Source of the DNA: a virus
Lineage: Duplodnaviria > Heunggongvirae > Uroviricota > Caudoviricetes
Virus record (IMG/VR): IMGVR_UViG_2737471827_000003
Coordinates: 1-20,580 of that record
Length of the DNA: 20,580 bases
Direction: 5' to 3' (one strand)
Part shown: positions 1 to 20,580 of the stretch, one piece after another
Layout: each line of letters starts with the position of its first letter
How positions within the stretch are numbered: position 1 is the stretch's first letter
Translations under genes and position numbers: made by a program
The notes under the pieces: model-generated
Told to the model about the DNA's origin: nothing
Seen by the model: the letters and a program-made list of their open reading frames with translations, nothing else
The model's database searches: none

Positions 1-690
1 CAGCTGCGTGACCAGACATCAGAATCACTCGAGCAACTTGCTCATCAAAACTTGTCAGCATGGATGATTGACGTCATCCGTCACGCAATCAGCGGTACGC
101 AGGAGAGGGAGTTATCGCTGGCTGAATTATCCTGGTGGGCGGTCTGCAATCAGGTGGCTGATGCGCTTCCGGAGTCTGTATTGTGTCGTTCACTGGGATT
201 ACCGGTGGAAAAAATCCGCTCCGTATACCGTGAGAGTGACATCGTACCGGGAGAACAGACTGCCACCAGCATACTGAAGCAGCGCACAAAAAATATTGCG
301 CTGCCACTTCACGTCCACCAGCAACAGCCCCCACTCCAGGAAAAGACGTTAGTAAGCATCGCCGTTGATCCGGAGTCTCCGGCTCAGTATCTCCAGCGCC
401 AGAAACCACAACGGGAAGAGATGCCTGTATACACGCGCTGGGTAAAAACGCAGAAATGCATGACGTGCGGTAATCAGGCAGATGATCCGCATCACATCAT
501 TGGTCATGGACTGGGAGGGATGGGAACAAAGGCTGATGATTTGTTTGTTATTCCGCTGTGCCGTAAATGTCATAACGAACTGCACGCCGGGGTAAAAGAT
601 TTTGAAGAAAAACACGGCAGCCAGCTGTTGTTGCTGATTCGTTTTTTAATGCACGCGAGAAATTCGGGTGTCCTGAAGTGGAAAGCATGA
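1..690 (+). CDS. Prophage nin-region protein, DUF968/YdfU-like, 5'-partial (frame open to the window edge); C-terminal Cys/His-rich HNH-like motif
   Basis: Frame 1 has no stop from position 1 to the TGA at 688-690, so the gene starts upstream of the window. C-terminal motif CMTCGN...HHIIGHG...LCRKCHNELH (CxxC, HH, CxxCH). Sits immediately upstream of rusA as in lambdoid nin regions. Family assignment is from memory. Confidence 0.5.
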   Translation, partial: QLRDQTSESLEQLAHQNLSAWMIDVIRHAISGTQERELSLAELSWWAVCNQVADALPESVLCRSLGLPVEKIRSVYRESDIVPGEQTATSILKQRTKNIALPLHVHQQQPPLQEKTLVSIAVDPESPAQYLQRQKPQREEMPVYTRWVKTQKCMTCGNQADDPHHIIGHGLGGMGTKADDLFVIPLCRKCHNELHAGVKDFEEKHGSQLLLLIRFLMHARNSGVLKWKA

Positions 691-1056
691 ATGACTGAAC
701 GCATAGAATTTGTTTTGCCTTACCCGCCGACGGTGAATACTTACTGGCGACGTCGCGGCAGCACATATTTTGTATCAAAAGCCGGTGAGCGTTATCGCCG
801 AGATGTGGCGCTTATTGTTCGCCATCAGCAACTGAAATTAAACCTCTCCGGAAGGCTGGCGATAAAGATTATTGCAGAGCCACCGGATAAGCGCCGTCGT
901 GACCTGGACAATATCCTGAAAGCACCACTGGATGCGCTGACGCATGCCGGACTACTCATAGACGACGAGCAGTTTGATGAAATCAATATTGTGCGCGGTC
1001 AGCTCGTTCCTGGTGGGCGGCTGGGGATAAAAATCACAGAACTGGAGTGCGCATGA
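691..1056 (+). CDS. rusA: Crossover junction endodeoxyribonuclease RusA (Holliday junction resolvase)
   Basis: 121 aa translation MTERIEFVLPYPPTVNTYWRRRG...DLDNILKAPLDALTHAGLLIDDEQF matches the RusA family; position just upstream of Q is typical. Confidence 0.85.
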   Translation: MTERIEFVLPYPPTVNTYWRRRGSTYFVSKAGERYRRDVALIVRHQQLKLNLSGRLAIKIIAEPPDKRRRDLDNILKAPLDALTHAGLLIDDEQFDEINIVRGQLVPGGRLGIKITELECA

Positions 1057-1742
1057 ATAACCAGTATTTACAGTTTGTGCGTGAGCAGCTCATTATCGCC
1101 ACCGCTGATTTGAGTGGGGCAACAAAAGGTCAGCTTGAAGCCTGGCAGGAGAATGCCATGTTCGATACAGGGCGTTACAGGCGAAAAAAAATCCGGTACC
1201 GCGATGAAGTGACTGGAAAAATGATAACGCGGGATAATCCACCAATCCCGGGAAAACAATCACTGGCGAATGGCTCATCAATTGCCCTGGTCAGCCCGGT
1301 TGAGTTTTCGACATCATCATGGCGGCGGGCTTTGCTGTCTCTTGAAGAGCATCATAAAGCCTGGTTGTTGTGGTGTTACGGCGAGAGTATTTGTTGGGAA
1401 TATCAGATCGCGATAACACAGTGGGCGTGGAATGAATTTAATACTCAATCCGGTACCAGAAAAATTGCAGGGAAAACGCAGGAACGCCTGAAAAAATTAA
1501 TCTGGCTGGCGGCGCAGGCAGTAAAAGCAGAACTTTTTGGTGGGGAAGGTTATGAATACCAGGAGCTGGCATTACTGGCGGGAGTGACAACTAAAAACTG
1601 GTCCAAAACATTTACTCGTCACTGGGTTGCAATGAAACACATTTTTCAACGACTGGATAGTGAGGCTTTATTGTTTGTAATGAGAACACGTTCAAAACAA
1701 AAGGCGGCATTTTCAAAGCAAAGTGTTGCAAAAGTAGATTGA
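1053..1742 (+). CDS. Late-gene antiterminator, Q-like
   Basis: ORF directly downstream of rusA (overlapping its stop) and directly upstream of a sigma70-like promoter plus intrinsic terminator, the canonical Q/PR'/tR' arrangement. ATG at 1053 is preceded by GGAG at 1044-1047; the ORF track's start at 1047 is a GTG. Call is by synteny more than by recognised sequence. Confidence 0.6.
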   Translation: MNNQYLQFVREQLIIATADLSGATKGQLEAWQENAMFDTGRYRRKKIRYRDEVTGKMITRDNPPIPGKQSLANGSSIALVSPVEFSTSSWRRALLSLEEHHKAWLLWCYGESICWEYQIAITQWAWNEFNTQSGTRKIAGKTQERLKKLIWLAAQAVKAELFGGEGYEYQELALLAGVTTKNWSKTFTRHWVAMKHIFQRLDSEALLFVMRTRSKQKAAFSKQSVAKVD

Positions 1743-1754
1743 AAGGCATATATT
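1726..1754 (+). promoter_or_regulatory. Candidate late promoter PR' (-35 TTGCAA 1726-1731, 17-nt spacer, -10 TATATT 1749-1754), overlapping the Q stop codon
   Basis: Near-consensus sigma70 hexamers with 17-bp spacing, placed at the Q 3' end and about 50-80 nt upstream of an intrinsic terminator, as at lambda PR'/qut. Confidence 0.55.
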
Positions 1755-1804
1755 TCATGCAAATCTGATATTTTGCCGATTTTGTACGTGATGGCAAAAG
1801 CAAA

Positions 1805-1832
1805 CAAAACCCGCCCACAAGCGGGTTTTTTT
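1805..1832 (+). terminator. Rho-independent terminator, tR'-like
   Basis: Stem CCCGC (1810-1814), loop CCACAA, stem GCGGG (1821-1825), then T7 (1826-1832), preceded by an A-rich tract. Confidence 0.75.
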
Positions 1833-1868
1833 GTGCCACTTATCTCGGATAGACATGGTGAATGCGCT

Positions 1869-1876
1869 GGTGGAGG
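1869..1876. repeat. Target-site duplication (left copy) GGTGGAGG of the IS66-family insertion
   Basis: The identical 8-mer occurs at 4576-4583, immediately outside the other IS terminus. Confidence 0.8.
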
Positions 1877-1906
1877 GTAAGCGACTCGTCAGAACCGTAT
1901 TGATAT

Positions 1907-3478
1907 TTACTGAGAGCTCAGATCAACTTTCCAGGGCAACAGATCGCGTACCCGGTTTGCCGGCCAGTCCTGGATATGTTCAATGACGTAACGCAGCCAC
2001 TTTTCTGGCTCCACATTGTTCAGACGGCATGTGCCGATCAGCGAGTACAACACCGCCGCATGTTCACCACCGCTGTCGGAACCCGCGAACATCCAGTTTT
2101 TCCGGCCTACGGCCACTCCCCGTAAGGCGTTCTCTGCGATGTTGTTGTCGATTTCCACCCAGCCATTACTGCAGTACACGTTCAGTGCATCCCACTGTTT
2201 CAGCAGGTATGCGAACGCTTTTGCCGTATCTGAGTGACGCGACAGTGTTTTCATCTGTTGCTGTATCCAGTCATACAGTGACTGCATCAGTGGCGCGGCT
2301 CTGGCTTTTCTTGCCGCCAGACGCTGTTCTGCTGAACAGCCCCGGACCTCTGCCTCGATGGCATACAGTTCACCGATACGCTGCAGGGCTTCCGTGGTGA
2401 TGTAGGTGGACGCTCTTGCATGCACATCGTGGATTTTTCTCCGGGCATGAGCCATACACGCGGCTTCCGTTATTCTGCCGGATTCGTATAACGCCCGGTA
2501 ACCACCGTAAGCATCGGCCTGAAGCACACCGCTGTAACCGGCCAGGTGATTTTGTGGATGGATACCTTTCCGGTCCGGACTGTACGCGAACCAGACCGCC
2601 GGGGGCATCTGTGAACCGGCGTTACGGTCATCACGGACGTAGACCCACAGCCGGGCTGTCCGGGTTTTACCGCTGCCCGGCTCCTGGACCGGGACGGGGA
2701 TATCATCAGCATGGACTTTACCGGGCATCAGCACATACTGGCGCAGGACGTCATACAGCGGCTCCAGCAGTTCAGCAACAGCACCTGTCCAGCGCCCCAG
2801 TGTGGCACGGCTCAGCTCCACTCCCTGACGACGGTATATTTCTGACTGGCGGTATAACGGCAGATGGTCTGCATATTTCCCGGTGACAACATGGGCCAGA
2901 AGCCCCGCTCCGGCATAACTGCGTGCAATGGGTTTTGAAGGTACTGGTGCCTGCACGATATGGTCGCACCGGCAACAGGCCTGTTTCGGACGTTGTGTTT
3001 CGATAACCTTAAAGGCGCTGCTGATAAGCTCCAGTTGCTCTGACACATCACATCCCAGAGAACTGAGTTCACCACCACAGGCAGGACAGCATTCCTCTTC
3101 CGGCCGGATAACCCGGGTTTCACGGGGAAGTGAGGCCGGTAACGGTTTACGGGCTGAAGACTGGCGCAGGGCGGATGGCAGTACCGGGTCATATTGCTCA
3201 CCCAGCGTTTCCGCCATTTCTTCCTGAAGTGCGCTGATTCGCTCCTGTGCTTCCTGTATCTGCCGTTCGGTTTTTGCACGAAGTTTTTCTGAGCTTTTAC
3301 CGAACTGCATACGTTGCAGTTTCGCAACCAGCGCCTTCAGCCGGTTGATTTCGGAAGCATAAGCCGCCACCCGCTGTGAGAGCAGGCGGTTGTATTCAGC
3401 CATCTGGCGGATGGTGTCCTGTTGCGTCTGCAACAGTGCCCGCAGGCGGGCGTTCTCATGAGCAAGTGAGGTGTCCAT
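1907..3478 (-). CDS. IS66-family transposase (third and largest ORF of the element)
   Basis: 523 aa with an N-terminal coiled-coil/leucine-zipper region, a CxxC...CxxC cluster, and a central/C-terminal region typical of IS66 TnpC-type transposases. Confidence 0.85.
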
Positions 3479-3497
3479 ATCCTCACTTTACAACGGG

Positions 3498-3845
3498 TTA
3501 TATGCGGATTCCAGCGCGTTCCGTTCGTTTCGGGTGCTTCCAGTTGATACCTTCAAGAAGCATGGATAACTGAGCCGGAGTAAGGTGCACCTTGCCGTCA
3601 CGGGTGACTGGCCAGACGAAGCGGCCCCGCTCCAGGCGTTTGGTGAAGAGGCACAGTCCGTCACTGTCAGCCCACAACACTTTTATCTGGTCACCCCGGC
3701 GTCCGCGGAAGATGAACAGGTGTCCGGAGAACGGGTCATCCTTCAGGACGTTCTGAACTTTTGATGCCAGGCCGTTAAAGCCATTTCGCATATCGGTGAT
3801 ACCTGCAACCAGCCAGATACGCGAACCTGCAGGGAGAGATATCAT
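3498..3845 (-). CDS. IS66-family accessory protein, Orf2/TnpB-like
   Basis: 115 aa, MISLPAGSRIWLVAGITDMRNGFNGLA...; conserved IS66 Orf2 signature; start overlaps the upstream ORF (ATGA). Confidence 0.85.
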   Translation of the reverse strand: MISLPAGSRIWLVAGITDMRNGFNGLASKVQNVLKDDPFSGHLFIFRGRRGDQIKVLWADSDGLCLFTKRLERGRFVWPVTRDGKVHLTPAQLSMLLEGINWKHPKRTERAGIRI

Positions 3846-4522
3846 CAGTGGCTGCTCCCTTTTATTTCGCGGATAAGTGTCTGTAATAACGCCGGCGTCA
3901 GTTTACCTTTAAGCCTGAGAGTTCCGGCCGGCAGAACCAGCTCACAACACAGACTGTCGGACGGTGTATTTATCTGCTCTGGTTCCTGTGCGGGGGCCGG
4001 GATTTTATTATCCGGCTCCGGCGTTAACGTCACGGGAAGCAGTGCCGGCATATTTTTTCCGGAAGGCAGCAGGCCACCTTTCCGGTATTGATGGCGCCAG
4101 TTGAAGAGCAGGTTATCGTTGATTCCGTTTTCCCGGGCGATCTGCGCCACACAGGCTCCGGGCTGCAGTGACTGCTCCACTAAGGCGATTTTAAACTCAT
4201 AAGGGAAGTTGGGCCGCCGGGGACGTTTTTTTACCACGGGGGCTTCGGATATAACGGTGCTTTCAGGACGTACGACTGGTACCGTGGAAAATTGTCCGTA
4301 AAGGCAGGCATCAAGTTCCTGCTCCGACATGCCTGCGGGCAAAGGCCACGAAAGGCCAGCTCTCCGAAAGCGCACGAACATACTACAAACTGTTGATTTT
4401 GGTACACCCAGGCGACGCCCGGCCACAACCCGGGGTAAATGTTCTTCAAAGTGAAGACGTAAAGCTTCAGTGATCCAGGTCCGGTGTTTCATACGATAGT
4501 GTCCATTAAAAATGATGGACAT
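3845..4522 (-). CDS. IS66-family accessory protein, Orf1/TnpA-like, with an N-terminal HTH-like extension (true start uncertain)
   Basis: C-terminal part ...RRPNFPYEFKIALVEQSLQPGACVAQIARENGINDNLLFNWRHQYRKG resembles IS66 Orf1. The 225-aa longest ORF is longer than typical, so an internal start is possible. Confidence 0.65.
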   Translation of the reverse strand: MSIIFNGHYRMKHRTWITEALRLHFEEHLPRVVAGRRLGVPKSTVCSMFVRFRRAGLSWPLPAGMSEQELDACLYGQFSTVPVVRPESTVISEAPVVKKRPRRPNFPYEFKIALVEQSLQPGACVAQIARENGINDNLLFNWRHQYRKGGLLPSGKNMPALLPVTLTPEPDNKIPAPAQEPEQINTPSDSLCCELVLPAGTLRLKGKLTPALLQTLIREIKGSSH

Positions 4523-4575
4523 TATTTTTGTAGAGCCGGAGGAAACAGACCAGACGGTTTAAATGAGCCGGTTAC

Positions 4576-4583
4576 GGTGGAGG
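4576..4583. repeat. Target-site duplication (right copy) GGTGGAGG
   Basis: Identical to 1869-1876. Confidence 0.8.
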
Positions 4584-4659
4584 AGCTAAGGGTGATTTTT
4601 AACCAGGTGATTTTTGAATGCTTGCAACATTGATTTCGTAACGTTATTATCCTGCGCCC

Positions 4660-4735
4660 GGCCCTTTAGCTCAGAGGTGAGAGCGAGCGACTCATAATCG
4701 CCAGGTCGCTGGTTCAAATCCAGCAAGGGCCACCA
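4660..4735 (+). tRNA. tRNA-Ile2-like (anticodon CAU, presumably lysidine-modified; formally Met by anticodon)
   Basis: Cloverleaf folded by hand: acceptor GGCCCTT/AAGGGCC, anticodon loop CTCATAA, T-loop TTCAAAT, encoded CCA. Overall strongly resembles E. coli ileX-type tRNA (recalled from memory). Confidence 0.75.
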
Positions 4736-4736
4736 A

Positions 4737-4813
4737 CCGCCACTAGCTCATCAGGAAAGAGCGTCAACCCTTTAAGTTGAGTGTGCGAGGTTCGAGTCCC
4801 CGGTGGCGGTCCA
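4737..4813 (+). tRNA. tRNA, isotype uncertain (anticodon loop CCUUUAA; nominal anticodon UUU, but C at position 33 is atypical)
   Basis: Acceptor CCGCCAC/GTGGCGG, D-stem GCTC/GAGC, anticodon stem TCAAC/GTTGA, T-loop TTCGAGT, encoded CCA; 77 nt. One A:C mismatch in the T-stem. Confidence 0.6.
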
Positions 4814-4815
4814 GT

Positions 4816-4891
<76 letters not shown>

Positions 4892-4894
4892 TAT

Positions 4895-4969
<75 letters not shown>

Positions 4970-4975
4970 GTTAGA

Positions 4976-5021
4976 GTCTTTCAGTCTGCGATGATGGGAA
5001 ATCCCGGAGTGACTGAAAGAC
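4976..5021. repeat. Inverted repeat, 11-bp arms (GTCTTTCAGTC / GACTGAAAGAC) around a 24-nt loop
   Basis: The arms are exact reverse complements (4976-4986 and 5011-5021); the loop contains GGGAAATCCC. Confidence 0.7.
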
Positions 5022-5028
5022 GTTTAAG

Positions 5029-5100
5029 TTATGAATGATCGCTTTTTTTGCAAAATTGCTGTGCAGAAATACTAACCTTCGGGCAGGCGATCATTCATAA
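5029..5100. repeat. Perfect 14-bp inverted repeat (TTATGAATGATCGC / GCGATCATTCATAA) separated by 44 nt
   Basis: Exact reverse-complement arms at 5029-5042 and 5087-5100. Confidence 0.7.
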
Positions 5101-5176
5101 GCACTCTGCTTTTATTCCGATTAACTGTGGGTGGTTTGTTGGATAGAGTGCTTCCCTTTCTGTATATATCGTTTCG

Positions 5177-5200
5177 CCCGCTTTTGCGGGTTTTTCTTTT
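5177..5200 (+). terminator. Rho-independent terminator-like hairpin upstream of the holin gene
   Basis: Stem CCCGC, loop TTTT, stem GCGGG, followed by TTTTTCTTTT. Confidence 0.6.
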
Positions 5201-5260
5201 CAAATCCCTTTCATTTCTCAGTGTAAAACTACGCCATCCGTTATTTGCGGAGGTGAGGCT

Positions 5261-5476
5261 ATGAAATCCATGGACAAAATTTCAACGGGCATTGCCTATG
5301 GCACCTCCGCAGGCAGTGCTGGCTACTGGTTTTTACAGTGGCTTGATCAGGTCAGTCCGTCACAGTGGGCTGCGATTGGTGTGCTGGGGAGTCTGGTTCT
5401 GGGCTTCCTGACTTATCTGACAAATCTGTACTTCAAAATCAGAGAAGACAAGCGTAAGGCTGCACGGGGAGAGTAA
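5261..5476 (+). CDS. S: Class II holin (pinholin), phage 21 S-like, with dual-start motif M1-K-S-M4
   Basis: 71 aa [30 protein letters not shown]...[35 protein letters not shown], close to the phage 21 S holin as recalled; two transmembrane segments; preceded by GGAGG. Confidence 0.9.
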
Positions 5477-5480
5477 TTCA

Positions 5481-5832
5481 ATGACTCAAAACTATGAACT
5501 GATTGTGAAAGGGATCCGCAATTTTGAGAATAAAGTTACGGTAACTTTAGCGTTACGGGACAAAAAAACGCTTTGACGGTGAAATTTTTGACCTGGACAT
5601 CTCGCTGGACCGTGTTGAAGGTGCCGCGCTGGAGTTTTATGAGGCAGCAGCCAGAAGGAGCATCAGACAGGTCTTCCTGGATGTTGCTGCCGGGTTATGT
5701 GAAGGGGATGAGCAGTCGCCGGAAAAGCGCCCCGTAATTTTAGATGCGCAGAATGTGTGGATAACCTACAAAGGAAAGCTACCAGGAAGAATTACTGGTT
5801 CTCTGAAGACTCCTCCGGAATCACAACCTTAA
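5481..5832 (+). pseudogene. Hypothetical lysis-cassette ORF interrupted by a frameshift in an A7 tract (5562-5568); the two halves together would give about 116 aa
   Basis: Frame 0: ATG 5481 ... MTQNYELIVKGIRNFENKVTVTLALRDKKTL, stop TGA at 5574-5576. The frame offset by one continues without a usable start codon: DGEIFDLDISLDRVEGAALEFYEAAARRSIRQVFLDVAAGLCEGDEQSPEKRPVILDAQNVWITYKGKLPGRITGSLKTPPESQP, stop TAA at 5830-5832. Both pieces fall below the ORF-track threshold. Confidence 0.6.
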
Positions 5833-5895
5833 GTCACTGACCGGAACAGATAAACCTGTCCGTGGGCAGAAACCGATAAATCCTGATAAATATCC

Positions 5896-6429
5896 ATGAA
5901 CGCAAAAATCAGATACGGCCTGTCGGCTGCCGTTCTGGCACTGATTGCCGTCGGTGCGCTCGCGCCTGATATTCTCGACCAGTTTCTGGATGAAAAAGAA
6001 GGTAACCACACAACGGCATACCGCGATGGGTCCGGCATCTGGACCATCTGTCGGGGTGCCACGATGGTGGATGGAAAACCCGTTTTTCCCGGTATGAAAC
6101 TGTCGAAGGAAAAATGCGACCAGGTCAACGCCATTGAGCGTGATAAGGCGCTGGCATGGGTGGAGCGCAATATTAAAGTACCACTGACCGAACCACAAAA
6201 AGCGGGTATCGCGTCATTTTGTCCCTATAACATTGGCCCCGGTAAGTGTTTTCCGTCGACGTTTTATAAGCGGCTGAATGCCGGTGATCGTAAGGGCGCA
6301 TGCGAGGCGATTCGCTGGTGGATAAAAGATGGTGGGCGCGATTGCCGCATACGTTCAAATAACTGCTATGGACAGGTTATTCGTCGTGACCAGGAAAGCG
6401 CATTAGCCTGTTGGGGGATAGATCAGTGA
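5896..6429 (+). CDS. R: Endolysin, T4-lysozyme-type (GH24) with N-terminal SAR (signal-anchor-release) domain
   Basis: 177 aa; weakly hydrophobic Ala/Gly-rich N-terminus ([17 protein letters not shown]) followed by a catalytic E...D...T spacing ([22 protein letters not shown]); paired with a pinholin. Confidence 0.9.
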
Positions 6430-6893
6430 GCAGAGTCGCCGCGATTATTTATGCTCTGGTTATCTGCATCATCGTCTGCCTGTCGTGGGCGGTCAATCAT
6501 TACCGTGATAACGCCATCGCCTACAAAGAACAGCGTGATAAAAAAGTCAGTGAGCTGAAGCTGGCGATCGCCACCATCGCTGACATGCAGCAGCGTCAGC
6601 GTGATGTTGCTGCGCTCGATGCAAAGTACTCGAGAGAATTAGCCAATGCGCAAGCTGAAAATGAAACTCTGCGCGCTGATGTTGCCGCTGGCCGTAAGCG
6701 CCTGCGGGTCAATGCCAGTTGCTCCGCAGCCGTGCGTGAAGCCACCGGACCCACCAGCGTGGATAATGCAACCATCCCCCGACTGGCAGACACCGCTGAA
6801 CGGGATTATTTCACCCTCAGAGACCGATTGATGACGATGCAGATGCAACTGGAAGGGGCGCAGGAATATATCCGCACTCAGTGCATTAAGTAG
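6426..6893 (+). CDS. Rz: Spanin inner-membrane subunit Rz (i-spanin)
   Basis: Translation from GTG 6426, (M)[37 protein letters not shown]..., is near-identical in pattern to lambda Rz; overlaps the endolysin stop. Confidence 0.85.
6646..6831 (+). CDS. Rz1: Spanin outer-membrane lipoprotein Rz1 (o-spanin), nested inside Rz in another frame
   Basis: 61 aa [61 protein letters not shown]; lipobox-like LAVSAC and proline-rich, lambda Rz1-like. Confidence 0.85.
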
Positions 6894-6935
6894 CCTTTTT
6901 ATCGTGGTAAACATTTCGCAGGGTATGAGGTATTT

Positions 6936-7286
6936 ATGCCATCACGAATCCCACGCGCCTGCCGTAAGCGTGGATGTGCAGGTACAACCACAGACAGTTC
7001 TGGTTACTGCGATAAACATCGTGGCGAAGGATGGGTACAGCATCAACGCGGACTGAGCCGCCACCAGCGTGGCTATGGCTCGAAATGGGATGCCATACGT
7101 GCGCGCATACTGAAGCGTGATAATCATCTGTGTCAGAACTGCCTGCGCAATGGGAGAGTCGTTGAAGCCAGAACTGTGGACCACATCATTCCGAAAGCTC
7201 ATGGTGGCACGGATGCAGACAGTAACCTGCAGAGTCTGTGCTGGCCCTGTCATAAAGCAAAAACAGCGCGCGAACGCATCAATTGA
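6936..7286 (+). CDS. HNH endonuclease, phage packaging-associated
   Basis: 116 aa with CxxC...C...H, DHIIPKAHGG...N...LCWPCH (HNH motif); immediately upstream of the terminase genes. Confidence 0.85.
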   Translation: MPSRIPRACRKRGCAGTTTDSSGYCDKHRGEGWVQHQRGLSRHQRGYGSKWDAIRARILKRDNHLCQNCLRNGRVVEARTVDHIIPKAHGGTDADSNLQSLCWPCHKAKTARERIN

Positions 7287-7433
7287 TAACAGTTCCCATC
7301 TGTAGGGGAGGGGCGGGTCAAATCTCTGCAACCCTGGCTGCTCAGTACCGCCGCCTGACCTTTCCTCACATCGCCGCAGGTTCGAAAACTTTTTTTGGAA
7401 ATGTGAACAAACGATTGATAGGTAAAACCGATT

Positions 7434-7916
7434 ATGTCTGGACCCCCGAAAACCCCGCCACGCCTGCATTTGATACGAGGCAACCCCTCAAAGCGCCCCG
7501 TTAAAGACTCAAAAAAAACCGCTAAAAAGGATGAAAAAGGTCTCCCTAAAATTCCGCAACATTTAGGGGCGCAGGGGAAGTACTGGTTCAGGCGAATGGC
7601 AGAAGAACTGAATGCGGAAGGGATCATTTCTCAGCTTGATGCGCGTGCACTCGAGTTACTGGTGGAAGCCTACACCGAATACCGGCATCACTGCGAAACC
7701 CTCGATGTTGAGGGATATACCTACCGCACGGAAACGCAGAACGGTGATGTGCTGATTAAGGCACACCCCGCGGCGGCAATGAAAGCGGATGCCTGGAAGA
7801 GGATCCGGGCGATGCTTGCAGAGTTTGGCATGTCACCGGCAAGCCGGGCTAAAGTAAATATCGCCGGACCGGATGATGTCGATCCGCTGGCGGAGCTTTT
7901 AAAAGCGAGAGACTGA
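7434..7916 (+). CDS. Terminase small subunit (P27-family-like)
   Basis: 160 aa with a basic N-terminus, directly upstream of and overlapping the large terminase. Confidence 0.8.
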   Translation: MSGPPKTPPRLHLIRGNPSKRPVKDSKKTAKKDEKGLPKIPQHLGAQGKYWFRRMAEELNAEGIISQLDARALELLVEAYTEYRHHCETLDVEGYTYRTETQNGDVLIKAHPAAAMKADAWKRIRAMLAEFGMSPASRAKVNIAGPDDVDPLAELLKARD

Positions 7917-9673
7917 TGGCAAAAGTGGCTGACGGGATCCGCTACGCCGAACGTGTTGTTGCAGGAGAAATTGTTGCTGGCGAATTTGTCCGTCTGGCCT
8001 GCCAGCGTTTTCTTGATGATCTGAAGTACGGCGAGAAGCGGGGGATTTATTTCAGTGAACCCCGTGCGCAGCACATCCTGAATTTCTACAAATTTGTGCC
8101 CCATGTGAAAGGGGCGCTGGCAGGCCAGCCCATTGAACTGATGGACTGGCATGTATTTATCCTCATTAATATTTTTGGTTTTGTCATTCCGCTGGTGAAT
8201 GAAGAGACCGGGGAAGTTGTCATGCGCAGCGATGGCAGCGGACGCCCGGTGATGGTGCGCCGGTTCCGGACGGCGTACAACGAAGTCGCCCGTAAAAACG
8301 CAAAATCAACCCTGTCATCGGGTATCGGTCTGTATATGACGGGGGCAGATGGTGAAGGTGGTGCTGAGGTGTATTCAGCCGCAACCACGCGTGATCAGGC
8401 CAGAATCGTGTTTGAAGACGCCAAAAATATGGTCAGAAAAGCCCGGTCGACACTCGGGCGGTTGTTTGACTTCAACAAGTTGGCGATTTACCAGGAGCAG
8501 AGCGCATCAAAATTTGAACCGCTTTCCTCGGATGCAAACAACCTGGACGGTCTGAACATCCACTGTGCCATTATTGATGAGCTGCATGCACATAAAACCC
8601 GCGACGTGTGGGACGTTCTGGAGACGGCAACCGGTGCCCGTCTGCAGTCTCTGTTATTTGGCATCACCACGGCTGGCTTTAACAAGGAAGGGATTTGTTA
8701 CGAGCAGCGTGATTACGCCATCAAGGTATTGCGAGGCTATAACAGCGACGTGGAGGGCGCGGTAAAAGACGACTCCTACTTTGCGATCATTTACACGCTC
8801 GATGAGGGAGATGATCCGTTTGATGAAACGGTCTGGCAGAAAGCGAATCCTGGCCTGGGCATCTGTAAACGCTGGGATGATCTGCGTCGTCTGGCGAAAA
8901 AAGCGAAGGAGCAGGTCTCTGCGCGGGTAAATTTTTTTACCAAACACATGAATGTGTGGGTCACTGCCGAATCTGCCTGGATGGATATGATTAAGTGGGA
9001 GAAGTGCGAATACATTGCTCCACAACATGAGCTGAAAACATATCCCATGTGGGTCGGCGTCGACCTTGCTCATAAGATTGATATCTGTGCGGCGGCAAAA
9101 CTCTGGCGAACCGATAACGGACATGTTCATGCTGATTTTAAATTCTGGCTTCCGGAAGGACGGCTGGAACGATGCTCGCGGCAGCAGGCAGAACTTTACC
9201 GGAAGTGGGCGGAGATGGATAAGCTCATCCTGACGGATGGTGATGTTATCGATCATGCTCAGATAAAAAGTGACTTACTGGAATGGATTGGCGGTGAAAA
9301 CCTCAGGGAACTGGGATTTGACCCGTGGAGCGCAATGCAGTTCAGCCTGGCACTGGCTGAAGAAGGGATACCGCTGGTGGAGGTTCCGCAGACGGTCCGC
9401 AATCTGTCAGAGGCCATGAAGGAAACGGAATCACTGGTTTATGCCGGGCGTTTCCATCACAGCAATCATCCGGTCATGAACTGGATGATGTCTAACGTTA
9501 CTGTAAAACCGGACAAAAACGACAACATCTTCCCGAATAAATCCACGCCTGAAGCCAAAATCGACGGCCCTGTTGCACTTTTTACGGCCATGAGCCGCTT
9601 TCTGGTAAATGGCGGGGACGTGAATGACTTTCTGTCCACGCTTGATCCTGATGAGGACCTGTTAATTCTGTGA
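7916..9673 (+). CDS. Terminase large subunit
   Basis: 585 aa, with an N-terminal ATPase region and a C-terminal nuclease region; position between small terminase and portal. Confidence 0.85.
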   Translation: MAKVADGIRYAERVVAGEIVAGEFVRLACQRFLDDLKYGEKRGIYFSEPRAQHILNFYKFVPHVKGALAGQPIELMDWHVFILINIFGFVIPLVNEETGEVVMRSDGSGRPVMVRRFRTAYNEVARKNAKSTLSSGIGLYMTGADGEGGAEVYSAATTRDQARIVFEDAKNMVRKARSTLGRLFDFNKLAIYQEQSASKFEPLSSDANNLDGLNIHCAIIDELHAHKTRDVWDVLETATGARLQSLLFGITTAGFNKEGICYEQRDYAIKVLRGYNSDVEGAVKDDSYFAIIYTLDEGDDPFDETVWQKANPGLGICKRWDDLRRLAKKAKEQVSARVNFFTKHMNVWVTAESAWMDMIKWEKCEYIAPQHELKTYPMWVGVDLAHKIDICAAAKLWRTDNGHVHADFKFWLPEGRLERCSRQQAELYRKWAEMDKLILTDGDVIDHAQIKSDLLEWIGGENLRELGFDPWSAMQFSLALAEEGIPLVEVPQTVRNLSEAMKETESLVYAGRFHHSNHPVMNWMMSNVTVKPDKNDNIFPNKSTPEAKIDGPVALFTAMSRFLVNGGDVNDFLSTLDPDEDLLIL

Positions 9674-9831
9674 AACAGCTTATTACTGATATGACCGGGC
9701 TGATCGGTTTCGGTTTGCTCACTGCTGGCGTTTATCTGTATGCAGGTCTGCCAGCGTCTCTGATGCTGTCTGGCTGTTTGTTGCTGCTTTATGCACTGGT
9801 GGTGTCCATGAGGAGAAAACATGCTTCTTGA
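9670..9831 (+). CDS. Small hydrophobic protein (about 53 aa, likely membrane), hypothetical
   Basis: GTG 9670 overlaps the terminase stop; translation VKQLITDMTGLIGFGLLTAGVYLYAGLPASLMLSGCLLLLYALVVSMRRKHAS; stop overlaps the portal start. Below the ORF-track length cutoff. Confidence 0.35.
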   Translation: MKQLITDMTGLIGFGLLTAGVYLYAGLPASLMLSGCLLLLYALVVSMRRKHAS

Positions 9832-11047
9832 TGCTCTGTTTCGCAGTGAGCCTCTGGAAAATCCCTCGGTTCCGGTAACCGGAGAGGCCGCTGAGACGGA
9901 TAATATTTTTGCCCGGGATGTGTATGTCAGTCCGGAAACATCCATGAAGCTGGCTGCTGTCTATGCCTGTATTTATGTTATTTCATCCAGTGTGGCTCAG
10001 ATGCCCCTGCATGTGATGCGAAAAACGAATGAGCATGTTCAGCCGGCACGCGATCATCCGTTGTTCTGGCTCGTTCATGATGAACCTAATGCCTGGCAGA
10101 CCAGCTATAAGTGGCGGGAACTGAAGCAGCGTCATGTGCTGGGGTGGGGCAATGGTTATACGTGGGTAAAACGTAATCGTCGTGGCGAGGTTACCAGCCT
10201 TGAATGCTGTATGCCATGGGAAACCACGTTACTTAACACCGGTGGGCGTCATACTTACGGGGTGTATAACGAAGAGGGGGCATTTGCGGTAAGTCCGGAT
10301 GACATGATCCATATCAGGGCGCTGGGAAACAATCAGAAAATGGGACTGAGCCCGATCATGCAGCATGCTGAAACCATTGGTATGGGAATGAGTGGCCAGC
10401 AGTATACCAGCGCCTTTTTTAACGGTAATGCCCGTCCTGCCGGTATTATTTCTGTGAAAAATGAACTGAACGAACAGAGCTGGGGCAGGCTTAAAAATAT
10501 GTGGCAGCGGGCGGTGACAGCGCTTCGCAGCCAGGAAAATAAAACCATGCTGCTGCCTGCGCAACTGGATTACCGCGCTCTGACAGTTTCTCCGGTGGAT
10601 GCTCAGATCATTGATATGACCAAGCTGAACAGGTCGATGATTGCCGGGATTTTTAATGTCCCGGCGCACATGATTAATGACCTGGAAAAAGCCACATTTT
10701 CGAATATTACGCAGCAGGCGATTCAGTTTGTTCGCTACACGATGATGCCCTGGGTTGCGAACTGGGAGCAGGAGCTTAACCGTCGCCTGTTTACCCGCAC
10801 AGAACGGGCTGCCGGGTATTACGTTCGTTTCAACCTTACAGGATTGCTCCGCGGGACTCCGCAGGAGCGTGCGCAGTTTTATCACTTTGCCATTACAGAT
10901 GGCTGGATGAGCCGGAATGAAGCGAGGGCATTTGAGGACATGAACCCGGTTGATGGTCTGGATGAAATGCTGGTCAGCGTAAATGCAGCAAATCCGTTGA
11001 ATGATTTTAAAGATACGAAAGGCAAAGAGGAAAAGAACGATGAATGA
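9821..11047 (+). CDS. Portal protein (HK97-family)
   Basis: 408 aa; position after terminase; sequence character typical of HK97-type portals. Confidence 0.85.
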   Translation: MLLDALFRSEPLENPSVPVTGEAAETDNIFARDVYVSPETSMKLAAVYACIYVISSSVAQMPLHVMRKTNEHVQPARDHPLFWLVHDEPNAWQTSYKWRELKQRHVLGWGNGYTWVKRNRRGEVTSLECCMPWETTLLNTGGRHTYGVYNEEGAFAVSPDDMIHIRALGNNQKMGLSPIMQHAETIGMGMSGQQYTSAFFNGNARPAGIISVKNELNEQSWGRLKNMWQRAVTALRSQENKTMLLPAQLDYRALTVSPVDAQIIDMTKLNRSMIAGIFNVPAHMINDLEKATFSNITQQAIQFVRYTMMPWVANWEQELNRRLFTRTERAAGYYVRFNLTGLLRGTPQERAQFYHFAITDGWMSRNEARAFEDMNPVDGLDEMLVSVNAANPLNDFKDTKGKEEKNDE

Positions 11048-11639
11048 CCGTGAAACGCGCTGTTACAGCGGGGAAGTGCGGGCAGAACAATATGATAATG
11101 CCCCGACTCATATTTTGGGGTATGGCTCGGTATTTAACAGTCGTTCAGAACCTCTGTGGGGATTTCGTGAAATCATCAAGCCGGGGGCTTTTGACGACGT
11201 GCTGAATGATGATGTACGTGGATTGTTTAATCATGATCCTAATTTCATTCTCGGACGAAGTTCTGCCGGCACGTTGTCATTATCAGTGGATGAACGTGGT
11301 TTGCGTTACGACATTGTTGCACCGGATACGCCGACGATTTGTGACCTGGTGCTGTCACCAATGTTGCGTGGTGACATTAATCAGTCCTCGTTCGCGTTTC
11401 GCGTCGCTCGTGATGGAGAGAGCTGGTATGAAGACGACGAGGGGATTGTTATCCGGGAAATCACGCGCATTTCTCGTCTGTATGACGTCAGCCCGGTGAC
11501 ATATCCGGCCTATCAGGACGCAGACTCTGGTGTCCGCTCAATGAAAGCCTGGCAGGAAGCGCGGGCGAGTGGTGCGCTGAAGAAAGCTGTTAACGAACGA
11601 ATGGCGCGTGAGCGTCTTTTGACCCTTCTTAATGCATAA
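11040..11639 (+). CDS. Prohead maturation protease (HK97-family)
   Basis: Starts at the in-frame ATG at 11040 (MNDRETR...), overlapping the portal stop; position between portal and capsid gene. Confidence 0.8.
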   Translation: MNDRETRCYSGEVRAEQYDNAPTHILGYGSVFNSRSEPLWGFREIIKPGAFDDVLNDDVRGLFNHDPNFILGRSSAGTLSLSVDERGLRYDIVAPDTPTICDLVLSPMLRGDINQSSFAFRVARDGESWYEDDEGIVIREITRISRLYDVSPVTYPAYQDADSGVRSMKAWQEARASGALKKAVNERMARERLLTLLNA

Positions 11640-11653
11640 GGATACTACTGACG

Positions 11654-12871
11654 ATGAAACTTCATGAGATGAAGCAAAAACGAAACACCATTGCAAAGGA
11701 TATGCGTGCACTGCATGAAAAAATTGGTGATAACGCATGGACTGATGAGCAACGGGCAGAGTGGAACAGGGCGAAAGCTGAGCTGGATGCGCTGGATGAG
11801 CAAATCGCCCGTGAAGAAGAGTTGCGCCGTCAGGATCAGGAATATGTGGATGAGTCCGGGCCGGAAGAGCGCCAGAATAATGAGGCGGAGAACGGGAAAA
11901 AGGCGGTGGAAGAGAAGCGCGCTGCGGCATTTAACCGTTTTCTGCGTGCCGGATTTGCAGAACTGAATGCTGAAGAGCGTAATCTGATGCGTGAACTGCG
12001 GGCTCAGAGTGTAACAACGGATTCTCAGGGCGGATATACGGTGCCCACGCAGATGCGTAACAAAATCATTGACACCATGAAGGCTTATGGCGGGATTGCC
12101 AGTGTGGCGCAACTTCTGACCACATCAACCGGGCAGGATATCACCTGGTCAACGTCTGATGGCACGACTGAAGAGGGCGAACTGCTGGCGGAAAATACAG
12201 CCGCAACGGAACAGGATGTGACGTTCGGGACCGCTATTCTGGGGGCTAAAAAGCTGTCATCAAAAATAATTCGTGTGTCCAATGAGCTGCTCCAGGACAG
12301 TGGGGTGGATATTGAATCTTATCTGGCAAACCGTATTGCCCAGCGTATTGGTCGTGGAGAGGCAAAATATCTGGTTCAGGGGACCGGAACGGGATCACCG
12401 TTACAGCCAAAAGGGCTTGCAGCGTCGGTGACGGGAACCATCCAGACTGCAGCCTCTGCCGCTTTCACCTGGAAAGAAATGAATGCCCTGAAACATGCCA
12501 TTGATCCGGCATATCGTGGTGGGCCGAAATACCGCTGGGCATTCAATGATGCCACATTGCAGACTATTGAAGAGATGGAGGATGGACAGAAACGCCCGTT
12601 ATGGCTGCCGGATATTGCAGGCGGTACGCCGGCTACTGTGCTGGGGATCCCTTATGTTATTGATCAGGCTATTGACGGGATTGGTACCGGGAAAAAATTC
12701 ATTTTCCTTGGGGATTTCAACCGATTTATCATTCGCCGCGTTACTTATATGGAACTGAAACGTCTGGTTGAGCGTTATGCTGAGTTTGATCAGGTGGCAT
12801 TTCTGGCTTTCCATCGTTTTGACTGTGTGCTGGAAGATGTGGCAGCCATCAAGGCGCTCACTGGCAAATAA
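11654..12871 (+). CDS. Major capsid protein (HK97-fold) with N-terminal coiled-coil delta/scaffold domain
   Basis: 405 aa; the N-terminal roughly 100 aa is charged and coiled-coil (EQRAEWNRAKAELDALDEQIAREEELRRQ); no separate scaffold gene; followed by a strong terminator. Confidence 0.85.
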   Translation: MKLHEMKQKRNTIAKDMRALHEKIGDNAWTDEQRAEWNRAKAELDALDEQIAREEELRRQDQEYVDESGPEERQNNEAENGKKAVEEKRAAAFNRFLRAGFAELNAEERNLMRELRAQSVTTDSQGGYTVPTQMRNKIIDTMKAYGGIASVAQLLTTSTGQDITWSTSDGTTEEGELLAENTAATEQDVTFGTAILGAKKLSSKIIRVSNELLQDSGVDIESYLANRIAQRIGRGEAKYLVQGTGTGSPLQPKGLAASVTGTIQTAASAAFTWKEMNALKHAIDPAYRGGPKYRWAFNDATLQTIEEMEDGQKRPLWLPDIAGGTPATVLGIPYVIDQAIDGIGTGKKFIFLGDFNRFIIRRVTYMELKRLVERYAEFDQVAFLAFHRFDCVLEDVAAIKALTGK

Positions 12872-12893
12872 CCACACGTTGTTCAGTTACAGA

Positions 12894-12915
12894 CCGCGCC
12901 GACGCGGTTTTTTTT
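12894..12915 (+). terminator. Rho-independent terminator after the capsid gene
   Basis: Stem CCGCG, loop CCGA, stem CGCGG, then T8. A second perfect 7-bp hairpin GCCCGCA/TGCGGGC (12918-12937) follows, immediately upstream of the next RBS. Confidence 0.75.
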
Positions 12916-12948
12916 ATGCCCGCACAGTGTTGCGGGCAGGAGTTTCTG

Positions 12949-13266
12949 ATGGCAGCAATAGTGGAAAAACTCAGGGCACAGTGCCGTATTGATACAGATG
13001 ATGCAACTGATGATGAGTTACTGATGCTGTATTTCCGGGCGGCCTGCCGCAAGGCAGAAAATTTTATCAACCGTAAGCTTTATGAGGAGACGGTGCCGGA
13101 AGGTGATCCTGAAGGGGTGCTTATAGCTGATGATGTTTTGCTGGCGCTCATGTTGCTGGTCGGACACTGGTACGAAAACCGGGAAAATTCCTCAGATGTC
13201 AGCAAGGCACCAGTCCCGTTTGGTTTTTCTTCTCTGCTGGAGCCTTATCGTTTTATTCCTTTGTAG
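12949..13266 (+). CDS. Head-tail connector protein (gp6-like)
   Basis: Start chosen at ATG 12949, after AGGAG at 12938-12942; the ORF-track start at 12916 lies inside the hairpin. Confidence 0.65.
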   Translation: MAAIVEKLRAQCRIDTDDATDDELLMLYFRAACRKAENFINRKLYEETVPEGDPEGVLIADDVLLALMLLVGHWYENRENSSDVSKAPVPFGFSSLLEPYRFIPL

Positions 13267-13274
13267 GAGGAGGC

Positions 13275-13613
13275 ATGCAGGCGGGCAGATTACGTGATCG
13301 CGTAATTATTCTGAATGTCACCACCGCCCGCTCTCCGTCAGGGCATCCGGTGGAGACGGTGACGGAGGGAGCTACCGTATGGGCAGAAGTCAGGGGGATC
13401 AGCGGCAGGGAACGTATGTCTGCTGGTGCAGAAACAGCGCAGGCTACGGTGAGAGTCTGGATGCGTTTCCGGCGTGATGTGACGGCCGCTTCGCGTCTGA
13501 AAGTGCTGACGGGGGCTTATAAGGGAACCATTTTGCATGTTGACGGGCCGCCGATCCCCGATACCAGGTGCAGGCGGCTTGAATTACTGTGCAGTGTTGG
13601 AGGTAAAGGATGA
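13275..13613 (+). CDS. Head closure / head-tail adaptor protein
   Basis: 112 aa; position and size within the HK97-type connector gene series. Confidence 0.6.
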   Translation: MQAGRLRDRVIILNVTTARSPSGHPVETVTEGATVWAEVRGISGRERMSAGAETAQATVRVWMRFRRDVTAASRLKVLTGAYKGTILHVDGPPIPDTRCRRLELLCSVGGKG

Positions 13614-14059
13614 CGGATTTCACCCTGGATTTTTCTGGTCTGGATGATATTGCCAGAGATCTGGAACTTCTCAGCAGAGCGGAAAGCAATAAAGTACTGC
13701 GTGATGCCACCCGTGCAGGTGCTGAAGTTATCCGGGATGCGGTTGTCGAATGTGCGCCGGAGCGAACCGGGAAACTGAAGAAAAATGTGGTTGTTCTGAC
13801 GAAGCGTTCAAAGCGTCGCGGGGAAATTATTTCTGGTATCCACATTCGTGGTCGGAACATGCGAACCGGTAACAGTGATAACAGCATGAAAGCCAGCGAT
13901 CCGCGAAATGCGTTTTACTGGCGCTTTGTGGAACTGGGCACGGTAAATATGCCTGCTCATCCGTTTATTCGTCCGGCCTTTGATACGACAGAGGAACTGG
14001 CCGCACAGGTTGCCATACAGCGAATGAATCAGGCTATTGATGAGGTATTAAGTCAATGA
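13610..14059 (+). CDS. HK97 gp10-family protein (tail-proximal neck component)
   Basis: 149 aa; start overlaps the upstream stop (ATGA), indicating translational coupling; synteny. Confidence 0.6.
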   Translation: MTDFTLDFSGLDDIARDLELLSRAESNKVLRDATRAGAEVIRDAVVECAPERTGKLKKNVVVLTKRSKRRGEIISGIHIRGRNMRTGNSDNSMKASDPRNAFYWRFVELGTVNMPAHPFIRPAFDTTEELAAQVAIQRMNQAIDEVLSQ

Positions 14060-14400
14060 GGGAGGCCACCCTGTATTCCCTGCTGTCGGAACTGGCCGGA
14101 GGACAGGTTTATCCTTATGTGGTCCCGCTGACGGAGGGAAAGCCTGCGGTATCTCCGCCGTGGCTGGTGTTTTCTGTGGTATCTGATGTTTCTGCGGATG
14201 TGCTGGGTGGTCAGGCGGAATCAAGAATGACGGTACAGATAGACGTCTGGGCAGATGGACCCGATCTGGCGCGTGAAATCCGGGAACAGGCGATGTCTGC
14301 CGTTCGTCCGCTGGCCCCGTTTGCTGTCTCCCAAACCCAGGGATACGATTCTGATTCTGGCCTTAACCGGGCCACGCTGGAATTTCAGGTGATGTATTAA
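14056..14400 (+). CDS. Tail completion protein (gp11/DUF3168-like)
   Basis: 114 aa; overlaps the upstream stop (ATGA); last gene before the major tail protein. Confidence 0.55.
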   Translation: MREATLYSLLSELAGGQVYPYVVPLTEGKPAVSPPWLVFSVVSDVSADVLGGQAESRMTVQIDVWADGPDLAREIREQAMSAVRPLAPFAVSQTQGYDSDSGLNRATLEFQVMY

Positions 14401-14403
14401 TGA

Positions 14404-14424
14404 CCCGCTGCTGGCGGGTTTTTT
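14404..14424 (+). terminator. Rho-independent terminator/attenuator upstream of the major tail gene
   Basis: Stem CCCGC, loop TGCTG, stem GCGGG, then T6. Confidence 0.65.
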
Positions 14425-14441
14425 CTTTTCAGGAGATGTAT

Positions 14442-15158
14442 ATGCCATCTAATTATGAACGATCCCAGTTGACGCAGGTGATGATTTCATCCGCTCCCGT
14501 AAGGCCTGAAACCGTGGAGAAAGCGGAATACCTGCGTCTGGACTGTACCATCAAGGAAGTCCAGTTTACTGCGGGTCAGAAACAGGATGTTGACGTGACA
14601 ACGCTTTGCTCCACAGAACAGGAGAATATCAACGGCCTTGGATCTCCATCCGAGATTTCAATGTCGGGTAACTTCTTTATGAATCCTGCACAGAACGCCC
14701 TGCGTGATGCGTATGATAATGACAGTGTGTATGCATTTAAGGTGCAGTTTCCGTCCGGACGTGGGTTTAAGTTTATGGCAGAAGTACGTCAGCATACCTG
14801 GTCTTCCGGCACTAATGGCGTGGTGGCTGCGACTTTTTCCCTGCGTCTGAAAGGGAAGCCTTCGCTGTATGTGGTACCACTGGATTTTGTGCGTAACCTT
14901 CCGGAAGCGCATGTGGTGACGACAGGATCATTACTGACGCTGTCTGTTGCGGTCAGTGGAGGTACTCCGCCTTACAGCTATACCTGGTATAAAGACGGTA
15001 AGGCTGTGGCTGACCAGACTACAGACACGTTCAATAAAGCCGGTGCGCAGACGGAGGATACTGGCGAGTACACTTGTACGGTGATGGATTCGGCGAATCA
15101 GCCTCTGAGTGTCACATCACTGGCGTGTCAGGTGATGGTGAATGCGGTAACCGGATAA
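14442..15158 (+). CDS. Major tail protein (lambda V-like) with C-terminal Ig-like domain
   Basis: AGGAG at 14431-14435 then ATG at 14442; C-terminal region ...YSYTWYKDGKAVADQ...TEDTGEYTCTVMD... has the Ig I-set-like Y-x-C signature. Confidence 0.8.
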   Translation: MPSNYERSQLTQVMISSAPVRPETVEKAEYLRLDCTIKEVQFTAGQKQDVDVTTLCSTEQENINGLGSPSEISMSGNFFMNPAQNALRDAYDNDSVYAFKVQFPSGRGFKFMAEVRQHTWSSGTNGVVAATFSLRLKGKPSLYVVPLDFVRNLPEAHVVTTGSLLTLSVAVSGGTPPYSYTWYKDGKAVADQTTDTFNKAGAQTEDTGEYTCTVMDSANQPLSVTSLACQVMVNAVTG

Positions 15159-15167
15159 GGAAATGTC

Positions 15168-15539
15168 ATGGAAAAAGATTTAAAAACGCTGGCGCTGTCA
15201 ACGATGGCGGGGTTTCGTCATAAGACAGTGGTGGTACCGGAATGGGACGGCGCTACGGTAGTGCTGAGGGAGCCGTCAACTGAAGCCTGGCTACGCTGGC
15301 AGGAGATAGTCAGACAGGAAAAGGGGGAAACGCAGTTGTCCGTTTCGGTACGGGCCCGCCGGGATCTGGAAGCCGATGTTGAGTTGTTCATTGATGTTTT
15401 GTGCGATACCGGGATGAAAAAGGTATTTTCTGCGGGTGATCGGGAACAGGTACTGGCAGTGTATGGTCCTGTGCATACGCGACTATTGCGGCAGGCGCTG
15501 GAGCTGGTTACTGATGCCGGTGAGGTTAAAAAAAAATAG
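15168..15539 (+). CDS. Tail assembly chaperone (lambda G-like)
   Basis: 123 aa ending GEVKKK-stop on an A9 tract; followed by a T-like ORF in the -1 frame. Confidence 0.8.
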   Translation: MEKDLKTLALSTMAGFRHKTVVVPEWDGATVVLREPSTEAWLRWQEIVRQEKGETQLSVSVRARRDLEADVELFIDVLCDTGMKKVFSAGDREQVLAVYGPVHTRLLRQALELVTDAGEVKKK

Positions 15540-15841
15540 CCATGCCGGGGATGCGTTTTCTGATGATGCTGGCGCTCAGGATGGGGCGCACATTGTCAGA
15601 GTTACGCCGGGAAATGTCCGCATCAGAAATCATGATGTGGGCAGAATTTGACAGGTTCAGCCCGCTGGGAGACGAACGGGCTGATATCCGGGCTGCCCAG
15701 ATTGTTTCAGCTGTTTACGGTGCGCAGGGGGTCAAAGTGCCACTGAATGATGCGCTTCTTCAGTGGGAGAAGGAGCAGACAGAAGGCACCTCAGATCCAT
15801 TTGCCGGACTGGAAAATGCGCTTTTAACCGTATCTCAGTGA
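15168..15841 (+). CDS. Tail assembly chaperone fusion (GT-like), produced by a programmed -1 ribosomal frameshift on the A9 slippery tract (15528-15536)
   Basis: The -1 frame (15542..15841 in the ORF track) is open upstream to 15530, inside the A-run. A slip after the codon at 15531-15533 reads KKIAMPGMRF... in continuity. Confidence 0.7.
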
Positions 15842-15852
15842 GTCGACATAAC

Positions 15853-15872
15853 CGCTTCGGCGGTTTTTTTTT
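15853..15872 (+). terminator. Weak terminator/attenuator-like hairpin between the T-like ORF and the tape measure gene
   Basis: ACCGC, loop TTCG, GCGGT, followed by T9. Confidence 0.4.
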
Positions 15873-15888
15873 CGTCCGGAGAATGAGA

Positions 15889-18800
15889 ATGGCGACATTA
15901 CGTGAACTGATTATTAAAATTTCGGCAAATTCCCGGTCATTCCAGTCAGAGATCGCCCGGGCTTCACGTATGGGGCAGGATTACTACCGCACCATGCAGA
16001 ACGGAGGCCGACAGTCTGCTGCTGCATCCCGTGAAATGCGGCGGGCGCTGGCAGAAGTGACGGATCAGATAAATACGGCTAAATCTTCGGCGCTGAGTAT
16101 GGCGGGAGCATTTGCCGGGGTTTTTGCCACCGGGCATCTGATTTCCCTTGCCGATGAGTGGAATTCAGTCAATGCCCGTCTGAAACAGGCGACACAATCC
16201 AGTGATGATTTTCAGGCATCACAGCGTGAATTAATGGCAATCAGCCAGAGAACGGGGACGGCGTTTTCTGATAACGCCAGCCTTTTTGCCCGCTCTGCAG
16301 CTTCCATGCGGGAGTATGGCTACAGTTCTGAGGAGGTCCTGAAAGTCACTGAGGCGATTTCCACGGGGCTGAAATTATCCGGTGCCAGTACAGCAGAAGC
16401 CAGTTCGGTGATCACACAGTTCAGCCAGGCACTGGCGCAGGGAGTACTGCGTGGTGAAGAGTTTAACGCTGTGAATGAGAACGGCGATCGCGTTATTCGT
16501 GCGCTGGCTGCGGGAATGGGTGTTGCCCGTAAGGATCTGAAGGCCATGGCGGATGACGGCAAACTGACTGCTGATAAGGTCGTTCCTGCACTGATTAGCC
16601 AGCTTGGGGCGTTGCGTGATGAATATGCAGCAATGCCTGATACGGTTTCATCCTCTGCAACCAAAGTTGAAAACGCCTTTATGGCCTGGGTTGGTGGTGC
16701 GAACGAGGCAGGCGGTGTAACGAAGACGCTCTCCGGGGTGCTGAATGGTGTTGCAGGCAATATTGATACTGTGGCAACTGCCGCCGGTGCTCTGGTTGCC
16801 GTCGGGGTAGCCCGATATTTTGGCAATATGGCGTCTTCTGCTGTCTCTGCAACAGCCGGGTTAATTACTGCGGCCAGAAACGAAGTGTCTCTTGCTGAAG
16901 CGCAACTCCGGGGGACACAGATAGCAACCGCCAGGGCGCGTGCGGCGGTATATCGTGCGCAACAGGCGGTTGTGGCTGCCAGAGGAACAGAACAACAGGT
17001 TGCAGCGGAAGCTAAACTGGCAGGCGCTCAGGCATCACTTACCCGTAATATTGCGGCCAGAACAGCAGCACAGACAACGCTGAATACTGTCACGTCAGTG
17101 GGGAGTCGTCTGTTAAGTGGAGCACTGGGACTGGTTGGGGGTGTGCCGGGGCTTGTCATGCTGGGGGCTGCGGCCTGGTACACGATGTATCAGAATCAGG
17201 AGCAGGCCAGAGAGTCTGCACGCCAGTATGCCGCAACAATCGACGAAATTCGCCAGAAAACGTCGGCAATGTCGCTTCCTGAAGCGTCAGATAATGAAGA
17301 AAAGACGCGGCAGGCACTGGAGGAACAGAACAGGTTAATTGACGGACAGATAAGCAGGGTTAAAGCCTTACAGGAAAAAATTGCTGGCTATCAGTATGTG
17401 CTGGCAAATCCTGGCTGGACAACCGATAACGGTTTTATGATTAACCATCTGACGTCGGTAAAAACTGTTACAGAGGAGCTTGCGGAAGCAACAAATCAAC
17501 TGGCAGTTGAACAGTCCCGTCTCACACAAATGCAGGGCAAAGCACAATCCATTCAGGATGTACTTGCCGGGCTGGAAGAGCGACGGGTGGCGTTGATCCG
17601 CCAACAGGCGGCAGAACAAAACAAAGCGTATCAGTCCCTGTTGATCATGAACGGTCAGTATACTGAGTTTAACCGTCTTCTTGGTCTGGGGAATGAATTA
17701 CTTCAGCAGCGACAGGGGCTGGTGAATGTACCGTTACGTCTGCCACAGGCAACCCTGGATGATAAACAGCAGGACGCACTGAAAAAAAGCCAGCAGGCGC
17801 TGGAGTTGTCCCGTCTCAAAGGCGAGGCCAGAGAACGCGTGCGTCTCGGATATGCTGCTGATGATCTTGGCTTTGTCGGCGACAAATATCAGACTGCACG
17901 CCAGGAATTCATCAGTACAGGGATGGAGACCTGGCGCAATAATGAGGCGAATAAGCCGAAGAGAAAAGGGCCAAAATCGGAAGCTGAAAAAGCAGAAGAT
18001 GTTTACAACAGGCTGATTAAACAGCAGAAAGAACAGATTGCACTGGCAGGACAGAATACCGAACTGGCGAAAATGAAATACCAGGTCAGCCAGGGTGAGC
18101 TGACCACCCTTTCGTCTGCACAGAAGCAACTTTTGCTACAGAATGCGGCGCTGATTGACCAGAAAAAGATTCGTGAGCAGCTTGCTGCGTATGAGAGCAG
18201 TCTGGCGGACAGTAATGCCAGTGCCCGGGCATCTGACGAAGCGCAGTTGTTGGGATATGGTGAAGGCTCACGGATGCGTGAACGACTCCAGGAAATGTGG
18301 AGTATCCGGCAGGCGTTTGAGCAGAAAAATAACGAGCTGCTGAGACAGTATCAGGCCGGAGAAATTGAAGAAGCCCTGTGGAAACAGGAGAAAGAACTGA
18401 ATAAAAAATATCTGGAAGAGCGTCTCAGCGATCAGCAGAATTATTATGCAAAGGCCGATGCTTTACGTAATAACTGGAATGCCGGACTCCAGGAGGGACT
18501 GACCAACTGGGCAGACAGTGCCACCGATTATGCTTCACAGGCGGCAGATGCTGTCGTTTCCACGATGGACGGGCTGGTATCAAATATTTCCGATGCACTG
18601 GCCGGGAATGTTGTGGACTGGAGGAACTGGGGGAGTTCAGTTCTCCGGGAAGTTTCAAAAATTCTGATGAATGCAGCCATTGTTAACGGACTGAAATCAC
18701 TCTCCGGTGCCGGAGGGTGGCTTGGTACGGTCGGCGGATGGATTTCGGGGGCAGTGGCAAACGCAAAAGGTGGTGTTTACACATCGGCAAATCTGAGTGC

Positions 18801-19119
18801 TTACAGTAACACTATTGTGGATACACCGACGTATTTTGCTTTTGCGAAAGGTGCCGGGTTGATGGGCGAGGCCGGGCCTGAAGCAATCATGCCACTGACA
18901 CGGGCAGCGGACGGCTCTCTTGGGGTCAGGGCCATTGGAAATGTGAATGGTGGCGGTGGATTTGTTTATTCTCCCGTGTATCACATCAGCATTCAGAATC
19001 AAGGGAGCAATGGCGAGATAGATGCGCGCTCAGCCAGGGGACTGGTGGATCTGATCGACAGCAGGGTTGTGTCAATTATGCAGTCATCGCGTCGGGATGG
19101 AGGATTGTACAGTGCCTGA
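15889..19119 (+). CDS. Tail tape measure protein (lambda H-like)
   Basis: About 1077 aa from ATG 15889 (GGAG at 15878-15881); long Ala/Gln-rich coiled-coil protein; C-terminus resembles lambda gpH. Confidence 0.85.
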   Translation: MATLRELIIKISANSRSFQSEIARASRMGQDYYRTMQNGGRQSAAASREMRRALAEVTDQINTAKSSALSMAGAFAGVFATGHLISLADEWNSVNARLKQATQSSDDFQASQRELMAISQRTGTAFSDNASLFARSAASMREYGYSSEEVLKVTEAISTGLKLSGASTAEASSVITQFSQALAQGVLRGEEFNAVNENGDRVIRALAAGMGVARKDLKAMADDGKLTADKVVPALISQLGALRDEYAAMPDTVSSSATKVENAFMAWVGGANEAGGVTKTLSGVLNGVAGNIDTVATAAGALVAVGVARYFGNMASSAVSATAGLITAARNEVSLAEAQLRGTQIATARARAAVYRAQQAVVAARGTEQQVAAEAKLAGAQASLTRNIAARTAAQTTLNTVTSVGSRLLSGALGLVGGVPGLVMLGAAAWYTMYQNQEQARESARQYAATIDEIRQKTSAMSLPEASDNEEKTRQALEEQNRLIDGQISRVKALQEKIAGYQYVLANPGWTTDNGFMINHLTSVKTVTEELAEATNQLAVEQSRLTQMQGKAQSIQDVLAGLEERRVALIRQQAAEQNKAYQSLLIMNGQYTEFNRLLGLGNELLQQRQGLVNVPLRLPQATLDDKQQDALKKSQQALELSRLKGEARERVRLGYAADDLGFVGDKYQTARQEFISTGMETWRNNEANKPKRKGPKSEAEKAEDVYNRLIKQQKEQIALAGQNTELAKMKYQVSQGELTTLSSAQKQLLLQNAALIDQKKIREQLAAYESSLADSNASARASDEAQLLGYGEGSRMRERLQEMWSIRQAFEQKNNELLRQYQAGEIEEALWKQEKELNKKYLEERLSDQQNYYAKADALRNNWNAGLQEGLTNWADSATDYASQAADAVVSTMDGLVSNISDALAGNVVDWRNWGSSVLREVSKILMNAAIVNGLKSLSGAGGWLGTVGGWISGAVANAKGGVYTSANLSAYSNTIVDTPTYFAFAKGAGLMGEAGPEAIMPLTRAADGSLGVRAIGNVNGGGGFVYSPVYHISIQNQGSNGEIDARSARGLVDLIDSRVVSIMQSSRRDGGLYSA

Positions 19120-19453
19120 GCCTGAAGTTTTTAACTGGATCCCCCGTGAGGGGATGGAGACGACACGAAAGCCATCAGTTATTACGGTAAAGTTTGGTGA
19201 CGGATATGAACAGCGACGGGCTGGTGGTCTGAATGCGGATCTGAAAACGTTTAAACCGGTATTTCGTGTCACAGATGAATATTCCCGTGCCGCGCTGGAC
19301 AGTTTTTTATCCCGTCATGCCGGGATTCGTGCTTTTTTGTGGCGTCCGCCAAAACACAACAGGACTGTCCGGGTTGTCTGCAGGGAGTGGAGCATTTCGG
19401 ATAATGCCATGTATACCGATTTTAACTGTACCTTTGAAGAGGTCACTCACTGA
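19112..19453 (+). CDS. M: Minor tail protein M
   Basis: Contains FGDGYEQRRAGGLNADLKT and FLWRPP motifs closely paralleling lambda gpM (FGDGYSQRAPAGLNANLKT, FLWTPP). GTG 19112 is preceded by GGAGG at 19099-19103; an ATG at 19097 is the alternative start. Confidence 0.8.
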   Translation: MPEPEVFNWIPREGMETTRKPSVITVKFGDGYEQRRAGGLNADLKTFKPVFRVTDEYSRAALDSFLSRHAGIRAFLWRPPKHNRTVRVVCREWSISDNAMYTDFNCTFEEVTH

Positions 19454-20151
19454 TGCAGGATATACAGCAGGAAACACTCAATGAGTGCACTAAAACGGAG
19501 CAATCCGCGCTGGTCGTGCTCTGGGAAATCGACCTGACAGAGGTCAGTGGAGAACGTTATTTTTTCTGTAATGAGCAGAACGAAAAAGGTGAACCGGTCA
19601 CCTGGCAGGGGCGGCAGTATCAGGCATACCCCATTCAGGGGAGCGGTTTTGAACTGAATGGCAAAGGGGCCAGCGCCAGACCAGTGCTGAGCGTGTCCAA
19701 TCTGTATGGTCTGGTCACCGGGATGGTGGAGGATTTGCAGAGTCTGGTTGGCGGAACGGTGGTCCGACGTAAGGTTTACGCCCGTTTTCTGGATGCGGTG
19801 AACTTCGTCAACGGAAACAGTGACGCCGACCCGGAGCAGGAGGTGGTCAGCCGCTGGCGCATCGAGCAGTGTAGCGAACTGACGGCGGTTGGTGCCTCCT
19901 TTGTGCTGGCCACACCGACGGAAACGGATGGTGCTGTTTTTCCGGGGCGCATCATGCCGGCCAACACCTGCACCTGGACCTATCGCGGTGATGAGTGCGG
20001 TTATCATGGTCCGGCTGTCGCGGATGAATATGACCAGCCGACGTCCGATATCACGAAGGATAAATGCAGCAAATGCCTGAGCGGCTGTAAGTTCCGCAAT
20101 AACGTCGGCAACTTTGGCGGCTTCCTTTCCATTAACAAACTTTCGCAGTGA
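19453..20151 (+). CDS. L: Minor tail protein L
   Basis: 232 aa, near-identical over most of its length to lambda gpL as recalled (MQDIRQETLNECT...CSKCLSGCKFRNNVGNFGGFLSINKLSQ). Confidence 0.9.
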   Translation: MQDIQQETLNECTKTEQSALVVLWEIDLTEVSGERYFFCNEQNEKGEPVTWQGRQYQAYPIQGSGFELNGKGASARPVLSVSNLYGLVTGMVEDLQSLVGGTVVRRKVYARFLDAVNFVNGNSDADPEQEVVSRWRIEQCSELTAVGASFVLATPTETDGAVFPGRIMPANTCTWTYRGDECGYHGPAVADEYDQPTSDITKDKCSKCLSGCKFRNNVGNFGGFLSINKLSQ

Positions 20152-20156
20152 ATCCC

Positions 20157-20580
20157 ATGACAGAGACAGAATCAGCGATTCTGGCGCACGCCCGGCGATG
20201 TGCGCCAGCGGAGTCGTGCGGCTTCGTGGTGAGAACGCCGGAGGGGGAAAGATATTTTCCCTGCGTGAATATCTCCGGTGAGCCGGAGGATTATTTCCGG
20301 ATGGCTCCGGAGGACTGGCTGCAGGCAGAAATGCAGGGTGAGATTGTGGCGCTGGTCCACAGCCACCCCGGTGCTCTGCCCTGGCTGAGTGAGGCCGACC
20401 GGCGGCTGCAGGTGCAGAGTGGTCTGCCGTGGTGGCTTGTCTGCCGGGGGGCGATTCACAAGTTCCGCTGTGTGCCGCATCTTACCGGGCGGCGCTTTGA
20501 GCACGGGGTGACGGACTGTTATGCGCTGTTCCGGGATGCGTACCATCTGGCGGGGATTGCGCTGCCTGATTTTCATCGTG
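20157..20580 (+). CDS. K: Tail assembly protein K (JAMM/MPN plus NlpC/P60 type), 3'-partial at the window edge
   Basis: Translation MTETESAILAHARRCAPAESCGFVV...HSHPGALPWLSEADRR... closely matches lambda gpK, including the JAMM motif HxHx7Sx2D; the ORF runs off the window. Confidence 0.85.
   Translation, partial: MTETESAILAHARRCAPAESCGFVVRTPEGERYFPCVNISGEPEDYFRMAPEDWLQAEMQGEIVALVHSHPGALPWLSEADRRLQVQSGLPWWLVCRGAIHKFRCVPHLTGRRFEHGVTDCYALFRDAYHLAGIALPDFHR

Follow-up and report, generated by a model that had tools for sequence, protein, structure and literature searches.

The Ref protein of phage P1 is a RecA-dependent, recombination-enhancing HNH nuclease. The Rap (NinG) protein of phage lambda acts on branched recombination intermediates (PMC5714182). 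The families DUF968 and DUF1364 constitute group 7 of the His-Me finger proteins, in which YdfU and YbcO (PDB ID:3g27) are named; neighbouring RusA, Q and antirepressor genes are noted there, and a role in recombination has been hypothesised (Jablonska et al. 2017, PMC5714182). In phages of Gram-positive bacteria (Listeria, Staphylococcus), Orf-HNH fusions carrying the label 'DUF968' have been described (Curtis et al. 2014, PMC4118853), while the HusR paper is concerned with the regulation of rusA only. YdfU itself is one of the remaining uncharacterised 'y-genes' of E. coli K-12, and our literature search has found no biochemical, genetic or other experimental paper on DUF968 or YdfU.

Here, we have analysed a stretch of 20,580 nucleotides from a virus of the class Caudoviricetes (IMG/VR record IMGVR_UViG_2737471827_000003, positions 1 to 20,580), referred to below as the window, and in particular the truncated gene that is located at its 5' edge. 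A sequence-only reading of the window had interpreted this gene as a gene of the nin region with a Cys/His cluster that recalls HNH or zinc-ribbon nucleases, an interpretation that is supported and that agrees with the in-silico classification in the literature. What has been found was known before, as the assignment to group 7 dates from 2017 (PMC5714182): the window re-identifies a catalogued gene family with a nuclease fold that was predicted in that year and raises no new question, and the residual value of the locus lies in the biochemical function of YdfU and in its unannotated N-terminal domain.

Extent and neighbourhood of the truncated gene

Frame 1 of the plus strand is free of stop codons from the first base of the window until the TGA at positions 688-690, i.e. 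over 229 codons. The sequence-only reading had noted that the frame is open to the edge of the window and that the gene must be longer than the part shown, and this is borne out by near-identical prophage copies (L001 and L009), in which the gene measures 1059 nt, or 352 codons; by comparison with these full-length copies, the first 123 codons are located upstream of the window. The recovery of the upstream sequence, which had been proposed as a check, has succeeded with two sources that contain the full gene of 352 codons: the prophage of E. coli M15, with 98.9% nucleotide identity to the ydfU-rusA-Q stretch (megablast, window 1-1800), and the IMG/VR locus L009, which encodes a protein that agrees with the window fragment in all of its final 229 residues, with zero nonsynonymous differences, so that the window begins at residue 124. 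The match to PHROG 96, 'HNH endonuclease' (E=8e-100), spans profile positions 124-334 of 334, and its start likewise indicates that approximately 123 residues are missing from the fragment. The length of 212 aa that had been given for the fragment has to be corrected to 229 codons, since it belongs to a mechanical open reading frame that begins at an internal, in-frame TTG at position 52; nothing suggests that this TTG is a real start.

Some part of the ydfU-rusA-Q stretch (megablast, window 1-1800) matches 4302 of 5426 complete E. coli genomes, and the stretch also occurs in temperate phages, e.g. vB_EcoM-606R7 and the 'PPompW' prophages; the copies in temperate phages and prophages are annotated as 'ydfU' or as 'DUF968 domain-containing protein'. 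Over the 687 nt of the window's coding sequence, the dN/dS ratio against 23 distinct relatives ranges between 0.08 and 0.17: the coding sequence of the window copy is functional and subject to purifying selection. By sequence comparison, the gene at positions 1-690 is a member of the ydfU family (DUF968) in the nin region of a lambdoid prophage, and its 3' two-thirds are present here (Table 1).

Table 1. Features of the ydfU locus, in window coordinates. Residues are numbered as in the full-length protein of 352 aa; fractions refer to 68 representative C-terminal domains with pairwise identity of at most 50%.
Feature	Position	Strand	Residues	Basis or remark
ydfU-family (DUF968) gene, 3' part	1..690	+	124-352 of 352
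N-terminal domain, tail	1..201	+	124-190	AlphaFold2 pLDDT 83-96
Inter-domain linker	202..363	+	191-244	pLDDT 42-68
C-terminal HNH/His-Me finger domain (DUF968 core)	364..687	+	245-352	AlphaFold2
First zinc knuckle, C-M-T-C (predicted)	457..468	+	C276-C279	C276 68/68, C279 57/68
His pair at the end of strand 1	490..495	+	H287-H288	H287 64/68, H288 65/68
Asp at the 'N' position of the HNH motif, 15 residues past H288	538..540	+	D303	68/68
Second zinc knuckle and helix ligands, C-R-K-C-H-N-E-L-H (predicted)	559..585	+	C310-C313-H314-H318	Conservation: C310 60/68, C or H at 313 57/68, H314 63/68, H318 62/68
rusA (Holliday-junction resolvase)	691..1056	+		Pfam RusA E=4e-15, PHROG 34 E=2e-56
Q (late-gene antiterminator)	1053..1742	+		Phage_antiter_Q E=2e-91, PHROG 304 E=1e-107
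Separate canonical HNH gene, immediately upstream of terS/terL	6936..7286			Pfam HNH E=8e-17

The location beside rusA in the nin region, which the sequence-only reading had also claimed, is confirmed by the Pfam assignments of rusA and Q. The TGA of ydfU is directly followed by the ATG of rusA (691-693), and the stop codon of rusA overlaps the start codon of Q (ATGA, 1053-1056); given these abutting and overlapping ends, ydfU, rusA and Q make up one tight unit, with which the delayed-early operon ends. In the M15 prophage, replication protein P, small genes of the nin type and hokD are located upstream of ydfU. As the search for related loci with alignment A3 has returned only relatives that are at least 79% identical, the synteny of distant homologs (25-42% identity) has been taken from the contigs that encode them: there, the gene is located after replication genes (O/P-like, Phg_2220_C, HTH_36) and before an antiterminator gene (Phage_antiter_Q, Phage_antitermQ or Antiterm) and a lysis cassette.

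The gene at the first or second position downstream differs among loci. It encodes RusA in the window and in loci L089 and L096, a DUF1064-like PD-(D/E)XK protein in L090/L091 and, weakly, in L088 (where the downstream gene has additional weak Pfam matches to endonuclease I and TnsA), and a VRR-NUC protein in L097. Q follows directly, with no resolvase, in L095, in the Qin prophage of K-12 and in phage Tritos; nothing recognisable is located downstream in L093, and in L086 a convergent DUF2335 gene comes after the ydfU homolog, with RusA located approximately 2 kb upstream.

Family, domain architecture and predicted active site

The fragment matches Pfam DUF968 (PF06147) with 214.9 bits (E=1e-63, gathering threshold 27.8 bits), profile positions 1-169 of 171 being aligned with fragment residues 37-221, and with such a score the Cys/His pattern is not a product of chance; a full-length homolog scores 212 bits, with the Pfam model starting at residue 160. 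Pfam HNHc_6 (PF16784) is matched with 32.7 bits (E=7e-8, profile positions 119-184 of 204, cut-off 26.6), while the canonical Pfam HNH (PF01844) scores 12.8 bits (E=0.14), under its threshold of 21.4 bits: YdfU is a member of the HNH superfamily that is located outside the canonical Pfam HNH family model. The check that the sequence-only reading had framed as 'DUF968 versus HNH' has therefore returned both answers as true, and the either/or framing is wrong, since the DUF968 proteins belong to the HNH/His-Me finger families. The Cys/His spacing that it had pointed out is as described, i.e. C153-x-x-C156...H164-H165...C187-x-x-C190-H191...H195 in fragment numbering (nt 457-585), and the resemblance to HNH and zinc-ribbon nucleases is upheld by the matches to HNHc_6 and PHROG 96 and by the published assignment of the family to group 7 of the His-Me finger proteins (PMC5714182). 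That reading would have been contradicted by a non-nuclease fold with no conservation of the metal-binding motif; we have found instead that the residues of the motif are conserved in distant relatives and that a beta-beta-alpha arrangement is predicted. A full-length homolog, searched against 1.84 billion cluster representatives, has 2112 relatives at E<=1e-3, among which full-length relatives reach down to approximately 25-30% identity; alignment A1 consists of 32 diverse full-length relatives. We regard the assignment to DUF968 and to the HNH/His-Me finger fold as practically certain.

According to the AlphaFold2 model of the full-length protein (pLDDT 86.7), the 352 residues are predicted to be arranged as an N-terminal domain (residues 1 to approximately 190), a flexible linker and a C-terminal HNH domain (residues 245-352); the C-terminal domain modelled alone (window:343-687) has a pLDDT of 92.4 and a pTM of 0.82. 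The tail of the N-terminal domain, which is the part of that domain inside the window, contains predicted helices at residues 131-154, 163-172 and 181-188, and an 'LSxxELxWWAV...LP' motif that is conserved in alignment A1. The linker contains a conserved acidic 'RESDI' patch and one short helix, with low confidence at residues 227-242 (nt 310-357).

Just downstream of this low-confidence stretch, at the boundary between the linker and the C-terminal domain, a mosaic joint is located: the similarity that the DNA shares with phages HannyBb, mEp460, Tritos and PhiR42_1 breaks off at nt 382 (residue ~250), and the protein identity to Tritos and to K-12 YdfU, as a rough count on the printed alignments, is approximately 90% before residue ~250 and 55-60% after it. 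Two alleles of the C-terminal domain travel with different downstream genes, the alternative allele being followed directly by a different Q, without rusA. In lambdoid phages, it is common for mosaic joints to coincide with domain borders.

In the predicted C-terminal domain, a strand (residues 285-288) is followed by a Gly-rich loop, a second strand (306-309) and a helix (311-319), a topology that we confidently identify in the model as the beta-beta-alpha-metal arrangement of HNH nucleases. In the Foldseek comparison of the C-terminal domain model with the PDB, the top 16 matches are all HNH nucleases (among them EcoKMcrA, Cas5-HNH, the type I-E HNH Cascade, IscB, P1 Ref, CBASS Cap5 and Gme HNH), with a best E-value of 0.15 and TM scores of at most 0.49; the full-length model retrieves the same kinds of matches more weakly, with nothing at E<1. 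No PDB match reaches E<=1e-3 for either model, the YbcO structure 3g27 does not occur in the lists, and searches of the PDB sequences, for which the protein itself and profiles A2 and A4 served as queries, have returned nothing significant. Within BFVD, the only proteins matched by the C-terminal domain are small DUF968 proteins of phages that stand alone (E=7e-8, TM 0.79). The fold assignment is thus based on the motif, the predicted topology, the family-level HMM matches and weak but consistent structural neighbours, none of the solved structures being matched significantly. In some relatives, the C-terminal module is preceded by a LexA DNA-binding domain or by HTH domains.

To the C-terminal motif that the sequence-only reading had described, the N-terminal domain of the full protein has to be added, which comprises approximately 190 aa, is mostly located outside the window and carries a second Cys/His cluster. 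The second cluster is located just outside the window and reads C93-Q...(C/H)101-H102...C118-W-H-(H/C)121-D-N, where C93, C118 and W119 are invariant or almost so; a hairpin (residues 105-110 and 113-118) and a helix (119-125) are predicted for it by AlphaFold2. No relatives of the N-terminal domain have been found in Pfam, the PDB or BFVD. Aligned with each other by hhalign, the N-terminal and C-terminal domains are colinear over 72 columns, at a level that is not significant (E=0.031, probability 1.6%), and a BLASTP comparison of their Cys/His regions returns E=0.13. The 50%-identity library also contains sequences in which the N-terminal part is apparently joined to domains of tail-tip J, tail fibre, portal or capsid proteins; we have treated these fusions as probable assembly chimeras or prophage deletion joints and not as architectures with a function.

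The conservation of the putative metal-binding and catalytic residues has been counted over 68 representative C-terminal domains (Table 1). D303 is also invariant in alignments A1 and A2, and H288 is invariant in alignment A2. The roles proposed for these residues are modelled on characterised HNH enzymes such as colicin DNases, in which the spacing from His to Asn is similar, at 15 residues; by this analogy, H288 would be the general base, and H287 would be a ligand of the metal. The complete HH-D-H-H set (H287, H288, D303, H314, H318) is intact in 62 of the 68 domains and the putative zinc tetrad (C276, C279, C310 and Cys or His at 313) in 51; approximately ten lineages without some of the zinc cysteines keep all five catalytic residues, while the reverse occurs in four of the 68. 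The window copy carries the complete CCCC and HHDHH sets.

Proposed role and competing explanations

In the mechanism that we propose, a structural zinc on C276, C279, C310 and C313 would tie the beta-hairpin to the helix, H287, H314 and H318 would hold the catalytic divalent metal, and D303 would brace the hairpin, taking the structural part that the Asn plays in the motif; H288, acting as the general base, would activate a water molecule, and a phosphodiester bond of the DNA would then be cut. The N-terminal domain and the linker presumably provide substrate recognition or oligomerisation. The operon position and the neighbouring genes make branched intermediates of replication or recombination (D-loops, forks, junctions) the likeliest substrates, which YdfU would nick or trim before or together with RusA. 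The best available hint at such work on branched DNA is that three unrelated folds of structure-specific nucleases occupy the slot beside YdfU (RusA, DUF1064-like and VRR-NUC). Any coupling with RusA would not be obligatory, given that Q directly follows the gene in K-12 Qin, Tritos and L095. An HNH nuclease with a role on branched DNA beside RusA is, overall, our best explanation of the gene, and we hold it to be moderately probable; as to its parts, YdfU is probably an active nuclease, and its action within the RusA pathway on phage DNA that carries branches is put forward tentatively, at not quite even likelihood.

A competing explanation is that of a non-catalytic zinc-finger protein with a DNA-binding or regulatory function, in which the HNH scaffold would only bind DNA or a partner, for example modulating RusA, replication or Q-dependent transcription, and would leave the DNA uncut. 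Four of the 68 domains, and likewise P0202, P0207 and P0231 in alignment A1, keep all four cysteines without the catalytic histidines and indicate that the scaffold can persist without catalysis in some relatives, the attachment of the C-terminal module to LexA and HTH domains would suit a regulator, and one member of group 7 is annotated as a transcriptional regulator (PMC5714182). The pattern of loss across the family is, however, the opposite of what a purely structural zinc finger predicts: the HH-D-H-H set survives more often than the zinc ligands, cysteines are dropped in some ten cases that yet keep the catalytic residues, and the set of the window copy is complete. This asymmetry argues that selection has acted on catalysis and not on a purely structural zinc finger, and a non-catalytic YdfU is in our estimate distinctly unlikely. 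Catalysis might also serve the gene itself: free-standing HNH genes of phages are often homing endonucleases, and a selfish enzyme that cleaves the genomes of rival phages at a specific site, spreading itself and its neighbours, would be in line with a mosaic gene whose joint is located at the boundary of the linker and the C-terminal domain, and whose two C-domain alleles are accompanied by different downstream genes. Such joints are nevertheless usual at domain borders in lambdoid phages, Pfam finds no DNA-binding modules of the NUMOD, IENR or AP2 type, the gene is under purifying selection, and it retains the same operon position, after replication and before the antiterminator, in relatives down to approximately 25-35% identity, all of which leaves a homing endonuclease improbable.

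A nuclease directed against non-self DNA, i.e. an effector of prophage defence or superinfection exclusion, or an enzyme that degrades host DNA or counters defence, receives equally little probability from us. Prophage accessory genes near Q are often linked to defence, and the weak structural neighbours of the C-terminal domain include CBASS Cap5, McrA and Cas5-HNH; against this, neither the fragment nor the full-length homolog matches any PADLOC-DB family at E<=0.01, no gene for a sensor or regulatory partner is conserved alongside in the loci of distant homologs, and the gene is located inside a delayed-early lytic operon, abutting rusA, and is not a separately expressed moron. An HNH cofactor of terminase for cos cleavage and packaging, in the manner of HK97 gp74, would be in line with the HNH fold of the protein and with a lambdoid prophage of the cos type, but that role is filled by the separate canonical HNH gene next to terS/terL (Table 1), approximately 6 kb away from ydfU, which belongs to the early operon upstream of Q; we consider this explanation extremely improbable.

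A branch-processing HNH nuclease that acts with RusA remains the reading that we prefer. In a more elaborate version of it, which we think rather unlikely, YdfU would be a two-module enzyme whose N-terminal domain is an ancient, catalytically degenerate HNH duplicate that recognises branched DNA, and the following RusA, DUF1064-like or VRR-NUC protein would complete a conserved two-nuclease cassette that clears branches before packaging. The features in favour of a duplicate are the second Cys/His cluster with its predicted hairpin and the subsequent helix, which ends precisely where the window begins. If YdfU is indeed a branch-processing nuclease working with RusA, it would be a new component of lambdoid recombination and packaging beside Rap, Orf and RusA, and could bear on the effects of defective prophages on host DNA repair.

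Comparison with known systems

The YdfU of the K-12 Qin prophage (b1560) is 79% identical to the full-length homolog over 348 of 352 residues, without gaps (BLASTP), and shares with it the length, the two-domain layout and the position just upstream of Q; in Qin, rusA is absent between ydfU and Q, whereas the window has rusA there. The identity is lower in the C-terminal domain than in the part upstream of it, and the window differs at P257Q, W262E, P275K, H302D and W324F, well-conserved positions where its allele is off the family consensus.

YbcO (DLP12/phage 82; DUF1364, PF07102) occupies the slot directly upstream of rusA, as ydfU does here, and shares the core motif H-x-x-x-G-x-x-G-x-G-T-K-x-x-D-L ... 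C-x-x-C-H-x-E. Profile A2 of the C-terminal domain aligns with YbcO by hhalign over 48 columns (probability 78%, E=1.7e-5), while phmmer gives just E=0.41 and the YdfU homolog has no match to Pfam DUF1364; YbcO is a single domain of 96 aa, without the N-terminal domain or the linker of YdfU. The Orf-HNH fusions (HNHc_6) resemble YdfU in the C-terminal HNH half only, their N-terminal half being Orf/NinB-like. We have also considered the N-terminal domain as an Orf/NinB domain, by comparison with these fusions (PMC4118853), and have rejected this candidate, as hhalign against lambda NinB gives a probability of 0.06%. Membership of YdfU in the NinG/Rap family (PF05766) has been rejected as well: there is no Pfam NinG match, and hhalign aligns 18 columns, covering only the C-x-x-C-G knuckle, with a probability of 6%.

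The functional analogues of the proposed role are P1 Ref and lambda Rap/NinG. Ref (PDB ID:3plw) has the most even whole-domain overlap with the C-terminal domain model (TM 0.47/0.49 over 112 columns, 19% identity), at a level that is not significant (E=0.63), and one DUF968 relative touches the Pfam RecA_dep_nuc model at E=1e-3; CxxC zinc knuckles arranged in this way are absent from Ref, and a disordered basic N-terminus is found in place of the folded 190-aa domain of YdfU. Rap, like the putative nuclease YdfU, belongs to the HNH superfamily, and its gene is located in the nin region a short distance ahead of Q, with the difference that lambda has Rap and no RusA, whereas the phage of the window has YdfU together with RusA.

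A mosaic joint and two Cys/His clusters in the ydfU gene

The 5'-truncated ydfU-family gene is crossed by a phage mosaic joint at about nt 382 of the window (residue ~250), i.e. at the boundary between the linker and the C-terminal HNH domain. The part that lies upstream of the joint is common to the phages Tritos, HannyBb, mEp460 and PhiR42_1, with which it shares 85-87% nucleotide identity, and to the Qin prophage of E. coli K-12; at the protein level, its identity is roughly 90%, by our own count from the Tritos and K-12 alignments. All five carry a C-domain allele that differs from that of the window, with an amino acid identity, counted in the same way from the same two alignments, of roughly 55-60%. 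In the two loci that we have examined, K-12 Qin and Tritos, the alternative C-domain allele has no rusA behind it; a different Q gene follows directly.

The N-terminal domain of the protein, which has no relative in Pfam, PDB or BFVD, contains a conserved Cys/His cluster of its own, with the pattern C93-Q ... (C/H)101-H102 ... C118-W-H-(H/C)121-D-N; the cluster is located on a predicted beta-hairpin and helix, and its end coincides with the window edge. The cluster may have arisen by duplication of the HNH module, followed by degeneration. The alignment of the N-domain with the C-domain by hhalign is colinear, but its E-value of 0.031 is not significant. Within the linker, which is otherwise variable and poorly predicted, an acidic motif (consensus ExD / ESDI) is kept across relatives of 25-50% identity, and could serve as a docking or autoregulatory peptide.

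In five representatives of the protein library (P0146, P0179, P0177, P0128 and P0164), the YdfU N-terminal part is joined in frame to a domain of tail-tip J, tail-fibre, portal or capsid type; such fusions probably reflect chimeric assemblies, or deletion joints of defective prophages, rather than real domain architectures.

Features of the ydfU protein and of the downstream region
Feature	Position (window, unless a locus is named)	Strand	Remarks
Second conserved Cys/His cluster	L009:5277-5375; L001:5908-6006 (loci with full-length gene copies)		residues 93-125 of full-length protein; upstream of window
Short acidic motif SVYRESDIVPG	202-240		residues 196-206, linker
IS66-family insertion sequence	1877-4575	minus	2699 bp
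DDE_Tnp_IS66 transposase ORF	1907-3478	minus	of the IS66-family element
TnpB_IS66 ORF	3498-3845	minus	of the IS66-family element
HTH_Tnp_1 protein ORF	3845-4522	minus	of the IS66-family element
Four tandem tRNA genes	4660-4969		Met-CAT, Lys-TTT, Thr-TGT, Gly-TCC
Canonical HNH endonuclease gene	6936-7286		Pfam HNH, E=8e-17
Terminase small subunit	7434-7916		Terminase_4
Terminase large subunit	7916-9673		

An IS66-family element downstream of Q

The IS66-family element, with three ORFs in total, lies ~130 bp past the end of Q, shortly after a terminator-like hairpin at about 1806-1832, and separates Q from the tRNA and lysis genes. Its termini read GTAAGCG... / ...CCGGTTAC, and an 8-bp direct duplication, GGTGGAGG, is found on either side (target-site duplications 1869-1876 and 4576-4583). 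The element is absent at the same site in the related prophages L009, L001 and L002, and it may hinder Q-dependent late transcription.

Comparison of the late region with known phages

The four tRNA genes are bordered by the IS element on one side and by the holin gene on the other. At the corresponding place, the related phage vB_EcoM-606R7 carries tRNA Met, Thr and Gly only; in E. coli M15, two genes for tRNA-Arg are present. Further downstream, the separate HNH gene, whose role is unrelated to that of the ydfU HNH domain, is located immediately upstream of the small and large terminase subunits, matching the HNH-terminase packaging arrangement that is known from HK97-like cos phages.

Follow-up and report, generated by a model that had tools for sequence, protein, structure and literature searches.

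Positions 1726 to 1832 of the window, by which we mean the whole 20,580-nucleotide stretch of DNA analysed here, very probably form the late-gene control region of a phage 82-type lambdoid prophage, made up of the late promoter PR', a Q-loading site with a σ70-dependent pause, and the terminator tR'. The original prediction of a PR'-qut-tR' module overlapping the end of a Q-like gene was thus a correct reading of a textbook element, and the module is of a known kind, that of phage 82. That reading had missed the pause element, a hairpin inside the leader RNA, an insertion of the IS66 family and the relation of the leader to the small RNA IsrJ. The result settles Q82 as the antiterminator family of the prophage late operon and gives the positions, to the single base, of the start site, the pause element, the site of pausing and the terminator, for direct use in an in vitro template; the understanding of antitermination is unchanged by it.

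In the mechanism that we propose, σ70 RNA polymerase would initiate at A1761 from the promoter TTGCAA-17-TATATT, σ region 2 would re-bind the TG-extended −10-like sequence at +6 to +14, and the polymerase would scrunch and pause at +25/+26. Without Q, the polymerase would escape and stop at the hairpin and U7 terminator, giving a leader RNA of 72–74 nt. Once the Q gene upstream is expressed, its product would bind the DNA between approximately −31 and the pause element and load onto the paused complex, yielding a terminator-resistant polymerase. Transcription could then pass tR' and reach the genes for tRNAs, lysis and morphogenesis, here only after crossing a 2.7-kb IS66-family element. We infer initiation at 1761 and the pause at +25/+26 from phage 82 biochemistry, and Q binding and antitermination are likewise put forward as expected behavior of the module.

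Promoter, pause element and predicted terminated leader

The −35 hexamer of PR', TTGCAA (1726–1731, plus strand), lies within the last codons of Q and is followed after a 17-nt spacer by the −10 hexamer TATATT (1749–1754, plus strand). The Q stop codon TGA (1740–1742, plus strand) falls inside this spacer, at −21 to −19, as expected from the predicted overlap of promoter and gene end. The promoter had been called near-consensus; its hexamers and spacing are where they had been placed, but the description is overstated, as 9 of 12 positions match the σ70 consensus (4/6 and 5/6) at optimal spacing. A consensus scan of the first 6 kb finds seven such 9-of-12 matches versus 5.1 expected, so that the hexamers alone are not above chance. 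The composite of promoter and pause element, TTGCAA-N17-TATATT-N11-TGATAT, is above chance: it occurs once in the window versus 0.01 expected, even allowing two mismatches.

Two candidate sites on the minus strand overlap this region. A promoter-like site at 1797..1770 was judged to be a chance match. The sequence TTGCAACACTTTGC, on the minus strand at 1718–1731, has the TTGC-N6-TTGC form of a lambda CII site and shares bases with the PR' −35 hexamer; in phage 434 its equivalent carries the annotation paQ, an antisense promoter. We do not claim it as a CII-dependent antisense promoter, since one occurrence in the window compares with 1.5 expected and is not significant alone.

Setting +1 at A1761 (plus strand) places GCC at +15 to +17 and a U at +25, and the window sequence then reads AAATC-TG-A-TATTTT-GCC-GATTTTG-T. 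By sequence match, 1766–1777 (plus strand) corresponds to a σ70-dependent pause element, consisting of TG (+6, +7), the −10-like TATTTT (+9 to +14) and the GC-rich discriminator GCC (+15 to +17), and the phage 82 pR' pause positions predict pausing at +25/+26 (U and A, 1785–1786, plus strand). At 82 pR', the extended −10, −10-like pause element is nearer to consensus than that of lambda, the GCC discriminator occupies +15 to +17, and the major pauses are at +25/+26 with a U at +25 (PMC5001585). The sequence features at +6 to +17 and at +25 in the window agree with this description and with that in PMC3326312. A start near 1761, as had been predicted, is consistent with 82 pR' in its GCC, its TG-extended −10-like element and its U at +25, and it is also consistent with the 5' end of IsrJ in the Salmonella prophage Gifsy-1, which lies within ~2 nt of the homologous position.

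The terminator tR' (1806–1832, plus strand) comprises a stem at 1806–1829 with a GC core at 1810–1825 and a T-run at 1826–1832. Its core pairs CCCGC with GCGGG (1810–1814 and 1821–1825), A:U pairs lengthen the stem to 1806–1829, and seven T follow. It folds with a ΔG of −13 kcal/mol and a z-score of −4.6, and none of 200 shuffled sequences folds as well, which bears out the strong intrinsic terminator of the original prediction; the expected distance of about 50 nt from the start also holds, with the hairpin beginning +46 to +50 from A1761. The consensus scan gave tR' on the minus strand only, because greedy stem extension had consumed the T-run on the plus strand. Terminated transcripts would correspond to an IsrJ-related leader RNA of 72–74 nt (1761–1833, plus strand), with a predicted 3' end at approximately +72 to +74, close to the roughly 70 nt first proposed, and the 73-nt leader has a minimum free energy of −22 kcal/mol (z −3.1). 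The same proposal called this leader constitutive, which may be too simple, since the amount of IsrJ in Salmonella differs between growth conditions and with HilA (PMC2330248).

Inside the leader, a hairpin of the form UUUUGCC ... GGCAAAA is predicted at 1771–1799 (plus strand), with a 5' arm that overlaps the pause element (ΔG −7.9 kcal/mol, z −1.5). A hairpin is predicted at the same place in most of 154 unique long-type leaders, with arm sequences that vary by lineage (GCCA/UGGC, GUCG/CGAC and GCUGCC/GGCGGC); the curated isrJ structure contains the terminator only, without an internal hairpin. An arm-swap test among eight lineage types gives p ~0.02, which is suggestive of selection on the hairpin. 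Single-sequence z-scores range from −0.6 to −2.2, and in a MAFFT alignment the lineage types fall in different registers, so that no single consensus structure can be counted. Given these weak z-scores, the differing registers and a swap test at p ~0.02, we do not claim that the internal hairpin is selected.

The Q82 antiterminator and conservation of its late promoter

The Q gene (1053–1742, plus strand) encodes a Q82-family late-gene antiterminator of 229 residues, and its ATG shares bases with the stop codon of rusA (ATGA). The upstream context, a DUF968 protein and RusA by Pfam, is that of a lambdoid nin region. The profile search proposed with the original prediction identifies the 1053–1742 product as a Q82 antiterminator: PF06323, the Q82 family (PMC9388147), is its sole Pfam family at E ≤ 0.01 (E 2.3e-91, 305.9 bits) and aligns nearly end to end, over profile positions 1–217 of 220. 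The product shares 76.9% identity with phage 82 Q and 73.8% with the Q of phage 434, and it belongs to neither the lambda-type (PF03589) nor the 21-type (PF06530) Q family. A PDB sequence search with it returned no relative, and Q82 is the one Q family without a solved structure, its mechanism being open (PMC9388147). The assignment points to a prophage whose late operon would be run by a Q82-family antiterminator.

Where would this protein bind? The 82 Q-binding element (QBE) and pause element lie together within −31 to +30 (PMC4914094), and by this bracket we expect the QBE of the window somewhere within 1730–1765 (plus strand). The window differs from the phage 82-type sequence at −2, −1 and five spacer positions, and its Q is 23% different from 82 Q, chiefly in the C-terminal third, so that cognate specificity of Q and QBE is an assumption here. 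Among 193 unique protein/DNA combinations, the more the last 70 residues of Q diverge, the more −18 to −1 tends to diverge as well (Spearman 0.45); for +1 to +90 the correlation is only 0.16–0.18. This co-variation would fit a Q C-terminal domain and an adjacent QBE that behave as one module, but it is suggestive only, since physical linkage confounds it.

Q alleles are also mosaic, with near-identical N-terminal two-thirds joined to one of two unrelated-looking C-terminal thirds (residues ~155–229), of the types KAEL...YEYQ...KNWS and RGWV...YQRQ...DNWSHNY. Each C-terminal type comes with a distinct −18 to −1 promoter segment and the same +1 to +40.

Conservation was followed in 344 Q82-family loci from species-representative genomes and viral contigs, anchored on the promoter. 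The geometry of promoter and pause element is kept in 341 of the 344, and in the three exceptions another gene is fused after Q. The alignment was anchored on the first four bases of the −35 hexamer and on G+7 to A+10. Among the 143 unique −45 to +45 sequences, A41 and A40 of the −35 hexamer (−31, −30) are nearly invariant, as are T+4 and the last four bases of the TTGCAAAA block, the first four being an anchor. A-11, T-8 and T-7 of the −10 hexamer are each present in 142 of these relatives; T+6, T+11, T+14 and C+17 are conserved in 135–143 of the 143 and the T at +25 in 131. Information content drops sharply past +18, and BLAST similarity with diverged phages ends at approximately +11 to +17. 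The Q stop codon occupies −21 to −19 in 311 of 319 anchored loci, and an intrinsic terminator follows at most 120 nt from +1 in 174 of 184 unique leaders, its stem mostly ending at +65 to +79, or at approximately +45 to +50 in a short class that includes phage 434.

A more distant clade, 30–35% identical in Q (phage LLS type), has TTGCAA-17-nATATT with GATA at offset 41, approximately 33 bp past the stop codon. Because this clade and Gifsy-1 keep TTGCAA outside Q, the −35 hexamer is not conserved merely as coding sequence. The promoter and pause-element geometry is retained in this LLS-type PF06323 clade (L351 at 1126–1210, and L353–L404). In the LLS-type spacer TGCAA is repeated (TTGCAAAATGCAAC), and this repeat may represent a tandem site for Q binding.

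Closer to the window, the segment of Q plus PR' has a match in 1,413 of 5,426 complete E. coli genomes. Almost all of these matches reach at least 80% identity, and in many of the genomes the segment is 100% identical. A close relative of the module is therefore carried by about a quarter of complete E. coli genomes.

IsrJ, the IS66-family insertion and competing readings

IsrJ of Gifsy-1 is a 74-nt RNA that was detected experimentally in Salmonella (PMC2330248). The Rfam family isrJ (RF01393) matches Gifsy-1 at 2533–2607 of our locus L350 with 100 bits, where TTGCAA-17-TATATT predicts +1 at 2536; placed on this match, the published 74-nt RNA begins within ~2 nt of the homologous +1. The isrJ covariance model also matches 12 of 20 diverse loci, with 38–94 bits and an onset 16–19 nt past the Q stop codon, in Citrobacter, Raoultella, Leclercia, Enterobacter, Atlantibacter, Klebsiella and Phytobacter. 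As Gifsy-1 and these 12 loci place isrJ on the PR' leader, Rfam isrJ is the terminated leader of Q82-type late promoters. This identity is new here: the phrase "late promoter" is not used in PMC4825925, and IsrJ is not among the short PR' RNAs listed in the StxS paper (phages 21, phi80, 82 and P22). Expression of IsrJ, and of its Rfam matches across Enterobacteriaceae, should accordingly be read as PR' activity. Matches of isrJ on the PR' leader lie at ~2206–2285 in L011, L012, L013, L015, L018, L019, L020, L023, L029, L031 and L035.

The window leader has the layout of the isrJ type, running from the +1 of a Q82-type late promoter to the first terminator. At Rfam gathering thresholds no family is found in 1726–1832; compared directly with RF01393, the leader covers the full model (1–75) at 1758–1830 with 24.5 bits (E 0.005–0.011), below the 37-bit threshold. 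The likeness is confined to the first 15 nt and the terminator. We therefore regard the window leader as related to IsrJ but not as belonging to the family.

The module is parted from its late genes by an IS66-family element (tnpA, tnpB, tnpC; 1878–4577, minus strand), assigned by Pfam and delimited against an IS-free relative (L002). The element is 2.7 kb long, lies 45 bp past tR' and is flanked by an 8-bp target duplication, GGTGGAGG, at 1870–1877 and 4578–4585; in IS-free relatives the tRNA genes follow tR' after approximately 100–200 bp. This separation of the PR' module from the tRNA and lysis genes is described here for the first time. Its junction is present in none of the 5,426 complete E. 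coli genomes, which suggests that the insertion is probably recent. The sampled left end of the element is ~95% identical to ISCro1-like copies.

Past the element, on the plus strand, a promoter-like site TTGCAA-17-TATTAT (4622–4650) precedes four tRNA genes, Met-CAT, Lys-TTT, Thr-TGT and Gly-TCC, which form the first part of the late unit (4622–4969 including the site, by consensus and tRNA scan context). The 4622–4650 site has the unusual −35 hexamer of PR' and is found in IS-free relatives as well. Lysis genes follow at 5261–6893 (plus strand), encoding a P21-type holin, a lysozyme and an Rz-like protein, and then the terminase, head and tail genes. These late genes lie downstream of the PR' module on the same strand, and it is presumably the lysis and morphogenesis genes that readthrough under Q would reach.

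Could the module serve mainly, or also, as a small-RNA gene of the IsrJ class, its promoter and terminator being kept for an RNA role besides late-gene control? In such a case the 73-nt RNA would act in trans in lysogens, like StxS and IsrJ. The placement of isrJ on the Gifsy-1 leader and on 12 of 20 loci speaks for this, as do the full-length match of the window leader to the model and the organization of that leader, in which a single-stranded 5' end precedes an internal hairpin and a U-tailed terminator. PR'-terminated RNAs can also regulate, StxS being an example, and deletion of isrJ lowers Salmonella invasion and effector translocation (PMC2330248). However, the window copy scores under the Rfam threshold, its likeness to IsrJ consists of a 5' stretch of 15 nt, where the pause element constrains the DNA, plus a generic terminator, and its internal hairpin is unlike the IsrJ type. 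IsrJ has no known target, the data on Hfq binding and on an in-trans effect are from Salmonella only (PMC2330248), and an RNA function would in any event be compatible with a role in antitermination. We therefore hold the small-RNA reading to be unlikely. A broader version, which we offer tentatively and would not expect to hold, is that the Q82-type terminated PR' leaders are one widespread RNA family (Rfam isrJ), that the RNA from 1761–1833 acts in trans in lysogens with its first 15 nt doubly constrained, as DNA pause element and as RNA seed, and that the internal hairpin is kept for RNA stability or protein binding.

The IS66-family element raises another question, namely whether PR' is now an orphaned remnant, uncoupled from the late genes, which would then use the 4622–4650 site or stay silent. 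A 2.7-kb element with a target duplication just 45 bp past tR', a promoter-like sequence directly beyond it ahead of the tRNA genes, and a junction absent from the complete E. coli genomes and so probably recent would all suit this reading. Yet polymerase modified by Q passes intrinsic and Rho-dependent terminators over many kilobases, so that an insert of this size need not block readthrough; the 4622 site is no replacement promoter, because IS-free relatives have it too; and no damage is apparent in Q, in the module or in the lysis and structural open reading frames beyond. We consider uncoupling distinctly improbable. That the promoter match is a mere coincidence, with the hairpin and T-run serving only to terminate the early (nin-Q) transcript, is hardly credible: 9-of-12 matches do occur at chance frequency in the window sequence and the terminator does lie directly past the last early gene, but the composite of promoter and pause element exceeds its chance expectation about 100-fold, the arrangement recurs in nearly all of the 344 loci, even in some where it lies apart from Q, the functional elements match phage 82 pR' base for base, and a homologous RNA was detected in Salmonella (PMC2330248). 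Late-gene control by a phage 82-type module remains the reading that we prefer.

Relation to the late promoters of phages 82, 434, Gifsy-1 and lambda

The GenBank record of phage 82 ends at the Q stop codon. Phage 82 is therefore represented here by an E. coli prophage with a Q gene that matches 82 Q at every nucleotide (100% identity). A literature text search with TGATATTTTGCC, made to find the phage 82 pR' sequence, returned matches in unrelated papers only. Downstream of its Q, the proxy prophage reads TTGCAA-17-TATATT-tcatat-AAATCTGATATTTTGCC-aatgttg-T, with a T at +25. It shares with the window both hexamers, the 17-bp spacer, the TGaTATTTTGCC pause element and the U at +25, as well as a PF06323 Q with 77% amino acid identity, a Q stop codon within the spacer, and a hairpin followed by an intrinsic terminator. 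The two differ at 5 of 17 spacer positions, at −2/−1 (GC in the window versus AT) and from +18 to +23; the hairpin arms are UUUUGCC/GGCAAAA in the window versus UUGCCA/UGGCAG in the 82 type, and tR' of the window is unrelated in sequence to the phage 82-type terminator. Judged from this alignment, the functional elements of the 1726–1832 module appear to be, base for base, those of phage 82 pR'.

Phage 434 (OL657226) likewise has a Q82-like Q (74% identity), with a TTGCAA overlapping the 3' end of its gene. A −10-like element extended by TG (TGgTATGTT) stands at the same offset as in the window. In contrast to the window, its leader is of the short type, without an internal hairpin, and its terminator stem ends at approximately +49.

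In Gifsy-1, AntQ (STM2617) is a Q82-family Q with 66% identity, and the promoter TTGCAA-17-TATATT is followed by the same AAATCTGATAT start, whereas the module lies ~860 bp downstream of Q and the hairpin of IsrJ belongs to the GUCG/CGAC type. The interval between the Gifsy-1 Q gene and the PR' module (L350, 1662–2500) holds a P1 immI-like cassette, which contains Rfam c4-a1b1 targets, isrK, a C4 antisense RNA and the antirepressor-like STM2616.

Finally, the PR'-qut-tR' region of lambda, with its 6S RNA, and the PR' of Stx phages, with StxS, share the logic of the module: a promoter after Q, a σ70-dependent promoter-proximal pause, a QBE, a terminator, and a short terminated RNA in lysogens.

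Follow-up and report, generated by a model that had tools for sequence, protein, structure and literature searches.

ISCro1 was first catalogued in Citrobacter rodentium ICC168 and is widespread on the plasmids and chromosomes of E. coli, Shigella and Salmonella. Members of the IS66 family reportedly have imperfect terminal repeats of ~20 to 30 nt that begin with GTAA, and the prototypes IS679 and IS66 are said to combine terminal repeats of ~25 nt, also beginning GTAA, with an 8-bp target duplication. The family is defined by three ORFs, of which tnpC encodes the transposase (PMC6778807), published ISCro1 is 2,699 bp long with an 8-bp duplication (PMC12115866), and IS679 and ISCro1 are listed separately among the elements of C. 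rodentium (PMC3072379). Q proteins, as set out in the review PMC12360218, render RNA polymerase resistant to pausing and termination, and the same review cites Yang and Roberts (1989) for suppression by Q82 of pausing at a Rho-dependent terminator. The element described here and its family are already well documented, and so are the way in which it inserts and the occurrence of IS elements within lambdoid prophages.

The window, the whole stretch of 20,580 nt that was analysed (IMG/VR record IMGVR_UViG_2737471827_000003), contains part of a lambdoid prophage with HK97-type head genes and a phage-82-type Q. Positions 1877-4575 are occupied by a complete, 2,699-bp IS66-family element with its genes on the minus strand, in agreement with the sequence-only reading, which had called an element of ~2.7 kb with all three ORFs, imperfect terminal repeats and a perfect 8-bp duplication. 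Over its full length (1-2699), the element has 100% identity to many chromosomal and plasmid copies in E. coli, and the transposase of these identical copies is named "IS66-like element ISCro1 family" in RefSeq. The element is presumably ISCro1, a name taken from RefSeq naming and one paper (PMC12115866). Copies that cover at least 80% of the element length are present in 1,493 of 5,426 complete E. coli genomes, and many of these genomes have multiple copies, at up to 34 places per genome. Four of the copies are base-for-base identical to the element in the window, and WP_021572172.1, WP_000624622.1 and WP_001339397.1 are therefore the proteins that it encodes.

The layout is that of the IS66 family, with tnpA and tnpB upstream of tnpC in one orientation. 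The first gene, tnpA (3845-4522, minus strand), encodes a 225-aa accessory HTH protein (PF01527; NF038385, 296 bits with a cut-off of 150), and its stop codon overlaps the start of tnpB in the sequence ATGA. A 115-aa accessory protein is encoded by tnpB (3498-3845, minus strand; PF05717, 136 bits; NF033819, 129 bits), the stop codon of which is separated by 19 nt from the ATG of tnpC (1907-3478, minus strand). The 523-aa DDE transposase encoded by tnpC matches 283 of the 284 profile positions of PF03050 (344 bits, E = 8.7e-103) and scores 478 bits against NF033517 (cut-off 180); it also has the Pfam domains zf-IS66, LZ_Tnp_IS66 and IS66_C, and a CMAHARRK motif at residue 341. All three proteins score above the curated Pfam and NCBIfam equivalog cut-offs for IS66 proteins. 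No sequence relatives of TnpC were found in the PDB.

The terminal inverted repeats are located at 1877-1902, at the tnpC end (GTAAGCGACTCGTCAGAACCGTATTG), and at 4550-4575, at the tnpA end (GTAACCGGCTCATTTAAACCGTCTGG as the reverse complement). Both are 26 nt long, start from GTAA (GTAAGCGACTC... versus GTAACCGGCTC...) and are identical at 18 of 26 positions, a match expected by chance with P = 2.6e-6. The boundaries of the element were confirmed independently of the duplication, as six copies on other replicons have the same first and last bases, with GTAAGCGACTCG at the start and TGAGCCGGTTAC at the end. Immediately outside these ends, GGTGGAGG is present at 1869-1876 and again at 4576-4583, a perfect (8/8) target site duplication which, with the element ends fixed, has a probability of 1.5e-5 by chance. 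Each of the six other ISCro1 copies also has its own, different, perfect 8-bp duplication, and comparison of all seven (GGTGGAGG, TTTTCTTT, GATTAATT, TGCTGTGT, CGCTCGTG, AGATATTA and CGAGTCCT) revealed no evident consensus. With identical copies present at many sites flanked by different duplications, and an empty site also found, the copy in the window is presumably transposition-competent. A Chi sequence (GCTGGTGG; 1866-1873, plus strand) overlaps the left copy of the duplication and is intact after the insertion. There are four occurrences of GGTGGAGG in the window, with 0.68 expected; this excess was rejected as a separate signal, being due in part to the duplication itself and in part to overlap with the over-represented Chi sequence.

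The empty site predicted from the window, ...GCGCTGGTGGAGG|AGCTAAGG... with a single 8-mer, exists in 11 related prophage loci and in one isolated phage, so that the comparison with related prophages proposed in the sequence-only reading gave the predicted result. The longer sequence ...GCTGGTGGAGG|AGCTAAGG... is present verbatim, with one 8-mer, in the 11 prophage loci, and the same site is uninterrupted in phage vB_EcoM-606R7, which also has a single 8-mer, followed on the right side by AGATAAGG. A search for loci encoding exactly the same Q protein returned 10, all 10 with the empty site, and uninterrupted flanks are present in 252 complete E. coli genomes.

The insertion is private to this genome within the scope of the collections searched. 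The 5,426 complete E. coli genomes include none with an insertion at this position, and exact junction 33-mers had no match in the GTDB representative genomes (for either junction), IMG/VR or the JGI metagenomes. Three genomes aligned with 100% coverage to a 600-bp query spanning the left junction and were considered as candidates for the same insertion, but were rejected: in each record the aligned pieces, two in number, extend over 1,201 bp, which places the IS at a different site, after the tRNAs. The 100% identity of the element with other copies, taken with the lack of this junction in the searched collections, points to an insertion that is probably recent, as had also been proposed. Searches with the junction 33-mer and with the 16-kb right flank identified no isogenic empty-site relative, and the closest complete E. 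coli genomes reach no more than ~96% identity over these 16 kb. A junction that is found nowhere else, formed by an element that is present at up to 34 places in some genomes, raises the concern that a repeat was misplaced during genome assembly, as multi-copy repeats often cause misassembly. A misjoin would not, however, yield a perfect 8-bp duplication that falls exactly against the true element boundary on each side, and the 8-mer that is duplicated is single-copy at the empty site, with the chance of such a match being 1.5e-5. We consider an assembly artefact extremely improbable.

The region that received the element has the organization of a lambdoid late leader, as the sequence-only reading had concluded. 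The Q antiterminator gene (1053-1742, plus strand; PF06323, 306 bits) encodes a 229-aa protein of the phage 82 type that is 76.9% identical over 229 aa to the phage 82 Q (X92588) and, at full length, 73.8% identical to the Q of phage 434, annotated as 'Q82-like' in the phage 434 record. No PDB sequence relatives of Q were found. Overlapping the Q stop codon, a consensus scan identified a PR'-like sequence, TTGCAA-17 nt-TATATT (1726-1754, plus strand), the hexamers of which, together with the ~25 nt that follow, are conserved with phage 434; it is a candidate late promoter. An intrinsic, tR'-like terminator, consisting of a GC-rich hairpin and a T7 run, is located at 1806-1832 (plus strand), within a region (1760-1840) that has a predicted fold of -24.3 kcal/mol (z = -3.05). 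Downstream of Q, the conservation with phage 434 extends to the initial transcribed region and the terminator, and the phage 434 record annotates a terminator there. The 1806-1832 sequence is also scored as a terminator when read on the minus strand.

Only 44 nt separate the end of this terminator (1832) from the element, close to the ~45 bp estimated previously, and 76 nt lie between the insertion and the tRNA cluster. The target was a non-coding spacer of 120 nt that runs from the tR'-like terminator to the tRNAs. The cluster (4660-4969, plus strand) comprises four tRNA genes, CAT, Lys-TTT, Thr-TGT and Gly-TCC; the CAT tRNA is assigned to Met by ARAGORN and to Ile in the RefSeq annotation of relatives. 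These are followed by a second intrinsic terminator of the late leader (5176-5200, plus strand; -11.5 kcal/mol, z = -3.4), upstream of a holin gene of the phage 21 S type (5261-5476, plus strand; PF04971, 121 bits) that is the first late protein gene. Genes for the holin, lysozyme, Rz, terminase, head and tail follow the leader on the same strand, and tnpA, tnpB and tnpC on the minus strand are antisense to the late operon, as reported in the sequence-only reading. Full-length genes with Pfam hits encode Rz, HNH, both terminase subunits, portal, protease, capsid, tail tube, tape measure and tail L.

Taken together, we are highly confident in a recent transposition of ISCro1 into a lambdoid late leader, with read-through of the element as the most likely outcome and DNA packaging as the more likely cost. 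ISCro1 (tnpA, tnpB and tnpC) transposed into the leader spacer and duplicated the 8-bp target. Neither Q nor the late promoter is altered by the insertion, and the same holds for the terminator and the short terminated leader RNA. The late transcript now has a further 2,707 nt of antisense IS sequence in its path, a figure that includes the second 8-mer. RNA polymerase modified by Q at a promoter-proximal pause would resist both intrinsic and Rho-dependent termination and would read through the element, so that late expression would be preserved or only mildly reduced. In an uninduced lysogen, the upstream terminator would shield the IS from read-in transcription, and the same hairpin on the other strand could stop transposase transcripts before they enter Q in the antisense direction.

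The earlier proposal that the late transcript must now cross the whole element to reach the downstream genes needs a qualification for the tRNAs. A second promoter-like site, TTGCAA-17 nt-TATTAT, identified by consensus scan only, is located at 4622-4650 (plus strand), just upstream of the tRNA cluster, and the tRNAs may not depend solely on the late promoter. This site is part of the native flank, not of the IS end. At the scan threshold, no outward or hybrid promoter was detected at the end of the IS that faces the tRNAs.

Polarity is a classic effect of IS insertions in ordinary operons. In the window, convergent transcription of the transposase genes, cryptic terminators or 2.7 kb of antisense IS RNA that is not translated could stop or greatly reduce the late transcript, locking the prophage in the chromosome with no lysis and no particles. 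Convergent transcription from the IS genes could reduce the yield of late transcript, and ISCro1 itself lowered transcription of the neighbouring afaA operon by 2.5 log2 units in ST131 (PMC8764528). The insertion in that case is in a promoter-regulatory region, without antitermination. The element in the window, in contrast, would be entered only by polymerase that Q had already modified to pass the 1806-1832 terminator, and for such complexes PMC12360218 describes resistance to both intrinsic and Rho-dependent terminators as well as suppression of polarity. The only terminator-like hairpin within the IS on the strand of the late transcript (3978-4001, plus strand) is weak, and with z = -0.76 is no better than shuffled sequence. 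A frameshift in ydfR, just downstream, in an A7 run at 5562-5568, would be in keeping with relaxed selection across the late region, but the late genes seen in the window are otherwise intact, and a related prophage has retained ISCro1 in the same leader in three separately isolated strains. We consider a strongly polar insertion unlikely, although to be taken seriously.

As Q-modified polymerase suppresses both termination and polarity, read-through of the element is the most likely outcome, with late transcription most likely preserved or only mildly reduced; a strong block appears less likely, based on the established knowledge of Q antitermination. Whether the prophage can still express its late genes had been presented as an open functional question and, with Q antitermination making a strong block less likely, this appears less open than was stated. 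The ydfR frameshift would fit a prophage that is already decaying, in which case the question would be moot. For the phage, the more likely cost would be the additional 2.7 kb of DNA to be packaged into an HK97-type head, which may strain packaging. Related phages are 36.7-45.8 kb in length.

A second ISCro1 insertion provides the closest comparison for the site. In the related prophage of the avian E. coli strains DE17, IMT5155 and VTB96815v, the same element, with one base different, is also antisense to the late operon, in the same Q-tRNA-holin leader and directly after an intrinsic terminator. The target there, TTTTCTTT, is however the T-tract of the second terminator (equivalent to 5192-5199 of the window), so that this insertion is downstream of the tRNAs whereas that in the window is upstream, and the two are independent events. 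DE17 was isolated from a duck, IMT5155 and VTB96815v are from chickens, and the three strains probably share one event.

Two independent insertions in the late leader of one prophage family, both antisense and both adjacent to a terminator, might suggest that the element is kept for a benefit to the host or phage, as a brake on late expression and lysis or by providing, at its end, a new promoter for the tRNAs and late genes. Two events are, however, too few for statistics. The three avian strains probably represent one event, and no promoter-like site at the IS end is directed at the tRNAs. The seven target duplications have no common motif, and the interval from Q to holin is non-coding and accepts other inserts, with a pmrD-like gene present in three of the loci examined, so that tolerance of insertions is a sufficient explanation. 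Retention for such a benefit is very unlikely. The more specific idea that ISCro1 favours terminator-shielded, antisense sites in the late leaders of phage-82-type prophages, where it might act as a removable brake on late gene expression, is speculative and similarly improbable, if marginally less so; if true, ISCro1 would help the host to keep an otherwise intact prophage silent.

As a recent transposition with probable read-through, the finding is an ordinary one, a known element and a known mechanism at a mildly interesting location, with little import beyond the strain. The locus could nevertheless be used as a natural experiment on the reach of Q82-type antitermination, with polymerase having to traverse 2.7 kb of foreign DNA that is transcribed convergently, and on the limit for packaging of extra DNA by an HK97-type cos phage. 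For annotation, as no gene or known signal is interrupted, the late region should not be designated defective merely because it contains an IS.

In comparison with known systems, the element has the 2,699-bp length, 8-bp duplication (PMC12115866) and three-gene layout of ISCro1 and does not differ from the copies named as such in RefSeq; only the insertion site is new. With the family prototypes IS679 and IS66 it shares tnpA, tnpB and tnpC in one orientation and tnpC as the transposase gene (PMC6778807), but differs at the sequence level. IS elements within the Q-dependent late unit of a lambdoid prophage are also known from Shiga-toxin prophages. Transposases are often located near stx, upstream or downstream (PMC8136144), and IS1203v/IS629 has been documented within stx2 (Kusumoto et al. 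2000, as cited in PMC8136144); IS elements are not mentioned in PMC6266700, which deals with Stx-phage late promoters. The Stx cases interrupt a coding gene and involve IS3-family elements, whereas in the window an IS66-family element occupies a non-coding target and disrupts no gene.

Between two copies of the 8-mer GGTGGAGG (1869-1876 and 4576-4583) lies a 2,699 bp element (1877-4575) that opens with GTAAGCGACTCG and closes with TGAGCCGGTTAC. A sequence-only reading of this DNA had described an IS66-type element of ~2.7 kb with three ORFs, imperfect terminal repeats and a perfect 8-bp duplication, and all of this is borne out. Read inward, the termini are identical at 18 of 26 positions (chance P = 2.6e-6), and the minus strand encodes tnpA (3845-4522, 225 aa), tnpB (3498-3845, 115 aa) and tnpC (1907-3478, 523 aa), with the tnpB start and tnpA stop overlapping as ATGA and 19 nt separating the tnpB stop from the tnpC ATG. 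In TnpC, the IS66 transposase domain is matched at 283 of its 284 profile positions (E = 8.7e-103), and zinc-finger, leucine-zipper and C-terminal domains of the IS66 type are present as well. TnpB hits the IS66 Orf2 family and TnpA a transposase HTH domain, and each of the three proteins scores above the curated cut-off of its NCBIfam equivalog model (transpos_IS66, IS66_TnpB or IS66_access_TnpA). All testable defining features of the IS66 family are present: an IS66-type transposase, three genes arranged with the ATGA overlap, the 8-bp duplication and imperfect terminal repeats opening with GTAA. Transposition itself is documented only indirectly.

In E. coli, all 2,699 bp recur at 100% identity and 100% coverage in numerous chromosomes and plasmids, and they do so in Salmonella plasmids too; copies spanning at least 80% of the element occur in 1,493 of the 5,426 complete E. 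coli genomes. RefSeq labels the transposase of the identical copies "IS66-like element ISCro1 family". A published ISCro1 has 2,699 bp and an 8-bp duplication (PMC12115866), equal in both respects to the element here, and the name ISCro1 is taken from RefSeq and this paper. Six further copies from unrelated sites were compared; four are the same as the window element base for base and two differ at one position. All six begin and end at exactly the same bases, and each has its own perfect 8-bp duplication (TTTTCTTT, GATTAATT, TGCTGTGT, CGCTCGTG, AGATATTA and CGAGTCCT). The boundaries of the element can thus be set without reference to the window's own duplication, and with the ends so fixed the 8/8 flank match has a chance P of 1.5e-5.

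The empty site that had been predicted, ...GAATGCGCTGGTGGAGG|AGCTAAGGGTG..., is present exactly, with a single 8-mer, in a related prophage locus (L001) and in each of the ten loci with an identical Q protein. When the window flanks were joined through one 8-mer copy, the resulting sequence was uninterrupted in 252 complete E. coli genomes, with a best identity of 99.9%, and was matched full length by two isolated phages. Phage vB_EcoM-606R7 also has the site uninterrupted, with one substitution immediately to its right. ISCro1 occupies this position in none of the complete E. coli genomes, the junction 33-mers were not found in GTDB contigs (one genome per species), IMG/VR or JGI metagenomes, and the remaining prophage sequence is at most about 96% identical to any complete E. 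coli genome over 16 kb. Identity to other copies, the perfect duplication and absence from the searched collections point to a recent, private insertion, consistent with the recent origin first proposed.

Upstream of the element are a DUF968 gene, rusA and Q. The Q protein shares 76.9% identity with the antiterminator Q of phage 82 and 73.8% with Q of phage 434, annotated "Q82-like" in the phage 434 record. A promoter-like site (TTGCAA-17-TATATT, 1726-1754) overlaps the Q stop codon and precedes a terminator, a GC-rich hairpin followed by a T7 run (1806-1832; fold of 1760-1840, -24.3 kcal/mol, z = -3.05). In phage 434 the promoter hexamers, the initial ~25 transcribed bases and the terminator are conserved, and its record has a terminator annotated at the equivalent place. 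The element starts 44 nt after the T run, close to the ~45 bp originally estimated, and 76 nt separate the right-hand duplication from a tRNA cluster (CAT, Lys, Thr, Gly), followed by a second terminator (5176-5200) and a phage-21-type holin gene starting at 5261. Full-length genes are present for lysozyme, Rz, HNH, the small and large terminase subunits, portal, S78 protease, HK97-type capsid, tail tube, tape measure and tail L. The element thus lies in non-coding late-leader DNA, its three ORFs antisense to the late operon as already noted, and leaves every gene and recognisable signal uninterrupted.

A second promoter-like site (TTGCAA-17-TATTAT, 4622-4650), resembling the late promoter in -35 hexamer and spacing, is positioned 10 nt before the first tRNA gene, and so transcription of the tRNA cluster may be independent of Q. 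This first tRNA (4660-4735, anticodon CAT) is designated Met by ARAGORN and tRNA-Ile by RefSeq in relatives; the latter would imply a lysidine-modified CAT. Between the holin and lysozyme genes, ydfR/DUF1327 (5481-5835) is frameshifted by an additional A (A7 at 5562-5568, A6 in the related loci L003 and L010), which may reflect either a genuine mutation or a sequencing error in the homopolymer. An 88-aa ORF and a yfbU-like gene, found between Rz and HNH in most relatives (L003, 9289-10100), are absent from the prophage in the window (at 6893-6936) as from L010, a case of ordinary mosaicism. A Chi sequence, GCTGGTGG (1866-1873), overlaps the left duplication copy and is intact after the insertion; the right copy, preceded by IS sequence, has ceased to be one. 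Chi sequences number 8 in the window, versus 0.86 expected from shuffles.

In E. coli DE17 (L002, 4902-7600), and also in IMT5155 and VTB96815v, a closely related prophage has a second, independent ISCro1 insertion in its late leader. Like that in the window, it is antisense to the late genes; it lies between tRNA-Gly and the holin gene, and its duplication, TTTTCTTT, coincides with the T-tract of the second terminator in the leader (window equivalent of the target, 5192-5199). Both insertions are thus directly after an intrinsic terminator. Three related prophages with a Q protein identical to that in the window (L006, L009 and L012) have, at 7442-8384 in the Q-holin interval, a pmrD-like gene on the opposite strand and a small ORF. 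This leader accepts other kinds of foreign DNA as well. IS elements are commonplace in lambdoid prophages, including near Stx-phage late genes (PMC8136144).

The short terminated leader RNA is left untouched by the IS. In a lysogen, the terminator at 1806-1832 would shield the element from read-in, and on the other strand the same hairpin also resembles a terminator, one that transposase transcripts would meet on exiting the IS in the direction of Q. A cost in genome size was not raised in the earlier reading: related phage genomes are 36.7-45.8 kb, and the added 2.7 kb may bring a cos phage with an HK97-type head near its packaging limit.

That reading was correct in both observation and interpretation; the feature is a known element with known behaviour, and its location alone is mildly notable. 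It had also asked whether the late genes are still expressed. Polymerase would arrive at the IS only after passing the terminator at 1806-1832, which would need prior modification by Q at the promoter-proximal pause. According to a review (PMC12360218), complexes modified by Q withstand pausing as well as intrinsic and Rho-dependent termination, Q-lambda has been described as a proven polarity suppressor, and Q82 suppresses pausing at a Rho-dependent terminator. On the late-transcript strand, the IS has a single, weak terminator-like hairpin (3978-4001), with a fold no more stable than that of shuffled sequence. Given the resistance of Q-modified polymerase to termination and the weakness of this hairpin, read-through of the IS is the somewhat favored expectation, with late expression preserved or mildly reduced. 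The main alternative, a strong block of the late transcript, seems unlikely; an ISCro1 insertion has lowered transcription of a neighbouring operon (PMC8764528), but in a promoter-regulatory region without antitermination, and that effect is therefore not directly transferable to this locus. By its location, the locus constitutes a natural test of Q82-type antitermination across foreign DNA.

Follow-up and report, generated by a model that had tools for sequence, protein, structure and literature searches.

Does a phage tRNA gene that lacks the U at position 33 of its anticodon loop still encode a working tRNA, and what would it be used for? The question is raised by the gene at positions 4737–4813 (plus strand) of the window, i.e. 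the whole stretch of DNA that was analysed (20,580 nt, positions 1 to 20,580 of the IMG/VR record IMGVR_UViG_2737471827_000003, Caudoviricetes). An earlier note on this DNA had described a 7-nt loop CCUUUAA with C33 and a nominal UUU anticodon. It had considered a diverged arginine-type tRNA, corresponding by position to argN of Stx phages, a tRNA with altered decoding, and a decaying gene or pseudogene.

The gene, its fold and its surroundings

The studied tRNA is a 77-nt cloverleaf (…CAACCCUUUAAGUUG…). ARAGORN predicts it as tRNA-Lys(ttt) with identical bounds, and RefSeq/PGAP also names it tRNA-Lys. The Rfam tRNA model RF00005 matches positions 4737–4810 with 44.4 bits (E = 1.1e-6, model positions 1-71). 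As this score exceeds the gathering score of 29 bits and the match is a full-length cloverleaf, the gene is a member of the family. The acceptor stem consists of seven Watson-Crick pairs, from C1-G72 to C7-G66, and is followed by U73 (4810) and an encoded CCA. The D stem (GCUC/GAGC) closes a 9-nt D-loop with G18, G19 and A20. In the covariance model (CM) alignment the anticodon arm spans positions 4764–4780 (plus strand), with the stem U27-C-A-A-C31 / G39-U-U-G-A43 (4764–4768 and 4776–4780), in which all five pairs are Watson-Crick. The loop CCUUUAA (4769–4775) comprises C32 (4769), C33 (4770), the anticodon U34-U36 (4771–4773), A37 and A38. Both ARAGORN and the Rfam CM alignment bear out the loop, the C33 and the UUU anticodon as first described, and the CM, when checked for another fold with U33, retained the C33 loop. 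The T arm (CGAGG-UUCGAGU-CCCCG, 4786–4802, plus strand) indeed contains the reported A:C mismatch, namely A51:C63 at 4788:4800, which is flagged as non-standard by cmscan. In total, 20 of the 21 stem pairs are Watson-Crick. The conserved bases U8, A14, G18-G19 and G53-T54-T55-C56 are all in place, as are the purine at position 37, the 7-nt loop and the CCA; the U33 of the U-turn is replaced by the C at 4770.

A different anticodon register, or a UUA (stop-reading) anticodon, was considered and rejected. Sliding the anticodon stem by a single base destroys its pairing, and C33 is therefore not a register artefact. All four tRNAs of the locus score above the RF00005 threshold, the three neighbours with 65–74 bits versus the 44.4 bits of the studied tRNA. 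This low score is a property of the tRNA body and not of C33, because the homologous argN, with its U33, scores 43.0 bits. The minimum free energy (MFE) structure of the studied tRNA is not the cloverleaf, which lies 2.7 kcal/mol above it; the same gap amounts to 1.3 kcal/mol for the thrU copy of the array and to 6.4 kcal/mol for argN. MFE folding turned out to be uninformative as a check of whether the cloverleaf 'folds well', since the genuine thrU copy also lacks a cloverleaf MFE, and by these modelled energies the cloverleaf of the studied tRNA would be competitive. According to two methods (ARAGORN and the Rfam CM), the gene is real, intact-looking and well formed.

The window contains four tightly packed tRNA genes on the plus strand, separated by spacers of 1–3 nt. 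An ileZ-type tRNA(CAU) (4660–4735, tRNA-Ile in PGAP) precedes the studied tRNA with a 1-nt spacer. After 2 nt it is followed by a tRNA-Thr(UGU) (4816–4891), which is 100% identical to E. coli K-12 thrU, and then by a tRNA-Gly(UCC) (4895–4969), which is 100% identical to K-12 glyT; both are on the plus strand. The thrU copy has a non-standard T-stem pair of its own, A52:C62 (read from the CM alignment marks). A sigma-70-like promoter match (TTGCAA-17-TATTAT, 4622–4650, plus strand) is located 10 nt ahead of the first tRNA, and a terminator-like hairpin with a T-run (5173–5200, plus strand) lies between the array and the holin gene. These consensus matches could possibly represent a late, pR'-like promoter and a tR'-like terminator, respectively; as consensus matches only, their order around the array resembles pR'...tR'. 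Upstream of the array are DUF968, RusA and Q antiterminator genes, of which Q (1047–1742, plus strand; Pfam PF06323, E = 2.3e-91) marks the late-region context. Downstream follow a phage-21-type holin (5261–5476), lysis genes and then HNH, terminase, portal, capsid and tail genes. The setting is the late region of a lambdoid prophage. In the window an IS66-family element (1907–4522, minus strand) is inserted between Q and the tRNA array; the otherwise identical locus of E. coli TUM2826 (NZ_CP128947), a strain with the very allele studied here, does not contain it.

Descent from argN and spread in E. coli

In Stx-converting lambdoid phages such as Stx2a_F349 (AP012530), argN is part of the ileZ-argN-argO cluster. 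The correspondence by position that had been proposed is correct, as the studied tRNA sits in the same slot: it lies downstream of Q and immediately follows an ileZ-type tRNA(CAU). The view of a diverged arginine-type tRNA is confirmed by the alignment, in which 65 of the 77 nt (84%) are identical to argN and 12 differ, with C1-G72, U73 and A20 shared. The argN of Stx2a_F349 has the same T arm, including A51:C63, as well as a similarly low Rfam score; other argN alleles have G51:C63 or G51:U63. The mismatch of the studied tRNA is thus inherited. Its presence in argN, together with A52:C62 in the thrU copy, speaks against the suggestion that it signals decay: since a host-identical tRNA contains such a pair, one T-stem mismatch is not evidence of decay.

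The homology and the slot are those of the argN lineage; however, the arginine anticodon UCG with C35 has been replaced by UUU with U35. Six of the 12 differences fall in the 17-nt anticodon arm, while the remaining 60 positions account for the other six (Fisher p = 0.02). In the loop, C-U33-UCG-A-A of argN corresponds to C-C33-UUU-A-A of the studied tRNA (U33C, C35U and G36U). The argN stem UCAGC/GCUGG, which contains CNG on both strands, corresponds to UCAAC/GUUGA. Here the pair G30:C40 was changed to A30:U40 (a compensatory change) and G43A turned a U:G into a U-A pair. All stem pairs are maintained compared to argN: 27:43 and 7:66 have become Watson-Crick, and 30:40 has been changed on both sides. 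The argN of Stx2a_F349 also differs in having G3:U70 and U7:G66, both of which are Watson-Crick pairs in the studied tRNA.

argN with its UCG anticodon is present in about 390 further genomes. The three alleles that were examined are at most 6 nt apart and all share the anticodon arm UCAGC-CUUCGAA-GCUGG. When IMG/VR was scanned with loop-degenerate patterns, neither a U33-UUU version nor any other anticodon was found on the studied body, and only unrelated tRNAs, mostly Gly(UCC), were matched. Because the scans gave no intermediates, the family can be described as two discrete anticodon-arm states. The studied tRNA is best classified as a phage tRNA of the argN lineage, with an anticodon arm remodelled to Lys UUU and C33. 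As a tRNA-Lys(UUU) it has the anticodon U34-U35-U36, but U73 instead of A73 and an argN-derived body instead of descent from tRNA-Lys. E. coli tRNA-Lys(UUU) (lysT/lysV family) shares UUU, C32, A37 and A38 with it and displays no specific sequence relationship. The host tRNA has U33, A73, G1-C72 and the stem GUUGA/UCAAU, all unlike the studied tRNA.

The Lys-like family was found in 798 of 5426 complete E. coli genomes (15%). By exact-match search the studied allele occurs in 279 genomes, where RefSeq calls it tRNA-Lys. An allele with a deleted T12 (D stem) and C70T occurs in 222 genomes and the allele C4T/T8C/C11T in 171, and PGAP leaves both unannotated. These D-arm-damaged alleles make up 393 of the 798 genomes, or about half of the family copies, and the damaged lineages that arose independently number at least three. 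RefSeq/PGAP annotates the neighbour tRNAs of both damaged alleles and skips the damaged tRNAs themselves. A search with the Rfam tRNA model at E-values up to 0.5 likewise left both alleles undetected, with the neighbours in the examined loci scoring 55–74 bits. The acceptor and T arms of the damaged alleles are intact. The annotators of two phage genomes also left out the Lys-like tRNA. The suspicion of a decaying gene or pseudogene is therefore justified for these two common sister alleles, but not for the studied allele, which shows no structural or conserved-core loss (20/21 pairs, CM score not below that of argN). Identity to an annotated functional tRNA was looked for as well; the sole match is the automatic tRNA-Lys call of RefSeq, which does not clearly overturn the earlier assessment.

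Among GTDB representative genomes, the T arm of the family is found in E. coli and Shigella flexneri only. The Lys-like tRNA is known from three kinds of array: one with Thr and Gly, like that of the window; one with an Arg(UCU) of the argO type, the D arm being intact, in phage Evi; and one with Arg(UCU) and the deleted-T12 lesion, in PPompW prophages. The intact form is also contained in the phage genome records vB_EcoM-606R7, vB_EcoS-689R5 and PhiR47_1. The motif C33-UUU-A-A is constant in the three contexts and in the phage records 606R7, PhiR47_1 and Evi. In IMG/VR, C33-UUU-A37-A38 is invariant in 113 of 113 copies, and variation at the adjacent position 32 (C, U or A) is limited to three contigs. 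Neither covariation nor polymorphism statistics have enough power to reveal selection. Covariation counts did not stand out from shuffled data: one both-side-changed pair was counted on 16 alleles, which was reached by 130 of 500 shuffles, and two on five divergent alleles, reached by 348 of 500. The distinct mutations of the Lys-like gene (108 loci) comprise four stem-breaking, four stem-keeping and six unpaired changes, similar to the Thr, Gly and Ile genes. A search of the literature for ileZ/argN/argO or the studied tRNA returned no retrievable mention.

C33 in phage tRNAs

The description of U33 as near-universal has to be qualified. The studied tRNA does deviate from it; for phage genes, however, ARAGORN calls in about 540 IMG/VR contigs gave 2560 distinct bystander tRNAs, of which 4.1% carry C33, a frequency that (as the others given here) depends on such calls in uncultured-virus contigs. 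In the same pooled sample C33 is found in 3.3% of the Lys(UUU) tRNAs. An IMG/VR scan for Lys tRNAs with C33 was performed with the pattern CCTTTAA followed by a T loop, built without the E. coli family. It gave at least 56 ARAGORN-confirmed tRNA-Lys(UUU) genes; among the matches listed, at least 45–48 are distinct genes that combine the CCUUUAA loop with unrelated bodies. These tRNAs are cloverleaves too, but they are non-homologous to the studied tRNA and mostly belong to large arrays of uncultured phages.

These counts, together with a C33 in 3 of 17 Lys tRNAs of a small unbiased set, at first suggested a convergence particular to Lys. As a control, an unbiased Lys scan that allowed any base at position 33 gave 86 genes with U33 and none with C33. 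Equivalent C33 scans yielded at least 97 confirmed Met(CAU) and at least 110 confirmed Asn(GUU) genes. C33 as a convergent adaptation specific to Lys(UUU) was rejected on these grounds (0/86 in the unbiased scan, 3.3% versus 4.1%, abundance in Met(CAU) and Asn(GUU)). It is a general trait and not a Lys-specific device, since it accompanies a wide range of anticodons (Asn, Met, Val, Ile, Ser and others). In 18 contigs, a score of at least 57.6 bits was reached by 20 of 65 C33 tRNAs versus 130 of 262 U33 tRNAs. C33 is a recurrent, tolerated, low-frequency trait of phage tRNAs, and the studied gene is atypical but not unique.

Possible roles: nuclease resistance and alternatives

PrrC and AriB are directed against host tRNA-Lys(UUU), which P2-OLD attacks as a secondary target. 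AriB of the PARIS system cuts between positions 40 and 41 (U36AAUC|A41) in E. coli tRNA-Lys(UUU), followed by Thr(UGU) and Asn(GUU) (PMC12409363, PMC11464382), and the substitution U39A in tRNA-Lys(UUU) abolishes this cleavage (PMC12409363). A tRNA-Lys variant of phage T5 escapes PARIS and rescues infection (PMC12409363, PMC11464382). PrrC cuts tRNA-Lys 3' of U33 (PMC2610378), and phage tRNA-Lys genes rescue infection from a PrrC system (PMC11555353). In the rescue tRNAs for P2-OLD the stem is shortened and the CNG motif altered, with a swapped 30:40 pair among the changes (PMC12445682). Phage 21, which is closely related to lambda, encodes a tRNA-Thr(UGU) that protects against P2-OLD; host thrU gives little or no protection (PMC12445682). 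The published rescue tRNAs act by replacement and not by competitive protection (PMC12445682). For the unrelated gamma-toxin, C33 is without effect; a test of C33 against PrrC was not found in the literature.

By comparison with the published motif, the AriB motif is absent from the studied tRNA, whose positions 36–41 read UAAGUU versus UAAUC|A in the host. A paired CNG at 28-30/40-42, as relevant for P2-OLD (cut 40|41), is also absent (CAA/UUG versus CAG/CUG in argN). Its C33 is the nucleotide after which PrrC cuts, which is a U in host tRNA-Lys. Like a rescue tRNA, it carries the anticodon of a nuclease-targeted host tRNA (UUU).

The T5 tRNA-Lys(UUU) (Burman 2024; Belukhina 2025) is also a phage UUU tRNA in which bases at 39-41 differ from the host's U39-C40-A41; near the AriB cut T5 has A39 and C41, and the studied tRNA G39-U40-U41. 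However, the T5 tRNA is by published description a tRNA-Lys variant whose resistance and rescue are experimental, whereas the studied tRNA is an Arg-derived C33 body of a temperate prophage, known from its sequence. The anticodon stem of the phage 21 tRNA-Thr(UGU) (Govande 2025) departs from the CNG motif, as does that of the studied tRNA, and in a related P2-OLD rescue tRNA the resistance includes a substitution of the 30:40 pair. Here, too, there are differences: the phage 21 rescue tRNA is a different isoacceptor, and in the window the Thr gene is host-identical and sensitive; stem remodelling is confined to the Lys-like gene.

The explanation that we tentatively prefer is that the studied tRNA is an intact accessory prophage tRNA, a dispensable Lys decoder on a foreign body that serves as a nuclease-proof spare. 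It builds on the gene structure, the ancestry, the distribution and the missing motifs described above, and from these it predicts expression, charging, decoding and resistance. The anticodon arm of argN (UCG) would have been remodelled by C35U and G36U to UUU, by the change of U33 to C and by the change of G30:C40 to A30:U40. Transcription would run from the late-promoter region through all four tRNA genes, after which RNase P and 3' trimming would release the tRNA (1-3 nt spacers, encoded CCA). LysRS may then charge it, and the tRNA would read AAA/AAG. Charging by LysRS is proposed because the identity of the E. coli enzyme rests chiefly on U34-U35-U36. With a body and an anticodon arm unlike those of host tRNA-Lys, the tRNA would lack the determinants of AriB, P2-OLD and PrrC, and as a spare it would keep Lys codons readable once the host tRNA-Lys has been destroyed. 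Such a conditional and dispensable function would explain the frequent loss of the gene. The neighbours read the rare codons AUA, ACA and GGA, but AAA and AAG are common and are served by an abundant, multi-copy host tRNA-Lys, for which reason simple tRNA supply is a poor rationale.

In favour of a nuclease-proof spare are a CM score not below that of argN, arm-concentrated and pair-preserving changes, the two discrete arm states between which the scans gave no intermediate, and the spread over 798 genomes. The absence of published nuclease determinants, the rescue-tRNA precedents and the tolerance of C33 in good phage bodies point in the same direction. Against it, about half of the copies are D-arm-damaged and the gene was repeatedly lost without visible cost. 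Its neighbours are host thrU and glyT and not resistant variants; the whole array as a nuclease-evasion kit was accordingly rejected, the Thr and Gly genes being 100% host sequence. That the AriB and OLD motifs are missing is also largely a by-product of a non-Lys body, and a random compensatory change would strike a CNG-relevant pair about two times in five. C33 is not enriched in Lys(UUU) (3.3% versus 4.1%, 0/86 in the unbiased scan). U73 (Lys identity favours A73), A51:C63 and C33 are each expected to lower translational efficiency. It is conceivable, if somewhat doubtful, that a temperate lambdoid phage made a nuclease-proof Lys tRNA by placing UUU on argN instead of mutating a tRNA-Lys. 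In this scenario the stem (A30:U40, G39-U40-U41) would escape AriB and P2-OLD, both Toprim tRNases of the OLD family, and C33 would block PrrC.

It is also quite possible that the gene is a translationally inert relic of argN, which lost its Arg identity and persists as a slowly eroding, tRNA-shaped spacer. C35U would have destroyed recognition by ArgRS, the further loop changes would have followed, and the gene would remain wedged between useful tRNAs (1-2-nt spacers). RNase P separates polycistronic tRNAs, and thanks to the acceptor/T-arm fold it would still be able to cut here and so release the 3' end of the Ile tRNA that lies upstream. With such tight spacing the fold is useful for processing regardless of decoding. 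This agrees well with the D-arm lesions in half of the E. coli copies, where acceptor and T arms are intact and the neighbours good, with the three or more independent damaged lineages and with the two phage annotations that skip the tRNA. The loss of U33, the A51:C63 mismatch and the discriminator U73 fit as well, as does the fact that AAA/AAG are not rare codons. The studied allele itself, however, is without a structural lesion (20/21 Watson-Crick pairs, CM score at least that of argN) and is present in phage genome records. Furthermore, the anticodon arm underwent a coherent change that included a compensatory pair and afterwards stayed fixed in all lineages, and the spectrum of polymorphisms is not more relaxed than in the neighbouring tRNAs.

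The remaining alternatives are all improbable. An ordinary working tRNA-Lys with a role outside defence, e.g. in tuning decoding or the programmed -1 frameshift at the A-run slippery site of the phage's tail assembly chaperone gene, is unlikely. The G-like chaperone ORF of the window does end in GTT AAA AAA AAA TAG (A-run 15528–15536), and the T-like ORF occupies the -1 frame, whose first codon, AUA, is read by the first tRNA of the array. Phage phi467, however, has the same chaperone module (A AAA AAG TAG) without a Lys-like tRNA; there is consequently no obligate link between tRNA and frameshift, and a connection to the A-run is not supported. For supply, one weak extra gene would be negligible compared to the multi-copy host tRNA-Lys. 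No more probable is a decoy, i.e. an un- or poorly charged tRNA-like RNA that titrates a tRNA-Lys nuclease or another tRNA-binding defence factor outside translation. The UUU anticodon loop on a tRNA-like fold and the altered position at the PrrC cut would suit a decoy; yet the published rescue tRNAs replace rather than protect competitively, titration would require very high levels, and nothing in the analysis supports binding. Least probable is a tRNA that still accepts arginine via A20 and inserts Arg at Lys codons, or that reads codons other than AAA/AAG. A20 and C35 are the major ArgRS determinants, and A20 is retained, but position 35 is now a U. Proteome-wide misreading of Lys as Arg would moreover be harmful and fits poorly with a presence in 15% of genomes, and the alternative loop register that other decoding would call for does not exist.

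The studied tRNA is best filed in a known class, that of accessory phage tRNAs with deviant anticodon arms; it is common, already automatically annotated and frequently decayed. In RefSeq the studied allele is a tRNA-Lys in hundreds of genomes, while two near-identical alleles are unannotated, and the tRNA-Lys gene counts of E. coli are inconsistent because the annotation pipelines disagree. If the gene is a relic, it is an ordinary case of accessory-gene erosion in prophages. If it is functional, the counter-defence by replacement tRNAs, so far seen mainly in virulent phages (T5) and in one tRNA of phage 21, would extend to common prophages of E. coli. An isoacceptor switch, with a Lys anticodon on an Arg body, would then be a quick route to nuclease resistance, and the change of U33 to C would gain a concrete role. 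Should C33 indeed block PrrC on such a body, the roughly 4% of phage tRNAs with C33 may represent a general escape from nucleases that cut the anticodon loop.

Identity elements and annotation of the Lys-like tRNA

The 77-nt sequence of the Lys-like tRNA (4737-4813, plus strand) is found in identical form in records whose pipeline annotations conflict. RefSeq/PGAP calls it tRNA-Lys, and in the phage records 606R7 (vB_EcoM-606R7, ON470580) and 689R5 only the three neighboring tRNAs are annotated and the Lys-like gene is omitted. The pair 3:70 varies within the argN lineage. A G3:U70 pair, the classical identity element of AlaRS, is present in argN of Stx2a_F349 (3132-3208 of that locus, L002) and also in the Lys-like alleles of phage Evi and PPompW. 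At this pair the allele of the window has G3-C70, as do the O111 alleles of argN. All argN alleles seen share the anticodon UCG. The Stx2a_F349 locus also holds a match to the Rfam sRNA STnc100 (158.5 bits, L002:4706-4917), located just downstream of stx2B; this element is unconnected with the Lys-like tRNA.

C33 among phage tRNAs

The substitution of U33 by C is found in about 4% of the phage tRNAs called by ARAGORN in the IMG/VR loci L125-L671. In these ARAGORN-called tRNAs, the rate is apparently higher (10-12%) for Ile(GAU), Ser(UGA), Val(UAC) and Glu(CUC), and it is zero in the bystanders Met(CAU), Trp, His and Ser(GCU). In seven contigs from the same loci, Lys(UUU) is encoded twice, by genes whose bodies are unrelated; six of these contigs combine a U33 with a C33 copy, and both copies are C33 in the remaining one (L239). 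Several IMG/VR contigs have C33 Asn(GUU) genes in duplicate, with scores of up to 69 bits.

Chaperone slip site and insertion upstream of the array

The tail assembly chaperone pair (G-like and T-like ORFs, 15168-15841) displays the signature of a programmed -1 frameshift. The G-like ORF ends in GTT AAA AAA AAA TAG, with the A-run at 15528-15536. The T-like ORF lies in the -1 frame, where AUA is the first codon past the slip. The related phage phi467, which is devoid of the Lys-like tRNA, reads A AAA AAG TAG at the equivalent position.

An IS66-family element (1907-4522, minus strand) has inserted downstream of the Q antiterminator gene and ahead of the tRNA array; it comprises a tnpA-like gene (3845-4522), tnpB (3498-3845) and a DDE transposase (1907-3478). 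The E. coli TUM2826 locus is without this insertion and otherwise identical to the window; there, about 210 nt separate the end of Q from the first tRNA.

Other genes of the tRNA array

The first gene, tRNA(CAU) (4660-4735), departs from most of its relatives at position 16, with A instead of the T found in 105 of 116 related copies; it still scores 70.6 bits. Thr(UGU) (4816-4891) and Gly(UCC) (4895-4969) are 100% identical to thrU and glyT of E. coli K-12, respectively, and are joined by a 3-nt spacer, with tyrU absent between them. The pair was apparently captured from the host into the array of the prophage.

Variants of the array Thr(UGU), either G42C/U43C or G42U/U43C, occur at L054, L007 and two more IMG/VR loci. 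In these copies the pairs 27:43 and 28:42 are lost and the 3' CNG, the cleavage motif of P2-OLD in the anticodon stem, is destroyed (CAG to CAC or CAU). A P2-OLD-resistant phage tRNA-Thr has been reported with a shortened stem and an altered CNG; the variant copies show this kind of change.

Follow-up and report, generated by a model that had tools for sequence, protein, structure and literature searches.

Organization of the locus

The window, by which we mean the whole 20,580-nucleotide stretch that was analysed, covers the late region of a lambdoid prophage of the E. coli type. Its tRNA operon and the flanking features are arranged as follows.

1047-1742: Q antiterminator gene
1806-1832: terminator closing the short leader after Q
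1877-4575: IS66-family insertion
4622-4650, plus strand: sigma-70-type promoter of the tRNA operon (promoter scan: TTGCAA-17-TATTAT, then the GC-rich discriminator CCTGCGCCC)
4660-4969, plus strand: tRNA genes Met(cat)-Lys(ttt)-Thr(tgt)-Gly(tcc), spaced by 1-3 nt (ARAGORN; Rfam tRNA matches of 44-74 bits)
4976-5021, plus strand: hairpin 1, an 11-bp stem (4976-4986/5011-5021) and then an internal loop (repeat search, folding)
5029-5100, plus strand: hairpin 2, a basal stem of 14-17 bp, an inner helix and the conserved apex UUUUUGCAAAAUUGCUGUG (repeat search, folding, RNAalifold)
5099-5153, plus strand: hairpin 3, a basal stem of 9 bp topped by an upper helix (repeat search, folding)
5129-5142, plus strand: nearly invariant G/U-rich motif GGGUGGUUUGUUGG, within hairpin 3
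5025-5159, plus strand: conserved core, hairpins 2 and 3 (covariance model R1; cmsearch, 133.2 bits, E = 3.6e-28)
5156-5175, plus strand: A/U-rich single-stranded linker CCCUUUCUGUAUAUAUCGUUUC (read from the sequence; unpaired in the folds)
5176-5200, plus strand: intrinsic terminator GCCCGC-UUUU-GCGGGU, then UUUUUCUUUU (terminator scan, folding)
5261: 71-aa dual-start holin, first gene of the lysis cassette

The -10 element of the tRNA promoter ends 9 nt upstream of the first tRNA gene, and its GC-rich discriminator is of the kind found in stable-RNA promoters. At the other end of the cluster, the tRNA-Gly gene ends at 4969 and the stem of hairpin 1 starts at 4976. The lysis cassette runs in the order holin, ydfR-like gene, endolysin and Rz/Rz1. 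Homology to the lysis cassette of the K-12 prophage Qin starts only at 5234, which marks the right-hand border of the unit formed by the tRNA genes and the segment downstream of them, here called the trailer. With its own promoter and terminator this unit is moron-like, and its place is the leader of the late operon, after Q/PR'/tR' and ahead of the lysis cassette. An earlier note, made from the sequence alone, had described structured non-coding DNA between the tRNAs and the holin, at the position where Stx phages carry their toxin genes. The placement itself is correct, with four tRNA genes upstream and the holin at 5261; the equation with a moron/stx slot is only loosely right, with the amendment that the tRNAs and the trailer are themselves the moron-like element.

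The trailer folds into three hairpins and a terminator

The segment 4970-5260 is more structured than expected by chance. When folded as a whole it gave -94.7 kcal/mol (z = -4.64), a value equalled by none of 200 shuffles, and the predicted RNA fold consists of three successive hairpins followed by the terminator. Folded singly, each of these elements was likewise stable, with z values of -4.05 for hairpin 1, -5.02 for hairpin 2, -3.72 for hairpin 3 and -3.41 for the terminator. A repeat finder returned inverted repeats at 4976-4986/5011-5021 (11 nt, with 24 nt between the arms) and at 5029-5042/5087-5100 (14 nt, with 44 nt between the arms), both 100% complementary and both located to the base where the earlier note had seen them (4976-5021 and 5029-5100). 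A third inverted repeat, absent from that note, lies at 5099-5107/5145-5153 (9 nt, 100% complementary) and forms the base of hairpin 3. The terminator-like hairpin previously given as 5177-5200 was recovered by the terminator scan at 5176-5200, with GCCCGCTTTTGCGGGT and TTTTTCTTTT at 5176-5191 and a T tract reaching approximately 5200. A small third helix within hairpin 2 (CUGACC...GGUUCAG) was considered and discarded, as it is broken in several lineages.

The trailer is a module of many enterobacterial prophages

Homologues of the trailer were present in 522-536 of 5426 complete E. coli genomes (approximately 10%). The 291 bases of 4970-5260 reached an identity of at least 90% in 522 of these genomes, where they were always chromosomal and never annotated. 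Further carriers were phage HK639 and four other temperate E. coli phages. The HK639 copy is 77% identical and lies between the Q gene and the holins, with the 3' half of a tRNA-Gly gene upstream and a terminator of wholly different sequence downstream. Additional copies were collected by pattern scans of a viral collection using two independent conserved words, and by a scan of GTDB with one genome per species, to give 124 distinct sequence contexts for hairpins 2 and 3. Six species in the GTDB scan carried the element; a seventh match, in a Cloacimonadota MAG, was rejected as a chance match to the search pattern. The source species include E. coli, Shigella flexneri, Enterobacter hormaechei, Citrobacter sedlakii, Yokenella regensburgei and Phytobacter ursingii. 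The element was not found in Qin and DLP12, two K-12 cryptic prophages picked for their curated ncRNA annotation.

Hairpins 2 and 3 (5029-5153 in the window) constitute the constant core, and hairpin 1 is optional, being missing where tRNA-Gly directly adjoins hairpin 2. The hairpins can also occur alone: hairpin 2 in loci L189 and L228 and in Fels-1, and hairpin 3 in locus L143. In Fels-1, the lone complete hairpin 2 lies 13 nt past the stop codon of a moron ORF, and this ORF stands between it and a degenerate tRNA-Gly/hairpin 1. Judged by these homologues, the region is a conserved module of many phages; the suggestion that it might be the scar of an excised cargo gene is thus not borne out, the module being no remnant.

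Pairing is conserved on the sense strand

For analysis of covariation, 66 distinct core sequences (hairpins 2 and 3) were aligned (alignment A2), from which RNAalifold derived a consensus of 37 pairs. Standard pairs occupied 98.6% of the cells, and nine pairs were changed on both sides, in 119 cells; six of these compensatory pairs fall in helices 1 and 2, both in hairpin 2, and three in helix 3, in hairpin 3. The covariation score of 0.251 was reached by 0 of 500 shuffles, and sliding the structures by 1-3 columns lowered pairing to 41-50% and the scores to 0.117 or less. Part of the 3' arm of hairpin 3 had been fixed to purines by the search pattern; the pyrimidines of the opposite arm were left unforced. 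Hairpin 1 was aligned separately (A5, 45 distinct sequences), with 98.2% of cells paired, three pairs with double changes, and 41-48% pairing when slid. Covariation support for hairpin 1 is weaker, because its sequences are essentially of two lineages.

G-U pairs made up 12.8% of the paired cells in hairpins 2 and 3 and 17.0% in hairpin 1. These pairs fit the sense strand only: pairing on the plus and minus strands was 98.6% versus 86.0% for hairpins 2 and 3, and 98.2% versus 82.2% for hairpin 1. The structure therefore belongs to the transcript that runs with the tRNAs and the late operon, and the alignments show that many enterobacterial prophages conserve the hairpins at the level of sense-strand RNA structure. 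Of the readings that the earlier note had offered, that of a small structured RNA is thereby strongly supported, by sense-strand covariation among 66 homologues for hairpins 2 and 3 and 45 for hairpin 1, and its question whether structure persists across homologous prophages is answered by the 98.6% of pairs kept and the nine compensatory ones.

The same data bear on a function at the level of DNA, whether as an operator-like palindrome, as a cruciform or recombination 'linker', or as the scar of a lost cargo gene. The borders of the module do coincide with mosaic joints, the Fels-1 ORF is flanked by partial and complete copies of hairpin 2, and the same trailer is joined to tRNA clusters of differing composition, all of which speaks for such a feature. 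Pairing is, however, strand-specific, and read from the opposite strand the G-U cells (12.8-17%) would turn into A-C; the helices, nested and with long loops, do not resemble those of operators; structure has been kept through compensatory change; and the sequence is an intact conserved module and no remnant. We therefore regard a DNA-level feature as very unlikely, and the protein-binding, operator-like site proposed earlier is not supported, given the strand-specific pairing (98.6% versus 86.0%) and the nested helices.

The region lacks a coding signature

Mechanical ORFs within 4970-5260 are all of 45 aa or fewer. Only one recurred in relatives, an ORF on the minus strand over hairpin 2 ('MSAEPKGQYFHTAILQKAA...'), and it might represent an overlooked small protein gene: it appears in the mechanical ORF lists, and 29 of 31 distinct HK639-type sequences keep its frame open. 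Its codons nonetheless vary like those of wrong frames, with a ratio of synonymous to non-synonymous variant codons of 11:32, compared with 8:35 and 10:37 in the remaining frames. In the window itself a stop follows after eight codons (MNDRLPEG). The C-terminal part of the ORF is antisense to hairpin 1 or to a tRNA gene, depending on the locus, and lineages differ by single-base indels. The minus-strand ORF was accordingly rejected as a gene, and we consider a small protein encoded here to be extremely improbable. The absence of an ORF from the segment, as claimed in the earlier note, holds in this sense, and the homologues, in which that note allowed for a missed conserved protein gene, showed only this recurrent minus-strand ORF without a coding signal. 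In some phage records the same region is mis-called 'hypothetical protein'.

Conserved loops and a candidate kink-turn

Several loop and motif sequences stand out in the alignments. In hairpin 1, a closing pair C4989-G5009 is followed by a bulge GAU (4990-4992), the tandem G4993.A5008 and A4994.G5007, and then UGGG/CCCG (4995-4998/5003-5006); these loop nucleotides are invariant or nearly so among the 45 distinct sequences. We infer that this internal loop fits the kink-turn consensus. It also bears a likeness to a C/D box, with AUGAUGG resembling the box C sequence RUGAUGA opposite a D-like CGGA, and the best Rfam match at hairpin 1 was a C/D-box snoRNA model, an insignificant match (15.3 bits versus a gathering score of 70, among the best for the trailer at E up to 10). 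In hairpin 3, the apparent invariance of GGGUGGUUUGUUGG owes partly to the pattern with which the loci were fetched; among homologues found with the independent pattern there is little difference from it (GAGUGG..., GGUUGG... or one-base insertions). Searching the window for a site complementary to this motif returned none except the motif's own site. The A/U-rich linker and the U tail that follow hairpin 3 are as found in many chaperone-bound sRNAs.

As far as the aligned homologues tell, conservation of the kink-turn-like loop, the apex of hairpin 2 and GGGUGGUUUGUUGG exceeds what pairing needs, which suggests a protein or RNA partner.

The trailer is linked to variable tRNA genes and to exchangeable terminators

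Linkage to tRNA genes was counted in 114 contexts with the full core. A same-strand tRNA gene lay within 60 nt of the core in 80 of them, either abutting it (5 nt or less, 13 contexts) or with a gap of 50-60 nt (67 contexts), which is the size of hairpin 1. In 16 contexts the tRNA gene was farther upstream, and in 18 (approximately 16%) there was none in the DNA examined. Hairpin 1 or 2 begins 0-7 nt past the CCA end of the tRNA. The adjoining tRNA is Gly-tcc, Thr-tgt, Glu-ttc, Arg-tct, Val-tac or Met-cat; since it differs between loci, the trailer is the constant part and the tRNA set the variable one. In a neighbouring tRNA-like gene the anticodon loop is hypervariable and often truncated among relatives. 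Upstream, a TTGnnn-17-TAnnnT promoter match was found at a constant offset, with its -10 element ending 9 nt ahead of the first tRNA, in approximately 45 distinct sequences that themselves differ.

Downstream of the core, a terminator-like hairpin with a T tract was present 13-44 nt past hairpin 3 in 75 of 113 contexts under a strict rule. Inclusion of point-mutated or weakened GCCCGC...GCGGTTTTTT variants raised the count to approximately 95 of 113 (about 85%), leaving about 15% with no obvious terminator. Among these contexts the terminators are of at least four kinds that are unrelated in sequence, and HK639 has three additional terminators ahead of its holin.

The relation of this terminator to tR' can be read from PhiR47_1, an intact relative in which the tRNA-operon promoter is conserved. 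In PhiR47_1 the late promoter and the tR' terminator lie directly after Q, and tR' is followed by a lipoprotein moron with its own terminator and then by the tRNA promoter. From this gene order, the window terminator at 5176-5200 is not tR' but the end of a separate moron-like unit.

Comparison with known RNAs

The Rfam/Infernal check put forward in the earlier note placed the trailer in no family: with Rfam release 15, only the four tRNAs in the window passed their gathering scores. With the threshold relaxed to E up to 10, the HK639 copy gave a match to istR over hairpin 3 plus terminator, of 26 bits against a gathering score of 45. A full-text search for conserved 13-18-mers found these in no paper of the library searched, and a literature search for prophage tRNA-trailer RNAs returned nothing matching.

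A structured RNA immediately upstream of one or more terminators (with three more in HK639) could control whether polymerase reads through into the lysis genes, in the manner of a put RNA, a riboswitch or a T-box-like leader. HK639 is annotated with a putL-like RNA (34187-34312) in its early operon, and we take the kink-turn-like loop of hairpin 1 and the GGGUGGU of hairpin 3 to resemble T-box leaders. Like the put RNAs of HK022 and HK639, the element is a cis-encoded multi-hairpin phage RNA upstream of terminators, and HK639 has both; put RNAs, in contrast, belong to early operons, and no common sequence or architecture was seen. The covariance model R1, run with filters off on HK022 30000-40751 and HK639 28000-41500, gave a best E of 1.7; the HK639 stretch covers the annotated putL-like RNA, and the HK022 annotation has no marked put sites. 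We rejected a put antiterminator RNA on the grounds that R1 found no match in the HK022 and HK639 stretches searched and that the element belongs to the leader of the late operon, past Q, and not to the early operon. For a T-box leader there was no Rfam match at E up to 10 in either the window or HK639, nor was there one for a riboswitch at that threshold, and there is no competing antiterminator: hairpin 3 is distinct from the terminator, with no overlap between them. Pairing between the loop of hairpin 3 and a terminator arm is possible in single lineages and is unshared across terminator types. With terminators of unrelated sequence a conserved alternative pairing is implausible, and none shared was seen by eye; T-box and riboswitch or attenuator identities were rejected on this basis. 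These phages, moreover, encode Q, which is already a terminator suppressor. A read-through regulator thus seems to us quite unlikely.

The closest in kind are the tRNA-operon trailer RNAs and the stable RNAs cotranscribed with the tRNAs of T4, with which the element shares architecture but not sequence. The trailer RNA taken for this comparison is 3'ETS-leuZ, which Lalaouna and colleagues reportedly described in 2015 as an sRNA that works as a sponge and is excised from the 3' external transcribed spacer of glyW-cysT-leuZ in E. coli. Like the trailer, it follows the last tRNA of its operon directly, on the same strand, and ends at the operon's intrinsic terminator; its 5' end comes from tRNA 3' processing, and the same is predicted for the trailer. 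At approximately 50 nt, however, 3'ETS-leuZ is essentially the terminator, whereas the trailer would be 150-230 nt with three conserved hairpins, and there is no sequence relationship. The species 1 and 2 RNAs of T4 (rnaC and rnaD) are structured, stable non-tRNA RNAs released by processing at the end of a tRNA cluster. The trailer is similarly phage-encoded, structured and placed at the end of a tRNA cluster; T4 is a virulent phage and its RNAs are presumably unrelated in sequence, whereas the element occurs in the late-operon leader of temperate lambdoid phages. A further parallel is provided by rrA, rrB and rrF, small RNAs from between the dual terminators of E. coli rRNA operons (PMC8144298). 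[quoted passage not shown]

Prophage sRNAs beside the holin or late promoter occupy an equivalent genomic position: PasA, PasC and PasD of EPEC (PMC8550237; bioRxiv 10.64898/2026.05.13.724894), which lie next to the holin in EPEC and EHEC prophages, and StxS (PMC7547250). As with these RNAs, the element is in the Q-to-holin leader slot of lambdoid prophages and has an intrinsic terminator as its end; Pas RNAs and StxS are expressed in lysogens. It differs from PasA and PasC, which are antisense to the late operon, in being sense, and from Pas RNAs and StxS in general, which have no tRNA linkage, in being tRNA-linked. Blastn of the window against PasA, PasC and PasD (NC_011601.1, strain E2348/69; cut at the coordinates in table S6 of PMC8550237) gave chance matches only (E of at least 0.4). 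Identity with PasA, PasC or PasD was rejected, since none of the three resembles the element in sequence, and PasA and PasC are on the opposite strand.

Interpretation

We favour the view, with a probability of roughly 0.55, that this region is the 3' trailer, or 3' external transcribed spacer, of a tRNA operon which the prophage carries as an autonomous unit, that it is conserved and highly structured, and that it would be freed as a stable non-coding RNA. The succession of promoter, tRNAs, hairpins and terminator, its conservation at the RNA level and its linkage to tRNA genes are the findings, drawn from comparison of genomes, on which this view is built; the existence, ends and stability of the trailer RNA would follow from them in this way. 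In a lysogen, the tRNA promoter would be active and transcription would stop at the 5176-5200 terminator, so that the lysis genes would remain silent. The last tRNA would then be cut from the trailer in the course of its 3' maturation, which in E. coli involves RNase E and exonucleases. The freed trailer would be approximately 230 nt long (approximately 150-175 nt in variants without hairpin 1), with a hairpin a few nucleotides past the CCA as its 5' end and the terminator hairpin as its 3' end. With hairpins at both ends, it should persist as a discrete, stable RNA. Its conserved loops suggest a protein or RNA partner, and the RNA might act in trans. During lytic growth, Q-modified polymerase from PR' would read through the terminator and, after excision of the tRNAs, the hairpins would form the 5' end of the lysis mRNA.

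A strong alternative, though in our estimate less probable, is that the module acts in cis only and has no function as a free RNA, with the terminator insulating the lethal lysis genes from the constitutive tRNA promoter and the hairpins serving as individual processing or stability elements. They could block exonucleases, define 3' maturation of the tRNA, provide a protective 5' stem-loop on the lysis mRNA or, through their long stems, act as RNase III sites. The hairpins are modular and separable in evolution, and independent cis-acting modules fit this better than does a single integrated RNA machine. Protective 5' stem-loops, such as the ompA-type 5' stabilizers, must be at the very end of the RNA, and hairpin 1 or 2 lies only 0-7 nt from the CCA. 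The lone hairpin 2 of Fels-1, 13 nt past the stop codon of the moron ORF, is at the position of a 3' stabilizer, and placement of the terminator directly upstream of the holin is likewise consistent with a role in cis. Against this, the loop sequences and the kink-turn-like loop are conserved well past the needs of a nuclease barrier, and unrelated terminators have been swapped in at a similar short distance from hairpin 3, which suggests selection for a defined RNA 3' end and not just for termination before the holin. The earlier proposal of a processing signal for the tRNA transcript is compatible with these data, in that the element adjoins tRNA 3' ends in most contexts, and is the main rival of, or a complement to, a free trailer RNA.

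A new tRNA-linked class of structured RNA that acts jointly with the phage tRNAs, instead of only closing their operon, can also be envisaged. The trailer might bind or sense tRNA, an idea derived from the kink-turn-like loop and the T-box-like GGGUGGU motif, or might serve as a decoy for, or a shield against, the anticodon nucleases and RNases of the host, which fits the variability and frequent truncation of the anticodon loop in the neighbouring tRNA-like gene. We consider such joint action unlikely.

As for the trailer itself, the comparisons indicate an undescribed non-coding RNA element of a known kind, carried by about one in ten E. coli genomes. Should the trailer accumulate as RNA, it would be an undescribed and widespread prophage ncRNA with a housekeeping-type promoter, expressed in lysogens, in prophages of approximately 10% of complete E. 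coli genomes and of Shigella, Enterobacter, Citrobacter, Yokenella and Phytobacter. Few tRNA-operon-trailer RNAs are known, and they would gain a member from a temperate phage. The trailer RNA would also be a candidate kink-turn RNA in an E. coli host, which to our knowledge is without L7Ae-type proteins. The covariance model gives annotators a means to recognize a region that is now left blank or mis-called 'hypothetical protein'. For the prophage itself, the terminator would account for how a constitutive tRNA moron can lie directly upstream of the holin without killing the lysogen.

An IS66-family element separates Q from the tRNA and lysis genes

The late control region and the genes downstream of it were inspected in the window, and the following features were assigned:

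1745-1832, candidate late promoter region and tR' terminator, directly 3' of the Q antiterminator gene
1806-1832, tR' terminator, AAAACCCGCCCACAAGCGGGTTTTTTT
1877-4575, IS66-family element of about 2.7 kb, with tnpA/B/C-like ORFs on the minus strand
4737-4813, second gene of the tRNA cluster, Lys-UUU
5232-5255, predicted hairpin upstream of the holin gene (region of interest 5232-5272)

The candidate late promoter and tR' would give a short, StxS-like PR' transcript. In PhiR47_1, the intact relative, two copies of a terminator equivalent to tR' are found, one after PR' and one after the lipoprotein moron, and HK639 has four annotated terminators between Q and the holins. The IS66-family element of the window lies between tR' and the tRNA promoter, bounded by imperfect terminal repeats (GTAAGCG.../...CGGTTAC) and flanked by an 8-bp target duplication, GGTGGAGG, at 1869-1876 and 4576-4583. 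It cuts Q and PR' off from the tRNAs and lysis genes; the tRNA unit retains its own promoter.

The trailer in related phages

Upstream of hairpin 1, the first of the three trailer hairpins, the tRNA-Gly gene of HK639 (NC_016158.1, 44440-44515) is reduced to its 3' half, and a tRNA-Asn is the sole ARAGORN call at that locus. Salmonella phage Fels-1 (NC_010391.1, ~12990-13740) combines a degenerate 3' half of tRNA-Gly with a hairpin 1 that has decayed and with the beginning of a hairpin 2 copy; the ORF STM0906.1n comes next, and then an intact hairpin 2, with hairpin 3 missing. STM0906.1n lies between the partial and intact copies of hairpin 2, so it appears from this arrangement of sequence that a cargo gene was inserted where a hairpin begins or ends. 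Two phage genome records, ON470583.1 and ON470580.1, give the trailer as a CDS for a 'hypothetical protein'; this is probably an erroneous gene call on non-coding RNA.

Lysis genes

The holin Shine-Dalgarno sequence, GGAGG (5249-5253), is sequestered within the predicted hairpin at 5232-5255, and the dual-start motif of the holin, MKSM, lies just 3' of it, an arrangement that recalls the sdi structure in lambda S. Homology to the essQ leader of Qin, the K-12 cryptic prophage, begins at 5234, that is, at this hairpin. Between holin and endolysin, a ydfR-like gene (5481-5740) is broken into two ORFs, the run of A at 5562-5568 being one base longer than in PhiR47_1 (7 versus 6); the gene is a frameshifted pseudogene, or else the additional base is a sequencing error.

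A hypervariable anticodon loop in the second tRNA

Across related loci the second cluster gene encodes a single homologous tRNA: the acceptor, D and T arms are shared, and the anticodon loop is hypervariable. Relatives carry Arg-UCU, Phe-AAA/GAA, Leu-UAA, Ser-UGA or an ochre-suppressor-like UUA at the position of Lys-UUU, and many copies have loops shortened to 5-6 nt that ARAGORN cannot decode. In the window copy the base before CCA is U, not A. This tRNA might act as a decoy for anticodon nucleases or be a variant that escapes them.

Follow-up and report, generated by a model that had tools for sequence, protein, structure and literature searches.

A predicted pinholin/SAR-endolysin lysis cassette with an S21-type holin and a 933W/RrrQ-type endolysin in an Escherichia coli lambdoid prophage

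Introduction

Lyz of phage P1 was the first SAR endolysin to be described; its activation proceeds by disulfide isomerization, for which a Cys inside the SAR domain is used. SAR endolysins have two to three basic residues at their start, followed by a TMD composed mainly of weakly hydrophobic residues, and three cloned members have each been found to turn a fraction of cells into spheres when present alone, and a larger fraction together with the Mu releasin (PMC9239132). The plasmid pZE12-933W-R is listed in the same work from the Young laboratory as "phage 933W SAR endolysin" (PMC9239132). Typical partners of these enzymes, which are exported by the host sec machinery, are the pinholins, whose pinholes have a lumen of ~2 nm, as opposed to the micron-scale holes through which cytoplasmic endolysins escape; S21 of phage 21 does not complement lambda S, and its channels are heptamers of ~2 nm (PMC9636201). 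A predicted SAR endolysin together with a pinholin was encountered in 99% of the Stx phages analyzed (PMC8136144). The pinholin/SAR-endolysin system is thus already known (PMC9636201, PMC8136144), and it is extremely common in E. coli prophages.

Here we describe a locus in an E. coli lambdoid prophage that we read, with a probability of about 0.9, as its late-operon lysis cassette, working by the pinholin/SAR-endolysin pathway. Its holin is nearly that of phage 21 and its endolysin is of the type found in the Stx2 phage 933W, with a frameshifted third gene, ydfR, lying between the two.

Prophage Setting and Gene Order

The window, by which we mean the whole stretch of 20,580 nt analyzed, covers positions 1-20,580 of the Caudoviricetes virus record IMGVR_UViG_2737471827_000003. 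It is a portion of an E. coli lambdoid prophage carrying HK97-like head genes, and the lysis cassette is embedded in the following features:

52-690, + strand: DUF968
691-1056, + strand: RusA
1053-1742, + strand: antiterminator Q
1726-1754: pR'-like promoter, predicted
1806-1835: tR'-like terminator, predicted
1877-4575, - strand: IS66-family (ISCro1-like) element of 2,699 bp with an 8-bp target duplication, GGTGGAGG
4660-4969, + strand: four tRNAs
6936-7286, + strand: HNH endonuclease
7434-7916, + strand: P27-family small terminase
from 7916, + strand: large terminase and HK97-type head genes

The cassette itself runs on the + strand in the order S (with its dual start), ydfR (broken), R, and Rz with Rz1 embedded in it. 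The holin, the frameshifted ORF and the endolysin of the first-pass annotation were all recovered within its coordinates, 5261-6429. With a query of 1,851 nt across the cassette (5100-6950), prophages in many complete E. coli genomes align at 99.4-99.8% identity; 5,317 of 5,426 such genomes gave at least a partial match, and in 1,648 of them the query was covered to at least 80%. An Rfam scan of the window matched nothing beyond the four tRNAs, and none of the cassette proteins reached the cutoff of any NCBIfam family.

The Holin Gene and Its Dual Start

The cassette opens with the S gene and its translation signals:

5249-5253, + strand: Shine-Dalgarno sequence GGAGG for the holin dual start (from the sequence and the spacing in phage 21)
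5255-5258, + strand: second GAGG near the holin start
5261-5476, + strand: S gene, long product of 71 aa, putative antiholin form, start at Met1-Lys2 (PF04971, S21 identity, PHROG holin families)
5270-5476, + strand: S gene, short product of 68 aa, putative active pinholin form, start at Met4 (second ATG = codon 4; phage 21 annotation)

In Pfam, the S product matches PF04971, "Bacteriophage P21 holin S" (E = 1.4e-35, 121.5 bits, cutoff 26), and no class I holin family, the sole other match falling under its cutoff. A match of this strength reflects homology and not chance. Alignment with S21 of the curated phage 21 genome OL657228 gave identity at 70 of 71 positions (99%), with the single difference, R64K, located in the cytoplasmic tail. 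According to hydropathy, TMD1 (residues 8-27) is very weakly hydrophobic (KD 0.16, 60% A/G/S/T) and TMD2 (residues 36-58) is a normal transmembrane segment (KD 1.5); both are identical to the corresponding segments of S21. This agrees with the general layout of S21-type pinholins, which at ~70 aa have a SAR-like first TMD and a stable second one with the Gly/Ser face. Judged by family match and alignment, the S product is a class II holin of the pinholin type, essentially the phage 21 prototype. At 99% identity to S21, it would be expected to form heptameric pinholes of ~2 nm that depolarize the membrane without releasing a cytoplasmic endolysin. One might argue that hole size is not readable from sequence, and that the holin could form canonical large holes of the class I or lambda type, the hydrophobic N-terminus of the endolysin then being incidental. 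Beyond that argument we found nothing in favor of large holes, and we consider them extremely improbable, as the near-identical S21 itself fails to complement lambda S and makes channels of ~2 nm (PMC9636201), no class I holin family was matched in Pfam, and the 71-aa protein has two TMDs, not three.

The first-pass annotation had read the N-terminal M-K-S-M as the dual-start arrangement of phage 21. The motif is indeed encoded at 5261-5272, and the context agrees with this reading: GGAGG lies 7 nt upstream of ATG1, a spacing equal to that of the RBS annotated in phage 21 (2489-2493 of its sequence), and the phage 21 record OL657228, to whose S21 the protein is so close, annotates both S21-71 (antipinholin, Met1) and S21-68 (pinholin, Met4). 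MKSM is not universal among the family, since 933W has MYQM, phage 434 is without Met1, and MRM or MYRM occurs in ZF40 and in Klebsiella phages. To judge from its first codons, the window holin retains the prototype phage 21 start arrangement, and both starts belong in the annotation of the S gene.

The region around the dual start can also be folded. In an 86-nt fold (dG -26 kcal/mol, z -2.1), a perfect helix forms between GCGGAGGUG (5247-5255) and CACCUCCGC (5302-5310), the latter within holin codons 14-17. We considered this helix as a conserved, SD-sequestering RNA switch and rejected it: the pairing is lacking in the phage 21 allele as well as in the 933W, 434, 2H10 and Klebsiella alleles, it tracks haplotype and is not maintained by compensatory changes, and in a 96-nt fold it is outcompeted by a local hairpin.

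The Endolysin and Its N-Terminal Segment

The endolysin gene R forms the distal part of the holin-endolysin pair:

5896-6429, + strand: endolysin R, 177 aa, 933W/RrrQ-type muramidase with a predicted N-terminal SAR domain (PF00959, 933W R identity)
5914-5967, + strand: predicted SAR segment, codons 7-24, following the basic N-terminus MNAKIR (composition, hydropathy, homologs)

R matches the Pfam family Phage_lysozyme (PF00959) with E = 1.4e-24. It is 92% identical to R of the Stx2 phage 933W across all 177 residues, the N-terminal segment included, and in near-identical prophages the gene carries the RefSeq name rrrQ. With R21, a BLASTP alignment over residues 32-174 yielded 34% identity. The best hit of a PDB sequence search was 7m5i (phage FAHEc1 endolysin), and R21 (3hde, E = 2.3e-16) and the DLP12 endolysin RrrD (4zpu) were matched as well, in alignments that start at residue 12 and so take in the N-terminal segment. 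The putative catalytic triad E35/D44/T50, arranged as Glu-8aa-Asp-5aa-Thr, aligns with E35/D44/T50 of R21; the first two residues never vary among 32 Enterobacteriaceae homologs, 31 of which also have Thr at position 50. An AF2 model of the endolysin (pLDDT 82 overall) found 7m5i at rank 1, 9kbs, and full-length R21 (3hde) at rank 5 among its fold matches. By its alignments, R is a T4-type lysozyme of the 933W/RrrQ type and not an R21 ortholog, and we suggest that it be annotated as a SAR endolysin of that type. The earlier description of the two genes as a phage 21-type pair holds for the holin but has to be corrected for the endolysin.

The N-terminus was evaluated by hydropathy scales and the -3/-1/+1 rule. 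MNAKIR carries two basic residues, K4 and R6, and is followed by an uncharged run of 18 residues (50% A/G/S/T, mean KD 1.91) that is conserved in the 32 homologs. For comparison, the corresponding values are 62% and KD 1.39 for R21 and 50% and KD 1.48 for P1 Lyz, in both of which the hydrophobic run extends over 24 residues; the SAR segments of these two enzymes are comparable to it in hydropathy, and relative to R21, the run of the window endolysin is less Gly-rich and richer in Leu, Ile and Val. On these measures of hydropathy and composition, a hydrophobic, SAR-like segment is present, as the first-pass annotation had proposed when it spoke of a weakly hydrophobic, Ala/Gly-rich SAR domain, and this N-terminus agrees with the published description of SAR endolysins (PMC9239132). 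Neither the window endolysin nor any of the 32 homologs has a Cys before residue 52; lacking a Cys in the SAR segment, regulation would follow the refolding mode of R21 rather than the disulfide mode of P1 Lyz.

The segment closes with A-L-A followed by Pro24, and together with MNAKIR and a hydrophobic core of ~16 residues this gives a layout resembling the n-, h- and c-regions of a signal peptide, with A-L-A at -3/-1. R might accordingly be a soluble periplasmic enzyme with an ordinary cleavable Sec signal peptide, neither tethered nor released, and 11 of the 32 homologs, found in other Enterobacteriaceae, have Ser or Thr behind A-x-A, which would be compatible with cleavage. However, by the established -3/-1/+1 rule signal peptidase I does not cleave in front of a Pro at +1, and Pro is what follows A-x-A here and in the other 21 homologs. 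With A-L-A preceding Pro24, the endolysin is unlikely to be cleaved by signal peptidase I. Moreover, a secreted muramidase without regulation would cause premature lysis, and the 92%-identical 933W R is treated as a SAR endolysin. The AF2 model points in the same direction, with a pLDDT of ~95 for residues 11-30 and alignments over ~180 columns with full-length R21 (3hde) and RrrD versus 140 with truncated R21 (3hdf), which is consistent with the N-terminal segment being folded into the enzyme, as it is in active R21. Taken together, we regard a cleavable signal peptide as very improbable and favor an uncleaved SAR segment. Composition and the 92% identity to 933W R suggest that the protein would remain tethered to the membrane and be released from it. 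The spheres observed with 933W R also lend support to a holin-independent export of such a closely related protein.

Pairing of Holin and Endolysin

We compared gene order at 80 IMG/VR loci whose holin is at least 90% identical to that of the window, plus reference loci and the window itself. Among the 79 informative cassettes, S was followed directly by an R21-type endolysin in 29, and the remaining 50 had the order S, ydfR, 933W/RrrQ-type endolysin. The claim that holin and endolysin form a coherent pinholin/SAR-endolysin pair is well supported by this recurrence in 50 of 79 cassettes, and the same pairing is known from Stx phages (PMC8136144). With pinholes of only ~2 nm, the partner endolysin of this holin would need an export route of its own; the pinholin partnership thereby provides an independent argument that the 933W/RrrQ type of endolysin is secretory. 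In view of this pairing and of the identity to 933W R, Sec export of R, its tethering in an inactive state and its release upon loss of the proton-motive force appear probable.

The Broken ydfR Gene between S and R

The frameshifted ORF noted earlier within the pair is present and can be resolved as follows:

5481-5833, + strand: ydfR (DUF1327) pseudogene, frame 0 over 5481-5576 and +1 frame thereafter to 5833 (Pfam DUF1327 for both pieces)
5562-5568, + strand: A7 homopolymer, site of the +1-base frameshift (alignment; A6 in intact alleles)

The first frame (5481-5576) stops after 31 aa and the continuation in the +1 frame extends from 5572 to 5833; the two pieces match profile positions 1-29 and 31-92 of PF07041 (DUF1327), and neither amounts to an intact YdfR/DUF1327 ORF (~104-116 aa, or 176-183 aa in the long form). 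As for the statement that this ORF interrupts the pair, it is a separate gene that breaks neither S nor R, with a 62-nt spacer separating it from R. Of two near-identical prophages aligned with the window, the one in strain QA-1986 630 has the same A7 tract, and the one in strain GXU-23-25-310 has A6 and an intact gene of 116 aa. RefSeq labels the identical allele "YdfR family protein, frameshifted", and at least 22 records of complete E. coli genomes, strain 042 included, out of 3,294 with ydfR, contain an identical 71-nt A7 allele. Its occurrence in 22 independent complete genomes led us to reject a sequencing artifact. Programmed frameshifting was rejected as well: it would need a +1 shift on AAA AAA A, no stop or rare codon follows, and 41 of the 43 ydfR loci surveyed have A6 and an intact gene. 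We therefore treat the A7 tract as a mutation rather than as recoding, and ydfR should be annotated as a pseudogene in this prophage.

The ydfR family is small, with 313 clusters at E <= 0.001 whose named matches are nearly all from Escherichia or Shigella, and PHROGs lists its function as unknown. The AF2 model of YdfR is poor (pLDDT 57.5), and it matched no fold in the PDB (best E = 0.037, TM ~0.26). The position of the gene might suggest that YdfR helps to regulate the pinholin/SAR-endolysin cassette as an accessory factor, with the A6/A7 tract as a recurrent on/off switch: ydfR separates S from R in all 50 RrrQ-type S21 cassettes and in none of the 29 R21-type ones, and at least 22 complete genomes share the A7 null allele. 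[quoted passage not shown] We hold a regulatory role to be improbable, since the family is confined almost wholly to Escherichia and Shigella and since 933W has the same endolysin type and no ydfR, which indicates that ydfR is dispensable for this lysis system.

Spanins and Expression of the Cassette

The spanin genes follow directly on R:

6426-6893, + strand: Rz (i-spanin), GTG start overlapping the R stop codon (PF03245, E = 1.2e-46)
6646-6831, + strand: Rz1 (o-spanin lipoprotein), within Rz in the +1 frame (PF06085, E = 4.7e-18)

Both are intact and have the features of a two-component spanin, namely an N-terminal TMD in Rz (residues 4-26, KD 2.09) and a lipobox, ...AVSAC, in the Rz1 translation. 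In a near-identical prophage, RefSeq annotates a "lysis protein" at the position of Rz.

Expression of the lysis genes in this prophage is uncertain, given the 2.7-kb IS66-family element upstream. It is inserted downstream of the pR'-like promoter and the tR'-like terminator and upstream of the tRNAs and S, such that late transcription has to cross it, and by separating the cassette from the antiterminator and the late promoter it may affect inducibility. The exact IS junction had no match in 5,426 complete E. coli genomes. This insertion, along with the frameshift in ydfR, could be taken to mean that the cassette is a silent, decaying remnant, in which the late operon is interrupted, passenger genes are mutating and the lysis genes no longer fire. 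However, none of the four genes S, R, Rz and Rz1 is shortened, each differs little from its functional reference, and the downstream head and packaging genes are collinear with, and 98.5% identical to, those of a prophage without the IS interruption. Q-modified RNA polymerase reads through terminators in lambdoid phages, so that an insert of 2.7 kb need not abolish late transcription, and the loss of ydfR should not affect lysis, considering that phage 21 and 933W do without this gene. In our view, a remnant is unlikely, though less so than the other alternatives considered here, and it would bear on expression only, leaving the gene identities unchanged.

Proposed Lysis Mechanism

The mechanism outlined here is carried over from the phage 21 model (PMC9636201) and set against the gene content, identities, catalytic residues and segment composition observed at this locus. 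The S mRNA would be translated from both Met1 and Met4. The 68-aa product starting at Met4 is expected to insert as two transmembrane helices, after which the weakly hydrophobic TMD1 would exit the bilayer and TMD2 assemble into heptameric pinholes of ~2 nm. In the 71-aa product starting at Met1, the extra Lys would keep TMD1 in the membrane, making this form an antiholin that delays triggering. R would meanwhile be exported by Sec and kept tethered and inactive by its N-terminal SAR helix. Collapse of the proton-motive force through the pinholes would then allow the SAR helix to exit the membrane and R to refold, as in the R21 mode, and the refolded enzyme could cleave peptidoglycan with its Glu35/Asp44/Thr50 site. 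The Rz/Rz1 spanin would disrupt the outer membrane last. In this scheme, ydfR would be a non-essential passenger gene, inactivated here by a one-base homopolymer expansion.

The prophage thus carries a complete module for the pinholin pathway, comprising an S21-type pinholin and antiholin, a 933W-type SAR endolysin and Rz/Rz1. The same kind of module frees phage from E. coli and, in Stx phages, Shiga toxin as well. For the locus at hand, the finding matters little beyond correct annotation.

Comparison with Known Systems

One known system for comparison is P1 Lyz. It resembles the window endolysin in its weakly hydrophobic SAR segment of similar hydropathy and in its T4-lysozyme-like fold, and its structure (1xjt) ranked 21st among the fold matches of the endolysin model, with 15% identity in the structural alignment. 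It differs in using a Cys of the SAR domain, the window endolysin and its 32 homologs having none before residue 52.

On the endolysin side, the counterpart is the rrrQ-type lysozyme of 933W and of the K-12 Qin prophage, with 92% identity to 933W R and the RefSeq name rrrQ for the gene. The remainder of the 933W cassette departs from that of the window: its holin is 76% identical, starts with MYQM and has no basic residue between the two Met, there is no ydfR between S and R, and an ant gene lies between R and Rz.

Phage 21 (S21/R21/Rz/Rz1; also DLP12 essD-rrrD) is the counterpart on the holin side, with 70 of 71 residues, the MKSM start and the SD spacing in common, and its lysis cassette likewise continues with Rz and an embedded Rz1. 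R21 shares with the window endolysin the fold, the E35/D44/T50 triad and an uncharged, Ala/Gly-rich N-terminal segment without Cys. In contrast, the window endolysin is only 34% identical to R21, is 12 residues longer, has a hydrophobic run of 18 instead of 24 residues and contains four extra invariant Cys (109, 118, 150, 157); furthermore, the R start overlaps the S stop in phage 21, whereas ydfR and the 62-nt spacer intervene in the window. The cassette is therefore an S21 pinholin joined to a 933W/RrrQ endolysin module rather than a pure phage 21 cassette.

Linkage of ydfR to the endolysin type

In cassettes with an S21-like holin gene (IMG/VR loci L004-L083), ydfR, the DUF1327 gene that lies between S and R in the window, accompanied an endolysin gene of the 933W/RrrQ type in 50 of 50 cases and one of the R21 type in none of 29. 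Because of this strict association, our data suggest that ydfR and R constitute a single recombination module and move together. The frameshifted A7 allele of ydfR (5562-5568; intact alleles have A6) is not private to the window, as an identical 71-nt stretch is shared by 22 complete E. coli genome records, strain 042 and several APEC strains among them. In additional records, all 71 bases aligned gap-free with one mismatch; since the match contains no gap, these records, judged by sequence, probably have the A7 allele as well.

The endolysin R

A 62-nt spacer (5834-5895) lies upstream of R, and no Shine-Dalgarno sequence was recognizable in it. The protein (5896-6429) has eight cysteines (residues 52, 74, 109, 118, 136, 150, 157, and 172) that are invariant among the 32 RrrQ-type endolysins. 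Four of them align with cysteine counterparts in R21, whereas 109, 118, 150, and 157 are extra; the latter lie within or adjoin low-confidence blocks of the AlphaFold2 model (residues 111-120 and 141-160) and might form additional periplasmic disulfides. At the position of R residue 24, which follows an A-x-A motif, Pro gives way to Ser/Thr in 11 of the 32 homologues, among them proteins of Citrobacter, Klebsiella, Salmonella, and Yokenella. Going by the alignment, these 11 proteins could have a cleavable signal peptide at the N-terminus in place of a SAR domain.

The start of S and the region between Q and S

The Shine-Dalgarno region of S (5247-5255) is perfectly complementary over 9 nt to 5302-5310 (holin codons 14-17), or over 12 nt if G-U pairs are counted. 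This pairing is probably not a conserved regulatory element, as it is missing from the alleles of phage 21, 933W, 434, and 2H10 and of Klebsiella, and is out-competed by a local hairpin when a longer fold of the S start is considered.

Two features were located upstream of S:

4660-4969: four-gene tRNA array (between Q and S)
5176-5200, plus strand: GC-rich hairpin (GCCCGC-TTTT-GCGGGT) with a T-run behind it, some 70 nt ahead of S

The array comprises a tRNA with a CAT anticodon (Met according to ARAGORN, but tRNA-Ile in the RefSeq annotation), Lys-TTT, Thr-TGT, and Gly-TCC. The hairpin is terminator-like and could, in the lysogen, keep transcription of the tRNA genes from running on into the lysis genes.

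Insertion element and packaging module

An insertion element occupies the following positions:

1877-4575, minus strand: IS66-family (ISCro1-like) element, 2,699 bp
3845-4522, minus strand: tnpA
3498-3845, minus strand: tnpB
1907-3478, minus strand: tnpC
1869-1876 and 4576-4583: flanking 8-bp target duplication GGTGGAGG

Q, a pR'-like promoter, and a tR'-like terminator lie on its upstream side, the tRNA/lysis region on its downstream side. The insertion site is empty in the near-identical prophage of strain QA-1986 630, and the junction had no match among 5,426 complete E. coli genomes.

Farther downstream, one further group was identified:

within 6936-9673: HNH endonuclease gene, immediately followed by the genes for the P27-family small terminase and the large terminase

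The terminase genes are followed by those for the portal, the HK97 prohead protease, and the major capsid protein; the whole corresponds to the HNH-assisted packaging module usual in HK97-like phages.

Comparison with known lysis regions

Phage 21 carries a different tRNA pair (Asn, Thr) at the position equivalent to the four-tRNA array. In phages 21 and 434, the S stop overlaps the R start (translational coupling), unlike the spaced arrangement in the window. In phage 933W (L084), an endolysin gene of the 933W/RrrQ type comes immediately after S and ydfR is absent, in contrast to the S-ydfR-R cassettes.

Follow-up and report, generated by a model that had tools for sequence, protein, structure and literature searches.

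A copy of the prophage gene ydfR probably inactivated by a one-base insertion in an adenine run of a lambdoid lysis cassette

Gene organization of the lysis region

The window analysed in this study is a stretch of 20,580 nucleotides, comprising positions 1 to 20,580 of the IMG/VR record IMGVR_UViG_2737471827_000003, which is classified in the Caudoviricetes. It contains a lambdoid lysis cassette on the plus strand. A class II (phage 21 S-type) holin of 71 amino acids is encoded at positions 5261–5476 (Pfam PF04971, E = 1.4e-35; annotated as 'class II holin family protein', WP_000839572.1, in relatives), and a lysozyme (endolysin) of 177 amino acids with a hydrophobic N-terminal segment is encoded at 5896–6429 (PF00959, E = 1.4e-24; lysozyme or rrrQ in relatives). 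Both genes are intact. The stop codon of the lysozyme gene is overlapped by the GTG start of an Rz-type spanin gene (6426–6893; PF03245, E = 1.3e-46), which corresponds to a 468-bp gene annotated as 'lysis protein' in relatives, and the list of open reading frames (ORFs) includes an Rz1-like lipoprotein ORF embedded in this Rz gene at 6646–6831. Between the holin and lysozyme genes lies a further ORF, at 5481–5832, the reading frame of which is interrupted. A promoter and terminator scan of positions 4900–7000 yielded nothing above the level expected from shuffled sequences.

Several other features of the window were recorded. Four phage-borne tRNA genes (4660–4969) are located just upstream of the lysis cassette, with the anticodons CAU, UUU (Lys), UGU (Thr) and UCC (Gly); the CAU tRNA was assigned to Met by ARAGORN and is annotated as tRNA-Ile in relatives. 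An Rfam scan of the whole window detected only these four tRNAs. Upstream of the tRNA cluster, a 2,699-bp IS66-family element is present on the minus strand at 1877–4575 (tnpC, 1907–3478; tnpB, 3498–3845; tnpA, 3845–4522), flanked by an 8-bp target duplication, GGTGGAGG, at 1869–1876 and 4576–4583. This element, which is absent from this position in relatives, is inserted between the tRNA cluster and the Q antiterminator gene, the latter accompanied by a terminator-like hairpin, and its position is therefore within the late transcription unit and upstream of the lysis genes. On the other side of the cassette, an HNH endonuclease gene (6936–7286) is located directly upstream of the genes for the P27-family small terminase subunit (7434–7916) and the large terminase (7916–9673), which is the usual arrangement of HK97-like packaging modules. 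In addition, the tail assembly chaperone ORF (15168–15539) has an A9 run (15528–15536) at its extreme 3' end; its product ends in GEVKKK, and the -1 frame from this run continues into the ORF for 'tail assembly protein T' (15542–15841). The arrangement resembles the G/GT programmed -1 frameshift that is classical in lambdoid tails, in this case on an A-run.

Structure of the interrupted ORF

The ATG of the interrupted ORF, at position 5481, is located 4 nt past the holin stop codon, and a GGAG-type ribosome-binding site is present in ACGGGGAGAGTAATTCAATG. The ORF that starts from this codon is only 31 codons long (MTQNYELIVKGIRNFENKVTVTLALRDKKTL) and ends at the TGA at 5574–5576, right after an A7 homopolymer at 5562–5568. 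This 5' fragment (5481–5576, plus strand) comprises 29 native codons followed by an out-of-frame ACG CTT and the TGA. The 3' part of the gene (5575–5832, plus strand) lies in frame +1 and has no start codon of its own. No stop codon interrupts the +1 frame between 5551 and the TAA at 5830–5832, and the 3' part consists of 85 codons (Asp32 to Pro116) and this TAA; the sole conceivable start in it is a GTG at 5755, which would yield only 25 amino acids. Removal of one A from the A7 run produces a single ORF of 116 amino acids, and addition of two produces one of 117. The sequence-only reading had described a homopolymer frameshift, reparable to a product of about 116 amino acids by one A fewer, and this description was confirmed both by reading the sequence and by the repaired ORF. 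In the intact allele, the run is A6 and is read as AAA AAA (Lys28 Lys29), and the A7 run is the site of the +1 insertion.

Two other ways of rescuing the gene were considered and rejected. A -1 slip on A AAA AAA would lead translation into frame 2, which is open to 5737 but is not the ydfR frame, and the only site for internal re-initiation is the GTG at 5755.

Identification of the ORF as a copy of ydfR

The repaired 116-amino-acid product showed a highly significant match to the Pfam family PF07041 (DUF1327), with a score of 144.3 bits (cut-off, 25) and an E value of 1.4e-42, and its residues 1–112 were aligned on positions 1–92 of the 93-position profile. It also matched PHROG 406 (positions 1–113 of 114) and PHROG 2091 over the full shared length, and all of the matching PHROGs are annotated as 'unknown function'. 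Because the match of the repaired product to PF07041 is full-length, the two halves represent one known gene and not a chance arrangement. Judged from its sequence, the broken ORF represents a copy of ydfR, a small gene that is very common in prophages of Escherichia coli. The product, which had not been recognized at first reading, can thus be named, and the homology search proposed at that time for the reconstructed protein returned an end-to-end family match. The 3' part of the gene also aligns with the intact YdfR proteins of relatives and phages. A search of 5.8 billion proteins identified 313 homologues, nearly all of which are from Escherichia or Shigella. In NCBIfam, no model was found for the repaired YdfR, and a sequence search of the PDB with YdfR returned nothing even at an E value of 10.

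The presence of a gene between the holin and endolysin genes had been regarded as unusual in the sequence-only reading; it is instead common, with ydfR occupying this position in well above half of the complete E. coli genomes. A 740-bp query consisting of the holin gene, ydfR and the start of the lysozyme gene had matches in 4,831 of 5,426 complete E. coli genomes, and the annotation under the listed matches reads 'class II holin', 'YdfR family protein' and 'lysozyme', in this order. The 78-nt segment around the run was found in about 3,290 of the 5,426 genomes. The gene order is essD–ydfR–rrrQ in the Qin prophage of strain K-12, where ydfR lies between a class II holin gene of the essD/essQ type and the rrrQ lysozyme gene, and phages YYZ-2008 and mEp460 exhibit the same holin–YdfR–lysozyme order as the window. 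Furthermore, a YdfR homologue is encoded in 101 phage records, mostly of Stx-converting and lambdoid phages, and an intact ydfR occupies the same slot in viable lambdoid and Stx phages.

The gene has a mosaic structure. When positions 5481–5750 of the window were compared with three other cassettes (L005, L007 and L002), the first ~270 nt of ydfR were found to be nearly identical between cassettes; the holin genes, the lysozyme genes and the 3' ends of ydfR in these cassettes are about 25% divergent or unalignable. These sequence comparisons suggest that the 5' module of ydfR may be either homogenized by recombination or strongly conserved, and that it may be combined with interchangeable C-terminal tails, yielding proteins of 103, 104, 114 and 116 amino acids. 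The protein database also contains entries, which may be real variants or the result of further indels or assembly artefacts: gene calls in which holin and YdfR are fused (PF04971 plus PF07041), long YdfR forms of 176–183 amino acids with an extra C-terminal region, and other forms with an internally duplicated N-terminal domain (entries P0016, P0032, P0040 and P0082, and P0021, P0044, P0087, P0072 and P0094, for the fused, long or duplicated forms).

Run-length alleles among E. coli genomes

Alleles of the A-run were counted among complete E. coli genomes in which the 35-nt and 36-nt flanks of the window were exactly conserved. With these identical flanks, the run was A6 in 1,380 records, A7 in 22, A5 in two and A8 in none, so that about 98% of the alleles are A6. 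Whether homologous prophages carry A6 at this site was a question raised by the sequence-only reading, and A6 is indeed the prevailing state. Ten further strains of the OkiPb series showed one mismatch in a flank, and the single one of these that was fetched, OkiPb01676, carries A7. The gene was annotated by PGAP as 'YdfR family protein, frameshifted' in all 14 A7 records inspected (13 strains, including OkiPb01676), and none of the A7 alleles examined has lost the open 3' frame of ydfR. Among the other contigs sampled with these flanks, 121 are A6 (119 from IMG/VR and two from species-representative genomes) and one additional contig (mEp460) has AAAAAC. A7 was also found in two IMG/VR contigs and four metagenome contigs of diverse backgrounds, and ydfR is in frame in all 21 phage records.

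The A7 records are partly redundant: nine share an identical cassette, three have identical flanking annotation and more derive from single strain series. Both A5 records likewise belong to one strain series. The excess of A7 over A5 (22 versus 2) was considered as evidence for leakiness of the A7 allele and was set aside because the A7 records collapse to few lineages.

Genetic backgrounds of the A7 allele

The A7 allele was found on at least four different lysis-cassette backgrounds. Type I, to which the window belongs, has the tRNA cluster, the holin WP_000839572 and a 352-bp ydfR; this type was confirmed in QA-1986 630, AR_0089 and OkiPb01676, and the 33F4 group, FDN-4, VTB96937v, GPEC172, GPEC102 and S51 were assigned to it on the basis of a gap-free 740-bp match of 99.3–99.7%. 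Type II has a SASA esterase gene, the holin WP_000284510, a 316-bp ydfR and the lysozyme WP_001274711, and includes 042, APEC E19035, three '729' isolates, HCP5S3_I4, CB7453 (also OZ392432) and GPEC505-623. Type III (13P477T and E371) has a TolA-like gene, the essD product WP_000839561 and a 316-bp ydfR, and Type IV (TUM10008) has a SASA esterase gene, a 352-bp ydfR and the lysozyme WP_001092855.

In Type II, the 1,125-bp A7 cassette is 100% identical in nine records, which represent eight isolates (CB7453 was deposited twice), three of them isolates of one strain, and the nearest eight A6 versions are 99.3–99.7% identical to it. The isolates with this identical cassette have human, poultry and pig sources and were collected on several continents, and such identity across dispersed isolates indicates that A7 is stably inherited. 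The first ~270 nt of ydfR show almost no informative SNPs among the four A7 backgrounds, which may therefore reflect either independent A6-to-A7 events or the recombination of one allele. Strain 042 was isolated in Lima in 1983, and its finished genome was obtained by dye-terminator sequencing at 8x (PMC2808357); therefore, the A7 allele is independent of long-read technology.

The ydfR copy as a probable pseudogene

Taking these results together, we consider it very probable that the ydfR copy of the window is a late gene of a lambdoid prophage, from E. coli or one of its close relatives, and a pseudogene that arose from a single-base insertion in an A6 run, i.e. a real and heritable loss-of-function allele. 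Replication slippage would have converted the A6 that encodes Lys-Lys (AAA AAA) to A7 and would thereby have inactivated the gene. Ribosomes starting at the ATG at 5481 would translate the 29 native codons and Thr-Leu and then terminate at the TGA at 5574, and the remaining 85 codons, which have no start, would stay untranslated; it is this loss that would make the gene a pseudogene. The 31-residue product is presumably inactive, given that it lacks strand 3 and the two helices predicted by a model of low confidence. We infer that the loss of function of the A7 allele is complete, with the reservation that a low level of frame restoration could occur at the CUU UGA C stop or on the A7 run. The allele may have arisen on, or spread to, several prophage backgrounds, and its persistence would be explained if YdfR is dispensable for prophage carriage. 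The neighbouring holin, endolysin and spanin genes are most likely unaffected by the loss of ydfR, because they are intact and have their own starts, and because the lysozyme start is located 63 nt beyond the ydfR stop.

The sequence-only reading had left three options for the broken ORF. That of a genuine pseudogene has gained from the recurrence of A7 and from the 'frameshifted' calls by PGAP; that of a phase-variable gene has lost ground, with A8 absent and 98% of the alleles A6; and a sequencing error has become unlikely in view of 042, the relatives of the window prophage and the additional contigs.

The possibility of a sequencing or assembly error

If the strain truly carried A6 and an intact ydfR, the extra A would be a homopolymer miscall. 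In favour of this view, long-read indel errors classically occur in homopolymers, A6 greatly outnumbers A7 (1,380 versus 22 records), and several other A/T runs of the window show one-base length changes relative to the closest relative. However, those other differences in run length sit in T-runs that are intergenic where the annotation could be mapped, and no other gene has a broken ORF. The identical A7 is present in the closest relatives of the window prophage, in the dye-terminator-sequenced strain 042, in the nine genomes with the identical cassette and in six metagenome or IMG/VR contigs, and a run of seven is short for a systematic error in polished assemblies. We therefore regard an error as unlikely.

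In the comparison with the closest prophage (QA-1986 630, also A7), all of the indels that could be placed against its annotation are intergenic, with a few indels falling in two stretches too divergent for clean alignment. The T-runs that differ from those of the closest relative prophage are located at 1826–1832 (T7 versus T6), 12908–12915 (T8 versus T7) and 15864–15872 (T9 versus T8). The first two are intergenic, and the third lies in a stretch without cleanly mappable annotation. These one-base differences are ordinary homopolymer length variation, and none of them breaks an ORF.

The possibility of residual expression by recoding

Another alternative to a pseudogene is a leaky or recoded gene, in which the A7 allele continues to give rise to full-length YdfR. 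Two routes could lead to this outcome. One is +1 ribosomal frameshifting at the stop of the truncated ORF, CUU UGA C (5571–5577; CTT at 5571–5573, TGA at 5574–5576 and C at 5577), which could yield a product of 116 amino acids with only R30T and F31L changed. The other is slippage of RNA polymerase on the A7 run. The predicted junction peptides are DKKTLDGEIFDLDISLDR for the +1 product and KRFDGEIFDLDISLDR for the slippage rescue. The two substitutions would affect the segment that varies most within the family, which a low-confidence model predicts to be a loop between strands 2 and 3, and the openness of the downstream frame in all of the A7 alleles is also consistent with residual expression. 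As for polymerase slippage, efficient transcriptional slippage in E. coli is known on runs of nine or more, and A7 is shorter than this.

The ribosomal route has a counterpart in the programmed +1 frameshift site of prfB, the listed elements of which include the shifty stop CUU UGA and a C at the fourth position (PMC13245932). The CUU UGA C heptanucleotide of the A7 copy is identical to that of prfB, and, as in prfB, tRNA-Leu would return translation to the downstream ydfR frame by slipping +1 from CUU to UUU. However, the prfB site also has an SD-like AGGGGG element 3 nt upstream and a UAU or UCU spacer codon, and the ydfR copy lacks both of these features. The sequence upstream of its CTT is GGGAC AAA AAA ACG, in which the sole G-rich patch ends 11 nt before the CTT and the spacer codon is ACG. 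In the prfB of Pseudomonas fluorescens, disruption of the SD-like element rendered RF2 barely detectable (PMC13245932). Moreover, the prfB-type configuration is not conserved among ydfR homologues; it is rare and derived, with about 98% of the alleles that have these flanks in frame as A6. The heptanucleotide is in fact what results when CGC TTT GAC of the intact gene is read one base out of frame.

On this evidence, the production of full-length YdfR from the A7 allele appears extremely unlikely. The more specific proposal that A7 represents a recoded ydfR of low expression, with +1 frameshifting at a few per cent and more when RF2 is limiting, would explain the persistence of A7 on several backgrounds with the downstream frame still open; judged from the sequence context, such a biologically meaningful recoding is very improbable. 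CUU UGA C is better regarded as an accidental stop context that may be weakly leaky at most.

The possibility of phase variation

High-frequency on/off switching of ydfR by slippage in the A-run, as in a contingency gene, is scarcely credible: although the lesion sits in a homopolymer, A7 on at least four cassette backgrounds could mean recurrent slippage and an A5 allele exists too, the run is short (6–7), its length is almost monomorphic (98% A6, no A8), the A7 allele is stably inherited in an identical cassette across unrelated strains, and the 121 other sampled contigs with these flanks are all A6, the 122nd having AAAAAC. Contingency loci are characterized by several tract lengths at appreciable frequency and by conservation of the tract across orthologues; at this site, two records are A5, 1,380 are A6, 22 are A7 and none is A8, and the run is not conserved in the family, being AAAGAA in K-12 and AAAAAC in mEp460 and absent from YYZ-2008.

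Function of intact YdfR and significance of the allele

YdfR of K-12 was reported in 2026 to bind the catalytic N-terminal half of RNase E, on the basis of a two-hybrid screen, in which residues 1–72 were sufficient, and of co-purification (PMC13232886). RNA was also found to co-purify with the protein, and the transcriptome changed little when YdfR was overexpressed (PMC13232886). Judged from this one study of the K-12 homologue, intact YdfR is small and cytoplasmic, with the catalytic half of RNase E as a binding partner and RNA as a possible second one (PMC13232886). AlphaFold2 modelling of an intact 116-amino-acid homologue (P0002; alignment A2, 25 sequences) gave a mean pLDDT of 44.8 and a pTM of 0.40, which is too poor for a fold search.

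The occurrence of an apparent null allele in about 1% of carriers, in widely dispersed strains, suggests that YdfR is dispensable for prophage carriage, a point that is relevant given the reported binding to RNase E (PMC13232886). The break in ydfR represents a loss-of-function allele that recurs or spreads and that has already been flagged by annotation pipelines. The ydfR family, its slot and the A7 allele itself are all in public annotation, and the finding is in this sense an ordinary one; its result is the assignment of an ORF left unrecognized at first reading to a known and very common prophage family, and its broader importance is small. The accidental CUU UGA C also provides a natural and easily tested example of an unstimulated shifty stop.

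Comparison with known ydfR genes

A functional member of the YdfR family would be expected to have an uninterrupted ORF of about 103–116 amino acids. In the window copy, the frame is broken after codon 29 and stops at 5574–5576, and this interruption makes it a pseudogene copy of the family and not a functional member. YdfR of the K-12 Qin prophage (b1555, UniProt P76160) belongs to the same family, and its N-terminal ~75 residues are about 85–90% identical to those of the window's copy. The K-12 protein is intact, however, with 103 amino acids and a C-terminal tail unrelated to that of the window copy; its gene shares 4 nt with rrrQ, in contrast to the 63-nt spacer found before the lysozyme gene of the window, and it has AAAGAA in place of the A-run of the window gene.

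The best matches to the window among complete RefSeq E. coli genomes show 85–91% coverage and 94–96% identity. NP447_RS14855 (QA-1986 630), AM468_RS22490 (AR_0089) and EC042_RS07115 (042) carry the same A7 allele in an identical 78-nt context and are annotated as frameshifted pseudogenes. The 042-type allele differs in its short (316-bp) 3' end and in its flanking genes, which are unlike those of the window. The prophage that carries NP447_RS14855 resembles the window's in having the tRNA cluster, the same holin protein, and the HNH and P27-family terminase genes downstream, and the window prophage is distinguished from these relatives by the additional IS66-family insertion upstream of the tRNA cluster.

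What the first reader, a model, noticed from the sequence alone, without database searches (positions are those of the whole stretch)
7287..7433. Probable cos site between the HNH endonuclease and the small terminase
In HK97-type phages an HNH endonuclease encoded at the genome end works with terminase at cos, which lies between the two genes. This 147-bp intergenic segment contains a G/C-rich block (GGGGAGGGGCGGGTC, about 7303-7317) reminiscent of cohesive-end sequences, and it is the only sizeable non-coding gap in the packaging module.
Basis: inference. Interest (0 to 1): 0.45.

Follow-up and report, generated by a model that had tools for sequence, protein, structure and literature searches.

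The report
HK97/P27-type phage cos site

Summary
The window carries Rz, HNH (6936-7286), a 147-bp gap, a P27-family TerS (7434-7916), an HK97-like TerL, portal, protease and capsid genes.

The gap aligns base for base with three reference ends. These are the phiP27 'cos-site' annotation (CGCCCGCCCC), the SfI ends mapped by run-off sequencing (TGCCCGCCCC), and the physical ends of the HK97 record (...GAC|CGCCGCCAAA| then GTTTG...).

In that register the predicted cohesive end is CGCCGCCTGA at 7349-7358. By analogy with HK97 it would be a 10-nt 3' overhang. It is not the G-block, which lies at 7305-7319.

Across 126 distinct relatives:
- The G-block and ACCGCCGCC are nearly invariant.
- They keep a fixed spacing in 124-125 of the 126.
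- The 18-nt spacer between them has 77 variants.
- The downstream block 7366-7396 changes with TerS type, so it is the likely TerS binding site.

I found no promoter, terminator, stable RNA fold or covariation. The G-richness alone is within chance expectation.

No virion ends were mapped for this lineage, so the exact nick positions are inferred. This is a new member of a known kind, and interest is low. The one open point is the role of the rigidly spaced G-block, which HK97 also has.

The parts
6936..7286 (+). HNH endonuclease gene, the terminase accessory nuclease (counterpart of HK97 gp74)
   Evidence: Pfam PF01844 E 8e-17 over the full model. Both CxxC pairs and the H-N-H residues are visible in the translation. 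It is 92% identical to phiP27 L34, 74-78% to the SfV, SfI, mEp235 and Klebsiella phage HNH proteins, and 37% to HK97 gp74.
7305..7322 (+). G-block GGGGAGGGGCGGGTCAAA: a conserved upstream cos sub-site of unknown partner. It is not the cohesive end.
   Evidence: Nearly invariant across 115-127 distinct relatives. G7311, G7312 and G7316 are 100% conserved; A7321 and A7322 are 99%. It is also present in HK97, P27, SfV, SfI and ST64B, which have different TerS proteins. It keeps a fixed ungapped distance to the core in 124-125 of 126 relatives.
7326..7343 (.). Spacer of fixed length and variable sequence
   Evidence: There are 77 distinct 18-mers among 126 relatives, with essentially no indels. 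Information content is 0.15-1.0 bit per column, against 1.5-2.0 in the flanking blocks.
7344..7360 (+). cos core (cosN equivalent), AGTACCGCCGCCTGACC
   Evidence: ACCGCCGCC (7347-7355) is exact in 120 of 126 relatives found with a filter that did not use this motif. The same string ends the HK97 record.
7349..7358 (+). Predicted 10-nt cohesive end CGCCGCCTGA. The top-strand nick falls between 7358 and 7359 and the bottom-strand nick between 7348 and 7349. The 3'-protruding polarity is taken from HK97.
   Evidence: It is in register with HK97 (GAC|CGCCGCCAAA|GTTTG), the P27 annotated cos-site (GAC|CGCCCGCCCC|GTC) and the SfI run-off gap (GAC|TGCCCGCCCC|). The HK97 10-nt 3' overhang is stated in PMC11331095 and PMC9410871. 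The Fraca assembly breakpoint lies 0-3 nt after the equivalent nick. This is inferred, not mapped.
7366..7396 (+). Conserved downstream block TCACATCGCCGCAGGTTCGAAAACTTTTTTT, the predicted TerS recognition site (cosB equivalent) with an A4/T7 tract
   Evidence: Positions 7384-7394 are 94-100% conserved and were not part of the search pattern; 7366-7382 was the search pattern itself. The block is 89% identical in Klebsiella phages. It is replaced by other sequences in P27/SfV and in HK97, whose TerS proteins are only 18-20% identical to this one. The HK97 TerS minimal site is +15 to +29 and includes an A-tract. This block spans +8 to +38.
7408..7420 (-). Perfect match to the IHF consensus WATCAANNNNTTR (TATCAATCGTTTG); a possible bending site
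   Evidence: It is one of only 2 matches in 20.6 kb, where 0.64 are expected in the whole window. It is retained in the E. coli-group variants despite changes in the N positions, and absent from the Klebsiella/Enterobacter group. This is a post-hoc observation and weak.
7434..7916 (+). Small terminase, P27 family
   Evidence: Pfam PF05119 E 1e-25. It is 75% identical to mEp235 TerS, 72% to Fraca, 20% to P27 and SfV, and has no BLASTP match to HK97 gp1.
7916..9673 (+). Large terminase (ATPase plus nuclease)
   Evidence: Pfam PF03354 and PF20441. It is 37.5% identical to P27 TerL, 36% to SfV, 28.5% to HK97 gp2 and 87% to Fraca.

Best explanation
The gap is the cos site of a temperate HK97/P27-type siphophage. 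This is where the concatemeric genome is cut and packaging starts and ends.

**Proposed mechanism** (inferred from HK97 biochemistry):
1. TerS binds the conserved block just right of the cut, 7366-7396, which contains an A/T tract.
2. TerS positions TerL on the core at 7344-7360.
3. TerL, stimulated by the adjacent HNH endonuclease, nicks the top strand between 7358 and 7359 and the bottom strand between 7348 and 7349.
4. This leaves 10-nt 3' overhangs: CGCCGCCTGA on the right end and its complement on the left end.
5. DNA is then packaged rightward, terS first, until the next cos.

The G-block at 7305-7322 sits 41 bp upstream of the top-strand nick and is a conserved third sub-site. Most likely it is a contact for TerL or HNH during cleavage or termination, in the position that cosQ holds in lambda.

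**Shown:** gene content, homology, register, conservation pattern and fixed spacing.
**Inferred:** nick positions, overhang polarity, and which protein binds which block.
For: **Module content.** Rz, HNH, TerS (P27 family), TerL, portal, HK97-family protease, capsid protein.

**Register with three reference ends.** The gap aligns with phiP27, whose record annotates a 10-nt cos-site CGCCCGCCCC. The SfI ends were mapped by run-off sequencing of virion DNA, giving a 10-nt gap TGCCCGCCCC (PMC3636060; sequence). The HK97 record ends ...GACCGCCGCCAAA and starts GTTTGAATTT, with a 10-nt 3' overhang and cleavage between -1 and +1 (PMC11331095, PMC9410871). In all three the end lies 41 nt from the T of TCAAA in the G-block. 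I counted this by hand from the sequences.

**Conservation pattern.** In 126 distinct relatives the G-block and ACCGCCGCC are nearly invariant and in fixed register, while the spacer has 77 variants.

**Downstream block tracks TerS.** The block right of the cut changes with TerS family, whereas the G-block and core do not. Nucleotide similarity to P27 stops at about 7355, inside the core.

**Assembly breakpoint.** Phage Fraca (TerL 87%, TerS 72% identical) was assembled from virion DNA. Its contig carries a chimeric junction 0-3 nt after the predicted top-strand nick.

**Negative results for rivals.** No promoter or terminator was found, and the RNA fold is no better than shuffles.
Against: - No virion-end mapping exists for this TerS/TerL lineage. 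The nearest mapped relatives have TerL only 28-37% identical.
- I could not read the P27 paper, so how its cos annotation was determined is unknown.
- None of about 160 IMG/VR and metagenome contigs ends at the predicted nick. This is uninformative, since most are prophage DNA.
- The Fraca junction is an assembly artefact of uncertain origin.
- An IS66 element lies between Q and the late genes. This particular prophage may therefore not express its packaging genes normally.
- The role assigned to the G-block is pure inference.
Confidence: 0.82

Rival explanations
1. The G-rich block GGGGAGGGGCGGGTC (7305-7319) is itself the cohesive end.
For: It is G/C-rich like many cos overhangs and is strongly conserved. 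In P27 and SfV its GGGGCGGG is the reverse complement of the mapped overhang's CCCGCCCC.
Against: In HK97, P27 and SfI the mapped or annotated end is the C-rich block 41 nt downstream, not the G-block. The Fraca breakpoint is also at the downstream site.
Confidence: 0.04
2. The gap is mainly an expression signal for the head genes: a promoter, a terminator or attenuator after the lysis/HNH genes, or a structured RNA leader. It would not be a DNA cleavage site.
For: The G-block and core form an imperfect inverted repeat, and the minimum-free-energy fold pairs them. A T7 run follows a short hairpin at 7375-7406.
Against: No sigma-70 promoter and no intrinsic terminator was found on either strand. 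The fold energy is -35.9 kcal/mol against -38.2 +/- 3.6 in shuffles, z +0.65. Changes in the G-block, such as C7314 to G in 37 sequences and G7313 to C in 20, are never compensated in the invariant core. Lambdoid late transcripts read through cos under Q antitermination; that last point is established knowledge, not tested here.
Confidence: 0.05
3. The sequence is a cos by descent but is inactive here, because the prophage is defective. Alternatively, this terminase lineage has switched to headful packaging.
For: An IS66 element (1907-4522) is inserted between the Q gene and the late region, and relatives lack it. The window's variant of the 4 nt after the predicted nick (CCTT) occurs once among 115 sequences, where CCCT is usual in the E. 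coli group.
Against: All packaging ORFs are intact. The core and both flanking blocks match the family consensus. Near-identical modules occur in named phage records, some sequenced from virions, such as Evi, phi467 and the vB_Eco series. TerL clusters with cos-type HK97, P27 and SfV terminases.
Confidence: 0.07
4. The gap encodes a small protein: the 73-aa TTG ORF at 7283-7504, or an HNH read-through ending at the TGA at 7356-7358.
For: An ORF is listed mechanically. One Klebsiella phage record annotates a 29-aa ORF here. Spacer length is fixed. The last 3 nt of the predicted overhang are TAA, TAG or TGA in most relatives and are in frame with HNH.
Against: The T-run length varies between 7 and 14 among relatives, which would break a frame running through it. 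The frame ending at 7358 starts behind a TGA-TAA double stop and has no ATG, GTG or TTG (sequence). CAA, TTA and AAA variants also exist. Spacer variation shows no codon periodicity that I could see.
Confidence: 0.02

Closest known systems
Bacteriophage HK97 cos (gp74 HNH, cos, gp1 TerS, gp2 TerL)
   Same: Same gene order. Same G-run followed by TCAAA. Same 41-nt distance to the top-strand nick. The first 7 nt of the overhang are the same (CGCCGCC). There is an A/T tract downstream where TerS binds. TerL is homologous (28.5% identity, E 8e-42) and HNH is homologous at 37%.
   Different: TerS is unrelated at sequence level: no BLASTP hit, and HK97 gp1 has no Pfam match. The downstream block therefore differs completely, and its T-tract lies at +32 to +38 rather than +24 to +30. 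The last 3 nt of the overhang are TGA, not AAA.
phiP27 / SfV / SfI / ST64B cos (10-nt CGCCCGCCCC or TGCCCGCCCC)
   Same: The HNH gene is 74-92% identical. The G-block is identical (GGGGAGGGGCGGGTCAAATC). Spacing and overhang length are the same. TerS belongs to the same Pfam family, PF05119.
   Different: TerS is only 20% identical and TerL only 36-37.5%. The overhang is CGCCGCCTGA rather than (C/T)GCCCGCCCC. The downstream block is different. Nucleotide similarity ends inside the core at about 7355.
mEp235 / Fraca / Klebsiella phage '1 LV-2017' group, whose cos has not been mapped experimentally as far as I could find
   Same: Same TerS family at 72-75% identity. Same downstream block, TCACA(C/T)CGCCGCAGGTT(A/C)GAAAACTTTTTT. 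Same core, GACCGCCGCCTAA.
   Different: The window has TAC...TGA instead of GAC...TAA. The leader between the T-tract and the terS start codon differs, and only the E. coli group has the IHF-consensus match.
Lambda cos (cosQ, cosN, cosB)
   Same: Three-part logic: an upstream element, a nicking site, and a downstream small-terminase site that may include host-factor bending. Packaging is processive from cos to cos. This is established knowledge.
   Different: Lambda makes 12-nt 5' overhangs, needs no HNH protein, and has unrelated terminase subunits and site sequences. The resemblance is functional analogy only.

Membership tests
HK97-type HNH-assisted cos packaging site | Lies between an HNH endonuclease gene and terS/terL at the junction of the late-lysis and head modules | tested here: met
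   HNH at 6936-7286, TerS at 7434-7916, TerL at 7916-9673, with Rz upstream and portal downstream.
HK97-type HNH-assisted cos packaging site | TerL of the HK97/P27 cos clade, together with an HK97-like portal, protease and capsid | tested here: met
   TerL is 28.5% identical to HK97 and 37.5% to P27. Pfam finds TerL_ATPase, TerL_nuclease and Phage_portal. RefSeq annotates an HK97 family prohead protease and gp10-family protein in a 98% identical prophage.
HK97-type HNH-assisted cos packaging site | Sequence homology to an experimentally mapped cohesive end, in the same register | tested here: met
   ACCGCCGCC is shared with the HK97 terminus. The alignment columns coincide with the P27 cos feature and the SfI run-off gap. 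The 41-nt distance from TCAAA is the same in all.
HK97-type HNH-assisted cos packaging site | Catalytically competent HNH protein | tested here: met
   Full-length match to PF01844 (positions 1-47 of 47, E 8e-17). CQNC and CWPC pairs plus DH...N...H are present. Activity was not tested.
HK97-type HNH-assisted cos packaging site | Virion DNA with unique ends and 10-nt 3' overhangs | not testable with these tools
   No read data were available. There is only circumstantial support from the Fraca contig junction at +0 to +3 of the predicted nick. No public contig ends at the nick.
HK97-type HNH-assisted cos packaging site | Sequence-specific TerS binding just downstream of the cut | not testable with these tools
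   Inferred from the conserved block 7366-7396, which co-varies with TerS family, and from the HK97 precedent of +15 to +29.
Lambda-type cos (5' overhang, gpNu1/gpA) | Lambda-like terminase subunits and cosN sequence | tested here: not met
   TerS is in the Terminase_4/P27 family and TerL is in the HK97 clade. An HNH gene is present. No similarity to lambda appeared in any search.

The most novel reading that the evidence does not exclude
The G-block (a G-run followed by TCAAA) would be a distinct, so far uncharacterised cos sub-site. It would be shared by HK97, the P27/SfV group and the mEp235/Klebsiella group despite their three unrelated TerS specificities. It is held at a rigid 41 bp, about four helical turns, from the top-strand nick across a freely varying spacer. 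On this reading it is the docking site for the HNH protein or for a second TerL nuclease, or a cosQ-like termination signal, and is needed for second-strand nicking. That would make the open HK97 question of which nuclease cuts which strand testable by mutating a defined site. I found no mention of such an element in the HK97 papers I could read. I could not read Juhala 2000, Kala 2014 or the P27 and SfV papers, so it may already be described.
Probability: 0.4. Interest if true: 0.45.

Novelty: new member of a known kind. Interest (0 to 1): 0.2.

Why it matters
This matters mainly for annotation. None of the 11 closely matching E. coli phage records carries a cos feature under the match. The module occurs in 1055 of 5426 complete E. 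coli genomes.

A correct cos coordinate lets genomes be oriented properly. It helps interpret transduction or cos-satellite mobilisation, and helps design packaging-competent cosmids for this terminase type.

The comparative picture also gives ready-made hypotheses for the HK97 packaging model system. That picture is a rigidly spaced G-block, a conserved core, and a downstream block specific to each TerS family.

Tried and rejected
1. **Composition as evidence.** The G-richness of the block is within chance expectation.
2. **RNA structure or hairpin between the G-block and the core.** The fold is no better than shuffles and there are no compensatory changes.
3. **Promoter or terminator.** None found.
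4. **Small ORF or HNH read-through ending at the TAA/TAG/TGA in the core.** There is no start codon, a double stop lies upstream, and the T-run length varies.
5. **Contig ends at the nick.** I looked in IMG/VR (analysed) and in metagenome contigs and found none. This is uninformative because the hits are mostly prophage DNA.
6. **Record ends as physical ends.** The mEp235, SfV and ST64B record ends are artificial linearisation points, not physical ends. Only the HK97 and SfI record ends are informative.
7. **Literature search by overhang sequence.** It returned only unrelated papers.
8. **Papers not held.** The P27 paper and Kala 2014 are not in the library.
9. **TerS search in IMG/VR.** It returned only relatives 98-100% identical, which are useless for footprinting. 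A DNA pattern search gave the needed diversity instead.

Full report
**Observation**

The window holds a lambdoid late region. In order it contains:
- a DUF968 gene, RusA and Q (1047-1742)
- an IS66 element on the minus strand (1907-4522)
- four tRNAs (4660-4969)
- holin, lysozyme and Rz (6411-6893)
- an HNH endonuclease (6936-7286)
- a 147-bp gap (7287-7433)
- a P27-family small terminase (7434-7916)
- a large terminase (7916-9673) and portal (9821-11047)
- HK97-type head and tail genes

The block GGGGAGGGGCGGGTC is at 7305-7319, two bases to the right of the stated position.

Its G-richness is not statistically unusual. The window has 3 such clusters against 4.4 +/- 2.0 in shuffles.

The statement that this is the only sizeable gap in the packaging module depends on a 53-aa ORF at 9670-9831. 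RefSeq calls it 'hypothetical protein' in a 98% identical prophage. Without that ORF, terL and portal are also 147 bp apart.

**What it is**

A megablast of 6900-7950 against phage records found 13 records. Eleven are E. coli phages with 92-100% query coverage, and none of those has a cos annotation. The other two records are both phiP27, and they carry a misc_feature 'cos-site' under the match.

That feature is the 10-mer CGCCCGCCCC. It lies 61 nt after the P27 HNH stop codon. In the pairwise alignment it falls on window positions of about 7349-7358, roughly 30 nt downstream of the G-block, which is identical in the two phages.

A more sensitive search found the same architecture at or near the record ends of SfV, SfI, ST64B and mEp235.

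For SfI, run-off sequencing of virion DNA from both ends gave a 10-nt gap, TGCCCGCCCC, relative to the prophage (PMC3636060). The SfI record ends with exactly that string.

The HK97 record ends ...GGGGGGGGGATCAAATCTTCAAAACCTTTGCCCCAAATGACCGCCGCCAAA and begins GTTTGAATTTAACGCTAACCCGATTTTTTTAG. HK97 has 10-nt 3' overhangs. Its cleavage site is defined between -1 and +1. Its TerS minimal site is +15 to +29 and includes an A-tract. The HNH protein gp74 stimulates cos cleavage (PMC11331095 and PMC9410871). The residue numbering in that paper (T16, and G21 on the complementary strand) fits record position 1 being +1. The HK97 overhang is therefore CGCCGCCAAA.

Written in register, the four sites are:

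| Phage | Sequence around the cohesive end |
|---|---|
| HK97 | GAC\|CGCCGCCAAA\|GTT |
| P27 | GAC\|CGCCCGCCCC\|GTC |
| SfI | GAC\|TGCCCGCCCC\| |
| window | TAC\|CGCCGCCTGA\|CCT |

In each of the three references, the distance from the T of the G-block's TCAAA to the top-strand nick is 41 nt. I counted this by hand from the sequences. The window shows the same 41 nt for the predicted nick.

HK97 and P27 TerL are only 24.5% identical to each other. The window's TerL is 28.5% and 37.5% identical to them. Geometry kept across that span very probably also holds here. The predicted cohesive end is therefore 7349-7358.

**Comparative footprint**

I used the 17-mer TCACAYCGCCGCAGGTT, taken from the block downstream of the cut, to pull relatives. 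The sources were IMG/VR and metagenome contigs.

I filtered only on the downstream A/T tract. That left 127 distinct regions, one of which is the chimeric head of the Fraca record, so 126 are true relatives.

Among those 126:
- ACCGCCGCC is exact in 120.
- The G-block, the AA of TCAAA and ACCG sit at the same ungapped offsets in 124. In the MAFFT alignment of the first 115 sequences, 114 have the same 31-nt distance.
- The 18-nt spacer between them has 77 different sequences.

Per-column information content is 1.5-2.0 bits in the G-block and core, and 0.15-1.0 bits in the spacer.

The first seven bases of the predicted overhang are almost invariant. The last three vary, as TAA, TGA, TAG or CAA.

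The block to the right of the cut is conserved within this TerS family, and 7384-7394 was not part of the search pattern. Unrelated sequences replace it in P27/SfV and in HK97, whose TerS proteins are 18-20% identical or unrelated. The G-block and core are common to all three groups.

Nucleotide similarity to P27 ends at about 7355, inside the core. The cut site is therefore also a mosaic joint. The HNH gene and G-block travel together on the left. The TerS site, terS and terL travel together on the right.

**Circumstantial physical evidence**

Phage Fraca has TerL 87% and TerS 72% identical to the window's. It was sequenced from virion DNA with a ligation-based kit and assembled with SPAdes at k up to 127 (PMC6969025).

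The first 127 nt of its record duplicate an internal terL segment. They join the cos region at ...CCT|CTTTTCACATCG. At the other end of the record, the intact cos reads ...GACCGCCGCCTAACCTCTTTTCACATCG.

The junction is therefore 0-3 nt after the predicted top-strand nick. A random breakpoint in 43.7 kb would fall there with a probability of about 1e-4. I treat this as supportive only, because the origin of the artefact is uncertain.

In the Evi record, the stretch equivalent to 7208-7389 is replaced by an inverted copy of the terS 5' region. That also looks like an assembly problem around physical ends.

**Rivals**

- **Expression signal.** No promoter-like or terminator-like site occurs in 6800-7600. 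The RNA fold of the gap is no more stable than shuffles, z +0.65.
- **Hairpin between G-block and core.** The two form an imperfect inverted repeat. However, frequent substitutions in the G-block are never compensated in the invariant core. They are two DNA sites rather than a hairpin.
- **Small ORF.** Rejected. There is no start codon in the frame that ends in the core, a double stop lies upstream, and the T-run length varies.
- **Defective prophage.** This remains possible because of the IS66 insertion between Q and the late genes. All packaging genes and cos blocks are intact.

**Mechanism, and what is shown versus inferred**

Shown: the gene content, the homology and register with the reference ends, the three-block conservation pattern with rigid spacing, and the co-variation of the right-hand block with TerS family.

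Inferred from HK97 biochemistry:
- TerS binds 7366-7396.
- TerL together with HNH makes staggered nicks at 7358/7359 and 7348/7349.
- The ends are 10-nt 3' overhangs.
- Packaging runs rightward.

The function of the G-block is unknown. Its position and rigid spacing suggest a protein contact on the same helical face as the nick site. Candidates are HNH, a second TerL subunit, or a cosQ-like termination element.

A perfect IHF consensus at 7408-7420 on the minus strand is one of two in the window. It hints at host-factor bending as in lambda cosB. It is confined to the E. coli group of relatives.

**Comparison and novelty**

This is a member of the HK97/P27 class of HNH-assisted cos sites. Its TerS-side block is shared with mEp235, Fraca and several Klebsiella phages, for which I found no experimental mapping.

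The module is very common, occurring in 1055 of 5426 complete E. coli genomes.

The finding is correct but ordinary: a new member of a known kind. The only point of possible wider interest is the conserved, rigidly spaced G-block. HK97 has it too, and the HK97 papers I could read do not discuss it.

**Verdict**

| Item | Score |
|---|---|
| Observation | partly confirmed |
| Interpretation | supported, with the cohesive end relocated to 7349-7358 |
| Confidence that a cos lies in the gap | about 0.9 |
| Confidence in the exact nicks and polarity | about 0.7 |
| Interest | 0.2 |

Noticed in passing
window 1907-4522 (- strand): A complete IS66-family element: DDE transposase at 1907-3478, TnpB-like ORF at 3498-3845, HTH ORF at 3845-4522. 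It is inserted between the Q antiterminator gene (1047-1742) and the tRNA cluster and late genes. A 98% similar E. coli prophage has only about 210 nt there. The insertion may disturb late transcription of this prophage.
   Followed up: partly
window 4660-4969: A four-tRNA cluster (CAT anticodon, Lys-TTT, Thr-TGT, Gly-TCC) lies upstream of the holin gene. ARAGORN calls the CAT tRNA Met, whereas RefSeq annotates the equivalent gene in a relative as tRNA-Ile.
   Followed up: no
window 7408-7420 (- strand): A perfect IHF consensus, TATCAATCGTTTG, lies between the predicted TerS site and the terS start codon. It is one of only two matches in the window. It is kept in E. coli-group relatives and absent from the Klebsiella/Enterobacter group.
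   Followed up: partly
window about 7355; L001 (phiP27): Nucleotide similarity to phiP27 (83% over the HNH gene and G-block) stops inside the cos core. The cut site therefore coincides with a mosaic recombination joint between an HNH/G-block module and a TerS-site/terS/terL module.
   Followed up: partly
L218/L006 1-127 (Escherichia phage Fraca, LR597645.1): The first 127 nt of the deposited genome duplicate an internal terL segment (1843-1969) fused to the cos region. This is a k=127 assembly chimera, so the record is not a clean genome. Its junction coincides with the predicted left end.
   Followed up: yes
L002 1808-1930 (Escherichia phage Evi, LR597642.1): The 3' end of HNH and the whole cos core are replaced by an inverted copy of the 5' part of terS, joined at the T-run. 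This is probably an assembly artefact at the physical ends. The record annotates spurious ORFs there.
   Followed up: partly
window 7356-7358 and relatives: The last three bases of the predicted overhang are TAA, TGA or TAG in 106 of 115 relatives and are in frame with HNH. However, they lie behind a TGA-TAA double stop with no start codon between. I judged this a coincidence.
   Followed up: partly
window 9670-9831: A 53-aa GTG ORF overlaps the terL stop and the portal start and fills the other 147-bp gap. It has no Pfam match and is annotated 'hypothetical protein' in RefSeq.
   Followed up: no
window 7280-7288, 7412-7420, 7467-7475: There are three copies of C(A/G)(A/T)TTGATA, one at the HNH stop, one in the terS leader where it overlaps the IHF match, and one inside terS. 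They may be chance.
   Followed up: no

What the first reader, a model, noticed from the sequence alone, without database searches (positions are those of the whole stretch)
15519..15545. A9 slippery tract at the end of the G-like gene that would fuse it to the T-like ORF by a -1 frameshift
The G-like ORF ends ...GTT AAA AAA AAA TAG, and the -1 frame is open from within the A-run into the 99-aa T-like ORF. This reproduces the conserved tail-assembly-chaperone G/GT frameshift described for lambda and many other tailed phages, here on a homopolymeric A tract rather than lambda's G GGA AAG.
Basis: partly seen in the sequence, partly recalled or inferred. Interest (0 to 1): 0.5.

Follow-up and report, generated by a model that had tools for sequence, protein, structure and literature searches.

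The report
Phage tail chaperone G/GT frameshift site
This is the well-known programmed −1 frameshift that lets an HK97-like E. coli prophage make a short tail-assembly chaperone and a longer fused form from two overlapping reading frames; it is ordinary, except that its slippery site is nine uninterrupted A's where relatives have A_AAA_AAG.

Summary
The G-like gene (15168..15539, 123 aa, Pfam Phage_TAC_1) ends GTT AAA AAA AAA TAG. The T-like ORF (15542..15841, Pfam Phage_tail_T) lies in the −1 frame. That frame is closed by TAA at 15527-29 and the 0 frame by TAG at 15537-39. The only seven bases where a shift can join the two are therefore 15530-15536, an in-register A_AAA_AAA heptamer.

The conceptual fusion is 224 aa. 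It aligns without gaps, end to end, with HK97 Gp14 (62% identity), which GenBank annotates as "translated due to a -1 frameshift". The junction falls at the same residue. It also matches a 224-position PHROG profile of fused proteins in one stretch.

The other ten lineages examined keep a shift site at the same spot, all ending in AAG. More than 220 IMG/VR contigs of two of those lineages carry A_AAA_AAG.

Published reporter assays on this HK97-like chaperone cluster gave 6-7% frameshifting. A_AAA_AAA is a measured −1 motif in E. coli.

The one unusual point is the AAG→AAA change. It creates an A9 run, on which RNA polymerase slippage could give the same product. No conserved stimulatory structure was found.

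Verdict: a new member of a known kind, of low interest.

The parts
14442..15158 (+). Major tail tube protein gene with a C-terminal Ig-like domain (context; the presumed partner of the T domain). The ORF is open from 14400; 14442 is the start used by PGAP in the 98.7%-identical E. coli record.
   Evidence: Pfam Ig_3, Phage_TTP_11 and Phage_tail_3, and phrog_158 major tail protein E 1.5e-98. PGAP start.
15168..15539 (+). G-like tail assembly chaperone gene (123 aa), 0 frame, ending AAA AAA AAA TAG.
   Evidence: PF06222 Phage_TAC_1, E 8.3e-53, full length 1-123. phrog_344 tail assembly chaperone. 61% identical to HK97 gp13.
15527..15529 (+). TAA stop in the -1 frame. It is the upstream limit of the region in which a shift can be productive.
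   Evidence: The same TAA precedes the heptamer in the sibling E. coli lineage.
15528..15536 (+). A9 homopolymer run. It is long enough for RNA polymerase slippage according to the literature.
   Evidence: Relatives have A8G here (117 of 120 contigs). Atkins 2016 states that slippage is efficient in vivo at runs of 9 A or T.
15530..15536 (+). Slippery heptamer A_AAA_AAA, in register with the 0 frame (P-site AAA 15531-33, A-site AAA 15534-36). It is the proposed site of tandem tRNA-Lys -1 slippage.
   Evidence: Direct reading. It is the only heptamer at a gene end that leads into a Pfam-matched -1 ORF. A_AAA_AAA is a measured E. coli -1 motif: 0.41% alone and 24.8% with the IS3 pseudoknot (Sharma 2014 Table S3).
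15537..15539 (+). 0-frame TAG stop immediately 3' of the heptamer. It terminates G and is the downstream limit of the shift region.
   Evidence: A stop directly follows the shift site in 6 of the 11 lineages.
15536..15841 (+). T segment read in the -1 frame after the shift: Ile-Ala, then the 99-aa T ORF, ending at TGA 15839-41. Fusion CDS = join(15168..15536,15536..15841), 224 aa.
   Evidence: PF06223 Phage_tail_T, E 3.9e-20. The fusion matches phrog_14766 at 2-221 of 224 positions in one stretch, E 4e-93. Gap-free 224/224 alignment with HK97 Gp14.
15553..15606 (+). Predicted RNA hairpin inside the T coding region. Listed only as a candidate; it is not supported as a frameshift stimulator.
   Evidence: It starts 16 nt after the heptamer. 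The 84-nt fold is not unusual (z -1.26). Across 11 relatives only 66.5% of cells pair and the middle of the long helix is broken.
15889..19119 (+). Tape measure protein gene (1076 aa), the client of the G/GT chaperones (context).
   Evidence: Pfam Phage_HK97_TLTM E 8e-91, TMP_3 and Tape_meas_lam_C. phrog_339.

Best explanation
This is the G/GT tail-assembly-chaperone recoding site of an HK97-like E. coli prophage.

Most ribosomes translate the G-like gene to TAG at 15537 and release a 123-aa chaperone. A minority, probably a few percent, slip back one base on A_AAA_AAA (15530-15536). The two tRNA-Lys on AAA-AAA re-pair with AAA-AAA in the -1 frame. Alternatively, the P-site tRNA-Lys slips while the stop codon waits in the A site. 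The ribosome then reads ATA GCC ATG ... to TGA at 15839-41 and makes a 224-aa G-T fusion.

By analogy with lambda, the G part of both proteins coats the tape-measure protein (15889..19119). The T part of the rare fusion recruits the major tail protein (14442..15158), so the fixed G:GT ratio sets up tail-tube polymerisation. Neither protein ends up in the virion.

What is shown here: the frames, the stop codons, the heptamer register, the homology of both halves and of the fusion, and conservation of the site in relatives. What is inferred: that the shift happens on this sequence, its efficiency, and the protein interactions.

Because the run is nine uninterrupted A's, insertion of one A by RNA polymerase probably contributes some of the same product. 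The confidence of 0.8 is for a GT fusion made by a -1 change of frame at this run. Within it, my split is about 0.55 mainly ribosomal and 0.25 mainly transcriptional.
For: - Frames and stops: -1 TAA at 15527-29 and 0-frame TAG at 15537-39 leave exactly the heptamer as the productive region.
- Family membership: G is PF06222 (E 8e-53) and T is PF06223 (E 4e-20). They lie between the major tail and tape-measure genes in a complete HK97-type head/tail module.
- The fusion is 224 aa. It aligns 224/224 with HK97 Gp14 with 0 gaps and 62% identity, and the junction is at the same residue, 123|124. GenBank AF069529 annotates Gp14 as 'translated due to a -1 frameshift'. Bcep176 69/69' is annotated likewise.
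- The fusion hits the 224-position profile phrog_14766 in a single stretch at 312 bits. The two halves alone score 154 and 145 bits.
- The shift site is conserved in place across lineages down to about 31% identity. It is A_AAA_AAG (E. coli sibling lineage, BP-4795, Pm34, Yersinia, Bcep176, phi1026b), G_GGA_AAG (mEp390), G_GAA_AAG (HK97, ENT39118) or A_AAG with only a 7-nt overlap (Klebsiella phage).
- T is always in the -1 frame.
- The residues encoded between the shift site and the first Met of the T frame are conserved (KK[V/I]AxPG..FLMxLALR). Several relatives have no ATG before FLM, so that stretch must be reached from G.
- None of 228 IMG/VR contigs has a run length that puts G and T in one frame.
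- Literature. The HK97-like tail-chaperone cluster gave 6% and 7% in reporter assays (Antonov 2013, PMC3711429). Cluster A_AAA_AAG_25 (ECs1801, tail assembly chaperone) is marked [true] (Sharma 2014 Table S4). AAAAAAA gave 0.405%, 0.819% and 24.8% against AAAAAAG 0.291%, 4.26% and 39.0%, with no stimulator, IS911 stimulators and the IS3 pseudoknot respectively (Table S3). The lambda G:GT ratio is about 30:1 and the roles of G and T are described in Atkins 2016 (PMC5009743).
Against: - Nothing here shows that the fusion is made from this sequence.
- The window's heptamer ends in AAA. Every other lineage examined ends in AAG, the codon on which E. coli's single tRNA-Lys is most shift-prone. The tetramer hierarchy is A_AA.G >> A_AA.A, and with stimulators AAAAAAA is 1.6- to 5-fold weaker than AAAAAAG.
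- No stimulator was found. The SD-like GAGG (15522-25) lies only 4 nt upstream, whereas Sharma 2014 searched for SD-like stimulators 6-17 nt upstream of the motif. It is also absent from BP-4795, Pm34 and Yersinia.
- The downstream hairpin starts 16 nt away and is not conserved.
- The window lineage, unlike most relatives, has an ATG (15542) two bases after the TAG, so some independent T by reinitiation cannot be excluded.
- An A9 run also allows RNA polymerase slippage, which sequence alone cannot separate from ribosomal slippage.
Confidence: 0.8

Rival explanations
1. The fusion is made mainly by transcriptional slippage. RNA polymerase stutters on the T9 template of the A9 run. Transcripts with one extra A (A10) are then translated normally into the same 224-aa GT protein. 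Ribosomal slippage is minor.
For: - The run is nine uninterrupted A's.
[quoted passage not shown] It also notes that Thermus dnaX uses such a run where E. coli dnaX uses A_AAA_AAG. Antonov 2013 lists An with n>7 as sites of transcriptional realignment.
- An A10 message encodes exactly ...KKKIAMPG..., 224 aa.
- The AAG->AAA change that creates the run weakens the ribosomal motif in stimulated contexts but lengthens the homopolymer from 8 to 9.
Against: - Over 220 related contigs keep the interrupted A8G and none has A9. The family as a whole therefore does not depend on a 9-base run.
- Several members (HK97, mEp390, ENT39118, the Klebsiella phage) have no long A-run at all.
- A_AAA_AAA is by itself a working ribosomal motif.
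- Slippage would also make A8 and A11 messages that encode 160/161-aa +1-frame by-products. These are wasteful and possibly harmful.
Confidence: 0.25
2. There is no recoding in this lineage. T is translated on its own, by termination-reinitiation at ATG 15542 (two bases after TAG) or from ATG 15551 or 15563, and acts as a separate protein.
For: - The arrangement TAG CC ATG is typical of translational coupling.
- RefSeq/PGAP annotates 'phage tail assembly protein T' as a separate CDS starting at the equivalent of 15563, in the 98.7%-identical genome and in about 900 others.
- The ATG at 15542 is present in the window lineage and in the Klebsiella phage.
Against: - There is no Shine-Dalgarno sequence at a usable distance. 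GAGG ends 16 nt before ATG 15542.
- In the sibling lineage that codon is CTT. In BP-4795, Pm34, HK97, mEp390 and ENT39118 there is no ATG before the FLM motif, yet the upstream T-frame residues are conserved.
- The slippery site is conserved in register in every lineage.
- Fused products are annotated or demonstrated for homologues.
- In lambda the T domain is made only as part of gpGT (Atkins 2016).
Confidence: 0.06
3. The A9 run is a homopolymer error or a recent indel. The real gene is either a single in-frame G-T ORF or a decaying pseudogene in a dead prophage.
For: - Homopolymer length errors do occur at this site. 3 of 120 sibling-lineage contigs and 1 of 106 BP-4795-lineage contigs have a run one base shorter.
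- The lineage is rare: 1 of 5426 complete E. coli genomes and 0 metagenome contigs.
Against: - A9 is found in four separate assemblies with two haplotypes.
- Its frame arrangement is identical to that of all relatives.
- No contig anywhere has an in-frame fusion.
- All surrounding structural genes are intact with full-length Pfam matches.
Confidence: 0.02

Closest known systems
Phage HK97 gp13 / Gp14 (tail assembly chaperone and its -1 frameshift extension; GenBank AF069529)
   Same: - Direct homologue: G is 61% identical and the fusion 62% identical over 224/224 residues with no gap.
- Same junction residue, the same total length of 224 aa and the same gene order (major tail, G, T, tape measure).
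- Same Pfam families, PF06222 and PF06223.
   Different: - HK97 shifts on G_GAA_AAG (effectively A_AAG) five codons before the G stop, within a 49-nt overlap.
- The window shifts on A_AAA_AAA, butted against the stop, within a 7-nt productive region.
- HK97 carries a moron gene (15) between T and the tape-measure gene. The window does not.
Lambda G/GT programmed -1 frameshift (Levin, Hendrix & Casjens 1993; Xu, Hendrix & Duda 2004, 2013, 2014)
   Same: - Same position in the tail operon and the same -1 direction, with a long fusion made at a low level.
- Same T family (PF06223, 'Minor tail protein T').
- No requirement for a strong downstream structure (my recollection of Levin 1993; general account in Atkins 2016).
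   Different: - Lambda uses G_GGA_AAG. This appears as 'G_GGA_AAG_4, gpG, [true]' in Sharma 2014 Table S4.
- As far as I recall, lambda gpG belongs to a different TAC sequence family from PF06222. This was not tested here.
- The window's site is homopolymeric.
A_AAA_AAG tail-chaperone sites of E. coli prophages (ECs1801 cluster of Sharma 2014; HK97-like TAC cluster of Antonov 2013; BP-4795 and Stx phages; the sibling lineage present in about 900 E. coli genomes)
   Same: - Same protein family (64-76% identity) and the same codon position.
- Same TAA (-1 frame) ... TAG (0 frame) bracketing in the sibling lineage.
- Experimentally measured at 6-7% in reporter constructs.
   Different: One synonymous change, AAG->AAA, in the last Lys codon. 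It turns A8G into A9. It removes the weakly paired AAG codon and creates a run long enough for polymerase slippage.
dnaX: E. coli A_AAA_AAG ribosomal frameshift versus Thermus thermophilus A9 transcriptional slippage (Larsen et al. 2000)
   Same: The same pair of alternative sequences, A_AAA_AAG and A9, occurs at homologous positions of homologous genes. That raises the same question of which machine slips.
   Different: - dnaX frameshifting truncates the protein and runs at about 50%, with an upstream SD and a downstream hairpin.
- Here the shift extends the protein and no stimulator was found. The expected level is a few percent.
- E. coli has a single tRNA-Lys, so the rationale given for Thermus (a second tRNA that pairs tightly with AAG) does not apply.

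Membership tests
Tailed-phage tail assembly chaperone G/GT -1 frameshift (Xu, Hendrix & Duda 2004) | Two ORFs lying between the major tail protein gene and the tape measure protein gene. | tested here: met
   Major tail 14442..15158, G 15168..15539, T 15542..15841, TMP 15889..19119. Pfam assignments.
Tailed-phage tail assembly chaperone G/GT -1 frameshift (Xu, Hendrix & Duda 2004) | [quoted passage not shown] | tested here: met
   Frame arithmetic and translations. The -1 frame is open from 15530. T is in the -1 frame in all 86 sequences compared (the window plus 85 related loci) and in the phage lineages.
Tailed-phage tail assembly chaperone G/GT -1 frameshift (Xu, Hendrix & Duda 2004) | A slippery sequence in the correct register within the region open in both frames. 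| tested here: met
   A_AAA_AAA at 15530-15536 fills the whole 7-nt productive region. It is a measured E. coli -1 motif.
Tailed-phage tail assembly chaperone G/GT -1 frameshift (Xu, Hendrix & Duda 2004) | The second ORF has no translation start of its own. | tested here: inconclusive
   The window has ATG 15542 two bases after TAG, but no SD within range (GAGG ends 16 nt upstream). The sibling lineage has CTT there, and five lineages have no ATG before the conserved FLM motif.
Tailed-phage tail assembly chaperone G/GT -1 frameshift (Xu, Hendrix & Duda 2004) | The arrangement and shift site are conserved among homologues. | tested here: met
   Eleven lineages, down to about 31% identity, keep a Lys-codon shift site at the same place. 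222 of 226 IMG/VR contigs of two lineages carry A_AAA_AAG.
Tailed-phage tail assembly chaperone G/GT -1 frameshift (Xu, Hendrix & Duda 2004) | The fusion protein is actually made, at a low fixed ratio, and is required for tail assembly. | not testable with these tools
   Only indirect evidence: 6-7% in reporters for two genes of the HK97-like cluster (Antonov 2013), '[true]' for ECs1801, and the HK97 Gp14 annotation.
Pfam PF06222 Phage_TAC_1 / PF06223 Phage_tail_T (HK97 gp13-Gp14 type) | Sequence match above the curated gathering score for both halves, with a collinear fusion. | tested here: met
   178 bits against a cut-off of 25, and 72.5 bits against 25.9. Fusion against HK97 Gp14: 224/224 aligned with 0 gaps. 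phrog_14766 matched at 2-221 of 224.
dnaX-type stimulated -1 frameshift (A_AAA_AAG + upstream SD + downstream hairpin) | The heptamer A_AAA_AAG. | tested here: not met
   The window has A_AAA_AAA. Relatives do have A_AAA_AAG.
dnaX-type stimulated -1 frameshift (A_AAA_AAG + upstream SD + downstream hairpin) | An SD-like element 6-17 nt upstream of the motif. | tested here: not met
   GAGG at 15522-25 is 4 nt from the heptamer. It is not conserved in BP-4795, Pm34 or Yersinia. The 6-17 nt range is from Sharma 2014.
dnaX-type stimulated -1 frameshift (A_AAA_AAG + upstream SD + downstream hairpin) | A conserved stable structure a few nucleotides downstream. | tested here: not met
   The nearest hairpin starts 16 nt downstream. 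The 84-nt fold has z -1.26. Only 66.5% of cells pair across relatives and the helix centre is broken. There is no Rfam frameshift-element hit.
Programmed transcriptional slippage on homopolymer runs (Thermus dnaX, Shigella mxiE/spa13, IS elements) | An uninterrupted run of about 9 or more A or T at the frame junction. | tested here: met
   A9 at 15528-15536.
Programmed transcriptional slippage on homopolymer runs (Thermus dnaX, Shigella mxiE/spa13, IS elements) | Insertion or deletion of run bases yields the functional product. | tested here: met
   A10 gives the 224-aa GT and A7 a 223-aa GT. A8 and A11 give 160/161-aa +1-frame products.
Programmed transcriptional slippage on homopolymer runs (Thermus dnaX, Shigella mxiE/spa13, IS elements) | The run length is conserved among homologues. 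| tested here: not met
   Only the window lineage has A9. Relatives have A8G, A6G or no run.
Programmed transcriptional slippage on homopolymer runs (Thermus dnaX, Shigella mxiE/spa13, IS elements) | A heterogeneous mRNA population at the run. | not testable with these tools
   Needs cDNA sequencing.

The most novel reading that the evidence does not exclude
In this rare prophage lineage the synonymous AAG->AAA change has moved part or most of GT production from the ribosome to RNA polymerase. An interrupted A8G ribosomal slip site, kept in hundreds of relatives, has become an uninterrupted A9 tract. Transcripts with one extra A would then supply the fusion, together with a 160/161-aa +1-frame by-product. 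That would be a natural, within-family switch between translational and transcriptional recoding in a phage tail gene, parallel to E. coli versus Thermus dnaX but within a single host that has one tRNA-Lys.
Probability: 0.25. Interest if true: 0.45.

Novelty: new member of a known kind. Interest (0 to 1): 0.2.

Why it matters
The practical value is in annotation. RefSeq/PGAP records this locus, and about 900 sibling loci in complete E. coli genomes, as two separate genes, with a truncated 'tail assembly protein T' starting at an internal ATG. The correct product is join(15168..15536,15536..15841), a 224-aa GT fusion.

Biologically the site adds nothing new about tail assembly. It does offer a clean natural pair, A8G against A9, with otherwise near-identical T sequence and 76%-identical G. 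That pair could be used to measure how much ribosomal and transcriptional slippage each contribute at a phage G/GT site in E. coli, and how much change in the G:GT ratio a phage tolerates.

Tried and rejected
- Downstream stimulatory structure. A hairpin at 15553-15606 is predicted. It starts 16 nt after the heptamer and the 84-nt fold is not unusual (z -1.26). Across 11 relatives only 66.5% of cells pair. The apparent covariation is confined to the outer three pairs, while the helix centre is broken in most relatives. The conserved inner GCGCUC/GGGCGC stem is explained by the conserved peptide A-L-R-M-G-R. Its distance to the shift site also differs between lineages. Rejected as a stimulator. 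The 161-nt region does fold unusually well (z -5.3); I did not explain this.
- Upstream SD-like GAGG(T) at 15522-26. It is too close (4 nt) and is not conserved. Rejected.
- Rfam scan of 15350-15950. No frameshift element was found, only sub-threshold hits to isrK and SNORA74.
- NCBIfam scan with the fusion protein: no family matched.
- Metagenome scan for the window-lineage junction with any run length: 0 hits. This gave no information on length polymorphism in its own lineage.
- Genome-contig scan with G: only two Yersinia loci, because the peptide words were too specific. They were still useful as a 52%-identity outgroup.
- Supplement of Antonov 2013, searched for the identities of the two tested chaperone genes: not in the files held.
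- Whether the run could be a sequencing artefact or an in-frame fusion: rejected.
Full report
**1. The observation**

The window reads ...GGT GAG GTT AAA AAA AAA TAG CC ATG CCG GGG... from 15519.

- The 0-frame ORF 15168..15539 encodes 123 aa ending ...DAGEVKKK*.
- The A-run is exactly nine bases, 15528-15536.
- In the -1 frame there is a TAA at 15527-29. After it the frame stays open: AAA AAA ATA GCC ATG ... to TGA at 15839-41.
- The 99-aa ORF 15542..15841 is in that frame.

A productive -1 change of frame can therefore happen only between 15530 and 15536. Those seven bases are A_AAA_AAA, in the X_XXY_YYZ register of the 0 frame. The only correction is that the fusion is 224 aa (25.2 kDa, against 13.9 kDa for G alone), not about 225.

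A9 runs as such are only mildly enriched: 2 observed against 0.41 expected. The arrangement is not something chance would give. Of the 15 in-register heptamers in the 14 structural genes, only this one and one at the TerS/TerL gene overlap lead into a long -1 ORF.

**2. What the genes are**

- The upstream ORF is a full-length Phage_TAC_1 tail assembly chaperone (PF06222, E 8e-53).
- The downstream ORF is Phage_tail_T (PF06223, E 4e-20).
- They lie between a major tail protein with an Ig-like C-terminal domain and a 1076-aa tape measure protein.
- The rest of the window is an HK97-type head module (small and large terminase, portal, S78 protease, HK97-fold capsid, connector proteins) followed by lambda-type tail genes M and L.
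- The nearest complete genome is an E. coli chromosome at 98.7% identity. A sibling lineage at about 88% nucleotide identity is present in about 900 of 5426 complete E. coli genomes.

**3. Evidence that the two ORFs are joined by a -1 shift**

(a) HK97 gp13 is 61% identical to the window's G. The HK97 GenBank record annotates Gp14 as a two-piece CDS "translated due to a -1 frameshift". Burkholderia phage Bcep176 annotates 69/69' in the same way.

(b) The window's conceptual fusion and HK97 Gp14 are both 224 aa. They align over all 224 residues with no gap (62% identity), and the junction is at the same residue: KKK|IAMPG against REK|VSTPG.

(c) PHROG family 14766 is a 224-position profile of fused proteins. 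G alone matches positions 2-121 and T alone 127-221. The fusion matches 2-221 in one stretch at 312 bits.

(d) I compared the junction in eleven lineages. In every one T is in the -1 frame and a Lys-codon shift site sits at the same place:

| Lineage | Shift site |
|---|---|
| E. coli sibling lineage, BP-4795, Proteus Pm34, Yersinia | A_AAA_AAG followed directly by a stop |
| Bcep176, phi1026b | A_AAA_AAG, with the G stop further downstream |
| mEp390 | G_GGA_AAG (lambda's heptamer) |
| HK97, Cronobacter ENT39118 | G_GAA_AAG |
| Klebsiella phage | bare A_AAG, inside a 7-nt overlap |

(e) The T-frame residues encoded between the shift site and the first Met are conserved (KK[V/I]AxPG...FLMxLALR[M/L]GRT). 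Five lineages have no ATG before FLM. That segment can therefore only be translated by ribosomes arriving from G.

(f) Among 228 IMG/VR contigs of three lineages, none has a run length that fuses G and T in frame. The counts were 222 A_AAA_AAG, 2 A9 and 4 with the run one base shorter.

(g) Literature:
- Antonov et al. 2013 found a 41-gene "phage tail assembly chaperone" cluster similar to HK97. They measured 6% and 7% frameshifting for two members in reporter constructs (PMC3711429).
- Sharma et al. 2014 list cluster A_AAA_AAG_25 (ECs1801, tail assembly chaperone) and G_GGA_AAG_4 (gpG) as true cases (PMC4066793, Table S4).
- Atkins et al. 2016 summarise the lambda mechanism. G and GT are made at about 30:1. 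G binds the tape measure protein, and the T domain binds the major tail protein. Neither is in the virion (PMC5009743).

**4. What is particular to this window**

The last Lys codon is AAA, not AAG.

- All ten other lineages end the site in AAG.
- In the two lineages that could be sampled deeply, 222 of 226 contigs have A_AAA_AAG and none has AAA.
- The A9 form occurs only in the window, in one E. coli genome of 5426, and in two IMG/VR contigs. These carry two haplotypes, so the run is real and heritable but rare and derived.

For the ribosome, A_AAA_AAA is a genuine E. coli motif:
- Frameshifting was 0.405% with no stimulator, 0.819% with the IS911 stimulators and 24.8% with the IS3 pseudoknot. 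A_AAA_AAG gave 0.291%, 4.26% and 39.0% (Sharma 2014, Table S3).
- A_AAA_AAA is used by IS600.
- Together with A_AAA_AAG it makes up 72% of the heptamers in IS1/IS3 elements.

So the change need not abolish ribosomal shifting, though it should lower it wherever a stimulator acts.

The change also lengthens the homopolymer from 8 to 9. That is the length at which bacterial RNA polymerase slippage is reported to be efficient in vivo, and it is the length used by Thermus dnaX in place of E. coli's A_AAA_AAG. An A10 transcript encodes exactly the same 224-aa protein. A8 and A11 transcripts would give 160/161-aa +1-frame products. Sequence cannot tell the two routes apart.

**5. Stimulators**

None was established.
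- The SD-like GAGG lies 4 nt upstream of the heptamer, outside the 6-17 nt range that Sharma 2014 searched for SD-like stimulators. It is missing in several relatives.
- A predicted hairpin at 15553-15606 begins 16 nt downstream. The 84-nt fold is unremarkable (z -1.26).
- On an 11-lineage alignment only 66.5% of cells pair, and the middle of the long helix is broken in most lineages.
- Its conserved inner stem coincides with the conserved peptide ALRMGR.
- Rfam gives no frameshift element.

This fits lambda, where, as I recall from Levin et al. 1993, the heptamer alone is sufficient. A 0-frame stop directly 3' of the site is present in 6 of 11 lineages. It could help by slowing A-site decoding, but that is inference.

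**6. Rivals**

- Independent initiation of T (TAG CC ATG) is possible in this lineage. It lacks an SD and is contradicted by the relatives.
- A sequencing artefact or an in-frame fusion is excluded by four concordant assemblies and the absence of any in-frame relative.
- Transcriptional slippage is the only serious alternative, and it changes the machine, not the product.

**7. Verdict**

This is a homologue of the HK97 gp13/Gp14 tail-chaperone frameshift. It belongs to a family in which the shift has been annotated, catalogued and measured.

- Novelty: a new member of a known kind. The A9 variant of the site is a minor twist.
- Interest is low, about 0.2.
- The locus is mis-annotated in RefSeq as two separate genes.

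Noticed in passing
window 15850-15872: An intrinsic-terminator-like hairpin (AACCGC-TTCG-GCGGTT) followed by T9 lies between the T stop (15841) and the tape-measure start (15889), inside the late tail operon. HK97 has an annotated putative terminator at the same place before gene H, there following moron gene 15. The window has the terminator but no moron.
   Followed up: partly
window 15786-15870: A sub-threshold Rfam hit to isrK (RF01394, an Hfq-binding sRNA): 22.5 bits against a gathering score of 50, E 0.011, full model length. It covers the 3' end of T plus the terminator. It is probably driven by the terminator alone, but a 3'-end-derived sRNA was not excluded.
   Followed up: no
window 14402-14430: A second terminator-like hairpin with a T-run lies between the stop of the gp17-like tail completion gene (14400) and the probable major-tail start at 14442. 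This again mirrors a putative terminator annotated in HK97 between genes 11 and 12. It implies that the 14400 ATG listed for the 252-aa ORF is not the real start.
   Followed up: partly
window 7511-7517: Another in-register A_AAA_AAA heptamer (part of an A8 run) lies in the small terminase gene (7434..7916). The -1 frame stops after two codons, so a shift would only truncate the protein. It is probably just a Lys-rich N-terminal region.
   Followed up: partly
window 7898-7916: T_TTA_AAA lies in register six codons before the small-terminase stop, and its -1 frame is the large-terminase frame (589 codons). The two genes overlap by one base. Translational coupling is the ordinary explanation. 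A TerS-TerL fusion by frameshift was not examined.
   Followed up: no
L101, L114, L157 (sibling lineage) and one contig of the BP-4795 lineage (L216 onward): 4 of 226 IMG/VR contigs have the A-run one base shorter (A7G or A5G). That puts T in the +1 frame. These are either homopolymer sequencing errors or inactivated prophages.
   Followed up: partly
window 14442-15841 compared with L003: Mosaic pattern. Relative to the common E. coli sibling lineage, the T part is 91-98% identical, G only 76% and the major tail protein 65%, although T is the domain thought to bind the major tail protein.
   Followed up: partly
window 15500-15660: The 161-nt stretch around the shift site folds much better than shuffled sequence (-65.7 kcal/mol, z -5.3, 0 of 200 shuffles). 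The fold has three hairpins, one of which holds the A-run in its loop (15517-15548). Only the middle hairpin was tested for conservation, and it failed.
   Followed up: partly
window 15436-15651: The +1 frame is open for 38 codons past the A-run. A one-base deletion or a two-base insertion in the run, in DNA or RNA, would give a 160/161-aa G variant with an unrelated tail.
   Followed up: yes
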